Assembly (NCBI RefSeq): GCF_006345805.1 | Contig: NC_043007.1 | Coordinates: 49,476,001 to 49,540,000 of the forward strand | Direction of reading: 5' to 3' | Length of the DNA stretch: 64,000 nucleotides | From: Octopus sinensis | Taxonomy: Eukaryota | Notes under the pieces: model-generated | Told to the model about the DNA's origin: nothing | Seen by the model: the letters and a program-made list of their open reading frames with translations, nothing else | Database searches by the model: none | Program-made: the position numbers and the translations under genes | Shown here: piece by piece, positions 1 to 64,000 of the stretch | Numbering within the stretch: position 1 is the stretch's first letter | Layout: each line of letters begins with the position of its first letter

Positions 1-659
1 AAATTCAAACATGGTGATAGTTTTTGCATTCCAGGATAGCAGAAACAGGTGTGGTTCAAGCGATGTTAACGCGACTCCTTCCAGGAAGATAAGTCAACCC
101 TTCGGGGCCATCTCATTTTCTAGTCTAAGGCTTTATGCAAAACGGATCCCCCAACTGTAACGCGTACGTTTGGAGTCTTGTTATTTTCCCTTAGAAATTT
201 GATACCTTTGGCTGTCGTTTAATGCAGTTAATTATCTGGAGGTCTATCTAATTTATGAAAAGATCTTGTCATGCCTCAATTGATATCAACCTTCTTCCAA
301 TGGTTTACGACGTAGTAACGTGATTATAATAACATGATTATGGTAATGTGTAACCTAATAGTCTAGAGTAGGAATTTTTAGAATGAAAAAGATAATTAAT
401 TAATGGATAATTAATTAATTCTGTAACACCATTAAATGGAATTATTATGAGCCCTTTTGAAATAATTATAAAATAGCATTACATTGATAAGTCATGTTTC
501 TCCAGGTTAATCATATTTTTTGTCAAATAAAGATGAAGGATTTAAAAACTTATATTTTTTTTATTCTTCTTGCGGTTGTCGACTAATTAATCTCAGCATA
601 TGATACGAAAGTCATTGATTCAATAAAATAACGAAAGGTATTGGTTATTGTTATGACAG

Positions 660-1550
660 CAGTACAGAGCAGAAATGTGTCTGTTTGGAGCTGTGGGATG
701 GTGCCGAGTCCCTCTTGGAGACTCCAAAGTGCACCTTGCAAGTGCTCATTCACCCATGGTGGCAGTTCAGCTTCCAAAATGTCACTAATGTATCGTTGGG
801 TGTTGATCTTAACACCCGTGGCACAAAAACGTGGAGAGACCTTCCAATTGCTCTAACAGCCACCCAAACCATAACTGATTTTGTCGTCGATTTACGAGTC
901 TATCCTCGATGGAGCCAGATACACTCCAAAGTCGACCTGGTGGTTTACTGTCTGTTCGATGTCAATTTTCTTCACCAGTGAACACCAAGTTGGACAGCGT
1001 GCCTTCAGCAAACTGACGCAGTATAAGACGACTTTTCTCTAGTTTCTTGACCTTATAAACTTGCGTGAGCTCATGACAACAGATCATCATGTTTGGGCGG
1101 GTCCTGAGATCCTCCTTCAGCACTTGATACATCGATGTTTGGCTTACTTTTGCTGTGGCAGCTAGTTTTCTGTCGGAACGGCCAGGATTTCGCCGTATCT
1201 TTTCTTTGATACATTTGATAAACTGAATGGTCCGCACACTTCTTTTTCAGCTACGTCCAGGTCGATCAGCGGTGGAACCAGTTTCTTGAAATTTCTTGAC
1301 AATTTTCCAGTCTGTTGTTCGGTTAATAGCCTTTTTGCTATAGGTGTATTACTTTCGTCACTTTTGTGGTGAATTATGATTGTATTTCGGTCTATAGCCG
1401 TTATCCAATTTATAGATATGAATTCATTCACTTTGAAACAAAAACAAGATATACTAAGTTTTATAATGATATATAATTTTCGTATCTTATATTTATTGAT
1501 AATTATTAAAACACGAAACTTCGGTTGCCTTAATTTCGGGACACCCCGTG
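660..1550 (-). mobile_element. Tc1/mariner-superfamily (maT/DD37D-like) transposase remnant with 5' TIR
   Basis: ORF 962-1237 (IRRNPGRSDRKLA...VSQTSMYQVLKEDL...NLVFTGE) resembles an HTH plus the start of a DDD/E domain. The continuation is frameshifted. TIR-like cacggggtgtcccgaaatt at ~1532-1550. Confidence 0.75.
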
Positions 1551-1593
1551 TGTGTATTTATATATATATAGGGAATGGAGTAGATAAAACGCA

Positions 1594-1677
1594 GGTTACA
1601 TATGCTTCATAGCTTGCGGAATTTCAGAAGTAGTAATTATCTAAACGAGGAGTAGACCGCAAGCAACTCCTCAGACC
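1594..1677 (-). ncRNA. Type-I hammerhead ribozyme, long stem II, GAAG variant
   Basis: Minus strand: ggt-CTGAGGA-gttgcttgcgg..ccgcaagctat-GAAG-catatg-TA-acc. Stems I and II pair; stem III is palindromic. Confidence 0.65.
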
Positions 1678-1768
1678 AAGGATACCTTGATTATATTGTC
1701 GTTAGGAGTTCCCCGTGTTAACTGGCAGCCGGATCGAAAATAATATCTGTATCTATTTCTCTCTCTCT

Positions 1769-1823
<55 letters not shown>

Positions 1824-1843
1824 TAGATAGATAAAGATAGTTA

Positions 1844-2374
1844 TTGTAATGTTATTCTCAGTTCGAATATGCTTGAGGCACGTTCGAACCGGTGAACAAG
1901 TTATTCACTGCGTTTTGTCACGGAAATTATATCATTTTGTTAACAAAGTGTGTGTATAAATCCAGATCAGCTCGCAGCACCAACTACCAAGACTGTGAGA
2001 TGCAAGCATTTCGGAATAGTTATCCCCACTTTGGTCATAGAAACCAGGCAGGCGGTACTACACTCTAATCGAAGTGACTGACATTTTTATGCTTTTCCAG
2101 TTGCCATACGGCAACTGGCAGCGCTGTACGGCGGCTCACCGTAAGTAAATTACAGAGGGGGGGACACTCGCAGTACCGCCTGCCTTGTGTCCGTGACCGA
2201 AGACAAGGTAACTACTCTGAAATGCTTGCATCTCACGGTCTGGGTAGTTGGCGTTGAGAGCTGATACAGGTGTATGCACATCATTTGTCAAAAAACGGGA
2301 TATATAAAAACAGTGAATAGCTTGTCCACCAGTTCGAACGTGCCTCAAGCATATTCAGACCGATATCTTTACAA
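1844..2374. mobile_element. Foldback/MITE-like element with long imperfect inverted arms
   Basis: 1865-1910 is the reverse complement of 2311-2356. ~1965-2060 pairs with ~2172-2265. Flanked by microsatellites. Confidence 0.7.
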
Positions 2375-2383
2375 TTTTACTTA

Positions 2384-2449
<66 letters not shown>

Positions 2450-2564
2450 GTATGTATATATATTGATAGAAATGGTAATACAACAAAAAAAATTAAAGAG
2501 ACCTCGATATTATGTAAATAGAGGAATTTATCTGTAAATATAATATGTGACAATTATTCGGTAG

Positions 2565-2632
2565 CCGTGATAAAACTCCGAGTTTCGGATGTCGGGGCGG
2601 AAACCTACGCCGCCATTTCTTCAGTTATCCGG
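2565..2632 (-). ncRNA. Type-I hammerhead ribozyme
   Basis: Minus: ccggataa-CTGAAGA-aatggcggcg..cgccccgacatcc-GAAA-ctcggag-TT-ttatcacgg. Stem I is gataa/ttatc, extended by ccg/cgg. The base of stem II is mismatched. Confidence 0.65.
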
Positions 2633-2827
2633 CCATCGAAAAGAAGCTATGGAAATGACCGTTAAACGAAGGGAAATTACTGTGTGATTGACCGTTATTA
2701 AAACAAAAGAGCTATTAGAGTGAAAGCTAAGTGAGGGGAGGGAGTAAAGGTAAGGGAATAAAAATATTCATGGTATTCGCGTAAGCGCGCATGTCCATAC
2801 TTTTGTCTTAATAACGGTCAATCACAA

Positions 2828-2942
2828 AAGAGACCGATAGAATAAGTACTAGGCTTACAAAGAATAAGCTCTGGGGTCGATTTGCTCGACTAAAGGTGGT
2901 GCTGCAGCATGCTGCAGTCAAATGACTGAACAAGTAAAAGAA
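2828..2942 (+). mobile_element. 3' fragment of major tRNA-derived SINE (family A)
   Basis: Matches the 3' end of the full copy at 59439-59850 (gaccgatagaataagtact...gtcaaatgactgaa..aagtaaaaga). Confidence 0.85.
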
Positions 2943-3009
2943 TATATATTCACTCGCAGACACACACCCACACAAACACACACACACATACACACACACA
3001 CCACACATA

Positions 3010-3144
3010 CAGAAATTCCTCGCCATATCGCGGATTCCTCAGTATATCAGGGTTTCTACGGCCGGTAGGTATTTATATTTCTTTTAGATTTTAATTATTT
3101 CTATGGGAGATTTTTGGAACGTAACACCCACGATAGTATATGTG

Positions 3145-3201
<57 letters not shown>

Positions 3202-3452
3202 GTGGGTTGTTCGTTCAACAACCTTAAACAATCCTTATTCAGGGACCTATTGAGCCGGATGGGTTACTCGACCAGAAGAAAATTCTAACTAGGCCCCATC
3301 TGCAAGTTCATGCGTTGTTTATCTTGATATGAGATCACCATGTCGCGTAAATATGGTTGTGATGCATGTGCCTAGTGTACCCTTATCAGACGGGTAGTCA
3401 TAATTGGTATATTATAATATACGTAACACCCACGATAGTCGAGGGATTACTG
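3010..3452. mobile_element. pogo/Tigger-like MITE, interrupted by a TAA-element fragment
   Basis: Imperfect TIRs cagaaattcctcgccatatcg / cgatagtcgagggattactg, flanked by TA. The same right end occurs at ~12165-12197. Confidence 0.6.
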
Positions 3453-3460
3453 TATATGTG

Positions 3461-3494
<34 letters not shown>

Positions 3495-3511
3495 TAATAA
3501 TAATAATAATA

Positions 3512-4065
3512 GCCCTGATGCAGTACCAGGCAGTGGCTCTCATGGCTTCTGATCTTAACTGATTGGAAGTGTTATCATGTACATTGTTTTGTCTTGGTAT
3601 AAAAGATGGGCTACAGCAAATATTCTGCTCAATACCACAGATTTGCTTGTCAGTTGTTTGACTTTAACCAGTTGAGCATGTCCCTTAGTGGCTGACGATA
3701 TGTGCATCTCTGATCACGAGCAGAAGTAGTGGGGGAGCATCATAGCCATGTGTTGAGAGGGATTCTTTGGAGTTTGAATAATTCACCTCTGGAAACATGG
3801 GTGGTTCTTTCAACATCCTTAAACAACCCTTATTCAGGGACCTTTTGAGCAGGATGGGCAACTCAACCTGAAGAAAATTCTAACTGGGCCCCAACTGCAA
3901 GGTCATGTGCTGTTTATCTTGATATGAGATCACCATGTCGCGCACATATGGTTGTGATGCATGTGCCTGGTGTACCCTTATCAGACGGGTAGTCATGATG
4001 GGTATATTGGGCTTCGTATATTTCACCCCAGTGTCACTTTGATGGCATGAACTGCTCTCTCACTC
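3512..4065 (+). mobile_element. ~550-bp non-coding retroposon inserted in (TAA)n
   Basis: Flanked by (TAA)n. Further copies at 3201-3410, 4114-5223 and 34156-34516, with variable 5' starts and a shared 3' end cactc-(aat)n where the end is retained. Confidence 0.75.
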
Positions 4066-4113
<48 letters not shown>

Positions 4114-4114
<1 letters not shown>

Positions 4115-5223
4115 GTGGGTTGTTCGTTCAACAGCCTTAAACAATCCTTATTCAGGGACCTATTGAGCCGGATGCACTGCTCTTTCACTCAATGATAATA
4201 ATAATAATGATAATAATGATAATAATAATAATAATAATAATGATCTTAACTAACATGGCTTCTGATCTTAACTAACATGGCTTCTGATCTTAACTCATGG
4301 CTTCTGATCTTAACTCATGGCTTCTGATCTTAACTCATGGCTTCTGATCTTAACTGATTGGAAGTGTTATCATGTACATCCGGCTTCTGACCTTAACTCA
4401 TGGCTTCTGATCTTAACTCATGGCTTCTGATCTTAACTGATTATTATGTACATTGTTTTGTCTTGGTATAAAAGATGGGCTACAGCAAATATTCTGCTCA
4501 ATACCACAGACTTGCTGCGTATATTTTACCCCAGTGTCACTTTGATGGCATGCACTGCTCTTTCACTCAATGATAATAATAATAATGATAATAATGATAA
4601 TAATAATAATAATAATAATAATGATCTTAACTAACATGGCTTCTGATCTTAACTAACATGGCTTCTGATCTTAACTAACATGGCTTCTGATCTTAACTCA
4701 TGGCTTCTGATCTTAACTGATTGGAAGTGTGATCATGTACATTGTTTTGTCTTGGTATAAAAGATGGGCTACAGCAAATATTCTGCTCAATACCACAGAT
4801 TTGCTTGTCAGTTGTTTGACCTTAACCAGTTGACCATGTCCCTTAGTGGCTGACGATATGTGCATCTCTGATCACGAGCAGAAGTAGTGGGGGAGCATCA
4901 TAGCCATGTGTTGAGAGGGATTCTTTGGGGTTTGAATAATTCACCTCTGGAAACATGGGTGGTTCTTTCAACATCCTTAAACAACCCTTATTCAGGGACC
5001 TTTTGAGCGGGATGGGCTACTCAACCTGAAGAAAATTCTAACTGGGCCCCACCTGCAAGGTCATGTGCTGTTTATCTTGATATGAGATCACCATGTCGCG
5101 CACATATGGTTGTGATGCATGTGCCTGGTGTACCTTTATCAGACGGGTAGTCATGATGGGTATATTGGGCTTCGTATATTTTACCCCAGTGTCACTTTGA
5201 TGGCATGCACTGCTCTCTCACTC
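4114..5223 (+). repeat. Rearranged tandem copies of the TAA-targeted element with 20-22-nt reiterations
   Basis: catggcttctgatcttaact(aa) repeated at ~4242-4440 and ~4622-4720, interspersed with (TAA)n. Confidence 0.8.
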
Positions 5224-5251
5224 AATAATAATAATAATAATAATAATAATG

Positions 5252-5288
<37 letters not shown>

Positions 5289-6091
5289 TAATTTCTTGAG
5301 TAACCAGATGATGGATTTGGTATTCATGTTTATTTCGTACAATTGTCGTTTCGATCCACCCTTCTTATGGGTGGGACTCCGTTCAGCATGTACTTCATCC
5401 ATCTTGCAGTCTGGTTCTCATCAGGTACATCCACACACAAAGTTGTTTCTCGCTAAATATCTTGAGTTTTGGCTGTCATGTTGGTTAAGGAATGAAACAT
5501 TGCTACAATTTTCAATTACTATTATCTTTCTATAATAAGAATTGGAAACATTTGTGAAATAGGCAAATAACTGTTAATAAAAAAAGATGACTGTCGGGGA
5601 AGTGAGTGGATAGATAGGGATGGATTGAGTTACACAAGGTTTAAGACAAAGGAATAGCATTAGAAAAAGAAGGGAGAGATATATACCGGCTAGAATGTGC
5701 AGGGGATGAAAGATTTTTTAGCTAGCTAGCTAGCTTTGGTCAGAGATGCGTATACATACTTTCACACCTCACCCCGCTCGTAAATACACGCACACAGGGG
5801 TCGTTGCCCCACCTGTCCATATGGTCAATTTCAGCTGTAGTTCGTATAATTTATGGCTCGAAGACAATCTCACCATAAATCTGTCATCATAGTCACCATG
5901 GTGTGAAATGGGGTGCATCGTGCATTTGTTAGAAATACAGAGTGTTTTCTTGGATCTTCATGTGGTTGTTTTTTATTAACCTTTGAAATCGGAGTAGATT
6001 TTCTGCCGCACTTTGTAGATATGCATACGTACCCAGTTACATATATACATCTATTTTATATGCACACATGCACGCACCCTCACACACAGGT

Positions 6092-6145
<54 letters not shown>

Positions 6146-6719
6146 ACACGCATATATATATATATCCGCATATACATATATATATATTCACGCACACACA
6201 TGCATGTGAGATCCATATATATGCGCATACGCATACGACGTAATACCCCGCACACTCTCTCCACACACGCAGACACACATGTATACGTATATCTACACAC
6301 ACCAATACGCACACAGGTAGTTGCACACATACACATACACATTCCTGCATCGAGTTCATTTTTCGAGCAATAAGTAATTGGCATATATTATTATTATTTA
6401 TGTACAGCTGCATGGTAAGGTTACATATCTAAAATTATATGAACATCAATATCTGCACACAAGTGTTAAGGTGAAGAAAGGCATAATTAATGTTAGTTTA
6501 GAGGCTACGTTCCTACATGATACCTTTGGAAGTCAACAAAGAGTCACTAAAGTATGCAAACTTAAAGATACTAGAACATAGCCTCTAAACTAACGTAACA
6601 GGTGAAGTGTCTAGAGAGGCAAAAATATGCCTTTCTATATATAAACTGAGAGAGATGTAGCACCATTAAAATCTATTTGAAGCTATTTCAAGAACTGACG
6701 ACATAGAATCTATTGAAAC

Positions 6720-7200
6720 TCCACTTAACGCTCCAATGTCTCAACCCAGTATGCTATAATCACAAGAGTTTAAGGCTATGAAAATAAGGTCACCAGATAT
6801 ACGTGTCATGCTCTTTTCACCTGTCCTCATGAATTTATATCAACATTAATATCTCCATACTTACTCCAGTCTCTACTTAATCATGTTTTAATCATATACA
6901 ATCACATTCACTTACCTCATATCCACTTTTCTTCCACAGATCAAACTGCTAATATCTCTTTATCTTTAGTCCTTTATCTTCAGGTTAATATAGATATTTG
7001 TATCAGCCCATTCACTTTCCTATTTATGTTTTTTATTCTTCATTCTCTTATAACGCCAATCAAGATAGTCTGTGTGAGAGAGGGAGAGAGAGAATGACCT
7101 TATGCAAACTCAAATATTTCCCGTTCATTATGTCCTTTCACGTTTCAAGATAAGACACCAATAAAAATGTGTGCATTAGTCATTGAACCTTATCTTTCAA
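6720..7200 (+). mobile_element. Old Penelope-like remnant (family also at 10830-11920 and 13560-14160)
   Basis: Diverged inverted similarity to ~10860-11330. Confidence 0.4.
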
Positions 7201-7225
7201 GCAGTCAATTAGTCTCTCTCTTTTT

Positions 7226-7316
<91 letters not shown>

Positions 7317-7317
7317 C

Positions 7318-9245
7318 AAGTTTCACTGGTCCCACTCCCGAACTATACAGCCGTTATATCGACGACTGTATCGGTGTGTCCTCACTCTCCCGCGAACATC
7401 TAGACTTGTTCCTATCTTTTGTCAAATCTTTCCATCCTGCTCTCACCTTCTCCTGCACTATCCCTGATACTTCTATCTCCTTTCTTGACATTTCGGTCAG
7501 CATTCATTACTCCACTCTCACCACCTCCATCCACTACAAACACACAGAATCACACTCATACCTCAACTTCTCATCCTCGCACTCTAAACATACCAAGCTC
7601 TCCATCCCCTATTCCTAATTCCTCCGTCTGCGCAGGTTCTGCAGTGACGACCATGAATTTGAGACTCAGTCTCAACTCATGACTCGCCACTTCATCCTAC
7701 ATGGATATCCCTTGACCACTATCCACACCGCCCTTGCCAGAGCACGTTCCATCGACCGTGCATCTGCTCTCTCCCTCCGCACCTGCCCCACCGTCTCCCG
7801 TCCTCGTTTTCCCTCACCTACCACCCTACCCTACCTCTCAAACACACCATTCTCTGAGCCTTCCGGCGACTCCAGTCCGACCCCTCCACTTTGCACATTT
7901 TCCCTAACCTCCCCTCCCCTCCTTCAAGCGAGCCCACAACCTACGAGACCTCTTGGTCCACAGCTTCTTCCCTAACAGAACCTCCCAACCTGGCTCGTTC
8001 CCCTGCTTCCTCCCACGCTGTCACACTTGCTTACCTCTCCATCACCACCCTCCTCAACTGCACCCATCATCGACACTATCATAACACCGATTCCTTCACC
8101 CACACTTCTAGCAATGTCATCTACTGCATCTCTTGCTCTCTCTGCTCTTCTACCCCGGTCTCGCGCCATTTCCGCTCTACCGGTCACACTTTGCAACACC
8201 TGTCTGTGTTCGGATTATCCTTGCACAGGGGCCATCCGGATCCCGTCTTAGCCGTGAACAGGGATTAATCTTCTCTCTTCGCTCCTTTGCGTCACATGGG
8301 CTCAACTCTCCCCCTCTTCACCTAACCCTCTTCCCGTCTCCTCTCTTCCTCTCACACCTACTTCCTCCCAGCCACCTCTCCTCTCTTGCTCGGACTCCAA
8401 CTTTTTCTCTTCGCTCCTACCCTCCTTCTCTCTTCTCTTCACTCCTACCCCCTTCTCCCTTCCCCCTCTCCCTTCATTGTCACCCCTCCCTCGTAACCAC
8501 CTCTACACAATCTAACCCGACATTCCCTATCCATCTCATCCCACCCCACCCCATCCCTTACACCTACTCCCACATACCCCACCTCTACTCCGACCCTCAG
8601 CCTAACCCAGACCCCACTCTCACCCCACATCCCAACGCCACCACACAACACCACACCACACACTACCACACCACACTAAACACCACCACACCACATACCA
8701 CCACACTACACATCACCATAACAACACACCACACACTACCACACCACACTAAACACCACCACACCACACACCACCACACCACACCACATACCACCACACT
8801 ACACATCACCATAACAACACACCACGCACTACCTCACACACCACCACGCACACACTAGCACTGACCACTTCCCAGGACCTTCACCATCAGCCACACACCT
8901 ACACATGCACACACGCCAAGGTCACCCGCTCTCTTCCACACGCACATACATGCTCTCTTATACACACGCACGTGCGCTTTCGTTTTGGGATCACCACTAC
9001 TTTATTATCTCCCCTTCTTCCTAGCTCTCCTGTGTAACCCCTCTATCCGGCAATCACCATGTTAGATCGCTAGCCGCTACATAGTCTTTATTTTCTCTCC
9101 TTGTTTCTTTGCGTTACTTTCTGTGGAAGAGCGTAGGCTAGAAAGGTTAAAGTCTTTTTCACTTCCCGAGCGTTAAACTAATACATCTGTTTGTTGTCTA
9201 CACCATCTGTCTTCGTCTTTTGTTCCATTTTGTGAATTCTTCCCT
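7318..9245 (+). mobile_element. Penelope-like element, 5'-truncated and frameshifted
   Basis: RT core PELYSRYIDDCIG, SFLDISV, HYKHTESHSYL, then NVIYCISCSLC. Homologous to 17776-20430. Flanked on both sides by (CTAT)n. Confidence 0.9.
9117..9152 (+). ncRNA. Degenerate minimal hammerhead in PLE 3' terminal repeat
   Basis: cttt-CTGTGGAA-gagc gtag gcta-GAAA-gg-TT-aaag; homologue of 17883-17918. Confidence 0.55.
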
Positions 9246-9250
9246 GTCTG

Positions 9251-9334
<84 letters not shown>

Positions 9335-9339
9335 CCTAC

Positions 9340-9408
<69 letters not shown>

Positions 9409-9554
9409 CATCTAGCTATCTATCTATTTCTATTTGCCGTTGTCTGTTTATCTGTCCGTCTATCTGTCTGTCTGCCTGTTTGACTGTTTGTCTGTCTGTC
9501 AGTCAGTCCGTCCGTCCGCTCGTTCGTCTCTCTTTCTGCCTGTTTGTCTATGCA

Positions 9555-10130
9555 ATTATCTTGACATATTTTGGCAGCTGCTAATTACGTGTGATATCTT
9601 CCACAGAAATATGACATGATCTACATTTTCAGTTGCATCCGGAGCTTCAAGGGCTTCAGATCTCTTTTGTTTATTAGTTATTTCGTAGCAATCTTCTAAT
9701 TTTTGATTGCAAATGCCTTCGAGGTATGATGTGGTGTAGAGGTCACGAGTACAAGAGAGGATTCGTTTCATGTCGTTTTACTATCTTTTTCAAGTCTTCG
9801 AGAAACAAGCTCATGCGTGGTCTCTTTATTTTTGGTATGCTGAGCGGTTCACATCCAGGTCTTTTTTGAAGTATGTCAGTTCGGCATTTTGGGGGTTGCA
9901 TGGGAGGTCATCAGGAAGAGAGTGTTTCCTGAGGATATTATTTGCTTCACTTTTCAGCATTAAATTAATGTATTTATTTTTGCTGTTGCTGTTTATCCAG
10001 TACTCTCTCAGAGATACTGAACGACATTCGAAGACTGCATTGATCTCAAGCCTCTATCTCCTTCATCTCTTAGGTAGAAACTGTCAAATTCACTATTTCT
10101 GTGGAGATATGAATTTAATGATAGAATCTT
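9555..10130 (-). pseudogene. Degenerate R4/Dong-like RLE LINE fragment
   Basis: TTSYLEG.. and ..[12 protein letters not shown] resemble SHFEGY and THIISSCPKMSSR of the element at 37675-38745. Confidence 0.55.
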
Positions 10131-10183
10131 GCGGGGTTTTACATGTATGTATATAACTTTTTTAGAATCTTTCTTTTTCTTTA

Positions 10184-10315
<132 letters not shown>

Positions 10316-10457
10316 AGAATACAGTGTACATTCAAACACAAAAGAGATACCCAAAGAATAGGATATCTGATTCACTAGAAAGAGCAGTTAAAACTCCAAG
10401 CCACTAATTGTAATTCCGAAAGTGATTGAAAAATAAAAACTTTTACCTTAATCGTAG

Positions 10458-10540
10458 ACCCTGCAAGGTTTCTGCAGACTTAAATACAGATTGAAATAAA
10501 ATAATTTCAGTCTATATCTGGCGCTGCGTCTTCAGTAGGT
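10458..10540 (-). ncRNA. Degenerate type-I hammerhead with long stem II
   Basis: Minus: accta-CTGAAGA-cgcag..agatatagactgaaat/atttcaatctgtattt..ctgca-GAAA-ccttgcagggt. The flank is homologous to 52127-52290. Confidence 0.55.
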
Positions 10541-10691
10541 TGAGATATTGTTTTCTTTCCCTTTTATGCAAAATGTCAAATTTAGCCCGAACACTGGGCG
10601 TACGCACGTACGTACATATGTATGTGTTTATTTATATATATGTTTGTTTATATGTATGTTTATATATGTATGTTTATATATATATATGTAT

Positions 10692-10732
<41 letters not shown>

Positions 10733-10829
10733 TATATTTATGTTTGCATATATGTATTTATAGGTAAATATTTGTGCACAGGTGTATATACATATCAACA
10801 GATATATAGTTTTTCACACAGATAGATGG

Positions 10830-11920
10830 AGTGACAAATAAAGTTGAATGACTATAATCTGCGCATTCTTGAACTGTGAAAGGCCATAATGAAAGGGAAA
10901 TGTGTGAGAATGCACGGGGTCATTCTCTATCTTTTTCGCTCTCTCTCTCACTTACGCTACCTTTAATGGGAATATAAGTGATGAAGAACAAAGAGAATAG
11001 ATAGGAAGGTGATTAAGTTAACGTTTGAGTGACAAATAGAGTGATACAAATATATATATTGACCTGAAGATAAAGAGACTTTAGAAGATGGTTGGAGGAA
11101 GAGAATGGAACATGGGGTAAGTGCATGCGAATGTATATGATTAAAACGTGAATGAATGCAGGTTGAAGTAAGCAAGGAGGGTAAGAATGGAGTGAGTAAT
11201 TTATTCTGAAGAAAAATCCACGTGGACACATGATAGGAGCATGTCACGTGAGTATGGTGACTTTATTTTCGTAGCTTTAAAATTTTGTGATTTATATCAC
11301 ACAGGGACAAGACATTGGAGCGTCAAGGAGCGTCCAAAGGGATTCTAATTCCTCAGTTCATTAAATAACTTAAATTTGAATGGGGCTACAACTCGATCAG
11401 TTTATCTGCAATTAATATAGTGTATCTAAAAGTAACTGTGAAAGGATTAAAAGATTTTGTATATATAGGCGTAGGAGTGGCTGTGTGGTAAGTATATATG
11501 TATATATATATATGTGTGAGTGTGCGTATATGTTTGTTCCCCCAACATCGCTTGACAACCGATGCTGGTGTGTTTACGTCACCGTAACCTAGCGGTTCGG
11601 CAAAAGAGACCGATAGAATAAGTACTAGGTTTACACAGAATAAGTCATTGGGTCGATTTGCTCGACTAAAGGCAGAGCACCAGCATGGCCACAGTCAAAT
11701 GACTGAAACAAGAAAAAGAGTAAAAGAGTATATAAATTCCGTCAAAAAGACCTAACTTTCGTTGGTGATTCGACGGTTCATTAATGTTTATGAATCTCCC
11801 CATATCGTTCATAATACTTCAATGTTATCTACTGTTTCTCTCACCTATTGCTCTCTGTAACTTGTATCTGGTTTCATCGATTTACGTGGATAAAGAGATA
11901 CAGATAATTATCTGCTTCTC
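10830..11920 (-). mobile_element. Old Penelope-like remnant (GIY-YIG trace), interrupted by a SINE
   Basis: Minus ~11850-11905 reads IICISLST*IDETRYKLQ (YIGET-like). Homologous to 13560-14160 and 6720-7200. Confidence 0.45.
11468..11730 (+). mobile_element. SINE family A, internally deleted
   Basis: Head ggcgtaggagtggctgtgtggtaagta joined to the 3' half, ending aagagtaaaagagta. Confidence 0.85.
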
Positions 11921-12004
11921 CTCAGGTGAATTGTCAAAGAAGTATCTCAATTTCTACTAGTCGTTTTACTTATTTCTAAAACAACAGATTTTTAGTTAGT
12001 GTAG

Positions 12005-12197
12005 CGTTCACCTATCGCGGTTTATTATTTAAGCTTACGTTGATTCCTCCGTGATGTTTTGCATTTATAATAAAATAAATATATGCAAATTATAAAGATG
12101 ATTAAAAAAAAAGGACAGTACTGTTTCTACTTTGTGAATTTTCACCTATCGCGGAGGCTTTTGAAACGTAACACCCGTGATAGTCGAGGGATTACTG
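12005..12197. mobile_element. pogo/Tigger-like MITE, right part
   Basis: Ends acgtaacacccgtgatagtcgagggattactg-TA, as at 3421-3452. Confidence 0.6.
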
Positions 12198-12538
12198 TAC
12201 ATAAAATTAATAATAAGACATTAAACCAGAAAATAATGAGTTAGTGGAGGGCATAGTCAGGGATAATTTATCTGACAAAGATTAATAATAAGGAAGAAAA
12301 TAGTCAAGCCTGTTCCAATAATTACAATGAAATTAATAAAGCAATCACCGGGATACCACCACTGACAGTGAATACGTTGATAATCTGAAAGTTGATAATA
12401 GTCATAATAGAAACGATGGACTTAACAAAATCCAATTATATATATACGCACATATGCACAAATATAAAGAAGAAAGGATTTATACACATATACACGAATT
12501 TACTCATACACGAATTCACCTATACAAATATATACGTT

Positions 12539-12572
<34 letters not shown>

Positions 12573-13559
12573 TATATATATATACGCCTGCACACACACA
12601 CACACGCACACACACACACACACACACAACTATATATATATACGCCTGCACACACACACACACACATAATATACATACATACTCGTACATTACCATTACA
12701 GTGTGGATGTGCCTCAATTTGCTGGAAATAAAACACCACATCTTCAAAGTCCAAGTAATTGGAGTTGTTCATTGTACCGTCAATAAAGGATTCCATTAAT
12801 CCTTTTGAGGATAAGACTCACTATATTCTAACTCCTGGTAAATGAACATGACAAACCTCCGTAATATGCGGATTCTTCATGTTCCTAGTATGTGCAATTG
12901 TGGCGGTTAATTGAGTCATTTAATTTAAATGTAGCTTCACTCTAAACAATCTTTATGGAAAAGTGTGCATTTTCTGCACATTTTGCTAAGTATCTCTCAC
13001 CAAACCCCACTTTTTAATTCGTTCCATCTTCATTAAGTGTATACCAATCAAGAAATCTAACTTTTCCAATGACAGGCTTCAAAACGCGAAAGATGCTTCA
13101 TCTGAAAATGCTTTCCTCATGACTCCTTACCACACAGACTTTCTTGAAGTCAGGCAACACATTTCTAATACACTTCCATTCTTTCCGGAAGATGCCCGCT
13201 ATCTTCCGGAAAGTTGGTTGTGGTCATTCTGAACAGGACCATCTACTTATCTCTAATTCTAGCAATAGTAAAGTTGGTAGGTGGATCTGTTTGAAACTCT
13301 CTTCTAAACTGTCTCTACACTTGGACTGCCTTTCCAAACTTTTAATTTCATAAATGCTTATAATTCAGTGGATGTGCCAACTACAGCTGATATATATTTT
13401 AATATTTCTCATGTCCAATTGTGCGAAACTGCATAATTTGATCTGGTATTTGTGCATTTGTGATTGTGTGTTTGTATGTGTGTGGGTCTGTGTGTGTGTG
13501 TGTATGAGTATTTTAGTGTGTGTGTGTATGTGTGTGTGAGAGTGTTTTGTTTGTGGATG

Positions 13560-14160
13560 TGTGAACGACAATAAATAGTATATGAACTGATGCAAATATT
13601 GACATAGACCTGAATGGAACAGAAACAAATAATATTAGAATGTTTGCAAATGCTAATAAAACTTAATGAATATGAGTATGTTGGTGTATGATTAAAACAT
13701 GATTGGATGGAGTTTGGGTAAATGAGGTTGGAAAGCTTGGAGTAAGCGATTTAATCTGCCATTGAATTTATGATTTAGCACAAAAAGATTATGAGTTTCG
13801 TAACCCTTTTTCTCAGCTGTTAACCGTTGTATTTTATAGTACATAAGTACAGGATATCAAGACATATGCATTAAAGCAAGTCTAATGGTTCCTGGAAATA
13901 ACTGTAAAGGCAATAGTATTTTTTAATAAAAATATTCCATTAAACAGTCTTTCCTTTCATCATAAAGCTACGGCTAGTCTTCATTGGTGATTCAATGACC
14001 CATAAAATTTTGTTAAATCTTTTTATGTTTGCTTTTTTTCTATTTCGTTCACATATCCTAATGTTTATCAACTAATTTATTGTAACTGCCTCTTATGGTT
14101 CTATACAACTTATCCTTGGTTTCATGGATTTATGTGGATAAAGAGATAAACGTAAATACT
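13560..14160 (-). mobile_element. Old Penelope-like remnant
   Basis: Diverged direct similarity to 11020-11910 (e.g. ggtttcatggatttatgtggataaagagata). Confidence 0.45.
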
Positions 14161-15669
14161 ATCTATGGATAGGGAGCGTTTAGCTTTATATCTTTATCCG
14201 CGCAATATTACTGACTGACGTTAGTCATGGTCACATCACTCTTCTTCAAATGTTCCAAATAGTAAGTAGAAAGGACACAGAGTGGAATATAACCGTTCTA
14301 CAGAAAACCCCAATGACCTGCCGAGAATTGTTGCCAAATCTCCCTCACGTCACATCTGAAAACTTTGTTTTAAAAGAAATAAACGGTACAGTAAGATCAT
14401 ATTGTGTGGAAACGATGTTTTCCATTGATGCAACAGGAACATTTTGGCTCAAAAGTTATTGTATAGTCAATTCGATCTTGTCGTAGTCTTTCATGGATTT
14501 GTGATTACGTAACATGTCTTCCTCCAACGAGTGATGTAATGGAAGTCGAATGATTTTCATTAAGAAATTAAATGTTTCAATCTAAACCGGAAATTTAATT
14601 TCTTTTCTGATAGCCTGGTGAACATAGAAATGTCCTCGTCTCTTTAATTTTGATAAGACAAACTTAAACATTGCAATGGGCGGCTCAAAACTATCGAATC
14701 AACAAGCACACTACAATAATGTATTTGATATTGCATTTGCTTAGTCGGATAATAGCTCTAATTGATAGTACTTATGATTAAATATGTTTGAACTAAGCCT
14801 ATCCATTAACTACTGCTTCTCTAATTCTACATACTATGCACTTACTTTTTAAGACAGTAAGATTGTGACTATAGACAAATTTTGAGTGCCCTTTCGAACA
14901 ATTCGTATATTCGCTTAGAGGTTAGCAGTCAATTATTTCTGACAAATACTTGATTAAAACTGGAAACGCGGAATGATTCATGGATCCCGAGATTATTTCC
15001 TTTCGAAAGAAACATCAAGACGAAATATAGTTAAATGTTTAACTCAATCACGCACGCATGCACGCACACACACACACACGCGCGCGCAAAAAAAAATTGC
15101 TCTTGCATCTTGTGAGTGCATATATGTATGTATTTATGTATGTATGTATGTATGTATGTATGTATGTATGTATGTATGTATGTATGTATGTATGTATGTA
15201 TGCATGTATGCGTGAATATTTATGTGTGTGTGTGTGTATGTATGTAATTATAATTATAATTATAATTAAAAGCATAGAAAAATTCTAGCCACTTGAAAGA
15301 TCATCACAAAGTTACACACGTGTTGAAATCGAGGAAGCAAGCTAACTGATATTCATAACAATATAGATAGCTCTGGGTTGATCAATTTCTGGATTTGCCC
15401 AATGGCCTTCCTTTGTCAGCAGAGCACGCATGTGCTGAGGTAAGCTACGAAATTCGATGTTGGATGTATCTGTGGTATTTATATGTAGTTATGGCTTTGC
15501 GTTTACTCTCCTGTGGTTATGTACAAATATCTCATTTATTTCCTGTAAGTGTACACTCGGATTTTAAACGAATTATAAATTTTATGGATTTACAATATTT
15601 TATATATTTTAATATTGATTTTTAAAAGTAATAGGACTATTTATTTTTATACATTCTTAATATATATGT

Positions 15670-15865
15670 GGGGGCGCAATGGCCCAGTGGTTAGGGCAGC
15701 GGACTCTCGGTCGGAGGATCGCGCTTTCGATTCCCAGACCGGGCGTTGTGAGTGTTTATTGAGCGAAAACACCTAAAAGCTCCGCGTGTCTCTGGCAGTG
15801 GGTGGTGGCGATCCCTGCTGTACTCTCCCGCCACAACTTTCTCTCACTCTTTCTTCTGTTGGCTA
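15670..15865 (+). mobile_element. tRNA-derived SINE (family C)
   Basis: A box tggcccagtgg and B box-like ttcgattcc, followed by gtttattgagcgaaaacac. Confidence 0.75.
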
Positions 15866-17114
15866 AAAACAATGCGAAGCGCATTCTATTTTGCCGATTT
15901 ACACGGACGTAAATACACCAACATAGGTTGTCAAGTGATGGTAGGGGGACAAACACACACACATATATATACATGCATGTATGCTTATATATATACATAT
16001 ATATATGCATATATATACACACACACACAGACACACACATACGCGTATGTGTGTGTGTCTGTGTATATCTATGTACTAGCGGTACACGTGGATATTTCAC
16101 GGAAAGAATGGCAAATCTATTCGTTTATTTCTGAAAACTTTATTAAAAAAATCTGAAAGCATAGTCTTGGCGATGTATGTATGGAAAGACAGTCGCTTAT
16201 CTGCTACTCATTGAAAAGTGAACGCAATTAGAATGCGATGATTACTTAATGCACTTTATATATACACTTTATACACCATTTTATAGACTTAATACACAGC
16301 GCTCATACAATAAATATTCACTCATATTTTCCCATTTCCCCCATAAACAAACAAAAAGAAAATCCCACACATACGATACAACCTTTAGTTGAATTGCATA
16401 TATCTGACACGTAAATAATCGTGAATATTTCACGGAATTGCACTTATGCGCATGCGTTAAGTGATGGGTGAAATTAGAAACTTAGTTCAATTAAAAAAAA
16501 AATTACACTTTTCACTATCCAATCACCACCACCATCATCATCTCTCTCTCTCTCTCTTTCTCTCTCCTCTCTCCCTGCCTCTCCTTAACCTCACCATCAG
16601 AACATTCCCCCTCTACTAAAATTATATTTGTAACTCTCTTCCTCTACATTGAACTTACTTTCTCACCACGTACTAAATATTACACTCCACCTACCTCGCA
16701 TCATGGACGCTTCTCTCTCCCTCTTTTTCTTTCTCCCTCTTTCTGTCTCACTCTTTGTCTTATCCTCCTTTCTCTCCTTTTTCTTTCTCCTCTCTTTCCC
16801 CTCAACTAATCACATGAAAGAGCTACAATTACATCACAGCATGGATGCCTTTCTCTCCCTCTTTTCCCCTCTCTCTCTTTCTCTTTCTCTTTTCTTTCTC
16901 GCTTTCTCTATTCACAAGAATGCGTTACCGACGAATTAAGTAACACAATAGCATACAGAACAATTATAAGATTATTAATGTATGTTTTTATGTCAAGTTA
17001 TATAAGATAAATAATTTAACATTAAACTGAAAGATAAATCTCGAGCAGGGGGTCACCGAAATACGGCCCGTGAGGTCAGTTCATCCGGGCCGCCACCGCA
17101 CTGTACTTTTTCTG

Positions 17115-17775
<661 letters not shown>

Positions 17776-17778
<3 letters not shown>

Positions 17779-20430
17779 CGGGAAGGTTTAAGGCTTACGA
17801 AAATAAACAAAAGACGAAGGCAGGTGGAGTACAAACAAATAATTATATTAGTATGGCGCTCAGGAATAGAAATAAAACAAGTCTTTTACGTTTCGAGCCT
17901 ACGCTCTTCGACAGAAAGATACACAGAAAAGAAACAAGGAGAGAAACAAGGAGAGAAAAAAAATGCGTGCAGGAGCTAACGATTCAACATGGCGTTCTGA
18001 TTAAGGGTGCGTGTGTGTATAAGAGAGTATGTATGTGCGTATGAAAGAGGGCTGGTGGTCTGGACGTGTGTATGTATGTATGATGTGATGTGTAATGTCG
18101 CATGGTGTAGTGTAGTGTCGTATGGTGTAGTGTAGTGTGGTGTGATGTTGTGGGGAGGTGGGGGGCCAGAGTGGGGAAAGCCCATGTGGGGTGTGGGTCC
18201 GGCTGGGGTTGGGGTAGAGTGGGGGTTGTGGGGAGAGTGAAAGGGGGAGAGCAGAGAGAGAGGAGAGGAGGAGGGAAGAGAGATGAGGGGGAGGGGAGAG
18301 AGGAGATGAGGTGGAGAGGGAAGGGGAAGGGAGGAGAGATGAGGGGGAGGGGAGGAGGAGGGAGAGGAGAAGAAAGGAGAGGAGAAGAGGAGGGGTGGGA
18401 AGAGGGGAGGGGAAAGGAGGAGAGGGGGAGAGAATGGGAGTGAGAGAGCACAGAGAAAGAGAGAAGGGGAAGAGGGAGGAAGAAAGGGGAAAGAAGAGGG
18501 AAGAAGGGAAGAGGAGTGAAAGAGAGTAGGGGTGAAAAGATGAAGGACTGAAGAGTCGGGGGGAGGTTAGATGAAAAGGGGGGAGAGTTGAGACCAAGTG
18601 GCGTAAAAGAGCGAAGAGAGAAGATTAATCCCTGTTCACGGCGCAAGCGGGAATCCGGATGGCCTCTGTGCAAGGACAATCCGAACACAGACAGATGTTC
18701 CAAGGAGTGACCGGTGGAGCGGAAATGGCGTGAGACCGGTGTGTCATTGGCAAGGCGGATGTCACGGAGGTGTTCCGCGAACCGATCAGCCAAGCGGCGT
18801 CCCGTTTGTCCGATGTACAGAGAATGGCAGAGAGAGCAGGAGACGCAATAGATGATATTGCTGGAGGTGCAGGTGAAGGAGTTGATGATGCGATAGGGTC
18901 GATGATGGTTGCCAGTGCGGAGGGTGGTGTTGGAGAGGTAAGGGCAAGTGCGGCAACGTGGGCGGGAGCAGGGGAACGAGACAGGTTGGGAGGTAGGGTC
19001 AGGGAAGAAGCTGTGGACCAAGAGGTCTCGTAGGTTATGGGATCGTTTGAAGGAGGGAAGGGGTCGGTTAGGGAAGAGGTGTGAAGTGGACGGGTCGGAC
19101 TGGAGATGCCGCAAAGCTCGAAGAATGGTGCGTTGGAGAGGTAGGTGGTGGGGTGGTAAGTGAGGGGAAAAGGGCGGGTTCGGGGGGAGAGAGCACATGC
19201 ACGGTCTACGGAACGTGCTCTGGCAAGGGCGGTGTGAATAGTGGAGAGGGCGTATCCACGTAGGATGAAGTGGCGAGTCATGAGTTGAGACTGAGTCTCA
19301 AAGTTATGGTCGTCACTACAGAGCCTACGTAGACGGAGGAATTGGGAATAGGGGATGGAAAGCTTGGTGTGTTTGGGGTGGGAGGAAGAGAAGTTTAGGT
19401 ATGAGTGTGAGTCTATGTGTTTGTAGTGAATGGAGGTGGTAAGAATGGAGTGATGAATGCTGACCGAAATGTCGAGGAAGGAGACAGAGGTGTTGGAGAT
19501 AGTGGAGGTGATGTGGAGGGCAGGATGGAAGGATTGAACGAAAGAGAGGAAGGAATCTAGATGTTCACGGGAGAGTGAGGTGGCACCGATAATGTCGTCA
19601 ATGTAACGACCGTATAGTTCGGGAGTGGGACCAGTGAAACTAGAGAATATTTGGGCTTCATCATAGCCAACGAACAGGTTCGCATAGTTGGAGTTAAGAG
19701 AAAGGACAAGTTCGGCCAGACGAATGAGTGTGGAGGTGTCGGGTTCGGGGTTGAGGCGGACGTCGAGAAAGTGTTGAAGTGCCCGCAGTCCTTAGTTTGA
19801 GGGATGACGGTATAGAGGCTTTGGATGTCCATTGTAAAAAGTATTTTGGAGGAGCCGGGAGGAAAGGAGAAAGAGTTGAAAAGCCGGAGAGCATGGTTGG
19901 TGTCGTGGACGTGGGAAGGAAGAGACGCCACTAGGGGGGCAAGGACACGGTCGAGGTATTTTGAGATAAGCTCCGTGGAGACGATGGGGGGGCCAGGGTT
20001 GTTGGGTTTGTGGATTTGGGGGAGGAAGTAAATGGTGGGGATGCGTGGGGTTCGGACAATGAGGTTCAATGCGGTGTGGGGGAGACAGGAGGACGAGATG
20101 AGGTCGTGGACAGTAGAGAATACCGTCTGGTAGTAGCTAAGCGTGGGGTTAGAGAACAGAGAGGAGTAGAAGGAGGTGTCATTGAGTTGGAGGAGCGCCT
20201 CGGCCGGGTAGAGGTCCGCGCGCCATGCCACCACAGCTCCACCCTTGTCAGCCGGTTTGATGATAATGTCAGCGCGCCGTTGGAGGTAACGAAGAGCCGA
20301 GAGCTCAGCCGGGGAGATGTTGAGGCGGCGGTGGCGCCTGGAGAAGTTGAACCGCTCCAACGCACGCTGACAGGCACCTGCGAAAAGATCCACTGCTAGG
20401 AACTGGCCGGGGGCAGGCGTCCACAGGGAA
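17776..20430 (-). mobile_element. Penelope-like element (RT + GIY-YIG), disrupted
   Basis: IIIKPADKGGAVV, MDIQSLYTVIP, ELYGRYIDD, then IIYCVSCSLCHSLYIGQTGRRLADRFAEH. Contains frameshifts and lacks the GxAMG motif. Confidence 0.95.
17883..17918 (-). ncRNA. Minimal hammerhead variant in PLE 3' repeat
   Basis: cttt-CTGTCGA-A-gagc gtag gctc-GAAA-cg-TA-aaag. Confidence 0.7.
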
Positions 20431-20632
20431 AAAAGAGAGAAAAAAAGGGAAAAAAACAAACGTTCGAAAAACAACAACAAAAAAACTATCGCTCGAAAAA
20501 ACTAGATAAAAAAGCGATAGGAGCAGAAAATAAAGGCGAAGAAGATGGGACAAATAGAAAAAGGAAAGAAAAGAAAGAAAGCAGAGAGAAATGTATATAT
20601 GTTTATATATGTATATATATGTATATATATAC

Positions 20633-21066
<434 letters not shown>

Positions 21067-21704
21067 AGCTATGCCATTTTAATCCTGACCAACACCGGGT
21101 ATCTCTACTAATATATAATAATAAAAAAAAAAACAGCGATGTATATATATATATATATATATACGGAAAGGCAAAACCACTTTATTTCAGTAAATTAGTT
21201 CTGACACCAAAAAGAAAAAAATAAATAACCAAGAATTGTAAATCACAGCTTACCCAAGAAGACAACTTGTAGCAATGTAAAAGAAACCAGCAGCCATGTT
21301 ATTAAACTGACAAAAGTTTGAAGTCTTTGAAATTTTCCGAATTGTATAAGATCAGTAAAGAGACCATCAAAATTATATTCCTTACTTTGTGACATGTTTC
21401 TTCAAAAAATATTTAGCAAACGCCTTTCAGCTTATATTATATACAGACATACATGTATGTATGTATATATGTATGTGTGTGTGTGTACGTGTGTGTTTGT
21501 GTGTGTCTGTGTGTCTGTGTGTCTGTGTGTGTGTGCTTGTGTGTTTGTGTCTATGTATGTGTGTGTGTGAGTGTGTGTGTGTGTGAGTAAATTAAGACAT
21601 GCGAAGTCAGGTAATATGTATTCATGTCGTGGTCTTGTTTCCAAAATGCCTCTTACTGTCACCCATTTTGTCTAGATACGAAATAAACTCATGTAAATGA
21701 ATGC

Positions 21705-21767
<63 letters not shown>

Positions 21768-21878
21768 TAATTATCTTAGGTATGATAGATAGTCCCAACT
21801 TGTCCTATACATAAATTGGCCCACACGCCGGAATTTTGGTGAGCTTTCCTGCCTCCCTGTTCGTCTCCTTTCTCCTTC

Positions 21879-21927
<49 letters not shown>

Positions 21928-22057
21928 GCTTTCCTTCTTCTTCCAATGGGTTCTCAGTGCTACTGAAATCATTCAGACGATGACGTGGTTACTTAACAGT
22001 TCCCCGCCAAAAAATGAGTGAGCTTCTTCTGGTACTTTCTATGCTTACTAAAACTTT

Positions 22058-22210
22058 GAGTTTCTTTCAGTTTCCGTCTACCAAAGCCACTCAGAAGGCT
22101 TTGGTCAGCCCAAGGCTATAGTAGAAGGCACTTGCCCAAGGTGCCACGCAGTGGGACTGAACCCGAATACATGTGGTTGGTAAGCAAGCTACTTACCACA
22201 TAGCCACTCC
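22058..22210 (-). mobile_element. SINE family A head
   Basis: Reverse complement reads ggagtggctatgtggtaagtagcttg...gggttcagtcccactgcgtggcaccttgggcaag. Confidence 0.85.
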
Positions 22211-22384
22211 TTGTCTAAACAAATCAGGGGAAACAATATTATGACCCCTTGGAATTATTGTAAAAGTACGATTATAGTGATAATTGTGAAACTATAGCAG
22301 TGAACAAGTAAATAATAAGATAGGGATTATAGTAGTAATACGGAAATTATAATATTGAACAATAATTACCCAGAATGATTTAAC

Positions 22385-25300
22385 AAGTGGAGCTGTGAAA
22401 CCGTCGAGTCATCGGCGACTAAACCGACAACCCCACTAAGCTTGCTGGTGAGAAGGGTGGATTTTCGACACCCTGCGGGACTAAAAACAGAACCCGGCAA
22501 AGGGCAGAGGAACTTAAAAGAGTCAATGGCCATTCCGAAAACGGGTAGACAGAACTCGTGGCCCTTGGTTGGCAGTCTGTCTAGGAGAAGGAATACTCTG
22601 ATTTCAAAACTGGTGTGGAAAAGACTTCTTTGACACAGTGATCAAGCCCGACTCCTACGCGAAACCAATAGAAGTTTGGAAAAAGGCGAGTATCTGGCGC
22701 CTCTGAATAACGAATGCTCCGGGTAAGCTGTCCTCGTTAGCCTTGGGTAGCGGGCAGCTTAGGAGAAGGAACACTCCAAGCCCCAAATCAGGGGAGCAAA
22801 GATCCTACCACCTTGGTGGATTACCTCGATAGGGATGGTGTCTTGATAAAAATACCGGTTGATCGTAACCTAAAAATACAACTCATTCGTGAGTGAAAAT
22901 GCCAAGAAAAATAAATGACGATAAGGGTGTAAACGGGACTAGAACCAATAGTGAAGGTGCTACTCTCGGCAGGTACCCAGGTGGGCCCGGTCGTAATCCA
23001 ACAACTGCTAGCCATTCTACAAGACACAGTACTTGTACTGGTCAAATTATGCAATGTGCTTGAAAACGCAAGTCGTCTGTTGATATGAACAAAAAGCCGA
23101 TCCAGTGCCATGAACACGCTTTGCTAGACAAGAACAATGGCAAATGTAATGTTGCTGGAAAAAGATCATTAGAACTTTGGAACCAACTGGGTATGTTCCT
23201 GATGACTGAAAATGGATTCATGAATCAAATAAGAATATTTCGGAATAGAGGTTTTCTTAATGAGGTCCAGATTCAGACAATCAGGTAAAGCCTCTAGAGT
23301 GGTGAGAATCTCGAGGAGAATAAAGTAGTTGAAGACCAGTGAAGACCAGGCAAGGTGAAGTTTTAGTGGATGAGAGGTCAGCCTATCAATATAATGTAGA
23401 AAAGCCAGAAATAAGAGAGGATATGACTGAGGAACAGAGAAATTTCAGGAAAAGACTTTAAGATTTAAGAATTACAAGAACAGAGACCAAGCCAGTGAAT
23501 CTAAGAAGCTTCGACCATAACAATGTTAAACGCGCGACCCAAAAAGTTGATGAGATTCCGAAACATATTCTGACAAAACATCTAACAGAAACAAGGGACT
23601 TGATCAGATCTGCTTCAATTTTAGTAGGTTAGCTGGTTGGAAAGAAAATAGACAGAAAGAAGGAGCCATGTTGGAAGCGGAGAATTGAAAGCGATGGGGT
23701 ACCAATTAAAAAAGAAAGAGTTCAAAACTGTCAACGAAACCATAAAACAACGCTTGCGGGCTAAAACATTAAAGGTGCAGCGCTACACTGACCACATATC
23801 GCGGTTCCAGCAAAACCAGTTATTCTCAAACAACTAGAGGGCTTAGGGGGAAATACAGAAGGTAAATCAACTCCTGGAGCAGAAGAAAATCGCCAATTCT
23901 GGAATAACATCTGGGGGCAAAACGTTTCGCACAACCACAGAGCTGTGTGTACTCATTCTGTGAGATCCGAATTCCATCACCCGGAGGCTCCACAACTGGA
24001 CCATGTGCGCATAACAGCGGAAGATGTCCTTGCACAGATATCAAAACTGCCAAACTGAAAAGCAGCAAGACCAAACGGAATTCAAGGCTACTGGCTCAAA
24101 TGGTTTAGGTCAACACACAAGACAATTGCGTTGCAATTAGATAATTGCCTACTGAGCGGTACAGTTCCTGAGTGGACAGTTGAGGGAAGAACAACATTGT
24201 TAGTGAAAGATCGGTCAAAAGGCAATGAAGTTGGCAATTACCGACCCATTGCTTGTCTTGACCTCCTATGGAAAGTATTGACAGGTACCCTCGCAGGGGA
24301 AATATATACGTACCTTGCGGAAAACAATCTTCTGCCAGTAGAACAAAAAGGGGTGCCGAAAAGGATCCAGAAGCACCAAGGATCACCTTGTGATAGACAA
24401 GGTTATAATGAAGAACTGTAAACGGTACCAAAAAAACTTATGCATGGCCTGGATAGACTTCGAAAAGGCTTACAACATGTTGACGCCTTCGTAGATTTTG
24501 GAAACACTCGACATGTGTGGAGTAACTGAGAACATATGTGCACTGATTAAGAACAGAATACCTAGTTGGAAAACGTATTTTTCCTGTAACAACCAGCACT
24601 AAGCCGAGGTAACAATTAAAAGAGGTATCTTCCAAGGAGACTCTTGTTCACCTGTTTTATTTGTTATAGCCTTGATCACACTTTCTGTAAACCTACGAAA
24701 ACTCAACGTGCACTATGATCTGAAAAAGAACGGACCTCGTCCCAACCATGAATGATTTAAAATTGTTCGCAAGAACAGAACCTGAAATGGAGAGGCTGGT
24801 CGAGACTGTGCAAATGTGCAGCAAGGATATAGGGATGGAATTCGGTATCTCAAAGAGTGCAGTGCTTACTCTGAAGTGGGGGAAAAGAGTAAATTGTAGG
24901 GGTATGGGATTGCTAAACGGAGAGAGAATGGAAGATTTGGATGATGATGGGTACAAGTACCTTGGGATCCTGGAGCTGGACCAAATCTTGCACAGAGAAA
25001 TGAAATACAAGGTCACCACTGCATATTTGAAGCGCCTCAAACTTCTCTTAAAATCGAAGCTCAACTCAAGAAGCCTTGTGACTGCCATCAACATATGGGC
25101 TGTTGCTGTATTCCGGTATAGTGCACCCATCCTGAGATGGGTGCATCACATTTTCTAACGGCGGCAAGCAAGGATTCACTTTGCCGCTTGATGTACTATC
25201 CCAGACGATTCTTCTCGTTGACACAGATCTTGCATTCTATGAGATCTTGCTAAATATTCTGCTATGTTTCTTCTTTCACTGTTGATGCACTCCCTGTACG

Positions 25301-25980
25301 CTAATCAACCCACGCCCACCCTTACCTCTCTTCATGTAGAGCCTGTGTATATTTGCCTTAGGGTGGAGGGCACCATGCATTGTCATTGTCTTTAGGGTAG
25401 TGCAATCGAGTTGGTCAATCTCCGCTTGTGTCCATCTCAGGATGGGTGCACTATCAGAAGACCTGATACAGCAAAGAAGACCTGCTAGTGCAGGAGTTAA
25501 CGAAAATGGACTTGAGAGTGCTCAATAATTTCGAACAGGAACAGCCGACCAGAGAGAAGAAATCTTACTCCGTATGGAATTACATGGTCAGTTCCACCGT
25601 GAAACTAACAAATTAAAAAACCAGCAAGCATCATGGAGGTGGCTGAACAAGGGTGATTTAAAAAAGAATACTGAAAGCCTAATCATCGCTGCCCAGGACC
25701 AGGTATTGAATACCAACACCGTGAAAAAGAATATATACCACACAAGTGCATTGGACCTCTGCAGAATGTATGGGAAGAGGGTCGAAATTGTGACTAATAT
25801 TGTTAGTGCTTGTGAAAGTCTTGCGCAGAAAGAGTACACGCGTAGACAAGACAAAGTAGCCCAAAACCTCCACTGGCTACTATGCCGTAAATATGTATAT
25901 GAGGTTACGGGTGCTTGGTACCAAGATACGCCCGAAAAGGTAATGGACGAAAAGCGGAAGACAAGAATCATCTATGACAA
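22385..25980 (+). mobile_element. R4/Dong-like non-LTR retrotransposon with 5' UTR, degraded, RLE domain missing
   Basis: N-terminal KRSLELWNQLGMF..NQIRIFRNRGFL; [34 protein letters not shown]; LHGQF; zinc knuckle CRMYGKRVE..IVSAC. Internal inversion at 25242-25454. Confidence 0.85.
22543..22777 (+). promoter_or_regulatory. Two copies of a structured 5'-UTR RNA motif
   Basis: Copy 1 (22543-22599) stem tagacaga/tctgtcta; copy 2 (22721-22777) stem taagctgtcc/gggcagctta. Both are followed by the hairpin ggag-aaggaa(t/c)a-ctc(t/c). Confidence 0.65.
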
Positions 25981-25984
25981 GAAT

Positions 25985-26990
25985 CATCTATGTAGGGTCT
26001 TACTCCAAAGTGTTTCTGTCTCCAGTTTGAGTAGGTTTGTACAGTATTAGATTAATTTGTGGAGAAATAGATGGCATGGTAGAAGGCCGTAAGAACTTCT
26101 TTATTACCTTCCTAGACCATTTTTCATTCTTTTTCTTTTGGTTATTTAATTATGACATTGATGGCCATCTGTTGGAATATTCCGGCTACTTCCGACTCCT
26201 GTGTTTCGGGAAGATTTGAACCACTCGCTGATTTTCCGTATAGAACCTGGTTGATCATTCGAGTACGTAGTCCTTGGTGTTCCGATTGACGACCGTTCCG
26301 GTTTGTATTTTGCTTTATTATCACTGAGGCATAATGAGCTTGGACAATAACATTAGGGGACGGATATGTCTGTTTAGAATTAATCTTTTGAGACAACACC
26401 GCCTCGGAGTTCTCTGCATGTAAACATTGCTCGTAACGTAGCTTCTTAAGGCTAACAAATCTGTATTCGTTTATAGTTTTTTTTTTGTTGATAGACTTAT
26501 CTCCGGGCAAATTTTTTGTGGTGTTTTTAAAATTATGAATTTTTCACTCTGTGTTAGTTCAAAAGATAACAGATAGTTTTTTGTTTGTTTGTTTTCGCTT
26601 CATTTCTAACACGTGTTTTCTTACGCGTGTATGTATGTCTTGTAAATTTCTCGTAGTTGAGTAAACATTGGGATGTATGTGTAGTCCTATAGGTATTCAG
26701 ATGTATATTTGATTATGTAGACATTTGAATGTATGTGTAATTTCAATTTATGTACTTACTGTCTTGTTCCATTTATATTTTATAATTTGTAAACTTTCCG
26801 GTGTTGCTTTCGCGTGTGTGTTTCGTACATGTTTCACTGAGACATCGTGAATAGGAGAAACTGTGCTTTGTATAGCAGTAAAATTTCGTTTTTGTGATTA
26901 TCTTCGTTAATTGACCGCTTCCTTCAAGTCTTCCACAGGTTTCTTATCCCATTCTACCGATGTTATTATATTAGTTATTCAGCGCGGAGA
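25985..26990 (-). mobile_element. 5' part of a second R4/Dong-like element
   Basis: Frameshifted KRKRMK..EGNKEVLTAFYHAIYF..VQTYSNWRQKHFGVRPYID, typical of an R4/Dong N-terminus. Begins at a (TAA)n tract. Confidence 0.6.
26824..26984 (-). ncRNA. Hammerhead-like motif with ~140-nt stem II (G8U)
   Basis: cg-CTGAATA-act..acatcg..gaatggga..gaaac.ctgtg / cacag.tttc.tcctattc.cgatgt..agt-GAAA-catg-TA-cg. Confidence 0.55.
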
Positions 26991-27029
26991 TTATTATTAT
27001 TACTATTATTATTATTATTATTATTATTA

Positions 27030-27401
27030 CTTTTTTTTTCTTCTTTAAAATTTGCTTCCATTTCTTGCCGAGTGTCTTCCCGACTCCTAGGGCAAAGAAA
27101 CTCATAGTATACATTGGTAGGCCATTAAACCAAACTCAGTAGTTCGTTCATTTTTTTTTTTTTTAATTAAAATACATGAGCAGCAACAGTTCTCACATCG
27201 ACAATGCTCTTCTCAATACGTGTGATGTACCAGTTAAGACAATCTTTTGCACTTCTTGCAGGGATGGTAAGCCAGGAATCATTCTCATATAATTTTCGGT
27301 TCCCTTCTTGATCATTCCTAGTGCTCCTACGATCACTGGTATTGTAACCGGCTTGAGATGCCACATTTTCTCAATTTCAATGAGTAGGTCTTTATATTTT
27401 C
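27030..27401 (-). mobile_element. 3' end (RLE C-terminus + UTR) of an R4/Dong-like element
   Basis: KYKDLLIEIEKMWHLKPVTIPVIVGALGMIKKG...LRRALSM*, ending in A-run then (TAA)n. Confidence 0.85.
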
Positions 27402-27735
27402 AGTAGGTCTTTATATTTTCAGTAGGTCTTTATATTTTCAGTAGGTCTTTATATTTTCAAGTAGGTCTTTATATTTTCAGTAGGTCTTTATATTTTCAGT
27501 AGGTCTTTATATTTTCAGTAGGTCTTTATATTTTCAGTAGGTCTTTATATTTTCAAGTAGGTCTTTATATTTTCAGTAGGTCTTTATATTTTCAGTAGGT
27601 CTTTATATTTTCAGTAGGTCTTTATATTTTCAGTAGGTCTTTATATTTTCAAGTAGGTCTTTATATTTTCAGTAGGTCTTTATATTTTCAGTAGGTCTTT
27701 ATATTTTCAGTAGGTCTTTATATTTTCAGTAGGTC

Positions 27736-27737
<2 letters not shown>
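27383..27737. repeat. 19-bp minisatellite, 18 copies plus a partial copy, with a 96-bp higher-order period
   Basis: Unit agtaggtctttatattttc; an extra A at 27459, 27555 and 27651. Confidence 0.95.
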
Positions 27738-27816
<79 letters not shown>

Positions 27817-28030
27817 GGATGGTGGGCTGGCAGAATCGTTAGCACACTGGACGAAATGTTTGGCAGTATTTCGCCTGTCACTTCGTTCTGAGTTTAAATT
27901 CCGTCGAAGTCGACTTTGCATTTAATTTATTTCAGGGTCGATAAATAAAGTATCAATTGACTATTGGGGTCGATGTAATTGACTTATCTCCTCCCTCCAA
28001 AAGCTATACTTTTAGCAAAATTTGAAACAA
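27817..28030 (+). mobile_element. tRNA-derived SINE (family B)
   Basis: ggctggcagaatcgttagc head and gtcgactttgc..ggtcgataaa core. Copies on the minus strand at 33873-34055 and 37125-37348. Confidence 0.8.
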
Positions 28031-28055
28031 TTAATATAATAATAATAATTATTAT

Positions 28056-29915
28056 TGTCTTGCTTCTCAAGACGTTCGATCTTGTTTGTTCTAGTAGATT
28101 ATGTTAGAGTGGACATCATCCTACTGTCAGAGATCTCACAGGGTCTTTTTCCGCACATTATAAGCTTTAATACTTGATTATGGATATTCAACTTTCTAGT
28201 ACCAATGTCACAATCCTAGCTGTCCTCAACAGAGCATGTTTTAGATTTGCTTTGCTTTCTCGTCAATTACGATTTGTTTGACATATTTCTCGAACTTGGT
28301 TGTTAGTGCTCCGAGTGCCCCTACAGCTACTAGAATGACACTCCCCACAGTCCAAATTCTTGAAATTTCGTCTTTTAGTAGTCTGTACTTTTCAATTTTT
28401 CTAGTTCTTTGTCACTTATGCGTGCATCCCCAAGTATTGCAATATCTATAATCTTGTATTTTCCTCCTTTATCTACCACAACAATATCTGGTCTCTGTGC
28501 ATCAATTAGGGAATTACATGAATTGCAAAATCTCACAGTATCTTATATTCCTTATTCTCAGTGACTCCATTTCCGTGCTCTGTTCAGGCCCACATAGCCT
28601 CCAGTGGACGAACATAATCACATATCCTACAAAGGGGCGATTGGCTACTCTTATCTATTTGGAACTTAGTGTAATTAGTTCTCAGATCTTATTCTTGAGT
28701 GGTGCATGTCAATGCATCAGTGCATCCTTTCAGATCACATTTTCTTAGCCATTTCCAATTGTTGATCTTGTCGTTTCCTTCAATTTCGCGGAGGTATTGC
28801 CCATGCAGAGATTTCATTTTGTAATTGTTTACTCTTTCTTCTTCATCTCTTTATCTCGTTTCTTAAATATTTGTGGGTGCATCACATTTTCTAACAGTGG
28901 CAAGCAAGGATTCACTTTGCCGCTTGATGTACTATCCTAGACGATTCTTCTCGTTGACACAGATCTTGCATTCTATGAGACCTCTTCCTCCCCTCTACCT
29001 AGGCTCGTACAATCTGTCAATATCACTTTTGGGGTGCAGTTCCTTGTTAATTGTCATAACTTTTCTGGTTTTCCTGTCCATTTCCTTAAGTTCGTTCTTT
29101 GCCCACCCAACAACGCCTACACCATATCGCATTAAGTAAACAGCCTGTGTGTTCATTGTCCTGATCTTATATTTTCCATCGAACCTAATTTCCATAATTA
29201 ATATGTTTTTTCTCAGATATTCTCGCCTAAATATTTCCTTAATTTCACTTGATTTTGTCGTATTCCAAAATCTTCATTATACATCCTTTATTTTCTCCCC
29301 GTTGGGTAGCTCTACGCCATCAGACGATACTACTTTGCCTCTTTGTATTACAAGCATACCACACTTTTTATCCCAAATTCCATTCCGATATTCTTACTGA
29401 ATATCTGCGCTGTTTAAAACTAGGTCATTTATTTCACTTTCGGTCTTCCCAAAGATCTTTAAGTCACCCATATATAACAGATGATTTAATTTTCTTCCAC
29501 TTTTCAAAGTGTACTCTGATGTCACTTTCCGTAGTATCTGTGTGAGGAGTATTATACATATCACAAGCTGCAATGGTGACAGGCTATCTCCTTGAAATAT
29601 GCCTCTTTTGATGGTAACCCTCGCAAAACATTTTTAACGTGAAGATAACTCTGTATTCCAGTTTTTCATTGATTATCTCCTGACAAAATTTGATGTTATC
29701 AGACACATTTATCAGCTCCAGTACTTTCTAAAATCCAGGAATGGGGGACCATGTCATACGCTTTCTTATAATCGATTCACGCCATCCCCTGATTAATTAG
29801 TCTGTTCTTACAGTCGTTCAGTACCATTCTGTCTATCAGAAATTAGTCTTTTGTCACTCGGCTTTTGCTTCTGCATCCTTTCTTTTCCATTGGAGTTTGT
29901 CATTGATTTACCGAA
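28056..29915 (-). mobile_element. R4/Dong-like element, degraded RT to RLE
   Basis: RGIFQGDSLSP, YGVGVVGWAKNELKEMDRKTRK, LHPKSDIDRLY, LHGQY, RPDIVVVD. Confidence 0.85.
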
Positions 29916-29935
29916 AGTAAGACACATAATTAGAT

Positions 29936-30397
29936 TAGAAAATTACTATTTTAAAATCTCACAACGTGAGATATTCAGCAACAGTGCTTTTTAGTAAAGA
30001 TTGTTTGCCAACATAACATGGCAGTCTTGGTTTAGGACTAATGTTGCTGTAATTTAGCCCCAGGAATATCTCACGTTGTTAGATTTAAAAATAGTAATTT
30101 TCTAATTTATAAATCAGTGACTGGTTGTCACTTTGAAAACTTTTTATTTCAAACGGGAATTTGGCACCGCCACCTCTAGCCGAACAATTATTCTGTGCTG
30201 ATGAAGGAACATAACCCTGAAATCGCGATACACAGATATTGTTTTGAACTGAATGGGGGTGCTAAATTCCCTTGTTCGAAAATAGAAAGACACAGATCGT
30301 GTCGTATAGCCAGCTGGAGACGATGTCTCCTGTGGTTAAATTACAGCAACATTAGTCATAAACCAGGACTAACATGTTATGTTGGCAAACAATTTTT
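29936..30397 (+). mobile_element. Non-coding hammerhead-bearing element (retrozyme-like) with 12-bp TSD
   Basis: acataattagat at 29924-29935 and 30398-30409; internal HHR; nested inverted segments. Confidence 0.7.
30192..30236 (+). ncRNA. Type-I hammerhead ribozyme, intact core
   Basis: tctgtg-CTGATGA-agg aacataac cct-GAAA-tcgcga-TA-cacaga; predicted cleavage after 30230. Confidence 0.9.
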
Positions 30398-30420
30398 ACA
30401 TAATTAGATATTATTATTAT

Positions 30421-32869
30421 ATGAAAAATCACAGCTTATTTTTCTGGGTATGATGGAAAGTGTCAGCTGTCCACAGCTAGCAGATTAAGTCGACACTGGT
30501 TTACTGGTTATGCTTCAAGAACCCCACAAAGAATTCTTGCAGTTTCATGCAACTTTGATTTTTGTAGGTGTTCTATCTGCACACTTGTACCAATCATTTT
30601 TAGCCCTGTTGGTAGTTGGATACCGATATTTCCAAGTGCATCACTTACTATTGGTATCACGTCTACTCTCTTTGACCACAATCTTTGTATTTCCCACTTC
30701 AAATTGTCATAGTTGTTTATTCTTCCTTCTTTCACATTGATCATGTTGTCACAGGGGTATGCTATGTCGATGATCATACATGTTCTTTCTTTTTTATATA
30801 TCACAACAATATCCTGTTTCCGATGCCTGAGCGGGTGATCGCACTGGATCATTGCATCCCACAGGATTTTGCAGTTCCTATTTACGGTAATTTCTTCTTG
30901 AGTGTGCTCGAACAACATCTTTCCTCTTTGTTGGCCATAATTTCCACAGATCTCTCAATGGATCATTCTTGCTATATTGTCATGGCATCTTTTGTATTCG
31001 AGTTGTGCCAGTTTCGGGCATTCACTAATGATGTACCATACCGTTTCACCCCTCTCACCATACAATCTGTATTTATTGCTATCGGTGGTGTTGTCTATTA
31101 TGGTTGGTCCTTAATGCTTGTAGTTGGTGCTTAATGCTTGTAGTTGGTGCTTAATGCTTGTTCCTGAGCTGAGTATATGAATGCTTCTGTCTCAATCTTC
31201 AGGTCACTCCTCCTCATCTATAGCCACTGTATTGATGTTAACATCTCTTGCAAACTGACTGTATATTATTTCCTTCCATGCCTTTTCTTTTCTTTTTGCT
31301 CAATTCTTGCTTAAATTTTTCTTTAGTTACACAATTTTCAGTTTTGATGACGCCGGCCTTCTTCGTGTGTTTCAAAAGTGGCTCCACGGTATTTTATATA
31401 TACCACCCTAAGCTGCTTTCCTCTGCTTCGATACATTCATAGCAACTGATCAAACCTCTCCCACTGTTTCTTCTGGACGAGTATACCCTATCCGTGTCCC
31501 TCTTAGGGAAGAAGGCGCCGTGTAGTCAACATTTTCTGGCCTTGGTATCCATTATTTTCACTTCTCTCTTTTACCCTTTTATAATTCCCGCTTCATACCG
31601 AAGTGATGCAATCGCCCACGTATTAACTGCTTGGATGTTATTCCTTCCAATCAATTTTGAGCGCAACACCAACTTCAATCTTCGGAAATACTCCATCCTC
31701 ACTTGCTCTTTCATTTTCTTTTCCATTATCTCGTTGAACACCCCAAGGTATTTGTATCCCTCCCTTTCAGGTTGTTTAATCATGTCTCTATTCTTTAATT
31801 CTATCCCTTCAAGGGACTGTACTTCGCCTCTTTTTAGGTGAATTATTCCGCACTTCTTGAGTCCAAATTCCATTCTAATATCAATACTAAAACAGTGGAC
31901 AGTGTTCACCAAAGAACTCACTTTTGTCTTATCTTTGCCATACAGTTTCAAATCATCCATGAAGGGGAGGTGGCTGATTGTTTGGGATTTTCCCTTTCTT
32001 TGGTACCCCAGGTTCATTTTCCTAAGTACCAAAGTCAGAGTTTGATGCAGATAATAAAAAGCAACGTAGATAGGTTATCACACTGGAAAATCCATCTTCT
32101 GATAACCAGGCTTTTTTTCCGTCGAGCTTTTTCCGTAAGGTGTCAGTTCAGTTTTCTATCCCACCATACTTCTCTTCAGGAAACACGTTGTATTCCTCTC
32201 AGTTCCAAACAGGTCTATGCACTCGATGATCCACGAATGTGGAATCATATCATAAGCTTTGCAATAGTCAATCCAAGCCATTCCCAAGTGTGTTCTCCTT
32301 CGTTTACAATCTTGTATTACCGTTTTGTCTATCAATACTTGATCTTTGGTACCTCTGCATGTCCATCTACAGCCTGTTTGTTCCGTCGGTAATATATCTT
32401 TCTTATTAAGAAATTTATACAGTTCTTCTGCAACTCCTCCTGACAGTACTTAATGGTACGCATAAAATTGGTTTATAATTGTCAGTACCATTTCCCTTTC
32501 TTCTTCTCCATTGATCAATGCATTAAATTGCTCTGCGATCAATTAATGGCAACTCCTGAACTTCTTCATCCAAGATCACTGTACACTATCAGGTCCTGCT
32601 GCTTTCAAAATGTTTATCTTTTTATACACCATACTTCTTCCTAACTTTCTTCGAATTTCCATTCATACTTAAGTTCCCCATTTCTTTTTCCCAACAAGTA
32701 TTGACATTACACTGCTCAAAGAGTTTAAATCTTCCGAAATTCTCCTTTTCCACCATGGTTGTTTATTTCCTTTCCTATTCGTCGCTGTTCTGTTCTGAGT
32801 AGTTCTTAATCCTGTTGTTTTACTAGGAGCCTCGATAAGATTATTTGTTTGTGTGATGTTTTTGTTTCA

Positions 32870-32870
<1 letters not shown>
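30421..32870 (-). mobile_element. R4/Dong-like element, degraded RT + RLE
   Basis: SHLPFMDDLKLYGK, GYKYLGV, KILWDAMIQCDH..RKQDIVVI..CMIIDIAYPCD. Flanked by (TTA)n on both sides. Confidence 0.9.
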
Positions 32871-32921
<51 letters not shown>

Positions 32922-32922
<1 letters not shown>

Positions 32923-33015
32923 GTCCTGGGATCGATTTTCTTGATTAAAGGCGGTGCTCCAGCATGGCCACAGTCAAATGACTGAAACAAGTAAAAGAGT
33001 AAAAGAGTAAAAGAG
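32922..33015 (+). mobile_element. SINE family A 3' fragment
   Basis: aaaggcggtgctccagcatggccacagtcaaatgactgaaacaagtaaaagag. Confidence 0.85.
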
Positions 33016-33016
33016 G

Positions 33017-33059
<43 letters not shown>

Positions 33060-33367
33060 TAATAACAATAACGATAATTATGATGATAATGATAATAATA
33101 ATAATAATAATATTCTTAAACAAAATATTTCTCACATTAAAATTAAAAGCTAAATTTAAATAAACAAAACTTACAAATCTCTACATAGCCAGGAGAACGA
33201 TTTGTAGCGGTGGAAAAAAAATCACCAGCCTAGGCAACATTATTACTAATGTTTGAAGAATTTGAAATTTACCAAATTGTTTCAAATCAATACAGTAACC
33301 ATCAAGATCATATTCCTTTTCTGTGACATCTTTGTTCGAAAGTTTTATCAAAGTTTTTTCGACACGC

Positions 33368-33441
<74 letters not shown>

Positions 33442-33559
33442 GTATCGACCAGAGTTTCGGATATTGCTATACAGCGCTAGTCACAATGCTATTCGTTGTG
33501 CTTTAATTTTCAAATGATACCACCATTTTAGCTTGGCAGGCTGGCCAACATTTCGCCTG

Positions 33560-33732
33560 GATGGAGCATTAGTCAGTCACATGCTTACTAATTTACAGCT
33601 GTACGGCTGAGTGAACTGGAGCAACACGAAATGAAGTGTTTTGCTCACGAACACAATTCACTGCCGGTTTGGAAATCGAAAATACGATCTTATAAGCGTG
33701 GATGTGACATCCTAACCACTATGCCACGTGTC
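33560..33732 (-). mobile_element. Diverged tRNA-derived SINE (family C-like head)
   Basis: Minus: tggcatagtggttagg...ttcgatttcc...tgagcaaaacacttcatttc. Confidence 0.6.
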
Positions 33733-33872
33733 TTTATTCACTAATACACTCACAATTTATATATACGGAGTCGATATATGTGTATTCGCGTCGTGGTCCT
33801 GTTTAAGCAAGTCACTCACAATCACGCATCGACCCAGATAAGACAGCAAATTATGCAAATGAATTATGATAA

Positions 33873-34055
33873 TAGGTTTTAAATTTTGGGACAAGGACAG
33901 TAAGTGCTAGGGGGAAGGGAAGTCGATTACATCAAGTATTTGAATTTTAATTCATCGACCTCAAAAAGATGACAGGCAAAGAGGACTTTAGCAGTGTTTG
34001 AACATCACAAAGAAATGTCACTAAGCATTTTGGTCTAAGTGCTAACAATTCTGTC
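33873..34055 (-). mobile_element. SINE family B, diverged
   Basis: Similarity to 37125-37348. Confidence 0.65.
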
Positions 34056-34516
<461 letters not shown>

Positions 34517-34647
34517 ATGGGAGGAAGTCAGAGATAATCAGGGAAAGTACATTGATGATTAAGTTTCAATTAAATATAACATTTGATCACCTGTTTTCTT
34601 TATTTAAAATTCTGACAGAACTTATGGGATGACCTGATATATATACA

Positions 34648-34744
<97 letters not shown>

Positions 34745-34779
34745 GTCTATCTATCTATCTGTCTGTCTGTCTTTCTATA

Positions 34780-34828
<49 letters not shown>

Positions 34829-34937
34829 GTATACATACATACATACACACACATACACACATGTGTGTGTGTACTTCTGTGTGTATGTTTGTATGTATGT
34901 TGTATGTACATTTATATGTTTGTACGTATGCATGTAC

Positions 34938-35350
34938 AAGCTGTGTGATAAGAAGCTTGCTTTCCAATCAAATGGTTCTGTGTTCAGTCCCACTGCGTCA
35001 CACCTTGGCAGGTATCTTCTACTCGAGCTTCGGGCTGGCCAAAGTTTTGTGAGTAGATATAATAGACAGAAACTGAAAGAAGCCCATCGTATATATGTAT
35101 TTGTATGTGTGTGTGTCTTTGTGTCTATATTTGCCCCAAAAACCCACCCACCCACCCACCAACAACAACGCCACCACTTGACAACCGGTGTTGGTATGTT
35201 TACATCTCCGTAATTTACCGGTCCAGCAAAAGAGAGAATAAGTATTAGGCTTAAAAAAGAAATGTCTTGGGGGTTAATATATTCCACTAAAATCTTTCAA
35301 GGTGGTGCTCCAGCATGGCCGAAGTCAAACGACTGAAGCAAGATATATAA
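34938..35350 (+). mobile_element. SINE family A, diverged, near full length
   Basis: Head, internal (TG) tract and 3' domain as in 59439-59850. Confidence 0.8.
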
Positions 35351-36521
35351 AAGATATATAAAATAAATGTTGAGACAGAGGGATTCATACTGAATGAAAC
35401 GGTGCAAGAGTAAAAAAAAAACAGATTAGTGTGTGTGTGTGTGTGTGTAGGGGTTCTATCACAGCTGTAGAATTTACATTTCTTTACGTATTGCAGTTTC
35501 CCGATAAGAACATCAATAAAAAAACATTCTATCCGAGTGGGTTTGTTGTTGCAGTAGTTTCATTAGAGATAGCATCAATTTTATGGCTGTACCACCAACA
35601 CCACCATCAGCAGCAGCTGTAGCAGCAGCTGCAGACTTATTCCATACGCAACAAATTAGCTTATAGTTTCATTACTTCTTGGAAACGTCCAATAGAGCCA
35701 CATCCTAATTCAAGTTCTGAAGTCTTTAAAACATGAACGATAAATCTTCTCTGGTTTAATTACCGGTAGATTTTACAGTAGGATTAATTGAGCTAACTGC
35801 TATATTTAAATACTAATGCATGAGGCTATGCCCATACTGCTTTACGGTGATGTATTGTAACATCATGATGCATTCATCAAACTAAATCAATTGAAAAGGT
35901 GATATCTTCTCCGTTCAAACTTCTTAACACTTGTGACGAGTCACAAAGCTCAAACATCTGTGAAATAGTTTACAGAAACTCAAGTTTGACTGAACACAAA
36001 ATTTCTCACAATTAAAACATATTTTAAGATTGAATGTGTATGAATGTTCCTTCGCTTAAAAACCTCTTACACATCACAGAACCTGAAATATTAACTTATC
36101 ACTCAAGTAGTTTCAATTATTTCGCATTAGTCAAGACTACATTGCATTCGATTACTAAATTGTTTGGTCTTTTTTCTAGATTTCTTTCAGATTTGAGTGA
36201 AAGCGAAAAATATTGTAAATCAGCTATGTCTACTTGGTTGATATTTTGACAAAAGAATTGCCAATGTACACGCAGAGGAAGAGATTTCTGAAGGAGGTGA
36301 ATAACCTATTGCATACATACAGAGAACCAAAGGTTTCAAAAAGATGTACGTTCAACTGAATGTACACACAGAAGCAGAGGGTTGTAAATGAGGTACGCAT
36401 ACCGCACTGACGTTGTTGAATATGATCTTTCCGCCCATCGAAATTTAACCTTTGATGATGGGGTTTCGGCCACGCTCTCCGCCGAAAATCCAGTCTTCGC
36501 ATATATCTTACACATATATGT

Positions 36522-36586
<65 letters not shown>

Positions 36587-36623
36587 CATCCATCCATCCA
36601 TCCATCCATCCATCCATCCATCC

Positions 36624-36689
<66 letters not shown>

Positions 36690-36806
36690 GTGTGTATATA
36701 TATATAGTTAATCCAAACATGAAAACACAAAGAGAAAACACAACAACGCGAGGACATGGAACAAGTATAGTATTATTGGATGCTCAGGAAAGAAGGAAAG
36801 AAGGAG

Positions 36807-36842
36807 GTTTTAACGTTTCGAGCGAAACTCTTCGTCAGAAAC
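36807..36842 (-). ncRNA. Minimal hammerhead with extra A after A9
   Basis: gttt-CTGACGA-A-gag tttcg ctc-GAAA-cg-TT-aaaac, inside a ~200-bp solo unit (36710-36915). Confidence 0.75.
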
Positions 36843-37124
36843 ATAGGAAAAGGAAAGATCCAAAGAAGGGAAGACGGAGGAAAAAATCGCCAACGGTACA
36901 CACACGGTCACATTTTCGTTGCTATTATGTTAAACTGTCAGAAGTCAAAATTTGAGTCTTTTTTTTCAATATTCATTTTTGTTATAGGTATCTCCAGCTA
37001 CTTCAGATGCCAAGGTAACAAAAATTGTCAGTGTAGTACAACGGTTTTGCTATGGAATAGTGAAACTATATTTTCGTTTTCTTAAACAACGTTTTGGACT
37101 AAGGACTCTTTTGCATAATTTTTT

Positions 37125-37348
37125 TCTTTACTACCCACAAGGGTCTAAACTCAGAGGGGACAAAGAAGGACAGACAAAGGGATTAAGTCAATTACATCGA
37201 CCCCAGTACGTAACTGGTACTTAATTTATCGACCCCGAAAGGATGAAAGGCAAAGTCGACCTCGGCGGAATTTGAACTCGGAACGTAACGACAGACGAAA
37301 TACGGCTACGCATTTCGCCCGGCGTGCTAACGTTTCTGCCAGCTCGCC
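37125..37348 (-). mobile_element. SINE family B, full length
   Basis: Minus: ggcgagctggcagaaacgttagcacgccgggcg..gagttcaaattccgccgaggtcgactttgcctttcatcctttcggggtcgat. Confidence 0.9.
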
Positions 37349-37362
37349 GGTTAATAGCAATG

Positions 37363-37395
<33 letters not shown>

Positions 37396-37674
37396 TGTAT
37401 GTATGTATGTATGTATGTATGTATATATGTCATTGTTCAGTTTTATCTCAAGATTTCTTGTCAATGAGCCGGTTTCTAACCTAGATCAAGGCTACTTCAT
37501 TGAAATTTCAACAACAGCGTATTTTTGTATGTATGTATGTATGTATGTATGTATGTATGTATGCATGTATGCATGTATGTATGCATGCATGTATGTATGT
37601 ATGTATGTATGTATGTATGTATGTATATGTGCAGATTTGCATGCTTTGCTTTATGTATGTATTCTCATGCATAT

Positions 37675-38745
37675 ACTTGCACATCTAGATATGCTCATAT
37701 ATAATTAAATGATAAACTTCTGGAAAGTTTTACAGATTTTTACAGTTCCACTGATGGCTTGGATCAGTAGTCTTTGAATCAGCTTTCTCCTCACTGGTTT
37801 TGAAAAGCCTAATTTCTCAAGACTGGTATTTAAGCAGTATGTTGCATATCCTAAGACCCCTAATAATTATAGGTATAGGCCTGAACTTAACTTGTAATCT
37901 AGATAGAGTAACTGCGGATTTCTCAATAGCTCAGCGTAGGTGTTCTCTTTGCACTGATCTTCTGCTTTATGTTAACATCCGCGGGGCAACTAATTTCCAC
38001 AAATGTATACAGCTTCTCTTCTCTATCCCAAATCATTATATCAGGTCTGTTGCGCTTACATTTTATTGAGGTCTTCACTGGGACGTTCCACCAGTAATAA
38101 TTTTTATTATGAGTGTCTATGGTTTCTATCATACTGTGGGTTTTTATTTTTTTGTTCTCGAGGTTATCCTTCAAATGGATTCCATTATTGAGTGCCCCAG
38201 CTATAGCATCATATCTCATCAGTTGATAATATCGTGATGACATTTTCGGACAACTGCTTATGATGTGGGTGATATTTTCGGTCTTAACTCCACAAAGTCT
38301 GCATCGATTGTCACATTTTTCTGCTTTTCCTGCTTCTCTATCCCTTTTGTGCATCGGGTACTTGCTTAATATTTCCTGTTCCTGGATTGCAAACGCATAC
38401 ATACCCTTCAAAGTGGGAAAGTAGTAATCCTGCTATTGGTCCATGATACACTGCTTTGATGATTAATGTTACTATCATCTTGGAGCTTTTTACTAACATT
38501 TCCATGCACAGTCTTCTGCTCATAGAGGCGGTAGAGTCGTGTGACCTCTTTGGTCATGTGTTCTAGGTTATCAGACAAAGAATGTTGCTTCTAAGTTTTA
38601 TGATTTTATCAGTTTCATGTATGCAAACTTGGTCAATGGAGAAACTTCGACACTTGGTGGTTAAAAGATGTTGCTGAAGGGTTATGATAGAACATTCAAA
38701 AGCATTTTGTTTTCACTCTTTATGTGAAAATTATGTGTGCTTATT
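37675..38745 (-). mobile_element. RLE-type (R4/Dong-like) LINE 3' part
   Basis: CRLCGVKTENITHIISSC zinc knuckle; NRPDIMIWD..FVEISCP endonuclease motif. Confidence 0.85.
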
Positions 38746-38749
38746 AGTA

Positions 38750-40140
38750 TTTTTTGGAGGAGGCAAGGTGGATGCGATTCTGAATTTCGTGGTCAATGAC
38801 CCCATTGCTTGAGATGATGCTACCCATGTAGGTGAATTTCTCGGTATTCTTTAGCTGGTTGTCTTGGATCGAAAGAGTCACAGGGGGTGAACCATTTTTG
38901 GAGCGTTGAAGGATCTCTGTTTTCTTCGTGTTGACCTGGAGTCCAGCACGAGGATAGGCATTGCACACAACGTCTAGATTCTGCTGAAGGCTGGCTGGTT
39001 CGTGGGTGAGAGCTTCGCAGCCATCGGCATACTATAATTCGAAGAGAGTGGTGGACTGAGTCTTTGTTAGTGATTTTAGTCTCCTCAAGTTGAAGTGACT
39101 GCCATTATGGCGATATCAAATTGGGATGCCATCTTTGGGGTTGAGGTCGTAGCGAGATAGTAAAGCCACAACCACAAGAAATAAATTGAAGAGGACAGGG
39201 ACCAGGACACAGCCTTGTTTAACACCAACTTGAATGTAGAAGTAGTCAGACTGATCACCACCCAATGTCGCACGTGCTTGCTTGCCGTCATGGAACTGGC
39301 GTAGTATGGCAAGAAGCTTAGGAGGGCATCCATACCTCTGCAGGACATTCCATAGTAGTGGGCAGCTAATAGTATCAAAAGCTTTAGTTAGGTCAATAAA
39401 GGCAAACGAGGCATCACGCTGTTGTTCTTGGCACTTCTCTAACAGGAGGCTGATGACGAAGACTATGTCGATAGTTCTACGGTTAGCTCTAAAATTGCAT
39501 TGAGACTCTGGGAGGATTCCTTTAACGGAGTGGCCAAGAAATCGAGAGAGCAGAACGCGTACCAAGACCTTCCCTGCAACATCCAGGAGTAAAATACCTC
39601 TGCTGTTGCTGCACTCTGAGCGTTCTCTCTTCTTCTTAAAGATGGTGATTATGTCTGTGTGTTTCCAGCATTGAAGGATCAAGACGCTTTATTGACCTAA
39701 CTAAAGCTTTTGATACTATTAGCTGCCCTTTATTATGGAATGTCCTGCAGAGGTATGGATGCCCTCCTAAGCTTCTTGCCATGCTACGCCAGTTCCATGA
39801 CGGCAAGCAAGCACGTGTGACATTGGGTGGTGGCCAGTCTGACTACTTCTGATGAAGACGCTGGACAAGAGCAGGACCACCATATTTATAGATCTCCCCC
39901 GACACACCATCTGATCCAGGTGATTTCCTGTTTTTTAAGTAGGAGAGAACTGTACGGATTTCCACGAGGGAGGGTTTCGTATCCAGCTCAGGGAGAGGAG
40001 GGAGAGGAGGGAGCTCATCAATCAGTGTGGTTCCTGTAGGATTTATCTTGTTCAACAAGGAGTGTTGCCATCTGAAGATCGTATCAGATTGATATGATAG
40101 GAGGACAGACCGTACATGGATTTGGTTGCAGTGCAACCAA
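38750..40140 (-). mobile_element. RTE-clade LINE RT fragment with internal inverted duplication
   Basis: LPESQCNFRANR, FIDLTKAFDTI, GVKQGCVLVP, KSPGSDG. 39687-39850 is an inverted copy of 39238-39401. Confidence 0.9.
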
Positions 40141-40249
40141 ATTGTGGGTCACTGTTTTATTGAAAGCAGACAGTTCTGACTCCAAATTTTCTTTATTCGG
40201 CTGTAATTTTCTTTAGTGACACGTGTTTTGTAACAGGTACCATTGTAAG

Positions 40250-40280
<31 letters not shown>

Positions 40281-40351
40281 TGTATGTATGTATGTATGTA
40301 TGTATGTTTCTATTATCCGAAGTGTTCAGTATTATATATCCATTACGGCCG

Positions 40352-40437
40352 AACTTAGCAATGGGTTTCGCGCCAGGGATTCAACGGAGTGTTAGATAAC
40401 AATCCGATTATATAACCCTGCGCTCAAAAAAGAAGTT
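40352..40437 (-). ncRNA. Degenerate hammerhead-like fold
   Basis: aactt-CTTTTTTGA-gcgcaggg..cgga/tccg..ccctggcgc-GAAA-cccattgct-aagtt. Confidence 0.4.
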
Positions 40438-40876
40438 AGCTGATGTGGAATGAAATATGGCGACTACTCTCTATTGATAGTAGTAAATAGATACATCCGG
40501 TTTGCGGTTGCTGCGAAAAGGGTGAAATGAAACTAGTGGGTGATTGAGTTATGTCCCTTGAAACCAAACCATCGCCAATGGGGTTGTTATGTTGCACGTC
40601 CATAAGAGTTTTCTGGAAAAGTTTGTGGGAAATGTGTGTGTCCTTAAGGTTGGTGTTGTGGAAATGGAATATGTGCAGTGGTATAAGCTTTGCAGGGTGT
40701 GTGGGCATACACATCTGTGTTCGTTAGTGTGTTTTCTTTCTTTTATGCATTGCTGAAGTTCATGGAGTGTGTGCATGTAGTGTGTGGTGGGATACAATAT
40801 ATGTGGGAATTTATAATGTGGAGAGGTGGTGGAAAACAACCTGTTGGCTAAGTGTCCACCTCAACACCTGCCCAAT

Positions 40877-40943
<67 letters not shown>

Positions 40944-41023
40944 TGTGTGTGTGTGTGAAGAAAATAAATGGAACGAGCTCTGAGATCGGATCCACGGTTT
41001 ATATTGGATTTGGTTCCTATATA

Positions 41024-41059
<36 letters not shown>

Positions 41060-41089
41060 TGTATGTATGTATGTATGTATGTATGTATG

Positions 41090-41138
<49 letters not shown>

Positions 41139-41235
41139 TTGCTTTTACCTCACCGTGAATTCAATGTTATACTACCTAACCTGTCCTAGCGCCCTAGATT
41201 CTGATAAATCCTGTCTATCAATCTTCCTCTACCTT

Positions 41236-41309
<74 letters not shown>

Positions 41310-41775
41310 ATCTATCTATCTACCCACCATATCAGATGGTCGGTAACTCTTCTGGGTTCATCTACCCTTTGATAAGGTTTTTTTATCCTATGGAATAGGA
41401 TTAAAAAACAAACCAAGTAGGCTTAATGGGTTTGTCAGTTTACCCGACAATGCAACAAGTTGTACTGGGTTACCAGTGGCGATCTTAAATGAGTTGACAC
41501 AAATAAAATATTCCTTGTCAGTCTGGTAGGTCATCTTTTGTATTGCTTTTTCAGGCGAAGGTCATTGATACAATAAGAAAGCTATTTCGAACAAGAATGA
41601 TCTTGTCTTTAGAAAATTAAAAAGAAAACCAAAAGACGAAACAAACTATACATTTTTCATACAAATATTTATTTACCTACACTCATATAAATATTAACAT
41701 ATATTCTTGACAAATTCTTTCATATTATGCGCTTAGTCGCAGAAATTCACACACACACACACTCACGTACGCACG

Positions 41776-41824
<49 letters not shown>

Positions 41825-42389
41825 TTATATTTAAATAAAAATAGATGCAATGAAATAAATAGAACAAGAATAGGAATAACGAGAATAATGTTTGAGTTAT
41901 TTTTTCAATAAAAAAGAACAAGCTAAACAGTTCAAATGAAATGCATAAACTGGGAGAGACGGTTAGTAAACTTGTACTACGCGAAGAGTTACCCTAATTT
42001 TTACATATTTTCTACTGAAAGTCACTAATACACACCATAAAAAGACACCACCGTCTTATAGAAGGTAATGTAGATAGAGCATTGAATATAAAAATATGAC
42101 GGTTGGTCCCGTCGATTTCGAGTGTTTGGGGAAGGGGATTTAAGAAAACAAGAAAAAACAAAGATAAAAGTTATAAAATAAAAGAAGTTGCTTCTATCAG
42201 CAATGAATACGTGAAAGCAATTTGAGTCTAGGTATGGATTTTGCTATGAAGCCAGAATGAGGAAACTGATGGTATTGATTTTGCCTGGGACTGGATAAAT
42301 GTGTCTGTTGATGGCAGGGTATAATTCTTTTATTGTTCTGTTTCTTCAGCCCAAATTGATTTGATGCATCATGATACATTTTATCCCAT

Positions 42390-44060
42390 TCCTAAGATGT
42401 TCAATTAACCTGTCGGGATTTTAGCGATTGTTTCAACTTATGGGTCTTCCTTCATGCGGTACCCCTCTATTTGTAGGCTATACAAAAGAATTTTCGGAAT
42501 GCAGTCGTCTTTCGAACGTGTCCTACCCGTCTGCATGCTTTTGATACAAGAAATGTCTTATTTTTCTGAGATTTTGACATTTGACATCTTGACATTTTAT
42601 TTTGCAGATATTGCGCAGAGAGCACATGTAAAAGGTTTCAAGTTTCTTTATATATCTTTAGTGGGGAGCCCATGCTTCTTCCCCATACAAAAATGTGCTA
42701 ATGATACAAGATATGTATACACTTATTTTAGTTTTCCGAAAGAAATCATGTTCATCCCACAAACAATGTGAAAGTTTCCCCAAAACACTTGTAGCCTTAG
42801 ATAACCTAATATTGATTTTGTCCATAACACTCCTTAAAGATTTCTGTACTTACAGAACATTTAAATGACCTGACCTATGTGAGTGGCTTATTGTCAATCA
42901 TCACATTTGAATCTTGAGCATGTTATGTCTCAGGCTTTGTTTGGAAAAAATTTCAGTCTTTTTGATGATGATAGTCAGTCTAAATGCACGAGTTGCTGCA
43001 AAAAACCTGTCGACTGTTTCCTAAATTCTCTCAAATGTATGAGAAATCAAAGTGCAATCGTCAGAAAATAGAAAATCACTTAAAATCTCTTCCTTGGTTA
43101 GTTTCTTTGATCTGAAACTTTGTTCTTTTTTGGTTTAGTACACCTGTGCGCAACTGACATTTTACACCTTCATAGTAACCTCTAAAAACATGTTGGTCCA
43201 ACATCGAAAAGAATGTGGAAAAAAGTGCAGGGGATAAAACACAACCCAGTGGCAACAGAGAATGCCTCTGAACATTGAATGCTAGATATCACTGTTGCCA
43301 TCATTCTTTAGTGCAAAGATACTGTTACCCGTATCATCTTATCAGGAAGATCAACTTTTGACAAATGTTTTCATAGTACCCCGTGATTCATTGTATCAAA
43401 GGCCTTGGTCAAGTCGACAAAGACTATGTATAAGTCAGTATTTTGCTCACGTGTTTTCTCTTCAACTTGCTGATGAGTAAAAATCATACCAACTGTACCT
43501 CTCCCAGCCCGAAATCCACATTGGGATTCTGGATATGTGCTGTTTACTACGTGTTTGTTGATGCGGTTATGGATCAGTCTCGCAAGAAGTTTTCCAGCTA
43601 TGCACAACGAACTTAACCCACTGTGATTATCATATACACTCTTCTTCCCTTTGAATTTGTTAAAGTGCGTTATAGAGGCATATTTGAACTTTTGGAGGAA
43701 CAGATCCAGCTTCCCAGATCAAATAGATCAATTTGCGCAGCTTTCTTACCAGTTATCTACCACCATGCTTGTACATCTCTATGGGAATACCGTCTTGTCC
43801 AGATTTACTACTGGAAAGGTTTTTAATAGCAGTACTTAGCTCATCCAAGGAAGGATCTTCTGCAAGTTCCTCACATTTAGGTCACTGAAGGGCATCATTA
43901 ATTACTTCAGGACCGGTAGTAGATTCTTGATTTAATACGTATTTAGAGTGTTCAGCTCATCTTTTCTTGAAGGTGTACTGGATCTCGGTGGCCTCTTGTA
44001 TATGGTTTAACAAATACCTTACTGCGAACCATTCTGTAATCTGAGTAACATTCGGGAGTT
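42390..44060 (-). mobile_element. RTE-clade LINE, degraded
   Basis: IAGKLLARL, PESQCGFRAGRGT, FVDLTKAFDT. Confidence 0.85.
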
Positions 44061-44065
44061 TTATG

Positions 44066-44109
<44 letters not shown>

Positions 44110-45324
44110 GTATCGATATATAGACAAAAATATCTATACCTGTGTAATTGTATGCATTATATGTGTTACATCTACTATTACATCTCACAAAGACCCAAAC
44201 TGTACTTCACTTATATAAAATTATTATCCCCAACTAATTGTTCTTTATAAAATTGTACATTTATCAAAACTCTGACATATCCACTGCAAAAGCTGAATAA
44301 ATTATAATCTGATTTAAAAATGGAATGACAGCGGTCAGTGAATAAACGAAAACAGACACCACGTAAACAAGAAACATTAAATGGTGAGGAAAGGGCTCAA
44401 CAGGCTTTTAAAATCGGAATGAAGCAATATTAAATGTGTTAGATATGTGTGTCTGTTGAGTGCGCAGGTGTATCTGTGACTGTACGAACACGCACATACA
44501 CACTTACACAGAAGCACGTACATACACATCGTGGTGCGGACTCACACTCGCGCGCGCGAGCGCGCACACACACACACACACACACACATGCAACTCACAA
44601 ATAGAATACGCTAATTGAAAGAAGGAAAAATCGTGCTGGTATGTATGAAAAGAATTTATGCATTGTAAGGGAAATAACTCTGAAAACATTTGCATTCCTT
44701 GGCAAGCATAATATGTCTATAGATTGGCATTTCTGTGTTTGTGTGTAAATAATCTGCCCTCTAAACTCCAGCCAACAGCACCATATTCACGCACATACAC
44801 ACTCACATTGAAATATAATATATACATATATACTAACATGTATATACACATCTGTGTATCTATGTGTGTGTGTATCTGTGTGTGTGTGTCGCTCCCGTAA
44901 CTGCTTTCCAATGAAAAATTTTGCATTAGGGTTCTAAGAGTTAGTTCCCTTGTGTAGCAGTTTCCCATACGTTATTATTTTGTGCCTTGCACTTTCTGTA
45001 TCTCTTTCTTTCTGACTGTAAACATACTCATATACACACATACATATGCATATATTCGTGTATGTATGTAAATTTTGGTCTAACGATTCGTTAAGAATCG
45101 AGGTACAGCAACGTGTGAGACGCTGCCAATTGGCGAGATAGAATCACTCAGAGCAAACAATGCAATAATCCATTATCGTAGACATCAATTGTACGACTGG
45201 ATACTGTTGATAGTTGGTTCTCAGTTCCAGTTACTTACCAATGATCCAATTCCTTGGTGCGACATTAGAATAACAAATAACGGAAAGTGTTTAAATTCGC
45301 AACAATTGTTTGGGAAAAAAATTG

Positions 45325-45530
45325 TGTGGTAAGAAGCTTACTTCTGGGTTAAGTGCGACTGCATGGCACCTAGGACAAGTGTCTTCTACTGTAGTCCCAA
45401 GCCAACCACAGCCTTAGCGGTTCGGAACAAGACATCGATATAATATAAGTTCTGAGTTCCATTTATTCGACTAAAATTTCAAGGCAGTGCCTCAGCATGT
45501 CCGCGTTGTAATGAATAAAATAAGTAAAAT
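45325..45530 (+). mobile_element. SINE family A, degenerate and internally deleted
   Basis: gtgtggtaagaagctt..caagtgtcttctactgtag..ttagcggttcgg. Confidence 0.65.
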
Positions 45531-45531
45531 A

Positions 45532-45629
<98 letters not shown>

Positions 45630-45820
45630 AAGGATATTATTATTTACAATAATATCAAGTGGTATAGCATGCGTAAGTAATTTTGAAATTCTGCTCTTTC
45701 CCCCGACTTCTATTAATGTGTTTCATTGTATGTTTGTGGTTGTAGTCGTCTAGTCGTCTTGTGGGTTCTGCTTTTGGAGTGCTGGCGCCACTTGTAGCAC
45801 CCGTGATGATGATGATGATG

Positions 45821-45882
<62 letters not shown>

Positions 45883-46815
45883 GTATACTATTTCGTCCGC
45901 TGATCATTTCCCCAACTACAAGACAGCTATTATGCTCCCCACCACAAAAGAACAATACGCGGACTCTGTTGAGACTAGTAAGAAACAATTATGAACTTTT
46001 TTATAACAATTAACTTTTTAAAATATTTTTGATAAGGTTCGATTTTTCAAGAAGAACCGAAGCATGTAAAATTTCTAAGAAAATGAAACTTCATCTTATA
46101 TAGTGGCGTTTTCAAACTTCTTTTTTATAAATATATATATGAATAAATATATATACAACTTTACATAAAAAAATATATATACATAAATAAATATATAAAT
46201 ATATATATATAATATAAATAATATATAAATATATGCATATATACATACATATATGTACATACCTACATATATATGTATATATACATGCATATATGGGTAC
46301 AGGACATCAAAAACACGTAGACAAAATGAGAAACGAGAACATAAAAAACAAAAACATAGAAAACGAACTTCTTTTCGAACAGGGAAAGAAAGAAACAAAC
46401 AGAGAAACGAGACAGGCAACACAAAGAAATTTCTTCCATCAGTTGTCCCCTGTTTTATCTACTCCGCGTTTCGTAGGTCGGGACAAGACGTGACTTCGTT
46501 AAAACAGTCCTTCCCGCAAAGCATATTAAATAAAATTTGAGTTTCCTGCAGAGGGCGAAAGTGGTAACAAAAACAGGACAGTAAGAACAAAACAGTGAAA
46601 ACAAAAGGCGAGGGCTGTTAAGCGAAGACGATATATATATATACACGCACACAAATAAAGGTTACAAACTTCATTTATAATAATATAAGAAAATAGAGAG
46701 GTAATTAATAAATTATTATTTGTTAATCAAAAATTTTTAATTAAGTAATAAATTATTAATTATCTCTGTTTTCTTATCATATATGTGTGTGTGTGTGAGA
46801 GAGAGAGGGGGGAAG

Positions 46816-46867
<52 letters not shown>

Positions 46868-46995
46868 TTCATCCTTTACTTTGCGGGGTTGCAAAGTTCA
46901 ATTTTTAATAAAAGTTCTTCATATTAAATTGGTAGCTTACTATTGAAAGTATTTTTCGAATATGAAAATGTTAGTATGTTGTGAGCATTTATAGA

Positions 46996-47432
<437 letters not shown>

Positions 47433-47495
47433 TTATGTATGTATGTGTGTGTGTGTGAAAGAAGGTTTGAAAATGCAATTTTAAAAGATGTTTAT

Positions 47496-47540
47496 TTACT
47501 TTACCGGTTTCACTTTTTAGAAATAGATTGTCAAAAGTAA
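47496..47540 (-). ncRNA. Hammerhead with U3-A8 core
   Basis: ttactt-TTGACAA-tctatttctaaaaagt-GAAA-ccgg-TA-aagtaa; 6-bp stem I, weak stem II. Confidence 0.6.
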
Positions 47541-47681
47541 CATGTAAAAGTTTGGTTGTGTTAATTATTGGTTGTCACAAAATGCTACAATACATATATA
47601 CATTCTTTGGTAACAAGAACATGTTTAGAACATAAAAAATTTAACAAGTTCATTAAAATATTGGGTACAAAAGATTACAAC

Positions 47682-50215
47682 ATAAACTTAGATAAACTTA
47701 GATATGTTTCGACCAAAGATTGGTCCAGGCCATGTCTAACTTAATAGCACCACCTGATAGGATTATTCGAATCCTGTTTAAGTCAAGTTTTGTTTAAGTC
47801 AAGTTTTGTTCAAGTAGTGAGTTCTTGTTGGGTGAGTTGTATCCAGTTTTGTTCAAGTAGTGAGTTCTTGTTGGGTGGGTTGTATCCAATTATGGGTGGC
47901 TTATCTGGTATTCTTTGAAGGAATCTATCCAGACTCTGTTTAAAGTTGATGGGATCCTTTTCCTCTTTGATCTCCCTCGGGACAATGTTAAATAGGGCAG
48001 GGCCTGTTGAGGAAAAGAAATTATGTTGCAGTGTACATGTATGTTGTGATCTTGAATTGGGCAGGGGACGTATAGCCCGTGGTCCAAGTCTTGGATGAAC
48101 CTTGAAGCTAATGTTTAGGTCGTTTGGGCAAAGTTGGCGGTATATTTTCCATATCGTACAAATGATGTACCGCTCACGGCGACGCTGGAGGGAGTAAAGT
48201 TTCAAGGCTTTAAGGCGATCCCAATAATCGAGAGCAGCCATGCCTTCAATTCGTTTAGTGAGAGCCCTCTGGGGTGACTCAATTCTGGAGATGTTTTGTC
48301 TTGTGTGAGGAGACCACAGTGGGCAACAGTATTCAAGGTGTGGCCGTACAAAGGAGGAAAAAAGTGGTATGATGACACCTTGTTCTCTGGACCGGAAAGT
48401 TCTTAAGATTAAGGAACTCATCCTACGAGCTATATCGACCTTCTTGTTGATGTGTGCACTCCAACTGAGATCGTCATCAACAATTACACCCAGGTCTCTG
48501 ATATTGTTAGAGGCTGTGAGCGGTTCCCCTGAAGGAAGAGAGTATGGTTGTTTTAGTGAGGAATTTCTTCCAAAATGCATCAGCTCAAATTTTCCCTCAT
48601 TCAGTTGCATTTTGTTTCTGTCTGCCCATTGACTCACAGCATATAGATCAGACTGGAGTTGAGTTCGGTCTGCTTCTTCATTGACGATTTGCTGGAGCTT
48701 AGTGTCATCAGCTAATATTTTCACTTTGCAGTAATGTACGACACTGGAAAGGTCGTTTACGTAAATTATGAAGAGTAGCGGACCCAAAACAGTTCCCTGG
48801 GGAACACCGCTGGTGACTTTTGCTGGGTTTGAGTGGACTCCATCAACTACAACTACAACATGTCGTGTTCTATTCGCCAGGAAATACTTAATCCAGTGTA
48901 GAACTTTTCCACGGATACCAACATTTGCCAATTTTGAGAGTAGGATGTTATGGTCTACCCTGTCGAACGCTTTACTGAAGTCAAGATATATGACGTCAGA
49001 GTTCGAACCTGTTCCCAAGGCTTTGAGTACATCTTCAATGTGGTGTAAGAGTTGTGTTAGACAGTCCTGCCACAGCGAAAGCCATGCTGATTTGAATTTA
49101 GGAGTTTGTGGGTCTCCAGGAAGTCAGCTATCCTTGATCTTAATACTCTTTCAAACACTTTAATGATGTGGGAGGTGAGTGAGATTGGGCGATAGTTGAC
49201 TGCGAGGGATCTGTTTCCCTGTTTGAAAACCAGAATGACCGACTGGGATAGAAACTGTTTCGGTATATAACCTGCGTCTAACGAATTTCTCCAGTGGTTG
49301 GTCAGAGGGACTGCAAGTTGATATCTACATTCCTTCAGGAGACTAGCGGGAAATCTATCAGGGCCCACAGCAGAGTAATGTTTGACCTCATTTATTGCTG
49401 CTACGATGTCGGTGGCAGTGAAGGTTATGTCTGAGATTTTGTGTTGGGAGTCAACTTCGTTCGTTTCCCTTACGTCAATATCAGTGGGAACACTAAAGAC
49501 AGAGCAGTATTGTTTCTGCAGTATTTCTGCCATTTCTTTAGCATCGTGTTGGGGAATGCCGTTATCATCAATCAATGGCCCAATGGGTGAGACAGTGGTT
49601 TTATGCTTATTTGCATAAGAATAGAACACTTTTGGGTTCTGTTTGATGTTTTTGATTACCCATTGTTCCTCCACAGCTCTTTGATTTTCAATGGAGGTTT
49701 TCATGTTAGCCTGCAGATGAAGTTTTTCCAGCTCTAGTCTTTTCACTGTTGTTGAATGTGGATGTTGTGTGTGGGAATATTTTAATTGGTTGATTTTTTG
49801 TTGAGTCTTTTGATGCACCTGATGAGTGTTTTTTTTCTTTTTAGGGAGCCGGTTTCTGTTTGTGTTAGTAGATTTCTTGGGAGCGTGTTTAGAGCATGTA
49901 TAGGTGACAATGTTTTCAAAGTGCTGCCACGCGGTCTCAATATGAGAGGAATTGAGAGTAAAAGACCAGTCGATGGAAGACAGATCCTTTCTGATTGTTC
50001 CTCAGTCCGATTTGTGGAAGTTTATGTTGTCAAATGGGTGCCATGGAGTGGGATTGGCTGGTTTGGTTTTTATATGTCGGGAATTAAGATTGCAGAGTAC
50101 CATGTCGTGGTCTGAGAGGAGAGTTTTTTCGACTGAAATGCTGTGAACGTAGCTAGAGTGATTGGTCAATACCAGATCCAAGATCGTTTTATTCTGTCTC
50201 GTTGGTATATATACA
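47682..50215 (-). mobile_element. CR1-group LINE, 5'-truncated, RT nearly intact
   Basis: ORFs 49057-49818 and 47810-49018: NYRPISLTS, QHGFR, YLDFSKAFDRV, GVPQGTVLGP, LADDTKL, VRPHLEYC. 3' stem-loop and duplicated 10-mer tail. Confidence 0.9.
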
Positions 50216-50809
50216 TTCTCAAGAAAATGTTAAAGATAGTTTCCAGAAGGAATTATTAAAAAGTTCAGTGGAATATTAGTATTGTATCTGTATATACATA
50301 CACGCACAGAATATTATGAGTACAAAAAAGTTTACATTATAGTAGTTGGGAAGCTCAAACTGATCTGGTCCACGATGTTATCGAAAAGGACTATTTTCTA
50401 TTTCATGGGACACTGTAGGTGTGTTTGGGTGGGGGGAAGGAAGAGTAATGTGGAACTGAAAATAATTTCTTTTTGTCTCTCCTTCAAGCATCAATGATTT
50501 GGGGGATTGGTCTTTAGAGGTTAGAATAGTGCGAGTGTGTGAGTCTTTATGTGTGTGTATATACATATGTGGTGTGAATAGATGTGTCTGTGTGTGTTTG
50601 TAAAATTTGTTAGGATGGTGGGTGTATATGTGTGCCCGTTTGTCAACCGTGTGTGTGATTGTGTTGGTGTTGTGTGTGGTGTGTGTGTGTATGTATGTAC
50701 GTGATTGGTATTTGTCATGGTGCTGTGTGTGTGCATGTGTGTGTATATGTGTGTCTGTATGGAGGTCAGAATATACATATCTATATATTTATATGTATAT
50801 ATGTATATA

Positions 50810-50870
<61 letters not shown>

Positions 50871-50872
<2 letters not shown>

Positions 50873-51972
50873 CAAAATTAGAGAATGGAGAAACATGCTT
50901 AAATCAATAAAACATCAACTATCCGATGATACCCAATCAATAATTTAATACACCATTACATATGAGTAAAGGCATTCAAAATATACAGTAATAGTAAAAG
51001 TAAAAAGACAAAGAGATATAAGTAAAAAGTTTCAAATATAGTTATTTCGATCTTGAAAGGATGGACTTGGTGCAAACATAACTGTATCTATTATTATTAT
51101 TATTATTATTTATTATTATTATTATTATTATTATATTATTATTATTATTATTATTATTAATATTAATAGTAATTTTTATTAAGTTTTATAGCTTTAGAAT
51201 TTTATGAACTGAACCATGGTTTTAATTATTATTTTTCATCTCCCTATGTGTTAGTTTTTTTAAAAAAACTATTAGCCAAATATGTATAATATCGGTGCTT
51301 ATTAATATTAATATATACACTGATATATATTTTGTTTTATTTTGTTCTGTTTACCTTCCATTATTGTACCAATGAGTATTATATTATATAAGTGTAGCAT
51401 TATGATGTATAAATTTTTATAGTTTACATTTTTATATTTTTATATTTATATGTATATGGTTATATAATATTTTTCACAATTATAACAAATTTAATTTAAT
51501 TCTCTGAAGAGGCCGTGGGGCATCCTTGTTAATGCCTCATTTATACCTGCCTTTATGGCTTATAGGTTAAATGAGGTATGACTGCCCTCACTGCCGAAAC
51601 AGCTGTCAGTTTTGATTTAATTACATATTATATTTGAAATTTTTTACTTATATCTCTTTGTCTTTTTACTTTTACTATTACTGTATATTTTGAATGCCTT
51701 TACTCATATGTAATGGTGTATTAAAGTATTGATTGGGTATCATCGGATAGTTGATGTTTTATTGATTTAAGCATGTTTCTCCATTCTCTAATTTTGTAGT
51801 ATTAATTTACGGTAATATTATTACCTTTACCCATATAATACAATAGATGAACTGATTGTTTGACAATTTTTAACATCTATGTATTAGTCTTGTTGGGTAC
51901 CTATCTGGCAGTATATTGGTTATATATTATCCCATGGTGGGTTGAATTCTCAACCCCTATCTCATTTTATAA

Positions 51973-51975
<3 letters not shown>
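50871..51975 (+). mobile_element. Non-coding PLE-type terminal-repeat unit with inverted 5' copy and HHR
   Basis: 50872-51040 is the reverse complement of ~51628-51797, with the HHR between them. Flanked by (TA)n. Confidence 0.7.
51498..51613 (+). ncRNA. Type-I hammerhead, intact core, ~85-nt stem II
   Basis: CTGAAGA-ggccgtggggca..atgcctcattta/taaatgaggtat..tgccctcactgcc-GAAA-cagctg-TC; stem I is weak. Confidence 0.8.
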
Positions 51976-52037
<62 letters not shown>

Positions 52038-52126
52038 GTATATATATATATACATGTATCAGGGTTATAAAAATTATAGAAATTATTACAACCAGTGGCC
52101 TAGTGTACAAAAAAAGTCAATTATTT

Positions 52127-52473
52127 ATACAGTGCACATTAAAACACATTAAGAGGCTTCCATTAGAGGAATCCACTACGCTAGAAAGAACAGTTAAAAT
52201 CCAAACCACTAATTAGGGATAAATTCTCGAAGGGAATGAAAAATAAAAACATTTACCATCTAATTTAATTCCTGGACCATGGTTTCTGACTTATTTTAGT
52301 AAATAAAAATATATAAACATGGTCCATGAATTAAATTAGATGGTAAATGTTTTTTTATTTTTCATTCCCTTCGAGAATTTATCCCTAATTAGTGGTTTGG
52401 ACTTTAACTGTTCTTTCTGGCGTAATGGATTCCTATGATGGAACCTCTTAATGCGTTTTAATGTACACTGTAT
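52127..52473. repeat. ~155-bp inverted repeat with a truncated HHR at the turn
   Basis: Arms 52127-52282 and 52316-52473. Minus strand at ~52271-52300 reads ..agtca-GAAA-ccatgg-TC-cagga. Confidence 0.85.
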
Positions 52474-52480
52474 TTTCTTC

Positions 52481-52553
<73 letters not shown>

Positions 52554-52919
52554 CCAAAATTGGACAAAAACGCAGAACATCCGGTCAGCTAGGTGATACA
52601 AAAAGAGACAACAAAATATCCTGATAGACGGCCACGTGGGAAGAGAAGAGAGAGAATTAGAAGCAGAAGAACAGAAGAATTAAGGAGAGACGAGAAAAAA
52701 TGACAGAGACACAGTGAAGTGAAAAGTGGAGGGAAAGGGAGGAAGAAGAGAAGGCAAAGAAATATGGAACGAAAGAACAAAGAATGGAATGAACGAATAA
52801 GCGTGAAAAGGCTGATAGAAATAGAGCCGTACAAGATTTTGAAAAATGTGTACTTACATATAAGAGAACAAAGTGTATGTACGCCTCTCTCTCTCTCTCT
52901 GTATATATGTATATATAAA

Positions 52920-54790
52920 TTGAGACCTATAATAGCAGGTCCCACATACGAAACCCACCGCCTAAGTAACTTTTTAGATACCTTCTTAAAACCATTCTTC
53001 AAACATGTCAAAAGCTATATAAGGGACGACCTGGATATGCTCAATCACCTTCCTAAAATAATAAACAAAAACACCCTACTAGTATCCTTCGAAGTAGTCA
53101 ACCTCTATTCCAATATCCCCACAACCTAGGAATAGATGCAATTCAATTCTGGCTAGAGAATTACGCCAACGAACTCCCATGGTTGTGAGAGAAGGGCTAA
53201 AATTCATCCTGGAAAATAACTACTTCGTCTTCAAAGACAACTTCTTCCGACAAAAATCGGGGACTGCGATGGGTACGCGAATGGCTCCCTCCTTTGCTAA
53301 CCTAGTCATGGGATATCTAGAAATCAGTCTATATCTTAAGGTTCTAGAAAGATACGGCAACCCTTTCTCCCTCTACATAGAAAACAACTGGAAGATGACT
53401 GTTTCATTCTTTGGCATGAAAATATAGAGAAACTTAAAGAATTCCAAGCATTTTTAAATGGATTTGACGTAAACATCCAATTCTCGGTGGAATATAGCCA
53501 GCAACAACTCCCCTTCCTCGACATCCTCATTAAGAAATCTAATAACGTAATAGAAACAGATATATACTATAAGCCTACGGATTCCAAGCAATATCTTCCA
53601 TTCAATTCATGCCACCGCAGACACACCAGAATGAATATCCCCTTCAACCTAGCAAAAAGGATATGTACTATAGTTTCTAATGCAAATACCAGAGACACAC
53701 GACTACAAGAACTAAAAGATACCCTCATCACCAGGAACTACCCACCTTCACTTATAGACATATGCATTCAACGTGCCCTTCAACTCAACATCCAGAGACA
53801 CAAACATCCCAAATTAAAGAAAAATTTACAACCAAAAGCCTTACCATATATCTCCATGCACAACCCTCTCAACAACGAGGCCTTAGACACAATCCTCCAA
53901 AACATACCCCTGCTAAAAGAGGACCACAGAATGAACTTAATCCTCCAAACACACACCATCATAAAAAGCAAGAGACAGCCCAAATCTATGAAAAGTCTCC
54001 TAACACAAGCCCGAATACGCTCAACAACACAGAAGCCCTCAGTAAAAAAATGTGGAAGACCCAATTGTGGGGTATGCGATTATCTAATTGAGGGATCAGA
54101 GTTCTCCTTCAAACAGGGACAACGTTTCACAGTGAAAAGCAACTTCACATGTGCGTCAGAGAACCTGATATACACACTAACCTGCTCTGGGTGTCAAGGG
54201 CAATACATAGGCCAAACAAAAAATAGTCTACGTAAAAGAATGGCCCTGCACAGATCCCAGATAAAAATATTTGTATTTTGAAATTAGCTATTTCATCTTT
54301 AAATATGAAAAATAAATTTATTAGGTTTTTATTATATACAATTATTTATAGAGATTATTTTAGATCTTGATTATAATATTTATATATATATTTTCATTGA
54401 TAATTTATATATATTAGTCATTTTAAATATTTATGTAATTAGATATAGACTAATATTGATATTAGATTATGGGTTTCCTACCTTATAAATTAAAATTAAT
54501 ATTTAACATTATAGTCGATTTGGATATAATCATATTTGATAATAGAGTTTATTATAAGTAAAATTATTATATTATATATATTAATTATATCTTTAAAATA
54601 TTGATTTATTTTAGATATGTAAACCACCTGAAGAATGACTGTAACTCGAAAATTTTAAGAATTGAACAGCCGTGAAACGATCGTAGTGTTATATTAATTA
54701 TCTTTTTTAATATAATTTTGATATATATTTAAATAATATGAATTAATTAATCTTATGTATTGGCTTAAGTTTTTCATTGTATGCTTTGCC
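52920..54790 (+). mobile_element. Penelope-like element (RT + GIY-YIG), disrupted
   Basis: LRPIIAGP, VVNLYSNIP, QKSGTAMGTRMAPSFANL, LPFLDI, YYKPTDSKQYL, LIYTLTCSGCQGQYIGQT. Confidence 0.95.
54622..54690 (+). ncRNA. Type-I hammerhead downstream of the PLE ORF
   Basis: aaccac-CTGAAGA-atgactgt..acagccgt-GAAA-cgatcg-TA-gtgtt. Confidence 0.85.
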
Positions 54791-54811
54791 TAATAGTGGT
54801 TTTATCTCTAA

Positions 54812-54891
<80 letters not shown>

Positions 54892-55239
54892 CAAAATGGG
54901 ACAAGAACGTAAAACATCCGGACAGCTAGATGATACAAAAAGGGACAACAAAACATCCAGATAGACGATACAAAGAAAACAAGGACGGGTCATTCAAAGT
55001 TTTCTTTCTTCAGGCCTCGCACCAGATTGTCCTCGCAACTTCGGCTGATTATTCTTGAGATTGCTCCAATCTGGCCAACCCCAAGGAAAAACTAAGCTAA
55101 GAGCATTAGATTCCTTGGAAGAAAGTAGCGAATGTATACAAAAACAAGGATGGAAAAAATGGACAATGTTACACAAAAATACTATATAAAAATTATATAA
55201 TGGTCATATCATTAACTTTCTTGAATAACGATATGGATT

Positions 55240-56155
55240 CACAGTAGCCAGTAGTCTACGTTTTTGTTTGCAAACAGACCATAGACATCTAATAATGACA
55301 TACGGATCCAAGAAAGAATCCGGATACATACGACAAGCAGACTGCAGCGGTCGGGGTACCATTCAGTTATACTACGATTTTAAAATGGAATATCTGCACT
55401 CAAAAACGTTGGGACATGCCGATGATCTATCTAGGCTAATTCCGAAAAATAACGAACCGCTGGAGGACACCGTAATAGAAGCGCTAAGAGCAGAAGCAGA
55501 AACAAAAAAAGTGATGTGGAATAGCATGCGTGAACTACTTGTAACTTTGGAAGAAATAAAAAGAAATGCGAGAAATGGAAAATTTATTGACGAGACAAAA
55601 AGAAAACTGTGGTCGACAAAAGGAATAAAAAAAGGTCTGATGCAAAGAACCGCCAAGATGTGAACGTGTACTCTATATGTGACTATGTACTAATGTACGC
55701 TCAGAGGGTGGTCATACCAAAAACATTACAGAAGAGAATGCTAAATGTGGGACATCTAAGCATCTCTAGAATGAAAGCGTTGATGCGAAGTTTCGTATAC
55801 TGGCCAAGCACGGACAAGGAAGTTGAAAATATTATTACTTAATAGTAGTGGACAGCTACACAAGATGACCTGAGGTCAGGAGATGTAAACAACTGACCTC
55901 ATAAACGGTAATAAACTTCTTACACAAGCTGTTCGCAAGATTTGGTGTACCTGTTATAATTGTCTCTGATAACGGAACACAGTTTGTATCCTGTGAGTTT
56001 AAAGTATTCTGCAAAATGTTCACATTAGAAAATGAAACTATAGCACCGTATCACCCTAGAACGAATGGAAGAGCCGAACGTTTCGTGGACACTTTTAAGG
56101 AAATGACGGACGAGGTCGCGATCCAACAATTCTTACGGGTATACAGGATAACTCC
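55240..56155 (+). mobile_element. Ty3/gypsy pol remnant (RNase H to integrase)
   Basis: LQTDHRHL, GHADDLSRL, GHLSISRMKALMRSFVYWP, IVSDNGTQF, PYHPRTNGRAERFVDTFK. Confidence 0.9.
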
Positions 56156-56164
56156 GTGGCCAAA

Positions 56165-57570
56165 TATAACCATTGTCCGTCTCTACAGGCCTCCCCAAGC
56201 TCCTTTCTCCCAAGATATAACTCCGGGAACATATTGATGACAGGTAACTTTAACCTCCCCTATGTGAACTGGCTTACAAATACTCTGAAGTTAAGTAACT
56301 GCACTACACCAGACAAAGCAACAGTAACATTACTATTTAATTTAATGGATGAATTTTTCTAACCCAACTTGTGCTTGAACCAAGACAAGGCAGAACGATC
56401 CTGGACCTGATACTAATAAACTATGTTATCTCCATCTACAGCATTTCAGTTGAAAAAAACTCTCCTCTCTGACCACGACATGGTATTATGGTATTTTGCA
56501 ACCTTATTTTCTGGCATGTGAAAGCCAAACCAGTCACCCTCGCCCCAGAGAATCTGTTCGACAGCATCAATCTTCAAAAAGCAGTCTGGGGAGCAATTAG
56601 AAAATATCTGTCACTTACTGACTGGTCTTTCACTCATAGTTCCTCTGACACTGAAACAACAGTTTGAGAATATTGCCACTTGACATGCTTAAAACACATT
56701 CTTACAAAACTCACAAGCACAATTAGAAATAGGCTTCCAAGTGAGAGAAAAGAATACTCATCAAGAGAATCAAAAGACAAAAGAAAAAAATTCAGCCATT
56801 TAAAATGCTACAACCAACAGCATCCACATTCATCGGCAATAAGAAGACTTGAGTCGAAAAAGATTCATCTGAAGAACAGCATGAAAGCTTACATCGACAA
56901 CCAAAGAGCTGCAAAGAAAAAACGTGGTATTAAAAAAAAATAAAAATAAAACAGAATCCGAAAGTGTTCTATTCATATGCCAAGCATAGGACCACTGTCT
57001 TACCCGTTGGTCAATAAATAGATGATAACATTTCCCACCATAATGCAAAAGAAATGGTAGAAATATTGCAGAAACAACACTTCTTTGTCTTTAGTGATCC
57101 CAATGATATTGAGGCAAGGGATCTGAACAAACGCAATCCCCAACATATTATCTCTGACTTAACTTTTACCGCCTCAGACATCATAGGACTAATAAATAAA
57201 ATCAAGTACTATTCTGCAGCAGGCTCTGATAGCTTCCCCGCTGATGTCTTGAAGGAATGCTGACACAAACTTACAACGACTCTAACCAACTTCTGGAGAA
57301 ATTCTGTAGTCTTAGGTTACATACCGGAACATTTCTTATTCCATTCTATCATTCCGGTCTTCGAAAAGGGAAACAAGTCTCTTGCAGTCAACTACCGTCC
57401 ATTCCCATTCATTTCTCATATAATCAAAGTGTTTGAAAGGGTGGTGAGATCAAGGATAGCTGGTTTCCTTGGCGAGCCACAACTTTCTAAATCTCAACAA
57501 GCATGACTTTCACTGCGGCAAGGATTGCTCAACACAACTCTTACATCACATCGAAGATGTCCTTAAAGGT
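56165..57570 (+). mobile_element. CR1-group LINE remnant (APE to RT start), related to 47682-50215
   Basis: LYRPP, TGNFNLPYVNW, EILQKQH..VFSDP, AGSDSFPA..LKEC, AVNYRP. Confidence 0.85.
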
Positions 57571-57699
57571 TATTAAATTGGTATGTAAAAGTAGTAACTA
57601 ATGTTAGATCATAGGGGGGCAACGATAATGTGAGATGTGAGGGTTGTAGTTATTCCATAGGATTTCAAAGATACATGAATAAATGAACTCACTATCAAT

Positions 57700-57824
<125 letters not shown>

Positions 57825-57955
57825 CACACATATACATATATATAGGCAACGAAAAATTGTAAAAAAGGCAGAATGCTAAATTGAAGGTAAATTTTAATGA
57901 ATATGGGTGTATGGAAAATTTTTTAAAATAAAAAAAATATATATATATATATAAT

Positions 57956-57997
57956 AATTCAAACCGGTTTTCGTTGCAATGCGACTTTTCAAGAATT
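57956..57997 (-). ncRNA. Hammerhead with U3-A8 core
   Basis: aattc-TTGAAAA-gtcgc att gcaac-GAAA-accggt-TT-gaatt, downstream of a PLE-like C-terminal trace (TPYGFN) near 58190. Confidence 0.65.
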
Positions 57998-58532
57998 GTA
58001 AAGGTGAAAAGAAATTTTTTTTATAATTGAGGAGGGGGAAAAAAGAAAATTACATTGTTTTTTGCAAAAAAATAATAAACATATGCAAAAATTAAAAAAT
58101 AGGTACACCGATACATTGAAAAGTCCTTGTGTATCTCGAGTTCAATGATAGTTCTCGGAAAAATTACCTTGGAGGATTAAGATCCCTATGATTAAATCCA
58201 TATGGTGTTTAATTTAGGATGTTTGTTAAATGAATGTCAAAACAGGAAATGGGGTAGGAGTTATCCAGTTCCTGTGAGTAAGGGGAGACAACTCTGTGGG
58301 TTTTATGCTCTTCAATTGGGATTATCAATTTTTTGTAAGATAGGATGTTAATAAACCTTAAATTATAAAATTATAATTTTAGCTTCATTTGCATTATCTT
58401 TTTTTTATATATAATTGTTTGCTAACTTAACATTCAGATTTTAACACTTTATTTATATTGTTTTCTAATTATATAAATTTACATAAACCAATTTATAATT
58501 TCATTTCAGATTGTTATGTCATGTATAATAAA

Positions 58533-58591
<59 letters not shown>

Positions 58592-58699
58592 TAATAATAA
58601 TAAATAAAGAATATAAGTTTTAGTTTGAAGTGATGACTGCATGATATCCTTATATATTTGTATTTGTCCATCCATGAAGAATGAGGTAGAAAAAAGAAA

Positions 58700-59423
58700 T
58701 ATGATTATCGTGGAGTTTGCATATTAAGATGCGTTTTGAATTTTTCAATAAAAAGATTCTCCTTGTTAATTCTTTCTTGTGTGGTGATTCCGTCTTTACA
58801 TTGGTAGAAGGGGAATATGTAAAATTTGGGATTTTTGTCTTTAGCGCACGAGTCTATGTGGCTACTTAGTGAAATTTGACGGTATTCTGGGAGATTTATT
58901 TGTTCTTTATGGACCGCTACTCTTTTACGTAAAGGGAAGTTCGTTTGACCAACATAATTTTGTTGGCAACCGGCGCATGTGAGAACGTAGATATGGTTCT
59001 CGGAGGAACAGGAGAAGTTGGTCTTGATTTTAAACTTTGTTCCTTGTTTGAAGATAAATTCAGAGCCTTCAAGTAGGAAGGGGAAGGTTCCACAGTTTGG
59101 GCGCGCCCATTTTTCAACTGATGGGGGTGGATGTGGTGTGTGAAGCTTGGCATTTGTCAAGAGTTTTTCAAAGATTTATGTTGCCTTTTACATTTGAGGA
59201 TTTTGTGTGTATTGATAATGTTATTCATTTTTGGGTCTGTTGACAGTAGAGTGAGGTTTTGTATGATTGTGGTGTATGCTTCGATATTTTGGGGGTTGTG
59301 GGTGGAAATATATGGAAGTATATTGGGGTTGTGAGTGTTGGGTGGTTTTCAGGGTAATGTTGTCTAGTTCTTTGGTATGTTTTATTCCATACTCTATAAG
59401 GGTGGAGGGATACTGGCGTTGTA
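58700..59423 (-). mobile_element. Penelope-like GIY-YIG domain, 5'-truncated
   Basis: HIYVLTCAGCQQNYVGQTNFPLRKRVAVH..RINKENLFIEKFK; related to 53487-54281. Confidence 0.9.
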
Positions 59424-59438
59424 ATATATATATATATA

Positions 59439-59850
59439 GACGCAGGAGTGGCTGTGTGGTAAGTAGCTTGCTAACCAACCACATGGTTGCGGGTTCAGTC
59501 CCACTGCGTGGCATCTTGGGCAAATGTCTTCTGCTATAGCCCCAGGCCGACCAATGCCTTGTGAGTGGATTTGGTAGACAGAAACTGAAAGAAGCCTGTC
59601 GTATATATGTTTATATATATATATAAGTGTGTGTGTTTGTGTGTCTGTGTTTGTCCCCCTAGCATTGCTTGACAACCGATGCTGGTGTGTTTACGTCCCC
59701 GTAACTTAGCGGTTCGGCAAAAGGGACCGATAGAATAAGTACTGGGCTTACAAAGAATAAGTCCCGGAGTCGATTTGCTCGACTAAAGGCGGTGCTCCAG
59801 CATGGCCGCAGTCAAATGACTGAAACAAGTAAAAGAGTAAAAGAGTAAAG
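59439..59850 (+). mobile_element. SINE family A, full length
   Basis: tRNA-like head (tggctgtgtgg; ggttcagtcc), internal TA/TG tract, (gtaaaaga)n tail. Confidence 0.92.
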
Positions 59851-60154
59851 AATATATATATATATATATATATACATACACACATACATATATACATATA
59901 TATACACATACACATACATAATAAATAATTGTCAACTTCCTTATCCCCATTTACTTTTCATCGGTTAACTACATATAAACTATATATTTAATATTTACCT
60001 GTTTATTTCCGTCTACAAAATACAAGGTTTTGAACCGAATTATACAACACTCGTAATTTATGTGAATAGTGAAAATATTATAGAGTTGAGGAGTAATTTC
60101 TGCACTTGGGAAAGTTTGGGTTATGATGTGGTTTCGACACTCTAACGCCTTCAG

Positions 60155-60334
60155 CCCTTTAGAATTTAAATCGGCCATACCAGGCCCAAATATTCTACCT
60201 GTTTTATGTTCAAACCGGTCAGATCTGGCTTATTCTAAAATTGTACAATCATATATCGAAATGTCGAAGCTATAAGATAATGCATGATTAATGTGAATCA
60301 TTACAGTTGACAAAATAATCTGAAAGCTAAAAGG
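60155..60334. mobile_element. piggyBac-like MITE
   Basis: Imperfect TIRs ccctttagaattt / aaagctaaaagg, followed by TTAA; the left TTAA is degraded. Confidence 0.55.
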
Positions 60335-60699
60335 TTAAGGAAGCACTATTTATCACGATGTCTCCTTTTATACATTATATGTAAAAATATAAAATCATTG
60401 GATGTAGACAAATTAGTGAACAATGAGAAGCATGATGTACATATCTCAGGTAATAACAGCTTCGTATATGTTTCTTTCTTGTATAAATTTCTGTAAGAAA
60501 TCACATACAATAATTTTGCTGTTTGATTCCAATGATGAAGAGCATAAAATAATTCAGATAATCAAGGATTAATAAATCTAAAACTATAGCAAATTTTCTC
60601 CCTTCAGCAATAGATTTCCCGCATTGGCTGAATTGCCTTTTTACTAAGACGAAAGGCAAATTCGACCTCGGCCGAATTACCTGAGTGGCGGAATTGTGT

Positions 60700-62360
60700 T
60701 GCCGTGAATTGAACAGTCTTCTTTCGTTCTTTTTCTCTGCTCTGTCTTTCTGTTCTTTCTTGTGTTTTTATTAGACTTCTTATTTGGAACATTTTGGATT
60801 TTGTGTTGAACATTTTAAAATATTTTTTCTTTTGCAAGCATGGCAACACTGTATTGGAGTGACAAAATGTGACCCCCAAGCAGTGGGGAAAATCTTTAAT
60901 GAGAGGATGGTGGTGTCGAGGACATGTTCTAAGTCCCTCAACACCATCACTGTGTTCTCTCAGGCGGACATTGAAAAGGAGTTGGCAGAATATCTGTCAA
61001 CTATTAAGTTTATTGCAAAGGATGTCAAATATGCAACGGTGGGGAAGCTCGAGATTTTGCGAGCCAACCCTTGGAAGGGGAGAAAATTCTGTTTCTCCCC
61101 ACAAATGGTGGGAAGAAATTGACAAGAACTTGGGTGTGTGAGCTTCCACCCGGAATAGAGCTCGAATGGATAGAAGACACTATCGGTCGGGTTCTGGGTG
61201 GCAGCTGAGCCAAGCTCGTAAATGCCAAAATTCTGCCTGCGGCTGATTGGGTGGGGTCGAAAGCAGGTTTGACCCTGTGGACCCAATCTGCCGATAACCT
61301 GGTTTTTCCAGATTTTTTTAGGATGGCCGGGTGCAGGTACCCGGTGATACTTAAGGGTCTCCTCTCAGGTATCATCGGTGCATGGAGCCTGGCCATATAA
61401 AGAAAAACTGTCCTCAGGAACAAAGCAAAGTCTTGGAGCAGTTGATGGAGACTTCTGTTGAAGAAGGAACAAAGGCGGCCGAGGAGGCGGAGGACTCCTC
61501 AAAGAAGGGCCGCAAGAGGAAAAAGGTGAGCAATAATGGGTGCTCACCAAAGGATCCTAGGGATGAAGGAGGGGAAGCGAATCTCCCGGTCACGGAGGAG
61601 ACGCAACCTCCTCCAGCTGAGAAGTAAAAATGAGGAAGAGGAAGAAAAACGGGACATTGCCGGCAGTCGGTGACATAGCACCGGAATGTCCCGGAACCTC
61701 GTCGGTAGGGGTTGTGCCACCAGCAGGGGAATAGACACCGTTGGCGGGAATTATGCTGGCAACGGTAGAATTGATTACCTCGACCCTGGAGGAAGACAAA
61801 TTATTGGTCTTCTTCTACAGAGGTGGAGTGGTAGAAAAGGTGGTGGAAACACTATAAAGGAATACCTTTAACTTTCACACGGGAACCCGAATGGCCTCCT
61901 CAGATAGCTGTGGATGCCATACGTTGCCCGTGATACGTAGTCTGGGGGGACTTGAAGAGGAATATCGCTTGTGGCCGGGCGACGCCGACTCGGATCCCGC
62001 CTTGGTTTTAAATGAGCCGTGGGCGGTGGCGGAGTATACGGGCACAAGCGATGTTGGGGAGGAAAATTGACAAGAGGTTGAAAAGTCTCAGTGTTATAAT
62101 GTTTAAGTGTGTAAGAGGCTCAGCGCCTTAATTTGTGAATGGACTATTAAGTCCAAAAATTGTAAAAACGGAAGTAAGAGGTTCAATACCTCGGTTTGTT
62201 TTTTGTGTTAAAAATAATAATGTTTTAGGCAAACAAAATATCGGCGGCTGTTTTTAGTCTTCTCCCGTTAATATCACTTTATTTCATCATTCATCTCATC
62301 AATGTTTCTGTTCAGCCCGCAAGCTACTCTCTATCATGCCTTTATGGCAAAATTTTTGAA
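60700..62360 (+). mobile_element. L1/Tx1-like ORF1 (gag-like) remnant without RT
   Basis: Zinc knuckle YHRCMEPGHIKKNCP followed by a charged low-complexity tail; frameshifted; no RT visible. Confidence 0.5.
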
Positions 62361-62363
62361 ATA

Positions 62364-62750
62364 AAGTAGCTTGCTTACGAACCACATAGTTCCGGGTTCG
62401 GTCTCACTGCGTGGTAACTTGGGCAAGTGTCTTCTACTATAGCCTCGGGCCGACCAAAGCGTTATGAGTGGATTTGGTAGACGGAGACTGAAAGAAACCC
62501 GTCGTATATATGTTTATATATATATATGCCTCTGTGTGTGTGTATACGTTTGTGTGTCCGTTTGTTCCCCAACATCGCTTGACAACCAATGCTGGTGTGT
62601 TTACGTCCCCGTAACTTAGCGGTTCGGCAAAAGAGACCGATAGAATAAGTACTAGGCTTACAATGAATAAGTCCTGGGGTCAATTTGCTCGACTAAAGGC
62701 GGTGCTCCAGCATGGCCACAGTCAAATGACTGACACAAGTATAAGAAAGA
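62364..62750 (+). mobile_element. SINE family A, nearly full length
   Basis: Colinear with 59460-59835. Confidence 0.9.
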
Positions 62751-63689
62751 ATATACACGTGTATGCGTGTGTATGTGTATGTGTGTGTGTGAGAGTGTAT
62801 AGATAGCTAGACACAGACAAAGAGCTAAATGTATACATATGTGCATAAATGTACATACAAAACACAAATACTGCATTTCATCTTATATGCATGCATATAT
62901 GTGTGTGTATATATTAATATGTTTACGAATACAAACACACACGCGCGAGAGCGCGCGCACACATACATATGAAGAAAGGGAGAACAAAGTGCAAGCGAGA
63001 GGGAAATAGCAAATGAAAAATAGACATGTAAAATAAAATATTGTTTTATTAAATTTCTTCGTTGTTTTTGGAATTTATATTTTTCCTCTTCTTTCCACCT
63101 TCTCCTTTACCGCGCTCCCGTTTGAAGCTCAGCATTTCATCCAAATTCTGTGGTAGTTGTTTATTATGCGTTTCAGGAAGAATGAAAAACAAGCTCGATG
63201 CAATGAAACAACCAGCACCAAATACAAGTCCTGGCCCCCAAACAACACGCGCAGCCTGAAAAATAGAAATTTACAAATTATATATATATTTACGTATATG
63301 CATGTATATGTGTCTGTTTGTTTGTGTGTGTGTGTGTGTTTACGCATATTAGAAGCGGCGGGGACTGTGGAACATGAGTGTGGTAAATTCACTGACGTCG
63401 GTCAGTTGTCACATTCGTTTTGGTATGGCATATTAGAAGCGGCAGAGAGTGCGGAACATGACTAGTTTGGTGGGGTCGTCACTGCAAAAAAATCTCTGTG
63501 TGTGTGTGAGTGAGTATATATGTATGTGTGAGCATATATATGATGTTATAGCTAAAGAAAACTTACCAGCATTCTTGTGTAAGGAGAGATCATGCTACCG
63601 ATACGTGCTGTAGCTGAGGCTACACCCATTCCAGCAGTCCTGTTAAAAGACAATCCAACAATAATTAATTAAAAAGACTTTTTTTATAG

Positions 63690-64000
63690 AAACTGTCTCG
63701 AGACGAACAAGATGCCTTGTTCGTGGTAATTATTGTTTATGTTGGTCCTGGGCAATCATACAAATCAATGATGAATGATAATCAAACCACGAATATTCAG
63801 TGGTTTTCTCTTTTTCACCATTGCATCCAGAATCACATTTTCCAATGTCTGCTTGCCATTTTCAAAAGGTATTGTGCGAAAATTGAGCAAAGTTACACTG
63901 ATATTTGTAACTGGTCCGCTAATCACTTATATTTTCCTTTGTTGGCTCATGTTGAAGTTATTGTGACGAATTTACCACAGAATGCAATTTTTGAACAAAT
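63690..64000 (+). CDS. Candidate coding exon, unknown product, open at the window edge
   Basis: Acceptor-like actttttttatag at 63677-63689, then 103 stop-free codons (KLSRDEQDALFVVIIVYVGPGQSYKSMMNDNQTT...). No family recognised. Confidence 0.3.

Follow-up and report, generated by a model that had tools for sequence, protein, structure and literature searches.

The window analysed here is a 64,000-nt stretch of Octopus sinensis DNA. The locus of interest is a junction on its minus strand, where the 3' end of one Dong-like RLE element is followed by a (TAA)13 tract and the 5' region of a second such element (Table 1). The translation of the upstream ORF end is 58-74% identical to the last ~65 amino acids (aa) of 17 proteins of 989-1453 aa. 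The search with this C-terminal peptide found 133 proteins, at least 17 of which are 980 aa or longer. The (TAA)13 tract is likely both the tail of the upstream element and the target site of the downstream one, and TAA microsatellites are given as targets of Dong elements in PMC3812793. At its start, the upstream 3' fragment repeats a 19-bp stretch of its own ORF ~18 times in tandem (27383-27816), with (TAA)27 before the array; it looks as if priming had recurred at a truncated 5' junction. Within 10 kb (23700-33000) there are five or more Dong-like RLE fragments, several of them starting beside TAA tracts.

Downstream of the tract, the initial annotation had recognised an AT-rich leader and an R4/Dong-type N-terminal reading frame, and both are borne out. 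A profile of 11 database RT-RLE N-termini matches 26315-25983 (iE 2e-12), ~650 nt downstream of the motif described below, and the N-termini of three of the 17 long proteins (P0069, P0075 and P0109) match 26366-25986 by tblastn. A protein search with the N-terminal 43 aa gave no candidate, and an index-free search gave three matches, one of them plausible (P0002). A Myb-like domain at the N-terminus is a lead only, from the likeness of the relative P0075 to the Rap1 Myb domain (Atlas 0.85). The window copy breaks off after ~aa 117 against an RLE body on the opposite strand; other copies run on into an NKLANVRR motif (loose end at 25987). At this opposite-strand junction of two Dong-like fragments (25960-25992), a short shared sequence and a 16-bp tandem duplication (TRF) were found. 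The plus-strand body ends there near aa 1103, its minus-strand partner is the N-terminus, and other copies continue normally on both sides.

Table 1. Features at and around the junction of the two Dong-like elements (positions in the window).
Feature	Position	Strand	Content or basis
C-terminal ORF end of upstream Dong-like RLE element (3' fragment)	27196-27405	minus	profile match 1.7e-32
Putative 3' UTR of upstream element	27030-27192	minus	place between ORF stop and TAA tract
(TAA)13 tract	27029-26991	minus	TRF
5' arm of imperfect inverted repeat	26934-26984	minus	holds CTGAATA and HDV-like P1 strand GCTGA (26983-26979)
CTGAATA (hammerhead-like 5' core)	26982-26976	minus	
140-nt insert between the two core halves	26975-26836	minus	
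3' arm of inverted repeat	26835-26865	minus	descriptor matches; multicopy in 4 runs
HDV-like L3	26851-26845	minus	descriptor
HDV-like P1' CTCAGT	26841-26836	minus	descriptor
Hammerhead-like 3' core	26835-26832 (GAAA), then CATG, then 26827-26826 (TA)	minus	
AT-rich leader (5' UTR) of Dong-like element	26337-26825	minus	multicopy in 4 runs
Frameshifted N-terminal coding region of Dong-like ORF	25983-26336	minus	profile positions 4-117
Dong-like RLE body, opposite strand	23700-25978	plus	aa ~346-1103; profile map

For comparison, 14 related loci (L001-L014) were obtained from scans, four from metagenomes, nine from prokaryote assemblies and one from viral contigs; further scans led by proteins gave no matches. 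The relatives of 1.1-1.45 kaa that match the termini in the window carry RVT_1 and zf-RVT domains, with CCHC and an RPD..D..K endonuclease motif in their consensus. They thus have the single-ORF layout of R4/Dong elements (RT, CCHC, C-terminal restriction-like endonuclease, no APE). In a PDB search with five sequences of relatives, the solved relatives were R2-type chains only. A TAA tract lies at the motif junction and upstream of L001, L003, L006, L007 and L014; L002 is without a tract. The downstream element is probably the 5' region of a decayed Dong/R4-like RLE LINE, a label taken from TAA targeting, domain layout and N-terminal motifs. Dong-R4 is named among the recently active LINEs of Octopus vulgaris in PMC13282606. 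The sequences at L005-L013 (prokaryote assemblies) and L014 (viral contig) are of animal RLE retrotransposon type, five loci being in one assembly, and are probably host contamination.

A hammerhead ribozyme had been annotated on the minus strand directly after the (TAA)n tract. The letters on which this was based are all present, namely CTGAATA, a 140-nt insert and GAAA-CATG-TA, with TCTCCGCG between the (TAA)13 tract and CTGAATA. GAAA after stem II and the UH triplet (GTA, 26828-26826) are those of a type-I hammerhead, and stem III is short and palindromic (ACATGT), as in hammerheads of the dimer type. The accompanying caveats, a mutated G8 and a short stem I, are likewise correct. Position 8 is U, so that CTGAATA gives C3.U8, where CUGANGA would give C3-G8, for which covariants such as U3-A8 can stand. 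Stem I, at 2 bp (CG/CG), falls short of 4-6 bp. A C3.U8 mismatch is damaging to the hammerhead core. Position 10.1-11.1 of the motif is A-U, versus the usual G-C. The U3-A8 covariant, the usual G10.1-C11.1 pair and one 2-bp helix I are reported in PMC4209133.

Stem II had been described as a paired stem of ~140 nt, of which the length and the presence of a hairpin stand and the complete pairing does not. The 140-nt insert has a predicted energy of -28.4 kcal/mol (z -2.41), and none of 200 shuffles was equally stable. With its flanks (191 nt) the z-score is just -1.34, and 23 of 200 shuffles were as stable. Pairing is restricted to a bulged outer helix of ~23 bp and a weak inner portion. At the stem base, 3 bp (A-U first) join the core, followed by a 9x3 internal loop and then the 23-bp helix.

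A relaxed type-I hammerhead descriptor, composed after the motif had been seen, matched four places within the window and none in 60 Markov-simulated windows, and none of 20000 dinucleotide shuffles of the first 301 nt matched it with the whole pattern. Since the descriptor is post hoc, these rarity figures are overstated. The hammerhead letter pattern is nevertheless beyond chance and not noise. Searches for further occurrences were negative. Self-BLAST gave no second copy of the segment within the window, and a search with the translated motif frame, to catch gene calls on other copies, gave nothing. DNA pattern scans gave 0 and 1 matches in viral contigs and 48 and 5 in prokaryote genomes, none of which extends into real homology. 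Rfam gave no hammerhead match at 26500-27300, even at E 10 (two snoRNA-type chance matches only), and nothing at gathering score in the whole window; at that score Rfam failed on the canonical hammerhead at 30198 as well, and its blank is therefore uninformative. Type-III hammerhead with TAA as stem III, twister, pistol and hairpin ribozymes were compared by eye with their consensus structures and did not fit. A literature report of a hammerhead at the 5' end of an R4/Dong element was not found; in PMC6765202, some LINEs and SINEs are said in passing to use hammerhead or HDV-like ribozymes.

The three other matches of the descriptor have intact cores. At 30193-30237 (plus strand), a canonical minimal type-I hammerhead with CTGATGA, a 14-nt stem II, a palindromic stem III and a 6-bp stem I is placed inside a decayed inverted repeat (29931-30109 with 30328-30399). 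At 51502-51609 and 54625-54688 (both plus strand), the stem II inserts are 85 nt (strongly paired) and 39 nt long, and the surrounding AT-rich sequence is typical of Penelope-like termini. A long stem II is thus not unique to the flagged site. Elsewhere in the window, near-identical segment copies ~1158 nt apart (3692-3930 and 4850-5090), each with CTGACGA and CTGAAGA, lie near TAA tracts and 20-22-nt tandem arrays.

On the hammerhead reading, the flagged motif would be a real type-I hammerhead with a 140-nt stem II, situated at the 5' end of a Dong subfamily, probably captured from a Penelope-like element and decayed in this copy (G8U); its palindromic stem III would let it work as a dimer. 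All parts are ordered and in register around a real hairpin, with 0/20000 shuffles as above, and the inserts at 54628 and 51504 provide precedent for long stems. A 2-bp helix I together with a palindromic helix III is described for D. virilis Penelope in PMC4209133. Against this stand C3.U8, which breaks a core pair, and A-U in place of the usual G-C at 10.1-11.1. A type-I cut would also strip the core from the element RNA in every round.

A further difficulty for a real hammerhead is that its core is complementary to its own stem II arm. Reverse-complemented, 26865-26835 agrees with 26984-26934 at 28 of its 31 positions, among them those of CTGA, which forms the outer end of this 31-nt inverted repeat. 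All five insertions (14, 1, 1, 3 and 1 nt) are in the 5' arm. In the secondary-structure model, CUGA is predicted to be paired with UCAG (26840-26837) at a probability of 0.92-0.99, and the cores of the three other hammerheads of the window pair with their stem II arms at 0.00. Forcing the hammerhead fold costs a predicted 8.6-8.7 kcal/mol here versus 3.0-4.7 kcal/mol in the other three. The core of the flagged motif is thus predicted not to be free to fold, and the claim that the first ~165 nt fold as a hammerhead is not confirmed by these models. The 5' arm has 20 gap letters in 51 nt, whereas listed pieces covering this region have 2-9 per ~240-315 nt, a contrast more in keeping with error-prone synthesis than with slow decay. 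The part shared by the family includes an inner hairpin (26943-26934 with 26865-26855).

For analysis of other copies, contigs of four of the 24 listed runs (X1, X7, X13 and X15) were aligned to 25900-27004 at 80% likeness. Between 774 and 1417 contigs aligned per run. Most were less than 95% alike, from which it follows that 25900-27004 is a multicopy family. The comparison of copies covers 40 of the 1197 differences, 24 of the 895 loose ends and 32 of the 4386 pieces, and coordinates of minus-strand records were taken as the record's own, as indicated by X15 record 16. The predicted cut site was bridged into the leader by 10 of the 32 listed pieces (4386 in all), with at least 31 letters on each side and an identity of ~82-86% (three from X1, five from X13, one each from X15 and X7). 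The GAAA half is therefore family sequence. The link from the cut site to the ORF is made by overlapping pieces and not by a single contig.

These bridging pieces also bear on the suggestion that the segment is an adjacent independent insertion, i.e. a Penelope-like or retrozyme fragment ending at the cut site, inserted between the TAA tract and the Dong leader. Three such motifs occur elsewhere in the window, and a palindromic stem III is typical of Penelope-like element hammerheads according to PMC4209133 and PMC6765202. The segment is without a second copy in the window. Its junction with the leader is a family trait, being read through at 26826 in 10 of the 32 listed pieces, which come from four runs. 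An independent insertion is largely refuted by this and extremely improbable.

The upstream half of the motif behaved differently. Summed depth (X1/X7/X13/X15) was 787/601/1272/5395 at 26899-26935, 144/104/114/452 at 26936-26972 and 24.7/11.7/2.7/1.15 at 26973-27004, the bin holding CTGAATA. The latter corresponds to 2.3, 1.4, 0.2 and 0.02% of the depth of the GAAAC bin, respectively. At the far end of the 25900-27004 stretch, no comparable fall was seen, and the sole skipped repeat reported was 26568-26596. In X1 and X7, the depth that remains over the 5' end is slightly above what a single locus should yield. None of the 10 bridging pieces among those listed passes 26945, and seven of them run on upstream for 33-170 unlike letters; the letters of other copies upstream of 26945 come from one loose end (two contigs). 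The family thus shares 25987 to ~26945, and the 45 nt beyond mirror 26865-26835. The depth drop could alternatively arise if copy-private indels stop local alignment while the family retains CTGAnGA.

For the question of whether the core is present in family copies, the outcome is divided. The 3' half is multicopy and fixed to the leader, as a real hammerhead would have it. The 5' half is at 0.02-2.3% of that depth, which leans against a hammerhead. CUGA is barely covered in other copies, though this arm should be conserved to pair with the conserved 3' arm. No relative that was examined carries a hammerhead, and a real one is considered unlikely.

The 5' junction is readable in six of the 14 related loci, which belong to three families (L001-L003, L006/L007 and L014). 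Descriptors for HDV-like ribozymes were composed in three versions: the first missed L003 and the window, the second found L003 and missed the window and L014, and the third was applied to six 5' ends (L001, L003, L006, L007, L014 and the window). In L001 and L003, an HDV-like fold begins at the first G after TAA, its core and P2 being matched by 2 and 1 of 2000 shuffles, respectively. L014 likewise has an HDV-like fold at the first G after TAA, with 5 of 2000 shuffles as good. The folds occupy 15-150 in L001, 2512-2660 in L003 and 2451-2530 in L014. L001-L003 share the G at which they begin and differ in their flanks. By descriptor, HDV-like folds at the first base after TAA thus appear to be present in two additional families of Dong-like elements (L001-L003 and L014). 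The hammerhead descriptor had no match in L003, L004, L006, L007 or L014. Rfam, run on L001-L004, missed the HDV-like folds of L001 and L003, and for this reason its blanks carry no weight. In Bombyx mori, Dong RNA self-cleaves after seven TAA repeats through an HDV-like ribozyme, as stated in PMC3774820. The annotated role of a hammerhead as the 5' ribozyme of the element is disfavoured by the depth of the CTGAATA bin, the predicted sequestration of the core and the HDV-like folds of the relatives.

For L006 and L007, neither the HDV nor the hammerhead descriptor fits. The 5' UTR of this family after (TAA)n (L007 550-640, L006 3521-3590) opens with a tRNA-like head with an A-box and a B-box-like element, recognised by eye; ARAGORN called no tRNA there. 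Pol III may drive this LINE, or the family may be a chimera of a SINE and a LINE. An 11-mer, GAAACATGTAC, common to the window and the L006/L007 5' UTR was considered as a conserved motif and rejected, as 38 of 300 shuffles score as well.

In the window, the third descriptor matches at G26983, with P1 GCTGAA/CTCAGT, P3 CTA/TGT, L3 TTCACGA and P1.1 with GA, including two mismatches. P1 lies within the expected 6-7 bp, its first pair being G.U and one top pair mismatched. P3 (26854-26852 with 26844-26842) has two of three pairs. TTCACGA with GA gives the U-A and C-G pairs of P1.1; the corresponding letters are TGCACGT/GC in L003 and TCCAAGC/GG in L014. In two tests, 16 of 20000 shuffles and 23 of 2000 shuffles attained the core; these scores include a P1 pairing that the inverted repeat alone would supply. 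The P1 match in the window may indeed be a product of the inverted repeat. The best candidate for J4/2 and P2' (26625-26614) lies 215 nt downstream and has one bulge, with 4 of 2000 shuffles as good. A stricter HDV descriptor (P4 up to 160 nt) had no match in the window, and a P1 starting at G26943 was rejected by eye, as L3 would not fit. The distance from G1 to TAA is 7 nt in the window versus 0 nt in L001, L003 and L014. The same bases serve both patterns: CUGA is also P1, and GA of GAAA is also the P1.1 partner. The bases of the window fit a damaged HDV-like core, probably the remains of the type of ribozyme carried by the relatives.

On this basis, 26990 might be the genuine 5' terminus of a subfamily, older or minor, whose now decayed HDV-like ribozyme had G26983 as its first position (P1 GCUGA/UCAGU starting with a G.U pair, ~120 nt of J1/2). 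Its cut would fall 7 nt after TAA, and the ribozyme would stay on the element RNA, as in Dong. One descriptor matches the window at G26983 and L003 and L014 at the first G. Dimensions are comparable, with 136 nt from junction to P3 in the window versus 115 nt in L003 and a leader of ~655 nt versus ~490 nt, and L003 has the same head-to-tail layout of 3' end, (TAA)n and 5' end. R2 J1/2 loops vary widely in length and sequence (PMC3774820). Set against this, the 23-bp helix would sequester P2, P3 and L3, P1 begins 7 nt off the junction, P2 and J4/2 are poor nearby, and 26946-26990 is shared by few other copies. A decayed HDV-like ribozyme starting at G26983 is possible but doubtful.

Both ribozyme patterns could also be chance matches, picked post hoc, in a plain hairpin of the family 5' UTR. 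Both descriptors were tuned after the sequence had been seen, the inverted repeat supplies CTGA and the P1 pairing for free, and the L006/L007 family fits neither descriptor, with Rfam blank. Against this, the features that remain are still seldom matched by shuffles, and use of a 5' ribozyme is known from the lineage (PMC3774820). The absence of any ribozyme is very improbable.

In the favoured explanation, to which a probability of about 0.5 is assigned, the hammerhead is a look-alike. Its CUGA half would come from an inverted repeat made in this copy, and its GAAA half would be HDV-like core sequence of the family. The family RNA would be cut from a read-through transcript by an HDV-like ribozyme with its core (P3-L3-P1'-GA) at 26854-26834, the true P1 strand being further upstream in full-length copies. 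Reverse transcription of this copy would have stopped near 26945, the foot of the family hairpin. The cDNA end would then have folded back on the hairpin and copied ~22 more bases, with slips and TAA-like additions, before the extended cDNA was joined to the TAA target. CTGA would need no separate origin, being what results when TCAG is copied in reverse. Hammerhead cleavage is not expected of this copy. The main weakness of the fold-back explanation is that it leaves three features to chance, namely the palindromic stem III with UH, the 3-bp base of stem II and the A at position 9.

As in Dong of Bombyx mori (R4 clade; PMC3774820), the 5' end of an RLE-type LINE lies directly after (TAA)n. 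The Dong ribozyme is paralleled by the HDV-like folds at the 5' junction of the relatives L001-L003 and L014 and by a partial match of P1, P3, L3 and P1.1 in the window. Unlike in Dong, G1 of the window lies 7 nt after TAA, P3 and P1 have one mismatch each, the assignment of P2 and J4/2 is uncertain, and the core is overlaid by a 31-nt inverted repeat; membership of the element in the R4 clade is putative. The hammerheads of Penelope-like elements (PMC4209133) share the order CUGA...GAAA-palindrome-UH of type I, and a 2-bp stem I has its counterpart in helix I of D. virilis Penelope, an exception. They differ from the window motif with its U at position 8, A-U at 10.1-11.1, 140-nt stem II and core predicted to be paired. 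A Penelope-like arrangement, i.e. a hammerhead in a pseudo-LTR beside an RT-GIY-YIG ORF, was not found: terminal repeat and Penelope ORF are absent, both flanks are RLE-LINE sequence, and the segment has no second copy in the window. Non-LTR retrozymes (PMC7229834; bioRxiv 10.64898/2026.07.22.740005) likewise present the type-I hammerhead pattern in animal genomes; the window has a single motif heading a coding LINE and, unlike them, no tandem units.

A more far-reaching possibility combines the two patterns. A Dong-like subfamily might carry a long-stem-II hammerhead from a Penelope-like element that overwrote the ancestral HDV-like core, with CUGA/UCAG and GA able to form either fold. This is decidedly unlikely. 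If true, an RLE-clade LINE would have exchanged its 5' ribozyme for one of another class, or acquired a second, in a lineage in which the member tested has an HDV-like ribozyme. The inheritance of a ribozyme that removes itself would then call for an explanation, the likely route being head-to-tail arrays such as those of Penelope-like elements and those seen here and in L003. Under the favoured fold-back explanation, the locus would be one more decayed Dong-like copy, of little consequence in itself, and would serve as a warning that motif scans can mistake an inverted repeat over an HDV-like core for a hammerhead.

What the first reader, a model, noticed from the sequence alone, without database searches (positions are those of the whole stretch)
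29924..30409. Retrozyme-like element: TSD-flanked, intact hammerhead, evidence of a ~353-nt circular or tandem template
Seen: a canonical type-I HHR (30192-30236) sits at the tip of an imperfect rod (~30140-30289; gggaatttggcacc/ggtgctaaattccc, aacaat/attgtt). The element is bounded by a 12-bp direct repeat (acataattagat) and has no credible ORF. The reverse complement of 29934-30065 reads [30328-30399] + 17-nt linker + [30064-30106], so in the template the END of the forward unit was joined to its START. Inference: the template was a circle or head-to-tail multimer with a 336+17 = 353-nt monomer, inserted with a PLE-style 5' inversion. Established: non-LTR retrozymes are small HHR-bearing circular RNAs in several animals and are thought to use PLE reverse transcriptase. 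I do not recall a cephalopod example.
Basis: partly seen in the sequence, partly recalled or inferred. Interest (0 to 1): 0.85.

Follow-up and report, generated by a model that had tools for sequence, protein, structure and literature searches.

The report
Old Penelope-pasted hammerhead retrozyme copy
This is one old, decayed copy of an abundant 353-base non-coding jumping repeat that carries a predicted self-cutting RNA motif; its two back-to-back arms end at two fixed points, a footprint suggesting it was likely pasted by a Penelope-type retrotransposon enzyme, while self-cutting and RNA circles remain untested.

Summary
In detail: 12-bp target duplication, type I hammerhead, rod, and an inverted arm that joins the unit's end to its start through a 17-nt linker. 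Public contigs show a high-copy family under several organism labels in which the 353-nt unit closes on itself, so the join is not a one-off. Family copies end at two fixed sites 58-60 nt apart against AT-rich flanks; this copy's two arms end one at each site, the 'tail plus inverted copy' footprint of Penelope-like elements. Corrections: the copy is old (at least 23 of 468 bases private); its Watson-Crick pair closing helix II is private (about 99% of the family has a purine there); neither arm exceeds one unit; a circle is not required, and two RNA-seq runs show read-through, not a monomer RNA. Verdict: new member of the known animal non-LTR retrozymes, likely from an octopod; none of my paper searches found a cephalopod example. 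This scan has noted the same footprint in other families of this and other genomes (unchecked notes).

The parts
29924..29935 (+). Left target-site duplication (12 bp); last 2 bases shared with the end of the inverted arm
29934..30065 (-). Inverted arm, 132 nt: sense reads [30328-30399 equivalent] + linker + [30064-30106 equivalent]; ends at the distal preferred end of the family
   Evidence: loose ends at 29934-29937 in 4 of 4 DNA runs
29934..29993 (-). 'Tail': 60 nt between the two preferred family ends, present at this end of the insertion only
   Evidence: loose-end clusters at 29934-29937 and 29992-29993; PLE tail concept from PMC11167929 and 10.1101/2021.04.23.441226
29977..29993 (-). 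17-nt linker that closes the 353-nt unit
   Evidence: 116-127 contigs per run show the family letter at 29986; 6 and 2 RNA reads join 30399 to 30064 through 17 letters
30064..30065 (.). Head-to-head junction of the two arms with a 2-nt overlap
30064..30399 (+). Forward arm, 336 nt, 17 nt short of one unit; reads through the predicted cut site; ends at the proximal preferred end
30141..30288 (+). Predicted imperfect rod with the hammerhead at its tip (14-bp stem 30155-30168/30258-30271)
30183..30243 (+). Type I hammerhead with distal stem: helix I 30192-30197/30231-30236, core 30198-30204 and 30219-30222, helix II 30205-30218, 2-bp helix III with palindromic 30222-30229; predicted cut 30230/30231
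   Evidence: activity untested
30398..30409 (+). Right target-site duplication (12 bp); first 2 bases shared with the end of the forward arm; followed by an ATT run that ends another repeat

Best explanation
This is an old, decayed, dispersed copy of a high-copy non-coding repeat family whose 353-nt head-to-tail unit carries a predicted self-cutting type I hammerhead (a non-LTR retrozyme), and it was likely pasted by the reverse transcriptase/endonuclease of a Penelope-like element (PLE). Inferred mechanism: the PLE endonuclease nicked both strands of an AT-rich site 12 bp apart; each free DNA end primed a cDNA on retrozyme RNA at one of two fixed internal start sites about 60 nt apart (2-nt microhomology at each); one cDNA ran 336 nt back through the uncut hammerhead, the other 132 nt back through the linker; the two were joined head to head at a 2-nt overlap. 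The RNA had to be uncut or re-ligated and longer than one unit in sequence content: an uncut linear head-to-tail transcript (my odds about 55%) or a ligated circle (about 45%). Shown: anatomy, family, closure of the unit, two preferred ends, decay. Inferred: the enzyme, the order of events, the form of the RNA. Untested: cleavage, circles.
For: (1) Family: 20 of 24 listed runs, 14 studies, six organism labels hold part of the unit; 5,209-8,180 contigs laid per DNA run on 29800-30520 (some on flanking repeats). (2) Unit closes in other copies: linker bridged (X4 record 25; X15 record 1, X16 record 9), tail-to-hammerhead bridged by 31+ letters each side (X1 record 1, X4 record 26, X16 record 10), 16 of 32 listed DNA pieces bridge the cut site. 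(3) Two preferred ends in 4 of 4 DNA runs: 12 of the 24 loose-end rows shown (of 1,811) lie at 29934-29937 or 29992-29993, 34-70 contigs each, long AT-rich flanks of low agreement (0.41-0.46); this copy's arms end one at each. (4) 8 of the 15 joints shown (of 191) join an antisense arm to a sense arm at other truncation points, so head-to-head insertions are family-wide. (5) A purified PLE protein nicks and extends both strands at AT-rich DNA, starts internally at two adjacent RNA sites that bound the genomic tail, and does not need hammerhead cleavage (PMC11167929, main text read); inverted 5'-truncated copy with a tail at one end is the PLE hallmark (10.1101/2021.04.23.441226, passages). (6) All 9 arm-to-arm mismatches are private to one arm (7 forward, 2 inverted), so the arms look identical at insertion; family letters fold 15-16 kcal/mol better than this copy, about what 21 random changes cost (+12.9 +/- 7.9). 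(7) RT+GIY-YIG PLE remnants lie in the same window. (8) The hammerhead has the extra A between positions 9 and 10.1 described for PLE hammerheads but canonical helix I and III sizes (PMC4209133).
Against: No full dimer or longer array was seen (contigs are short; longest piece on the stretch 190 nt; no genome held). No partner PLE identified: the best similarity of the tail region to a PLE flank in the window (58,360-58,435) is not significant window-wide (1 of 12 shuffled queries scores as high). The tail here (58-60 nt) is longer than the 30-40 bp given for PLEs. Part of the loose ends at 29992-29993 may be clipped linker, since this copy has private changes there. Only 24 of 1,811 loose-end rows were visible, so a branch into a coding PLE is not excluded. 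Rfam does not recognise the hammerhead, helix III has pairing probability 0 in the monomer, and about 99% of the family has a purine-purine apposition at the base of helix II, so cleavage may be weak.
Confidence: 0.75

Rival explanations
1. The template was specifically a covalently closed 353-nt circle, cut by the hammerhead from a tandem transcript, ligated by a host ligase, and reverse-transcribed round the circle.
For: Unit size, low GC (36.8%), strong fold and type I hammerhead match coral, mussel and axolotl retrozymes that make abundant circles (PMC7229834, results and discussion read). Forward arm reads through the cut site; arms identical at insertion and share the same letter at two polymorphic sites (weak, about 0.3 by chance by my estimate).
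Against: The join also exists in DNA of other copies. RNA-seq X23/X24: 2,104 of 12.9 M and 1,809 of 12.0 M records, both orientations about equal, uneven DNA-like depth, no start/end pile-up, 78-82% running into unlike sequence; these libraries may however exclude circles. Both arms copy the same two stretches, which one monomer circle cannot supply without strand displacement. PLE RT in vitro uses unprocessed RNA.
Confidence: 0.35
2. The sequence is the terminal repeat (pLTR) region of a coding PLE, and the copy is an ordinary truncated PLE insertion.
For: Insertion anatomy is that of PLEs; extra A in the core as in PLE hammerheads; some retrozymes are homologous to pLTRs (10.64898/2026.07.22.740005); earlier scan notes found such cases elsewhere (unchecked).
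Against: Other copies run from the tail back into the hammerhead and round again, with no high-agreement branch among the DNA loose ends shown; no frame resembles 70 PLE proteins; hammerhead has full helix I and palindromic helix III, unlike the minimal pLTR type at 36838 in this window.
Confidence: 0.1
3. A LINE enzyme (L1/RTE/R4-type) copied the RNA from its 3' end and made the inversion by classical twin priming on one linear RNA.
For: 12-bp TSD and 2-nt microhomologies fit target-primed insertion in general (twin priming recalled from my own knowledge); the site abuts the ATT tail of another repeat.
Against: No poly(A) or simple-repeat tail on either arm; in classical twin priming the inverted part comes from RNA upstream of the forward part, whereas here it starts 60 nt downstream and overlaps it; two fixed internal ends are a PLE trait.
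Confidence: 0.07
4. A satellite-like DNA repeat spread at the DNA level (recombination, extrachromosomal circles), the inversion arising by repair.
For: Tandem hammerhead repeats also behave as satellites; no RNA intermediate was observed.
Against: Exact TSD, fixed 3' ends with variable 5' ends, and recurrent head-to-head joints in dispersed AT-rich sites are marks of retrotransposition.
Confidence: 0.05

Closest known systems
Metazoan non-LTR retrozymes (coral, Mytilus 350-390 bp, axolotl 331/353 nt; PMC7229834; vertebrate survey 10.64898/2026.07.22.740005)
   Same: Non-coding unit of a few hundred bases, GC under 50%, type I hammerhead with weak palindromic helix III, strongly self-paired predicted fold, head-to-tail closure, TSD longer than 4 bp, thousands of copies, solo/monomer derivatives, PLEs in the same genome.
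   Different: Likely octopod host (0 hits for 'octop'/'cephalop' in PMC7229834 main text, 0 for 'octop' in the preprint; the supplement of PMC7229834 could not be read). Neither main text mentions inverted arms or tails in retrozyme insertions. Family core has A opposite a purine at the base of helix II (axolotl Amex2 has a U-U there). Cleavage and circles shown there, not here.
Endonuclease-positive Penelope-like elements (Poseidon PAc, PMC11167929; insertion anatomy in 10.1101/2021.04.23.441226; hammerheads in PMC4209133)
   Same: Inverted 5'-truncated copy, tail at one end only, two fixed internal 3' ends, AT-rich target, variable TSD, extra nucleotide between core positions 9 and 10.1.
   Different: No RT or GIY-YIG frame; unit closes on itself at 353 nt; tail 58-60 nt rather than 30-40; hammerhead has canonical helix I/III rather than the minimal form.
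Plant LTR retrozymes (PMC4918200, search listing only; described in PMC7761336 passages)
   Same: Non-autonomous retroelement with hammerhead.
   Different: Type III hammerhead, LTRs, PBS/PPT and 4-bp TSD there; none of these here.

Membership tests
Non-LTR retrozyme | Type I hammerhead core and helices in the unit | tested here: met
   Descriptor hit 1 in window, 2 of 60 shuffles; helix I pair probability 0.84-0.99; Rfam models do not match
Non-LTR retrozyme | Short (150-450 nt) non-coding unit, GC under 50% | tested here: met
   353 nt, 36.8% GC; no conserved ORF, no PLE protein match
Non-LTR retrozyme | Head-to-tail closure of the unit in the family | tested here: met
   Linker, tail-to-hammerhead and cut site all bridged in other copies
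Non-LTR retrozyme | At least two consecutive full units with two hammerheads | tested here: inconclusive
   Not in this copy (one hammerhead; no tandem array); contigs too short, no genome held
Non-LTR retrozyme | Multiple genomic copies, TSD longer than 4 bp, no LTR/PBS/PPT | tested here: met
   no tRNA gene in window
Non-LTR retrozyme | Self-cleavage in vitro | not testable with these tools
   Only 1 of 9 predicted Xenopus dimers cleaved, so prediction is not proof
Non-LTR retrozyme | Abundant linear and circular monomer RNA | tested here: inconclusive
   Two raw RNA-seq runs of one study show read-through pattern, no end pile-up; library selection unknown
Autonomous PLE | RT plus GIY-YIG reading frame | tested here: not met
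PLE-type insertion | Inverted 5'-truncated copy with tail on one end; two fixed 3' ends | tested here: met
   tail 58-60 nt, longer than the 30-40 bp described
PLE-type insertion | AT-rich target | tested here: met
   TSD 10 of 12 A/T beside an ATT run; AT-rich loose-end consensus in 4 of 4 runs
PLE-type insertion | Sequence shared with the pLTR of a partner PLE | tested here: inconclusive
   Best window tile lies downstream of a GIY-YIG remnant, but 1 of 12 shuffled queries scores as high

The most novel reading that the evidence does not exclude
An octopod retrozyme family whose 353-nt RNA circle is copied by a PLE protein dimer from both ends of a DNA break, starting at two fixed sites 58-60 nt apart, and whose hammerhead carries a conserved purine-purine apposition at the base of helix II that slows cutting so that circles and multimers survive as templates; its thousands of insertions map the RNA element that recruits PLE reverse transcriptase.
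Probability: 0.3. Interest if true: 0.65.

Novelty: new member of a known kind. Interest (0 to 1): 0.42.

Why it matters
PLEs have been proposed, on co-occurrence, shared hammerheads and pLTR homology, as the enzymes that move animal retrozymes (PMC7229834; 10.64898/2026.07.22.740005), but the main texts of those papers give no insertion-structure evidence. Here the family's ends reproduce the two-start-site, tail-plus-inverted-copy footprint that was explained biochemically for a PLE (PMC11167929), which turns the proposal into a precise in vitro prediction (two start sites at mapped positions on a protein-free RNA). It also extends retrozymes to a likely cephalopod and offers a natural hammerhead core variant to assay. 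This particular copy is old and inert, so it is a modest example rather than a new kind of system.

Tried and rejected
No whole genome held, so no genome-wide count of arrays. Rfam: no hammerhead match; the miRNA models that hit reflect only the hairpin formed by the two arms. A 21-nt window pattern found 0 matches in viral contigs and 0 in metagenome contigs. Earlier-findings look-ups by sequence and near place returned nothing. Link to a PLE flank at 58,360-58,435: score 42, top of 1,146 tiles, 2-3 of 1,000 local shuffles but 1 of 12 window-wide shuffled queries as high; kept as a weak lead only. A step in depth at the cut site (linear cleaved templates): depth rises about 2-fold across 30200-30249, but this copy's private changes lower mappability there and raw reads step at 30218-30224 instead; rejected as evidence. 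RNA-only A>G at the scissile base 30230 (about 40% of reads) as editing: it travels with A>C and C>T changes of like frequency, so more likely one expressed dead copy; no matched DNA. 85-aa ORF starting in the hammerhead core: not kept in the family. Summed contig depth is not a copy number; 'thousands' is a rough inference from contig counts and depths. Paper searches: hammerhead ribozyme + octopus (4 listed, none on octopus hammerheads by title/abstract; one opened), ribozyme + cephalopod + retrotranspos (6 listed), octopus + Penelope + satellite (13 listed), hammerhead/twin priming/Penelope (0 occurrences of 'twin priming' in 15 listed), G10.1/C11.1 mismatch (0 papers); subscription papers and unread supplements may hold a cephalopod example.

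Full report
Observation. A 12-mer is repeated exactly at 29924-29935 and 30398-30409; it occurs only there in the window, and only 1 of 52,993 complexity-filtered position pairs 474 bases apart share a 12-mer. The reverse complement of 29934-30065 reads as 30328-30399 (7 mismatches in 72), a 17-nt linker and 30064-30106 (2 in 43), with 2-nt overlaps at both TSDs and at the central junction. A type I hammerhead descriptor hits once in the window, at 30192-30236, against any hit in 2 of 60 shuffled windows. The forward arm folds at z = -5.95 and the 353-nt unit folded as a circle at z = -5.8, with five control stretches between -1.1 and +2.3. Helix I is well formed (0.84-0.99), helix III is not predicted in the monomer (0), and 30222-30229 is a perfect palindrome able to form an intermolecular duplex of -10.1 kcal/mol, the arrangement described for dimer-acting metazoan hammerheads (PMC4209133, first two of four parts read). 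Rfam does not recognise the motif. No conserved reading frame exists.

Host and context. No genome is held. The window is rich in simple repeats and decayed retroelements, among them RT and GIY-YIG remnants; the named relatives nearest to one of them are from Argonauta hians, Octopus vulgaris and O. bimaculoides, most relatives being unnamed. An octopod host is therefore likely, not shown. The element sits against an ATT run that ends another abundant repeat.

A family, and a closed unit. Twenty of 24 listed public runs from 14 studies and six organism labels hold part of the forward arm. I laid 4 of the DNA runs on 29800-30520: 5,209-8,180 contigs each, mostly 90-95% alike, some belonging to the flanking repeats. 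Other copies bridge the linker (X4 record 25; 116-127 contigs per run at 29986), run from the tail into the hammerhead (X1 record 1, X4 record 26), cross the predicted cut site (16 of 32 pieces shown), and continue beyond the end of the inverted arm into the rest of the unit (loose ends behind 30065 in 4 of 4 runs). In RNA, 6 and 2 reads join 30399 to 30064 through 17 letters. So the 353-nt head-to-tail unit is a family property. A full dimer was not seen; the contigs are too short to show one.

The ends. Of the 24 loose-end rows shown (of 1,811), 12 fall in two clusters, 29934-29937 and 29992-29993, in all four runs, with 34-70 contigs each and long AT-rich flanks of low agreement. These are 58-60 nt apart, and this copy's inverted arm ends at one and its forward arm at the other. 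Eight of the 15 joints shown (of 191) join an antisense arm to a sense arm at other points, so head-to-head insertions with variable inner ends are common; one of them is shared by three organism labels. A caveat: private changes of this copy near 29991 may add clipped alignments to the second cluster. This pattern matches what is known of PLEs: an inverted 5'-truncated copy and a tail at one end only (10.1101/2021.04.23.441226, passages), and, for purified anole PAc protein, nicking and extension of both strands at AT-rich DNA, internal initiation at two adjacent RNA sites that bound the genomic tail, and no need for hammerhead cleavage (PMC11167929, main text and part of methods read). The tail here is longer than the 30-40 bp reported.

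Age and the ribozyme. At least 19 of 336 forward-arm and 4 of 132 inverted-arm bases differ from a letter carried by 90% or more of the family in DNA contigs or raw reads (44 and 12 table rows were hidden, so a lower bound). All 9 arm-to-arm mismatches are private to one arm, so the arms look identical at insertion. With family letters the unit folds at -113 to -114 against -98 kcal/mol, a gap like that caused by 21 random changes (+12.9 +/- 7.9): ordinary decay from a structured ancestor. Three private changes lie in helix II and loop 2. In the family, helix II has three G-C pairs, and position 30218 is a purine in about 99% of depth in all four runs (G about two thirds in X1, X2 and X4, A the majority in X12), so the A at 30205 faces a purine; the Watson-Crick pair seen in this copy is an accident. 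[quoted passage not shown] Its effect on cutting is unknown; slower cutting is my inference.

RNA. In two raw RNA-seq runs of one study (about 6% of each read), 2,104 of 12.9 M and 1,809 of 12.0 M records lay on the element, in both orientations about equally, with a depth profile like that of DNA, no place where many molecules begin or end, and 78-82% of reads running on into unlike sequence; 40-50% of reads over the core carry changes at A6 and at the scissile base. That is read-through of dispersed, partly dead copies. It gives no support to an abundant circle, but library selection is unknown and may exclude circles.

Mechanism. Most likely a PLE enzyme nicked both strands 12 bp apart and primed two cDNAs at the two start sites; the forward cDNA crossed the cut site, so a cleaved linear monomer cannot have been its template. 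An uncut head-to-tail transcript or a ligated circle both fit. Since both arms copy 30328-30399 and 30064-30106, two RNA molecules or two units of a multimer are the simplest source; a single circle would need strand displacement. The coding-PLE rival is disfavoured because the unit closes on itself, no frame matches 70 PLE proteins and the hammerhead is not of the minimal pLTR type found elsewhere in the window, but most loose-end rows were hidden. A candidate shared stretch with a PLE flank in the window was not significant.

Known context and novelty. Non-LTR retrozymes are described from coral, mussel and axolotl, with PLEs proposed as mobilisers (PMC7229834, results and discussion read; supplement unreadable), and a vertebrate survey ties them to pLTRs and finds many solo copies (10.64898/2026.07.22.740005, introduction to discussion read). 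Neither main text mentions octopus, or inverted arms or tails of retrozyme insertions, nor do two reviews mention octopus; five further searches found no cephalopod retrozyme paper. Earlier notes of this scan describe other, younger hammerhead families with the same two-armed footprint in this and other genomes (unchecked, not independent support); none matched this sequence. Verdict: real, a new member of a known kind, mechanistically informative but an old inert copy; interest 0.42.

Noticed in passing
window 36838-36805, minus strand: A second, minimal hammerhead (4-bp helix I, extra A after the core, 2-nt helix III) in a pyrimidine-rich stretch, of the type described for PLE terminal repeats.
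   Followed up: partly
window 54628-54690, plus strand: Decayed hammerhead-like motif downstream of a truncated RT+GIY-YIG PLE remnant (52704-54281).
   Followed up: no
window 58360-58435, minus strand: AT-rich stretch about 270 nt downstream of a GIY-YIG remnant (58705-59175) with two short blocks resembling the element's two preferred ends in the same order; not significant window-wide.
   Followed up: yes
window 30410-32392, minus strand: Decayed non-LTR retrotransposon (weak RVT_1 match; C-terminal part resembles a restriction-like endonuclease of R4/Dong type, recalled) ending in an ATT run; the retrozyme copy sits at that run.
   Followed up: partly
window 7187-8858 plus and 17984-20501 minus: Two frameshifted remnants of another PLE-like family with Cys-rich linker and GIY-like endonuclease motifs by eye; no Pfam hit in the frames scanned.
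   Followed up: no
runs X23/X24 laid on window 29992 and 30399: One highly expressed locus in organism F where a family copy ends at the proximal site and continues into a fixed host sequence (146-242 reads per row), suggesting an insertion in a transcribed region.
   Followed up: no
runs X23/X24 laid on window 30155/30272 and 30163/30264: Fold-back joints exactly between the two arms of the predicted rod, as expected from template switching on a structured RNA or from genomic inversions.
   Followed up: no
run X1 joint 30343 to 30120: A family copy joined through letters that include TTAGGG telomere-like repeats.
   Followed up: no
window 37350-37170, minus strand: A SINE-like repeat that I recall as a common octopus tRNA-derived SINE (recalled, not tested; ARAGORN finds no tRNA gene).
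   Followed up: no
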